From Chiloscyllium plagiosum (Eukaryota), in assembly GCF_004010195.1 (NCBI RefSeq), contig NC_057718.1, positions 39,713,773 to 39,733,772 of the forward strand: a stretch of DNA of 20,000 bases. Direction: 5' to 3'. Position numbers and translations under genes: made by a program. Every line of letters starts with the position of its first letter. The stretch's first letter is position 1. The notes beneath the pieces were generated by a model. That model was not told the DNA's origin and did not search any database. It was given only the letters and a program-made list of their open reading frames with translations. Shown one piece after another: positions 1-20,000 of the stretch.

Positions 1-579
1 GGAAGACCTTTTAGAATGGAGATAAGGAGAAATGTTGCAGTTGTAAAGGACTCTGGTGCGGCCGCATCTGGAATATTGTGTGCAGTTTTGGTCGCCATAC
101 TATAGGAAGGATGTGGTGGCACTGGAACGGGTGCAGAGGAGGTTTACCAGGATGTTGCCTGGTATGGTAGGAAGATCGTATGAGGAAAGGTTGAGGCACT
201 TGGGGTTGTTTTCATTGGAGAAAAGAAGGTTTGGGGTGACTTGATAGAGGTGTACAAGGTGATTAGGGGTTTAGATAGGGTTGACCATGAGAGCCTTTTT
301 CCACGTATGGAGTCAGCTATTACGAGGGGGCATAGCTTTAAATTAAGGGGTGGTAGGTATAGGACAGATGTTAGGGGTAGATTCTTTACTCAGCGAGTCG
401 TGAGTTCATGGAAAGCCCTGCCAGTAGCAGTGGTGGACTCTCCCTCTTTATGGGCATTTAAACGGGCATTGGATAGGCATATGGAGGATAGTGGGCTAGT
501 GTCGGTTAGGTGGGCTTGGATCGGTGCAACATCGAGGGCCAAAGGGCCTGTACTGTGTTGTATTTGTCTATGTTCTATG
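1..579 (+). mobile_element. CR1-clade LINE (HER1-like), 3' end of ORF2 and 3' UTR
   Basis: [35 protein letters not shown]...[10 protein letters not shown], then ...FFTQRVV..W; frameshifted; ends in gggccaaagggcctgtact...ctatgttctatg tail. Confidence 0.9.
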
Positions 580-2132
580 TACCCTTCCACCGACACTCTA
601 ATTCGTTTGGCTGAACTGGTCCTCACCCTCAATAATTTCTCCCTTGTATTCTCCCACTTCTTCCAGAGGAGAGGGGTAGCTATGGGCACCTGCATGGGCC
701 CCAGCTATGCCTGTCTCTTTGTCAGCTAGATGGAACAGTCTATCTTCTGTAGTTACACCAGCACCATTTCCTCCGTTACATTGATGACTGCATCACCACA
801 TGACTGCATCGTGCTCCCACGCGGAGGTTAAACAGTTCATCAACTTCACCAATACATTCCATCCTAACCTTAAATTCACCTGGACCATCTCAGATACCTC
901 CCTGCCCTTCCTGGACCTCTCCATCTCCATCAACAGTGACCGACTCAACACGGGCATCTTCTACAAACCCACTGACTCCCACAGATACCTGGATTACACC
1001 TCCTCCCATCCTGCCTCCTGTAAAAATGCTCTCTCTTATTCCCAATTCCTCCACCACCACCGCATCTGCTCCCAGGAGGACCAGTTTCACCACAGAACAC
1101 ACCAGGTGGCCCCCTTTTTTAAAGACTGCAATTTCCCCTCCAGTGCATCTCATTTCCTGCACCTCCGCCCTCAAACCCCACCCCTCCAGAATCTCCCAGT
1201 CCTCATTTCCACCCCACCAATCTCCGTATACCTCCCATCATCCTCTGTCATTTTCACCACCTACAAATGGACCCCACCACCAGAGATATATTGCCCTCTC
1301 CACCCCTATCCGCTTTCCGTAAAGACCATTCCCTTTGTGACTACTTCATCAGGTCTACGCCCCCCAACAACCCACCCTCTCCTCCCAGCACCTTCCTCTG
1401 CCACTGCAGGAATTGTAAACCCTGTGCCGACACCTCCCCCCTCATCTCTGTCCAAGGCCCAAAAGGTGCCTTCCACATCCATCAAAGTTTCACCTGAACT
1501 TCCACACGCCATTTATTATAACCGTTGCTCCCGATGCGGTCTCCTCTACATTGGGGAGACAGGACACCTACTCGCAAAGCACTTCAGAGAACAACTCCGG
1601 GACATCCGCAGCAATTAACCTCACCACTCCGTGGTCAAACTCCCCCTCCCACTCTGCCGAGGACATGCAGGTCCTGGGCCTCCTCCATCGCCACTCCTTC
1701 ACCACCCAACGCCTGGAGGAAGAACGCCTCATTTTCCGCCTTGGGACCCTCCAACCCCAGGGCATCAATGTGGATTTCACAAGTTTCCTCATTTCCTCTC
1801 TCCACACTTTTATCCCCAGTTCCAACCTTCCACCTCAGCACTGCCCTCATGACCTGTCCATCTTCCTTCCCACCTATCTGCTCCACCCTCCCTTTGACCT
1901 ATCACCTTCACCCACACCTTCATTCACCTACTGCACTCTCAGCTACTTCTTGCCAGCCCCAACCCCCTCCCATTTATCTCTCCACCCCCGAGGCTCCCAG
2001 TCTCATTCCTGATGAAGAGTTTTTGCCAAAACGTCGATTTTCTTGCTCCTCTGATGCTGCCTGACCAGCTGTGCTTTTCCAGCACCACACTCTCGACTCT
2101 AATCTCCAGCATCTGCAGTACTTACATTCGCC
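580..2132 (+). mobile_element. Penelope-like retroelement, 5'-truncated and degraded (RT C-terminal part, GIY-YIG endonuclease, terminal repeat)
   Basis: LVLTLNNF...GVAMGTCMGPSYACLFV; RYIDD at about 774-788; FHPNLKFT..LPFLDL..FYKPTDSHRYLDYTSSHP; IYYNRCSRCGLLYIGETG (GIY-YIG); LEEERLIFRLGTLQPQGIN; terminus ctgatgaag...ctccagcatctgcag. Multiple stops and frameshifts. Confidence 0.9.
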
Positions 2133-2197
2133 TAGCAATAGTAGGCAGGCTAAGTCTGGCTTACTCAGTAATTTACAGGCTAAACTTTATATTCCAG

Positions 2198-2326
2198 TGT
2201 AATCAAAGTTTATGGGGGAAAACGCAGGAAAGTGGAGTTGAGGTTTTTCAGATCAGCTGAGAATTCACTGAATGGCAGAGCAGATTCAAAGGGCTGAACA
2301 GTCTACATCTGCTCCTACATTTTACC
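2198..2326 (+). mobile_element. Old CR1 LINE 3' UTR fragment
   Basis: atcaaagtttatggggg...gaatggcagagcagattcaaagggctgaacagtctacatctgctcctac resembles the 3' end of the CR1 at 19670-19795 in this window. Confidence 0.6.
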
Positions 2327-2367
2327 AGCATATAGCTTCTGCTTTTTGAGAACAAAACATACTATTT

Positions 2368-2751
2368 TATGGGATGTAGGCATTGCTGGCAAAGTCAGCA
2401 TTTGTTGCTTGTCCCTAAATGCCCTTGAACTAACTGACTTGCTAGATGTTTTCAGAGGGCAGTTAATTCATATTCCTGGTGACCGAAGGTCAATGCTGTC
2501 GATCTAGGATTTAATCTGTGCCAGGCTTAGTGAATACAGCAAATTTTCTTCCCTAAGTGATATAAGTGAACCAGACTGGTTTTTATGGCAACTGTCACTA
2601 GTTTCACAGTCACCATCATGGAGACAACTTTTCAGTTCCTGATGTATTCATTGAATTTACCAGCTGTCACAGTAAAACCTGAAGCTGTGTCCCCAGAATA
2701 TTAGTCTCTGGGCTGCCAATCAATTGACATTACACTAATCCACCATCTCCA
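2368..2751 (-). mobile_element. Old tRNA-derived SINE (possibly MetaSINE-type core, L2-like tail)
   Basis: Minus strand: degenerate tRNA head (ggagatggtggattagtg...), core ctggttcacttatatcacttagggaagaaaatttgctg, and tail aacaaatgctgactttgccagcaatgcctacatcccat. Family assignment is from recall. Confidence 0.55.
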
Positions 2752-2944
2752 CCACACTGTCGTAGATTGTAGGCCACTCATCCACAGGTGGGAAGAAAAT
2801 ATTGCCACTGCCTATATGAGTGGCCTATTTCAGCACACTATGCACCCAGATATTTACACACCAAAACTAACCAAGCTGTTGTAAAACAGCTTGAATAGTG
2901 ACACTGAACAGAAACAGATGTCACTTCAGAATTTGAAAACTGTC

Positions 2945-3030
2945 CTGTTGGTGCTAGAAATCTGAAATAGAAACAGAAAATGCTTAAATACTTAGGCAAC
3001 ATTTGTAGAGGGACAACAGAGCCATCTTCA
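2945..3030 (-). mobile_element. Old Penelope-like terminal fragment
   Basis: gctagaaatctgaaatagaaacagaaaatgct...ggcaacatttgtagag resembles the reverse complement of a shark Penelope terminus; heavily diverged. Confidence 0.4.
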
Positions 3031-3811
3031 GAATGGTCTTGGTTCTCTAGTTGCACACAGGGAGACAGGCATTAACTGCAGTGGTAGAGCTATATTGCCA
3101 AAATAGGGCCACCTCTCAGAATTTACTTCTATTATTGGTTCCACCAGTTGATTTAAGACCTAACAATTTTGTCAATCAAAATGAATTTAAAAAATATATG
3201 ACCTGAATAGAACAAAACATACAACACCTCAAAACATTTACTGACTGCACGTACCAATGTAGCTTTTAGTCCTTTCTGTTCTGTCACTACCCTTCATAAC
3301 TCGGATGAAACAACTGGCAGTAGTGTTTCATGTTTAAAGTCAACTGCTTTACCTCATTCAGGACAGAGGTTACACACCCTCCCACTTGTCCTGCAGCAGT
3401 ATTAACAATCTTCTAAAAAATTGTCCAAATTCTCACAATGTAGTATTGTTTAAAATTCTTGTTTTTAATTAATTTCATCAGCACTGAAAACTTCGCTACC
3501 TTTTCTGCCAAATTTGTTTTGACAGTGCTACTTACCTTCTGAAATTCTTGATTAGCCCTTAAATGTCATTAGTAATATCTGTTGTGTTAATGTTTTTCTT
3601 CCATTATTTAGTACTTTTATGAATGGTACTTGCTGAATGTGGAATCAATTCATGGCTCAAGATTTCAGTTCCAAAACTCCAAAACCAAGACACAAATATA
3701 AGAAAATTGGTCTCACATGACCAGAAGAATAACTGAGCAGCATGCACTCAAAATTAAAAGTGATGATTTACAAATATTTCTTTGCTCATTGACACCTCCA
3801 AACCTACTACT

Positions 3812-3909
3812 ACCCAGGTATATCATAGCATATTACCACCAGGTATATCACAGCATATTACGATCCAGGTATATCACAATATATTACCACCCAGGTATAC
3901 CATAGTACA
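3812..3909. repeat. Minisatellite, ~26-bp unit x ~3.8
   Basis: acccaggtatatcatagcatattacc / accaggtatatcacagcatattacg / atccaggtatatcacaatatattacc / acccaggtataccatagtaca. Confidence 0.85.
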
Positions 3910-4155
3910 CCAAACAATAGATAAACACTAGCAATGGCAAAGAATCATATGGTTTGAGACTAAATAAAATGCTTTTTCCCTGATTCACTGAAAGTAGAAT
4001 TTTGGATCCACTGAAGACAGAAGTTTATGGTATAGGAAGTAGTTATTTCGCATGTTATGTCTATGGTTCGACTCAAAGTGGAGTTACTCAGTCCCATTCC
4101 CCTGGTAATGGCTGCCTCATAATTGTCTAGATTTTCTTCTTCAAATTTTTTTTTA

Positions 4156-4268
4156 AGATTCCCTACAAGTCCACAGAGCAACCCAACCAAACCCATTCCC
4201 CTACATTTAGACCTGCACCTAACACTATGGACAATTTATCAAGGCCAATTCACCTAAAATGCACATCT
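4156..4268 (-). mobile_element. HE1-type SINE, 3' fragment
   Basis: Reverse complement (agatgtgc...ggtgaattggcc...tagtgttaggt...aatgtagggg...) aligns to 9102-9240 of the full SINE in this window. Confidence 0.7.
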
Positions 4269-4764
4269 ATTTATTGATTTTCCTTTTTAAAATGATTGTA
4301 GATTCTGCTTTCACCACCATCTCTGGATTTTCCATGTTAGGATTCTCATTCCACATGTCATCTGAAATGAATGTTTTCTTAATCATCTTAATGGCCTGGA
4401 CACCCTCCCTAAAGTATGGCATATAAAACTAAACAATTCAAACATTGTTTACTCTAAGTTCGAAGGAGCAAAAAAAAACCCCAGAAAATTGTGTTAACAT
4501 TATATATGCTTCCAGGGTTTCTCTGGTTTTTCTTCTAAAGATATGACAAGCGGGTGAGAAAATACCAGTGGAAATTCACGGCCAGTTGGAGCAAGTGATG
4601 TAATAACTCTTGAAACTTTAGCGTTACCACTGTTTTTACTTGATTCTCCTATTCACAAAATTCAGGATTCCACATTGTATTTAAAAAAACAGAAAAAGAC
4701 AGCACAATATTTAGTGTTTCTCTTTTATCAACTCACTGCTACTTTCATTAAAGTGAACTCCAAA

Positions 4765-5570
4765 TATTTGTTAAGCATAATGAGACTTTTTGAATTGTGA
4801 GAAGGAATAAAAAGCCTTTAAGGTGATTTAGACAAGTTGAATTATTAGACATTTTTGGCCGATGCTGTGCAATGTGGATAAGTGTGAAGATATCCACTTC
4901 AGTCGGAAGAACGGCAGAGTATTTTATTTCATTTTACAATACAACTATGGAAACCATGGCGATAGATTGGGAAATGTTGATGTAAAACAGGACTTGGGTG
5001 TGTTTATACATCAATCATTGGAAGCAAGGAATAAGTACAAGCAGTTAGAAAAGCAAATGGTATGTTGGGCTTCATTATGAGAGGGCTTAAGTAGGGAAGC
5101 AAGAATGTCTTGCTGCAGCTGTGTGGGGCCTTGGTGAAATGACATCTAGCATATTATGTGCAGTTTTGGTCTCCTTAGCTAAGAAATTATATACTTGTCC
5201 ATAAAAGGAATACAAGGAAGGTTCATGAGACAGTTTTATGAGAATGATTGTTTTGTTGTACAAGGAGAGATTTGTCAACTAGGCCTACCTATATTCCCAG
5301 GGTTTAGAAAACTTAGTAAGGATCCTCGTTAAAAGGTTCTGACAGGGCTGGACAGACTGGATGCGGTGATGATGGTCCCTTGTTCTTGTTTGGGGTGTGG
5401 GTTGTTTGTGAAGAGACAATGGTAGACCATTTATTTCTAAATTGCTTTACTCAGAGGGTGGAGAATCTGTGGAATTCTTTACCATACATTGAAGTCACTG
5501 AATATATTTAACAAAAAAAAATGGAATTTCTTGCCATGAATAGTATCAAGGGTTATGGGGAAAGAGGATA
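4765..5570 (+). mobile_element. Old, degraded CR1 LINE (ORF2 3' part)
   Basis: CNVDKCEDIHFSRKN, KQDLGVFIHQSL; tattatgtgcagttttggtctcct ([12 protein letters not shown]); tttactcagagggtggagaatctgtggaattct. Confidence 0.75.
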
Positions 5571-6452
5571 TTTGTGGTAACCTGCTGGATGTGCTCACTC
5601 AGCTTCATTACCTCTTCTGTCTGCTGATTCCTCTTTAAACAAATCAGATGGCAATTCACCTAGCTTGTTTTTTTCTCAGTATCACAAACCTTTTGAATCG
5701 CACCATGTTGTTACAAATTCATTACGTGAGCAAACATGGATAGGAATATTACTTTCCCCCTTTACACCCCAGCTTACAAATGAAAAGAATAGAAAATTGT
5801 CCTTTCATTTTGCAATATGATTATGAAAACCAGAGTCTTCAGATTTATAAGGAGTTGACACAAGCAGCATTTAAATATTTAGTGAGTAGAGAAACTGAGA
5901 ATCAAGTCTGCTTCATGGAACAAGTATTTCAGGTATTTTCAATCATAGTGCTTCTAATTGAATATGGAAATAGTTTGCTCTTGACTACATTTCAATTACC
6001 TGCAAAGACAAAAGCAAGATGCATTTCCACTTATTTCATCAACCTTCATTCTTTTCAAAAACCACTCTTTCTAATTTTTAAATTTTTACTCATCTTGTGC
6101 ATTCCCACAATTGTCTCATTCAGTTAAATGCCCCTTGCTTTTTCTCAACAGTACGGCACTTCACTCTCATTTGCTTTTGATGAATCCAAAGCTGCTGCAC
6201 CTCATTATAGCTTTTCATGAGCTCCTGCATCACTGCTACTCATCATCTGTTTTAAGAAACAAAACACAAGGGTATTCAAGAAGGGGGCAGTCTGAACAGT
6301 CTGCTGTGTTGGGCTCTGTGCCATGCCCCACCCACCACCACCATCACCACCCTCCCTCCCCTCCCAGCCATCCCTAAGGAAAATTTATAATGTAAAGTAG
6401 GTAGAAGACCTAGAGTCCTTTTAAATTAAGGTTTGACAGATTTGGAGCTGAA

Positions 6453-7299
6453 ATGAAGACATCTAAGGGAAAGGGAGCAAAGGCAGCACAGCAGGCAGGG
6501 CACTCCCCTACTATGTCGGGCACACCCGCAGGCGTTACCTTGACAGCCATGGCTGCGCCCTTAAGTTCAGTGGAGCAACAGCATTTACTAACTGAGTTCG
6601 CCAAACTCCGTGAAACAAAATCGAGGGAGCGCTGGAACCAATTACTGCCATGTTGACAAAGCATGAACAAGAGATCCGGGCTTTGGAACAGCACGTAGAA
6701 GCAGTGGAACACAGGACCGTGGCCTCAGAGGCCGCGACAGAGAGCTCCGAGGGGCGGATCCGAACCTTGGAAGGCCGGGTTTGGGGCCTGCAGGAACAAG
6801 TAAACATCCTCAAAAATTGCGGTCGGAGAGAAAAAAAAAATCTACGGATCTTGGCCTTACTGGAGCATGAAGGAGGTGAAAACCTTGCTGATTTTCTCGA
6901 GAGGTGGCTTCCTGAGTTGCTGGGACTGGAAATCGAGTCGGGGGCCGGGTGAATGTGGAGCAGGCCCACCGGATCGCAATGCGCAGGTCCGGTCCAGTCC
7001 AGCGCCCCTGCCCAGTCCTAGTGTGACTCCAGCATTACAAAGAAAAGCATTTAATAATAGAAACAGCCAGAAGACTGGGAGGAGATCCAAGGCTTTGGCT
7101 TATGAAGGTTCAGAGATAATGTATTTTCATGACTTTTCTGGGGCCATAATTAAGAAAAAAAAAGACCTTTGATAATGTAAAGAAAAAAATTAAGAGATTT
7201 AAACATTCAACATTCTCTGGCAGTACTATGTTTCAATTATGGGGGAGCTTCGACTCAGTGGAAAAAGTAAAAGGATTTTTGAACTTGCTGAAAAGATAG
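6453..7299 (+). pseudogene. L1 ORF1 (coiled coil plus RRM/CTD), frameshifted
   Basis: HEQEIRALEQHVEAVEHR...IRTLEGRV...LKNCGRREKKNLRILAL.E.EGGENLADFLERWLPELLGL; later YEGSEIMYFHDFS. Typical of L1 ORF1p. Confidence 0.75.
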
Positions 7300-8943
7300 A
7301 CTTTGGGCGAGGGGGAAGGAGGAAAAGATGCGTGCGGACAATAGCATAATTTTTTAAAAATCTTCTCTGTCCTTGTTCTTTTGCCTTTTGGGTTCTCAGG
7401 CTTTATAGGCTTGGTATTGCTCTGGTGTAAAATCCGGTATGTTTTATATTATATTTGTTTGGTGATTATTATTTATTCTATTGTTCAGTTTTGCTGATGA
7501 GGAGTGGTTACTCCTTTGATGTAAAGATGTGTGGGGCTGAGATGTTGAGGGGGAGGGGTGGGGGTCCATTGTTAACTTGTCAGAGTCTAAATAATTTTTT
7601 TTTTCATTGCTTGGGCTTGGGGCATGGCCTTAACTGAAAGGTGCTTGGATGGTTGTGAGGTTGGGAGTGAATGCTCCCGATGGGCAAGGAGGAATAAAAA
7701 AAATCACTGGAGATTTGTGTATTTTGTATTAATTTGTTCAAGTTAGGAGTAGAGTTTTTTTTTTAATTTTAGTAGTTTTGGTAGGGTTTGTAGGAATAGT
7801 CTTTAGATTTGATCAAGTCTGTTTTTTCTTCACTCATCGCACATTGAATGGGCTTCTTCCTTTTGGAGGACTGCGGGTTGTAGTGTGCAGTCATGGCTAG
7901 TGATCTGTTCAGGTGATGCATGTGGAATATAAAGGGTAGCCATTCCCCCATTAAAAAGGAAAAGGTGCTCTCAAATCTTAGGAAGAAAAGGGTTGACATT
8001 GTGCTGTTGCAAGTGACACATTTGACTGATAGGGAATATTTGAAGTTGCAGCAGGGGGTACAATAGGGTGTTCTTTTCCTCCTTTAACTCCAAAAGCAGA
8101 GGAGTGGCCATATTGGTACGAAAGAACCTCCCATTTCAAGTGACAGATCAAATCAAGGATGAGTATGGACAGTTTGTCAGTCTCAAGGCAGTGAAGAGTA
8201 TGGCATCCTGAACGTTGACTGTCCCCCAGTGCAATTTTTAGCTGATGCAGTCTCTAAATTAGTGGCTCTTGGGGTGCGCCGTACGATTATAAGAGGAGAC
8301 TTTAATTGTCTCACGGACCCCTGGGGTAGACAGAATGCCAAGAGGGTTGTCGGATGCACCTCGGCAATCTAGACAATTACTGGAGTTGTGTGAGGAGTTG
8401 GGGCTAGTGAATGTGTGGAGGTGCCTCCACCCGAATGGGAGGGACTTTACCTTTTACTCCAACCTGCACAAGTTCCACACAAGAAATTGATATGTTCTTT
8501 GTTCCAGGTCGGTTTGTTTGGACTTGGTGTTGGCCTGCAGAATTGGGAGCATAACTACTTTGGACCATGAGGCAGTATATTTAGATATTAAGAGCAAAGG
8601 TAGTGGAGTAGGCATGCGGCACTGGCGCATGGATCCATTTCTGTGAATGATGGCAACTTTGTACAGAATATCACAAGGGAGTTCAAGGCTTAGAAACCTG
8701 GCTTAGCTGGTTAGGAAGAAAAGTGCTCCACAGTCCATTGTGTCTACCAGGGAGAGAACTGGCAATGTCACTCGTGAGCTGAGGAAGATCAATACCAGAT
8801 TCCAGGAGTTCTATGCAGAGTTATACCAATCGGAGTGCTTTGGGGATGGAGAATTGAGAATGGAATCCTTTTTTCAAAACTTGGACCTCCCCGGTTTAAA
8901 TGCAGATCAGGCCTCCCTTTTAAATGCACTCTGACAAGTACAG

Positions 8944-9272
8944 GGGCGACACGGTGGCACAGTGGTTAGCACTGTTGCCTCACAGCGCCAGAGACCCGGG
9001 TTCAATTCCTGCCTCAGGCGACTGGCTGTGTGGAGTTTGCACGTTCTCCCCATGTTTGCGTGGGTTTCCTCCGGGTGCTCCGGTTTCCTCCCACAGTCCA
9101 AAGATGTGCAGGTCAGATGAATTGGCCATGCTAATCTGCCCGTAGTGTTAGGTAAGGGGTAAATGTAGGGGTATGGGTGGGTTGCGCTTCGGCTGGTCGG
9201 TGTGGACTTGTTGGGCCAAAGGGCCTGTTTCCACACTGTAATGTAATGTAATCTAATCTAATCTAAAAAAAA
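8944..9272 (+). mobile_element. HE1-type (V-SINE superfamily) tRNA-derived SINE, full length, nested in L1 ORF2
   Basis: A box tggcacagtggttagc, B box gggttcaattcc, core ctgtgtggagtttgcacgttctccccatgtttgcgtgggtttcctccgggtgctccggtttcctcccacagtccaaaga, CR1-like 3' end gggccaaagggcctgtttcc, and (taatc)n tail. Confidence 0.92.
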
Positions 9273-11627
9273 GAAGGTACAAGAGAGGCGTTAAGGCAGC
9301 TTCAAGGTGGTAAGGCACCCGGTCCCGACGGGTTCCCGAGTGAATTTTACAAGAAGTTCATACACATGTTAGCTGACCCACTGCTGGAGATATTTAGTCA
9401 TTCGTATAACCAGGACTGCCTTCCACCCTTTATTAGTGAGGCTAATATCTCCCTTATCTTAAAGGAAGGGAAAGACCCTGAGGATTGTGCATCGTATAGG
9501 CCAATCTCATAGTTGAATGTGGGTTTTAAAATTGTATCAAGGTGTTGGCTCTGAGGTTGGAGAAAGTGCTGCCTGTTATTATAAAAGAGGACAAGAAGGG
9601 TTTCAGCAAGGCTGCAGTTCATTCAACAATATCAGACGGGTATTGAATACGGTACAAATATATCAGTCGGGAATGATTCTGTGTTTGGTGGTCTCCCTGA
9701 ATGCAGAAAAGGCTTTTGATAGGGTGGAATGGTCATATCTCTTTGCTGTTCTAGATAGTTTTGGTCTGGGAGGGGTCTTCGCCAGGTGGGTGGCAGTGTT
9801 ATATAAAGACCCCAAAACGGATGTTATCACAAATGGGGTTAAATCGAGCAATTTTGGTGTGGGGAGGGGCAGCCGACAGGGACGTCCCTTGTCACTGCTG
9901 TTGTTCACCTTGGTACTTGAACCACTGGCGGAGGCTATCCAAAAGGACCCTGAAATAATGGCACAAAGGTGAGAGTTGGGGAACACAAAATCATTCTCAA
10001 TGCAGATGATGTCCTTCTGTTTTTGGCTAACCTTAAAAAAGTCCATACTCCGGCTAATACAAAGAATTAAATTATTCAGCAGCTTTTCAGGATATAGGAT
10101 AAATTTCACAAAATCGAAAGTCATGCCCGTGGAGGAATTGGTGGAAGTACTGAAGCTGGAGGACAGAATGGAGTTTCCTTTTAGATGGTCACAGAAAGGG
10201 TTTCTCCGTCTGGGAACTTTTATTACCCCTTACTTCTGGCAGCTGTATGGAACTAACTTTGTGCAGTTGTTCGAGAGAACAAAACAGGACTTGCAGCGAT
10301 GGGAGGGACTACCCATATCATGGCTAGGCCGTATAGCCTTCATTAAAATGAATGTTCTTCCTTGGTTGTTATATCCTATGAGGATGCTCCCGTTGCTATT
10401 ACACAAACAGGTGCTGCAGATGTTTGCAAGATGGTTTGGATCATTTATTTGGTGCCGTAAGCACCCCTTGATTAAATTTCCCAAGTTGCAACTTCCACAG
10501 GATATTGGGGGGGGGGGGGGGGGGTTTGGCAGTAGACCTCTCAGATCTGAAAAATTACCAAATAGGCACCCAGTTGTCATATGTAGGCAAATGGGTGCAC
10601 GATGACTCGAAGTCAATATGGCTTAGTGTAGAGGCCTCACAGGCGAGATGTCCCCTCACAAACTTACTGTTCATGGATAAATTGAGATCTGTAGGGGAGT
10701 CAGATAATCAGAAACATAGTAAAAGCATGGAGGATAATGTGGCAGGGTGAGGGCAATTTGCTTAAGACTTCGCTGTCACCCCGTTAGTGGGAGCCCCAGG
10801 ATTAAGATTGGGGTCAATGGACTCTGGCTTTAGAGCATGGGAGGGTAAAGGAATCTCCTGTCTGGCAGATTTATTTGAGGGAGAGGTCTTGAAGTCTTTC
10901 AGCCAATTAGGTCAGAAATACGGAATCCCTAATAGGGACGTTTTCCAGTATTTCCAGGTTAGGGATTACATACAGAAGACGGCCACGCTGTTGGCCCAGC
11001 CCTACAAGTATATAGAACGAAGAGTGCTCTAAAGTGAGGACGCTCTCAGTTAGTACCATATATCTACTGCAGAGAGAGAATGCCTTGGGGGATATGGAGA
11101 GACTCCATGAGATTTGGAATCAGGAGTTAGGGGAAGAAATCTCATTGGAAACATGGGAGGACATATGGGGGAAATGTAAAGAAAATTTCACTATGCAATA
11201 AGGCACAAGCGATGCAATTGAAGATCCTCCACAGGGCCCATATGGCACCAGAGAGACTAGCAAAGTTTAAGAAAGGACCTTCCCCGAAATATCCCAAATG
11301 TAAAAACAGTATTGGCACCCTTACACATTGCTTTTGGTCCTGTTACAAGATTTACGGATACTGGGAGGGCCATAGTGAATGAACTGGAGATGATCCTGGG
11401 AATGGAAGTTAGAGAGGATCCAGTGTCCCTCATTTTGGAACTACTGAATCTTCCCTCTTTGGGTGAGCACAGGAAGAGGTTATTCAATATCCTTACACAC
11501 TGTGCGAGGAAGAACATCACAATGAATTGGATATCAGAAAAGCTTCCAGGGTCTTGCAGGATGGAGCATGTTCCCTCAAGATTACCTGACAAGTATGGTG
11601 TGCCACAGAATGGAGCAATTTTATAAG

Positions 11628-12197
11628 ACATAGAGTCATATAGATGTATAGCACGAAAACAGACCCTTCGGTGCAACCCGTCCATGCCGACCAGATATAC
11701 CAACCCAATCTAGTCCCACCTGGCCCATATCCCTCCAAACCCTTCCTAATCATATACCCATTCAGATGCCTTTTAAATGTTGCAATTGTACTATCCTCCA
11801 CCACTTCCTCTGGCAGCTCATTCCATACACATACCACCCTCTGTTGCCCCCTAGATCTCTTTTACATCTTTCTCTTCTCACCCTAAACCTATCTAGTTCT
11901 GGACCCAACCAGTGAAAAGACTTTGTCTGTTTATCCTATCCATGCCCTTCATGATTTTATAAACCTCTATAAGATCACCCCTCAGCCTCTGACACTCCAG
12001 GGAAAACAGCGCTAGCCTATTCAACCTCTCCCTATAGTTCAAATCCTCCAAACCTGGCAATATCCTTGCAAATCTTTTCTGAACCCTTCCAAGTTTCACA
12101 ACATCCTTCCGATAGGAAGATGAGCAGAATTGCACGCAATATTCCAAAAGTGGCCTAACCAATGTCCTGTACAGTTGCAATATGACCTCCCAACTCA
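11628..12197 (-). mobile_element. 5'-truncated CR1 LINE nested in the L1 ORF2 3' end
   Basis: SWEVILQLYRTLVRPLLEYCVQF...[17 protein letters not shown] and WNELPEEVVE..TIATFKRHL on the minus strand; tail ...atgactctatg. Confidence 0.9.
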
Positions 12198-12667
12198 TGG
12201 CGGCCCTTTCTAAATTACATAGACATGGATCTGTCAGCAGTACTGATTATGGCCTTTATATAGCCACAAGAGATATATATGGTGGCCCGAGGACCCGGGG
12301 GAGGCCTAGTAAAGATGGATATAATCACAGTTGCTCCTGTGGATGGGAGCCTTGATGGAGGCGCAGCGAGTGGAGTACTGTAATATAGTACATCGTAGTG
12401 TAATTTAGTTTTAGTGGATTGTAATTTAATTTAATGTTATTTTATTTAATTTGAGTTTAAGCTAATTTGGTTTAAGTAAATATGAGACGATTGTATCTTG
12501 AATAGTAGGCAGTTTATTCTCAGCATTACTGTAATATAATATAATAGTACAATATTATTTCTACTTTTCTGTACTTCTATAACTGTATGGCTTTTTTCAA
12601 TAAATGTATATATTAAAATAAGAAATAAAATACACAGACATTTGGCAATAATACTATGGATTCTCAC

Positions 12668-12765
12668 CTGCTGTCTTTACCATTCTGCATGGCAGAGTAT
12701 CGATCACTGGTCGAGCGTTCACACACATAGGTGTTCCTCCTTGTCATACTAGGGAGCATGTTATT
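12668..12765 (-). CDS. MARK1: MARK1 next coding exon, 98 nt, phase 0 to phase 2 (not in ORF track)
   Basis: Reverse complement reads NNMLPSMTRRNTYVCERSTSDRYSAMQNGKDS+AG, matching recalled MARK1 NN...SMARRNTYVCERTTDRY...QNGKDSS. Acceptor tttCAG at 12771-12766, donor GTGAGA at 12667-12662. The frame joins the upstream exon correctly. Confidence 0.93.
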
Positions 12766-12925
12766 CTGAAATGTTAAATCAATTTATGTCAGTTATCTAT
12801 GTTTTGTAATAAAACTACTAATTATTTTCGAAACAAAATAATTATATCTTTTGAGTTTCAGATGGGGATTCTAACAATTTCAAACATATCATGAATGTTA
12901 ACATTTCCATGGACAGGCAATTATA

Positions 12926-13075
12926 GGAGAAAGTGAGGACTGCAGACGCTGGAGATCAGAGTTGTGAGTACAGAGGAGCAGGAGAATCGATGTTTTGGGG
13001 ATAAACCCAAGGGGTTATTCTCCTGCTCCTCGGATGCTGCCTGACCAGCTGTGCTTTTCCAGCACGACTCTCTCC
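12926..13075. mobile_element. Penelope-terminus-derived fold-back element, internally deleted, with 13-bp TSD
   Basis: Inverted terminus ggagaaagtgaggactgcagacgctggagatc..., then forward ...tcctgctcctcggatgctgcctgaccagctgtgcttttccagcac. TSD acaggcaattata (12913-12925) / acagccaattata (13076-13088). Confidence 0.8.
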
Positions 13076-13404
13076 ACAGCCAATTATATACCATGGATTA
13101 AAGGTACAGCTTCACAGCCACAATTCGCCATGCCACTGATCACATGTCTGTCAATTCAGGTGATATCAGGGCCTTATTGCTGAAGTTACTTTTCCCAATA
13201 ACCATGCATTACATCAAAGATCAAATCTGTAAGAATACCATCATCATATTTAAGCTGTATGTAATAGCTCAGGAAGCCTGATTGGAACATAACAGAGTTT
13301 ATGTTGAACACTAAAACAAAGCCACTACTCATGGCATTGTTTAGCCCCAGCCTGGGACAGACAGCCCTGCACACCCATCCCTGGATCTGTTTGATAGTAT
13401 TTTT

Positions 13405-14920
13405 AATGATTCTGTTTATAGGCATGACAACATGTCTCTGGAGCAGGTGGGACTTGAACCCAGCTCTCCTTGCTCAGGAGGTAGGGACACAGCCATTGCA
13501 CCACAAGGCCCCTATCTGGTTCTGCTTTAGTATTTATTTCAATCAGCCTATTAAGAGATGTTGCTCTACACGTCTGGGGCAGTGGAACTTGAACACAAGC
13601 TTCCACAGCCCAGAGGGAGGGACATTATCACTAAACCACAAGGCCCCTAACTGGGCCAGTGTCATTCTTTTTAAATAGCAGAAAATGTATCATATAAAAT
13701 TGAACACCTTTCCCACCAACAAATTACCGTGACTAATTTTGTGTTATTTAAACTATTAACCACTGCCAGTAATCATCTATGAAGCCAATTAAATACATAC
13801 AATCAAAGCCATGGGCAATGCGAACTATCAAAAGTGAAGGGGAGATAGGGAGAGCAGGAAGGGGCGAAATCAAAATGGAGTTGGGGGGGAGATTATGCAC
13901 GAAAACCCTCGCAGTGCCCAGGTATCTAAAGACATTGAGAGCAGTGACAGACACGATGTCCTCCCTCTCCATGAACACCTGGGTACTAACATAAACACAG
14001 AAGGAGGGCTTGGGTCTATTTTATATTTCTTTTTCTGCACAGATGTGTTAGCACACATAACTGAGCGAACTACCCACCACCAAAATGCCTGAGACTTTTG
14101 TTTTCAAACTATTATCCACCACCAGTAAAAACACCCTTCTGGCCAGTTCAACATTTGCCAGTAAAGCCCATTATGGGCAATGCCAATTATTAAGGAGGGG
14201 GCAGTGGAGAATAAGGCAAGCAGGAAGGCGACTAAATAAAAACAGAGTTGGAGGAGGAAATAAAGCACTCTATCCTCCATAGTGCCCAGCTCTCTCTAAA
14301 GATTTTGAGAGCATTGATGGACACTACATCCTTGCTCTCCAAGGACACCCGGGAATTAACGTAACCACTGGGTCTGCTTTACCTTTTAAAAAATATTTTT
14401 TAATCAACCTGTTCAGAGATGTTATTACATACCTCTGCAACAGGTGGGACTTGAACACGGGCCTCCTGACTTAAAGACAGGGACACTACCACTGCACCAT
14501 AAAGCAAACCCAGCGGGGCTATTATAAGTATTTTTTAATTTAACCACTTTTTCTCATCAACCTGCTCAGATGTTATTACACTCCTGTGGAGCAGGTAGGG
14601 TGCTGGCTTACCAGTCCAGGGGTAGAGACACTACTACAGTGTGACAAAAGCCCCTCTGGGTCTGTTTTTATTTTTAAATCCTATTCAGAGATGTTATTGC
14701 ATACCTCTGGAGTAGGTGGTAACTGAACTCAGGCCTTCTAGTCCAGGGCAGGGGCACTACCATTGTGCTACAGGAGCCTCTCTAATTTTGAAATTTAAAA
14801 AAAAATTAACTTATTTTTCCTAAGCAACCTGTTTAGAGATCTTATTCCACACCTTTGAACATGGTCCTCCTGGTCAAGGAGCAGGACACTCCCACTGTGC
14901 CGCAACGGCCCCACTAGGTC
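13405..14920 (-). repeat. Array of six tRNA-like (A box/B box) ~110-bp units plus a duplicated ~220-bp segment
   Basis: Units at about 13405-13512, 13540-13647, 14401-14510, 14556-14660, 14677-14783 and 14821-14915. Minus-strand consensus resembles gggctcttgtggtgcagtggtagtgtccctacc...gggttcaagtcccacctgctccagaggt..aataacatctctgaacaggttga. Duplicated body at about 13808-14030 and 14166-14385. Confidence 0.75.
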
Positions 14921-15199
14921 TAGTCCAGGTGATGAATTCTAATTGGACAAGTCATTGCCTGCTACCAAAGGATCTCACACTCAACAAGGTCCAGAAGGAG
15001 ATTAATTAGCGATTCTTCGCGCGCCTTGAAGGGGTTCTCACACGATATATAATATACAACTTGAGAATAGGCACAATGTGATTGTTGCACCAATACCTAA
15101 GGAGGCTGCATTTGCTTCTAGTTAACCAGGATATTGTCAGGATTCAAGTGGCAAACACATGTATCCTACAATTATGATAGAAGTTTAAAAATTAGAGCT

Positions 15200-15960
15200 C
15201 TAACACATTCACAAACAACTACACCATCATTGACGAGTAACTCAAATTTTTAAAGATAATAGATCATAAGGATCATGGGATCTTTGGCACGGAAGATGAG
15301 TGAGTCTTTTTTCAAAGGTGTGTCCCCTTACCAGATGGAGTTTGCTATGGTTTTGGCTTTCATGCCAAAACATTTCTCCAGTATTCCATGTTACATCAAT
15401 TTCCACAAGGCCTTTTGGCGAAAACAGTGACAAGATAATGTATACTGTAGTTATACAGTCCATGCAAGATCTAGCTGTTTGAAAACCAGCCTGCTTGTCT
15501 TGTAACCATTTGTCAAGTTCTGTCTTTAGTTTCTCATGTGCAATTCTATTTAACACATTCACTGGTAATGACCACGGAATGATGCTGCTCTGGTTCTTGC
15601 AAATCTTGATAACTTCATATCCATGCTTCCAATTGTGCTACTTTTCTTCAAAGTTTCCTTAATTTTTCTCAGCCAGGTTTGTTTGTATTTCCTGGGAAGA
15701 CTTTTCTGCGCGTGACATCTGGAAGCTGGGTTGAAGTGGCGTGACTAAGCAGTTATTTAAAGTTCTGCCCATCTTTTGAACTCGTCTTCATTTCTGGTGT
15801 GCGAGTGTTGTATTGCTTTTATTCTTTTTTGTTTTATCTGTTGTTATACTGATTTTTTTCATGTTTTGCGGTTCTACTGCACTTTTTAAATATTCAGCGA
15901 GATTTCAATGAACATTCGCTTTTCAGCAACAGTGCTTCTTTTTGATACTTTGTCAACCTC
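15200..15960 (-). mobile_element. Old RTE-clade LINE fragment
   Basis: NVLNRIAHEKLKTELDKWLQDKQAGFQTARSCMDCITTVYII matches the RTE RT motif K..NRI..R...D..LR..QAGFR..RSC.D.I..L.II; upstream RWAE motif near 15770. Boundaries are approximate. Confidence 0.7.
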
Positions 15961-16503
15961 TGGATACTGACCTTGTGCTTTCCACATGGAACTGCTTAGT
16001 TTACAACACAGATACAGTCCTTTTGGCTCAACTGGTCTATGCTGCTGTTTATGTTTCACATAAGACTCCTCTCATCCTACTTTATCTAATGCCAACTGTA
16101 AGTCTTTTATTCTTTTACCCTTTGTGTATACAGCTTACCTCCTCCTAAAGACATTTATGCAATTCTTCTGAAAAACAATGCATACTTTTGTACAGCAGCC
16201 CACTCCACATTCCAATCACTCTCCATGGAAAGAATCCTATTAGTTCGAATGGATCGGTTGGAGCGACATTTCGAGGCAATGAGGAATTTACAGGAACAAA
16301 AATCTCACAATTTTAAATCAAATGGCCTGCAATATTGCCAAAACATACAATGAGCATGCAAGAAGCACTTTAACTTGCATTTCAAATTTACAGATCGAGC
16401 TTGCTTAATCCTGTGTGTGATCTCCTCATTAAAAACACAGAAAAGCATCACTGACCTAAACACTTAGAATCAAAACAAACAGGTGAATCAAATTGCTGCT
16501 TAC

Positions 16504-16697
16504 ACTAGGTCCAGTGGTGGATTTTTTTCTGTCGAGACCCGCCAGTGGGCTTGCGGGCACATCTCCTTTGGAAGTTACAGTGGTGCTACTTAATTTTCGA
16601 ACCATGTCTTTGTCCCAGTCTTCCTTCTGTTCGTTTTCCACACTGTTTGCTTGGGCTCGCTTAGTGTACGAGACAGCAGGTGGTATTGATGGACCAG
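16504..16697 (-). CDS. MARK1: MARK1 internal coding exon (spacer region), 194 nt, phase 1 to phase 0
   Basis: Translates to (A)GPSIPPAVSYTKRAQANSVENEQKEDWDKDMVRKLSSTTVTSKGDVPASPLAGLDRKKSTTGPS. This matches the recalled vertebrate MARK1 segment AGPSIPPAVSYTKRPQANSVESEQKEEWDKD...SPLVGPERKKSST. Acceptor ttttatttctctgtcatgCAG (CAG = 16700-16698); donor GTAAGC at 16503-16498. Confidence 0.93.
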
Positions 16698-17319
16698 CTG
16701 CATGACAGAGAAATAAAAAGGACAAAATCAAACAAACTTACTTGACTCCAGTTGTGCAAAATTTCATGTCCTTTTCAGCTGAACATGTTATTCCTTTTCA
16801 GCTGAACCTATTTAAAGGTGCATCTAATTCACCATGGCCAGACACTTGACAGCATAATTATCAGAAGCATGCAGCAGTAGATAAAGATTACAAACCTAAC
16901 TTGATTTGATCTCTTCACATCACCTTGGATGCGAAAGGATGATTTAAAATAGATGATGGACAGATGAAAATACTACACTGTCACATTGTGATAAAAGCAT
17001 TAAACTCTTGATATCCTTATGAAGCTTACAACTAGTATAATTAACTAAAACTGTGCTCGTCAATTATCACTGTTGAACTTCTCTTTTTACAAAGCTACTC
17101 TCTCTGTTGTCAACGGACACTTTGTGCATGAGTCAGAGGTAACAGGCAAGAACAAAATATATTTCCATATATTAAAGCTGAATTCAATCATCTGACAAAA
17201 CTATTAAAAATATGTAGCAGGACAACAACCAACTGAGAAAGAAAGTTGCCACCCATGTAAATAGTGCGGTGAAGAAGGCATATGGCGTACTGGCTTTTAT
17301 TGGTAGAGGAATTGAGTTC

Positions 17320-17412
17320 NNNNNNNNNNNNNNNNNNNNNNNNNNNNNNNNNNNNNNNNNNNNNNNNNNNNNNNNNNNNNNNNNNNNNNNNNNNNNNNNN
17401 NNNNNNNNNNNN
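17320..17412. other. Assembly gap (93 N)
   Basis: Run of n. Confidence 1.
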
Positions 17413-17556
17413 TGTTTACTCAGCGAGTCGTGAGTTCATGGAATGCCCTGCCAGTAGCAGTGGTGGACTCTCCCTCTATATGGGCATTTAAACGGGCATT
17501 GGATAGGCATATGGAGGATAGTGGGCTAGTAGCAGTGGTGGACTCTCCCTCTTTAT

Positions 17557-17785
17557 GGATAAAGTGAAGTCTGCAGATGCTGGAGATCAGAGCTGAAAAC
17601 GTGTTGCTGGAACAGCGCAGCAGGTCAGGCAGCATCCAAGGAACAGGAGAATCGATGTTTTGGGCATAAGCCCTTCTTCAGGAATCAGATTCCTGAAGAA
17701 GGGCTTATGCCCGAAACGTCGATTCTCCTGTTCCTTGGATGCTGCCTGACCTGCTGTGCTGCTCCAGCAACACATTTTCAGCTCT
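17557..17785. mobile_element. Penelope-terminus-derived palindromic element (98-bp arms, 1-nt centre)
   Basis: 17589-17686 is the reverse complement of 17688-17785 with 5 mismatches. Flanked by ctctccctctttat (17543-17556) / ctctccttctttat (17782-17795). Confidence 0.9.
17687..17726 (+). ncRNA. Putative minimal type I hammerhead ribozyme motif (Penelope-associated)
   Basis: agattc-CUGAAGA-a-GGGC uuau GCCC-GAA-ACGU-C-gattct: conserved core, 4-bp stem II, palindromic ACGU in place of stem III, and stem I of 5/6 pairs. Confidence 0.65.
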
Positions 17786-18254
17786 CCTTCTTTATGGGCA
17801 TTTAAGCGGGCATTGGATAGGCATATGGAGGATAGTGGGCTAGTGTAGGTTAGGTGGGCTTGGATCGGCGCAACATCGAGGGCCAAAGGGCCTGTACTGC
17901 ACTGTATTCTTCTATGTTCTAAATTGCACACATGACACGAGCATTAACATATCTTTCTGAGGGATTGCTTCACGGATTTCCAAGAGTTGTCTCTCCACAT
18001 CTCCCCCCCCACCCCTCCCCCAACCCTATCTCATATTTTCAGGGTTTGATCTTTAAAACAAAAAGTCCTGGTACTCATTCAAGTAATATTAATTCTAATA
18101 TACTAGCTTCTGGGATTTAATTAGGGTGTTACTTCTCAAAATAAACTTTTCTTTTAAAAATCATGAAATTCATAAAAGATAATTAAAAACATCTTGGCGG
18201 AAATTAACGTGTTTCTTTTGTTGATTCAGTGACCGAAGATAAAATTCACAATTA

Positions 18255-19795
18255 GAATGAGGCAAATGTACTGAAGCCAAATTTGCAGATGACACAAAAA
18301 TAGATGGAAAGGCAAGTTGCGAGAGGGATACAAATAGTTCACAGAGAGACATTGATAGGTTAAGTAAATGGGCCAGAAGTTGGCAAATGCCGTATAATGT
18401 GGGAATATTGAATTTGTTCATTTTGGAAGGAAGAAGAGCATTACTGAAATAGAGAAAAATGGCAGAAAGCTGCAGCATAAACAGCATTTGTGCACAAAAC
18501 ACAGAAAGCTAGTACAGAGGGACCTCGATTATCCAAATCATCAAAGAGGTAAACGTACTGTATTTGATTTACCTAAACTGAAGAAGATGTGAAAATGCCG
18601 GCAAAAACAAAGAAACATAAGCACCTCAAGCAGCAGCAAATGGATATTTTTTAAGTAAGGGTTGTTATACAGCTCTTTGCAAGAGTAAGTGTTTTACAGT
18701 ACAGGTACAGTATTCCCGGCACGTTACCGGGCCGTTCATTTAAAACAAAAGGACAAGAACATAAGCACATGCATGAGGTGGGGCTTCTATCTTTCTACCG
18801 CGAGACTGAGTTCCCGGAAAGTGATACTGTAAATGTCTTGAAATCGTAGAAGCTGTTCGGGAACTTGTTTAATGCTGGGATTTCATGGTAAGGGTTTAGT
18901 TCTTCTCATTTTAACCTGTAATTCACAGACTGCAAAGATTGGTTTGTTTAAATGACAAACTCATTCAAGTGATAGATTTAAACAAATTCTCCGGTAGAGC
19001 ACAGCATTAGATCAGTATGGCTTCCTCGTTATAGCTAAAATCGATTATCCGAATAATCGATTATCCGAATGAAATAGTGCCTGCCCATCTCGTTCGGATA
19101 ATCGAGGTTCCTCTGTATAGCACTCAGGTGCAGCAGAAATCAGAAAGGCTCATGCAATGTTGGGCCTTAATTCAAAGAGTATGGAGTATAAGAGAAGGAA
19201 GTCTTATTGCAACTGTACAAGAGCAGTTGAACAAGTGTACTGAGAGCAATTTTGATCCCCTTAGTAAAGGAAAGATATCATTTTTTATCAGAGGCATTTC
19301 CATGAAGGCACACTTGGACCTTTTTTAAAAAGTCCTGGTATGGAAGGATTGTCTTATGAGCAAAGGTTAAAAAGGTTGGGACAATTCTCATTTGCATTTA
19401 GAAAAATGAAGTGAAATGATCTCATTGAAAACATATAGGACTCTTAAGGGGTTTGACAGGGTAAATGCTGATACGATGTTTCCTCCCATGGAAGAGTCTA
19501 GGACCTGAAGGCGTAGTCTCAGAACAAAAGAGCTCCATTTTTAAGATGGAGATGAGGAGGACTTTCTTCTCTCACAGGGTTGAGAATCTTTAGAACTGCT
19601 TGCCACAGAGAACTGTGCAGGCAGAGTCCTTGTGTACATCTAAGGCTGAGATAGATTCTTGATCATTATGGGAATAAAGAGTTAAAAAGAAAGGGCAGAA
19701 AATGGATGTGAGGATTATCAAATCAGCCATGATCCTATTGAACAGCAGAGCAGGTTCAAGGATCCGAATGGTCTACTCCTGTTCCTATTTCTTAG
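18255..19795 (+). mobile_element. Old CR1 LINE (RT FADD to 3' end), interrupted by a MITE
   Basis: KFADDTKIDGKASCERDTNSSQRDIDRLSKWARSWQMPYNV; gatctcattgaaaacatatagg; 3' UTR ...gaatggtctactcctgttcctatttctt. Confidence 0.8.
18515..19115. mobile_element. Tc1/mariner superfamily (Tigger/pogo-type) non-autonomous DNA transposon, 601 bp
   Basis: TIRs cagagggacctcgattatccaaa (18515-18537) and ttcggataatcgaggttcctctg (19093-19115) match at 21/23; TA on both sides (18513-14, 19116-17); no transposase ORF. Confidence 0.88.
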
Positions 19796-19825
19796 TTGAA
19801 GGAAATCCGACATCCACAACAAGTG

Positions 19826-20000
19826 GCACCAATGACATAGGTAGGAGGAGCGCTGAGGATGTTAGGCAGGCTTTCAGGGAGCTAGGTTGGAAGCTCAAAG
19901 TTAGAACAAACAGAGTTGTTGTCTCTGGTTTGTTACCCGTGCCACGTGATAGAGAACAGTTAAATGCGTGGCTACAGAGATGGTGCAGGAGGGAGGGATT
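19826..20000 (+). mobile_element. CR1 LINE ORF1 fragment (SGNH/esterase-like domain), runs off the window
   Basis: GTNDIGRRSAEDVRQAFRELGWKLKVRTNRVVVSGLLPVPRD...LNAWLQRWCRREG. Confidence 0.8.

Follow-up and report, generated by a model that had tools for sequence, protein, structure and literature searches.

The locus and its inverted insertion

The stretch analysed here, which we call the window, comprises 20,000 nt of Chiloscyllium plagiosum DNA, and two coding exons of MARK1 lie on its minus strand. Shark MARK1 proteins agree at up to 94% with the minus-strand translation of 16507-16695, and no earlier MARK1 exon was found by tblastn to the right of 16698 within the window. Since the exon for residues 426-490 lies to the left of the insertion described below, on the minus strand, and no earlier exon lies to its right, the insertion can be placed in a MARK1 intron; the initial annotation had proposed this location, and the minus-strand exons at 16698-16504 and 12765-12670 bear it out. 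The features on which the description rests are as follows.

12670..12765, minus strand: next MARK1 exon, residues 491-522 (tblastn, 91% identity)
16504..16698, minus strand: MARK1 coding exon, residues 426-490 of protein P0002 (tblastn, 94% identity), the nearest exon downstream in transcript direction
17413..17921, plus strand: host repeat around the insertion, a LINE 3' end (matches to repeats D1, 98%, and D2, 94%)
17543..17558, plus strand: left copy of the target-site duplication, 16 nt, by sequence comparison
17560..17588, minus strand: tail of about 30 nt, present on the left arm only; its outer limit is 17557-17560, microhomology leaving ambiguity
17589..17686, minus strand: left arm, an inverted copy with its hammerhead running from 17681 to 17654 (G12>A at 17661, G16.2>A at 17656)
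17688..17785, plus strand: right arm, the 5'-truncated 3' end of a Penelope-like element (PLE), without tail, by inverted-repeat search and family comparison
17782..17797, plus strand: right copy of the target-site duplication (a loose end of the empty site falls at 17782, with agreement 0.93)

The element had been described as palindromic, and it is: its inverted arms, 17589-17686 and 17688-17785, are 98 nt long, 95% complementary and separated by a single nucleotide. The layout is that of an EN+ PLE insertion unit, with an inverted 5'-truncated copy, a one-sided tail and a short target duplication, the two copies of which are alike at 15 of 16 positions (10-16 nt in length, allowing for microhomology). 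An uninterrupted sister of the host LINE end, which we take to be CR1, is located at 385-577 (94-98%), with the empty site at about 438-453. Behind 17785 the family sequence continues, as seen in loose ends of reads. The host LINE end also contains a 75-nt tandem duplication within 17450-17558, and the PLE stub sits in its second unit; within this LINE fragment there is also a run of 93 N (17320-17412), some 150 nt to the left of the stub.

Two other PLE insertions were recognised in the window.

577..2134, plus strand: longer, decayed copy from the same PLE family, with a broken RT, a C-x4-C-xx-C linker, a GIY-YIG piece and the 3' end
12930..13064, strand not assigned: second, more decayed head-to-head PLE stub, with a plus arm that starts where the family sequence corresponds to 17722

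Over 120 nt, the left arm of the MARK1 stub shares 82% of its letters with the 3' end of the longer element (2005-2123), where a degenerate hammerhead occupies about 2003-2040 (CUGAUGA, broken stem II, G12>A). None of five window fragments reached the cut-off for a Pfam family. Among shark proteins similar to the longer element the match reaches 83% (for P0121, named after Chiloscyllium punctatum), and of the element's five protein matches the four that were scanned include three with RVT_1 above cut-off; P0125 shows GIY-YIG above cut-off as well as RVT_1, and in P0124 GIY-YIG stays below it. We identify the long copy as a PLE because its intact protein relatives carry RVT_1 and GIY-YIG. The C-x4-C-xx-C linker appears both in the window frame 1123-1497 and in P0125; a CX2-5CxxC linker between RT and GIY-YIG is a Neptune/Nematis trait, which the long copy of the shark family shares by its sequence, unlike Penelope/Poseidon, which are without such a linker. 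This longer PLE lies directly behind the sister LINE end 385-577, and both PLE insertions touch the end of the same LINE subfamily. The second stub has a deletion in one arm, a small fold-back at its junction and no hammerhead core left.

The window is otherwise rich in repeats. A long decayed LINE-like element on the plus strand (about 6480-11640), presumably L1/Tx1-like by eye, is interrupted at about 8940-9265 by a repeat that we assume to be tRNA-derived and SINE-like. A 25-nt inverted repeat, 92% identical, with copies at 18513-18537 and 19093-19117 (555 nt apart), may mark the two termini of a small DNA transposon. At 13400-14870 a short repeat (families D4-D6) recurs in at least five diverged copies, spaced 120-270 nt apart within the cluster, and a short tandem array of four copies of a 25-26 nt unit is found at 3795-3917.

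The hammerhead motif and its relatives

The right arm begins with a hammerhead motif, all parts of which lie on the plus strand. Each letter and coordinate given for it initially (core, extra A, stem II, GAA, ACGT, C17720 and flanks) agrees with the sequence.

17687-17692: flank AGATTC
17693..17699: core C3-U4-G5-A6-N7-G8-A9 (CUGAAGA; CTGAAGA in DNA), by sequence and descriptor match
17700: additional A following A9, ahead of stem II, listed as a PLE trait in PMC4209133
17701..17712: stem II, GGGC-TTAT-GCCC, 4 bp with a UUAU loop and G10.1-C11.1 (G17701-C17712) at its base
17713-17715: GAA, that is G12-A13-A14
17716-17719: palindromic ACGU (ACGT in DNA), able to form stem III only between two molecules
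17720: C17, after which the cut is predicted, the site being deduced from the hammerhead consensus
17721-17726: flank GATTCT
17689..17724: stem I of the family, 17689-92 with 17721-24, three pairs and one U.U

The right arm matches the CUGANGA...GAAA...UH core and the left arm departs from it by G12>A. A descriptor that requires stems I and II together with a self-complementary stem III gave one match over both strands of the window and none in 1000 dinucleotide shuffles; the loose core pattern with no demand for pairing occurred in 35 of 200 shuffles and is thus weak. Rfam covariance models reported no hammerhead family at this site, either at E up to 10 or at gathering score, and the Rfam matches obtained were sub-threshold microRNA models and others, mostly an effect of the long palindrome. 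The recommended check with hammerhead models came out positive for the structured descriptor and negative for Rfam. A scan of the stretch for sigma-70 promoters, a bacterial model of no relevance to a eukaryotic host, gave no match.

The flanks had been said to pair at five of six positions, and in this copy they do, with a U.U mismatch at 17690/17723. The outer two of these pairs rest on A17687 and G17688, which are letters of the junction, and they are absent in the family: family copies have ..CCTC before 17689, as seen in loose read ends and in the older copy in the window, so that the family stem I is C-G, U-A, U.U, A-U.

Minimal hammerheads of PLEs were characterised by an extra base after A9, the pair G10.1-C11.1 and palindromic positions 15.2-16.2, and monomers gave no cleavage and dimers cut weakly (PMC4209133). 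Our motif possesses the extra nucleotide A9/10.1, G10.1-C11.1, the palindromic 15.2-16.2, no stem III loop and a short stem I, and it resembles the published ones in the core, the A9 extra nucleotide, the missing stem III loop and the short stem I. The descriptor match, together with the 82% identity to a PLE 3' end, upholds its assignment to the minimal type I hammerheads of Penelope-like repeats. A stem III that works between two molecules also fits, the ACGT being present here and the need for a dimer being taken from the literature. The same work reports solo truncated copies and opposite-strand pairs, as in the shark stub, but those pairs are 100-700 bp apart, whereas the two cores of the stub, with a stem II of 4 bp, are separated by 11 nt (PMC4209133). 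Supplement files of that paper other than file 1 make no mention of shark or Callorhinchus. A search of papers, with subscription journals and repeat libraries outside its scope, found none on shark PLE hammerheads, and a prior description is possible.

Other known systems are close in part. Non-LTR retrozymes (Li 2026, 10.64898/2026.07.22.740005) are likewise noncoding, hammerhead-bearing and PLE-derived, and one was reported from a chondrichthyan; they are head-to-tail tandem units, whereas the shark element is a single head-to-head stub. Retrozyme identity was rejected on account of the head-to-head arms and no direct repeat of the core nearby. The amniote intronic hammerheads of RECK, CTCL and DTNB (PMC6155905) are of type I and lie in an intron, as here, and are conserved across lineages, whereas the shark motif is antisense, minimal and seemingly lineage-specific.

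Distant relatives were sought in metagenome contigs. The shark-specific hammerhead pattern was found in 0 stretches, and a looser core pattern gave 120 loci, whose likeness to the window is confined to the core; a PLE endonuclease piece was present in 5 of the 120, with 300-500 nt of flank examined. Pairing was counted on the 95 distinct matches of 122, ignoring kinship, with the core and three pairs fixed or half-fixed by the pattern. In stem I, Watson-Crick pairing at the positions left free (pairs 2-5) was seen in 82, 60, 42 and 42 matches, where shuffles gave 31, 30, 26 and 26; for pairs 3-4 of stem II the counts were 82 and 68, with 50 and 30 in the shuffles. Pairs lying further out stayed at chance. 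Among the 37 loci with a 12-nt stem II, taken together with the window, 81% of cells were paired compared with 64% in shuffles (0/500) and 17-45% with slid partners, and in the same test two count measures were not above shuffles. This pairing supports the fold of the motif class and not the activity of the MARK1 copy. An inverted copy stands upstream in 11 of the 120 loci (L021, L044, L053, L094, L097, L105 and L112, seven distinct insertions, with L039, L118, L089 and L111 as duplicates), the centres lying from +3 to -33 from C3, so that back-to-back hammerheads appear to be common.

Fate of the core beside MARK1

Because MARK1 runs on the minus strand, the intact core lies in antisense orientation to it. 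What the MARK1 pre-mRNA contains instead is the copy in the left arm, changed by G12>A and G16.2>A, and the literature proposes G12 as the general base of the hammerhead. Four of the five differences among the 98 positions of the arms are CpG transitions, two in each arm. Every arm has five CpG sites, three of them inside the ribozyme. In the left arm two of these three are gone, and in the right arm the two sites outside it. With four CpG changes falling among ten sites, the chance of sparing the right core is 0.17 and of sparing either core 0.33, and hence no selection on the right copy is needed to account for it. The right core is probably intact since CpG decay has not yet struck it, although the loss of G12 on the gene-sense copy would also be expected from selection against an intronic cutter. 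Both arms have G at 17761, a position at which 84-98% of the family read depth has T, and this is consistent with a single template or a single subfamily.

According to folding predictions the whole element forms a single hairpin on either strand, at -197 (plus) and -191 (minus) kcal/mol with z of about -25, and on the plus strand the complementary arm is transcribed before the core. In the whole element the predicted probability of stem II on the plus strand is 2.7e-15, and freeing the core from the hairpin is predicted to take 58 kcal/mol. The intact core is thus predicted to be buried in the hairpin in place and not to cut there. The probability of stem II depends on where the RNA starts, from 1e-12 for a start at 17660 to 0.99 at 17675, and the right arm alone reaches 0.31-1.0, depending on its limits; a plus-strand RNA starting after about 17670 would, on these models, escape the hairpin. 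With core tertiary energy left out of the model, the excised 40-mer scores -18.3 kcal/mol as a hammerhead dimer, compared with -19.4 for a pair of monomers and -24.1 for the best dimer; as a dimer in vitro it may still cleave. The earlier proposal that this copy could self-cleave is not supported for this site, the core being antisense to MARK1, the sense copy lacking G12 and stem II having the probability given above.

Reads were compared with the reference 17676-18275 in three DNA runs and one RNA run. The family is very abundant, with 71,307, 47,999 and 57,468 matching records in the three DNA runs, and among the variants listed, those inside the motif affect the loop of stem II, position N7 (in X1 at 15% of depth) and C11.1, which belongs to a CpG. 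The RNA run X21 yielded 2,748 matching reads from about 2% of the run, 30 of the 2,748 being 99% alike, and on the PLE repeat they run in both directions. No RNA read fell on the unique flank 17936-18275 in this approximately 2% of one poly-A single-cell run, a weak test, and no pile-up of RNA ends was seen at any place on the reference, in a library poorly suited to such ends. In a related species (organism B, run X15) a 1367-nt contig matches 17921-18275 with 14 other letters and 10 gaps and then, by reading of the record coordinates, runs for 967 letters not fitting the host repeat; the insertion seems to be absent from organism B and lineage-specific, judging by one contig with its upstream part unaligned left of 17320. 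No contig spanning the whole insertion was among those listed for organism A.

Taken together, we consider it very likely that the locus holds a minimal type I hammerhead of a Penelope-like terminal repeat, within a short head-to-head insertion which faces away from MARK1, and that it is inert there. That the ribozyme is active would mean that an antisense RNA starts from the centre of the palindrome, forms an ACGU dimer with another family transcript and is cut after 17720. The intact core letters, the stem II that the right arm can form alone, the family RNA in both directions in X21 and the weak cutting of published dimers in vitro (PMC4209133) speak in favour of it, but no flank read or end pile-up appeared in the RNA sample, the 40-mer prefers both its monomers and another dimer to the hammerhead dimer when tertiary energy is left aside, and the Anolis PLE ribozyme required its protein (PMC11167929); we regard this as quite improbable. 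Domestication as an intronic hammerhead which regulates processing of MARK1 RNA, in the manner of RECK and CTCL, can draw on the intronic site and on published cases of such domestication (PMC6155905), yet it appears extremely improbable given that the intact copy is antisense, the sense copy is without G12, there is no canonical stem III and organism B seemingly has no insertion.

It could also be that the hairpin matters rather than the ribozyme, the 98-bp stem in the MARK1 pre-mRNA being a substrate for editing or small RNAs. The minus strand does fold at -191 kcal/mol (z -24), but any inverted insertion yields such a fold, the matches to microRNA families are far below gathering score and the RNA sample contained no locus-specific RNA; as the main explanation it is highly improbable, and as a side effect it is compatible with an inert relic. 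An assembly artefact might be suspected from the neighbouring N run (17320-17412) and from the fact that no spanning contig was among those listed. However, the arms differ at five places, four of them of CpG type, a target duplication and a one-sided tail are present, and like junctions occur in other family copies, which leaves this reading hardly credible.

Insertion, inversion junctions and the family

The inert relic may be traced to a plausible course of insertion. A staggered cut by the RT/endonuclease would have been made inside the older LINE end, the duplication being observed, and then only the last 100-130 nt of the element RNA would have been copied, in agreement with the observed layout. 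As both arms extend across the cut site, the template was not cut at this hammerhead. Copying from two initiation sites might have produced the one-sided tail, by analogy with Anolis PAc (PMC11167929), and the inverted arm would have arisen in the course of integration, either by fold-back or with both DNA ends acting as primers. In the mobile family, according to the literature, the motif would dimerise through ACGU/ACGU pairing and exchanged stem I strands and be cut after GUC, and this cutting is probably slow or protein-aided. At the MARK1 locus, plus-strand read-through is predicted to zip into the 98-bp hairpin during synthesis.

Published PLE insertions have an inverted 5'-truncated copy, a one-sided tail of 30-40 nt, head-to-head palindromes and duplications of 8-10 bp (PMC8557442, PMC3846280). 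The pLTR insertions of Arkhipova 2013 (PMC3846280) and Craig 2021 (PMC8557442) resemble ours in the inverted truncated copy, the palindrome at the junction and the tail of about 30 nt, whereas the shark insertion consists of two stubs only, with no ORF between them and with a symmetric junction around a 1-nt centre. In the Poseidon element PAc of Anolis both DNA strands are cut and extended, and two initiation sites give the tail (Frangieh 2024, PMC11167929); its ribozyme needs protein to cut, uncut RNA is the main template and no RNA-seq ends were found at the ribozyme cut. PAc is like the shark family in the pLTR hammerhead, the uncut RNA template and the two initiation sites explaining the tail (PMC11167929).

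Family copies in the reads add a lead of another kind. Among the best-supported junctions listed, at least 12 distinct types link a point in 17688-17698 with one lying to its right; in the 12 types listed the left side is at 17688-17690 in 10 and the right side at 17720-17723 in 5. These junctions were chosen by support, the kind of joint is given for part of them and the reference starts at 17676; they may share ancestors or descend from one master copy. The predicted 5' end of the cut RNA is 17721, and the plus arm of the second stub in the window starts at the match of 17722. It would be tempting, though rather doubtful, to read the inversion junctions of the shark family as a fossil record of ribozyme cutting in the germ line, left by RT running off RNA cut after C17. 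We also considered A17689 as a conserved initiator with G17688 as a copied cap, which found no support in the distant loci: 78 distinct ones showed no positional peak of initiator-like words before the core.

The single locus itself matters little, being a described motif in a described layout, one of very many copies and antisense to its host gene. If the reading of the junctions were true, it would offer a purely computational test of PLE hammerhead cutting in vivo, given the very many copies per genome. The use of the locus is to draw attention to a very abundant family of shark PLEs, where counting tests can be applied to cutting in vivo and to the origin of the inverted arm.
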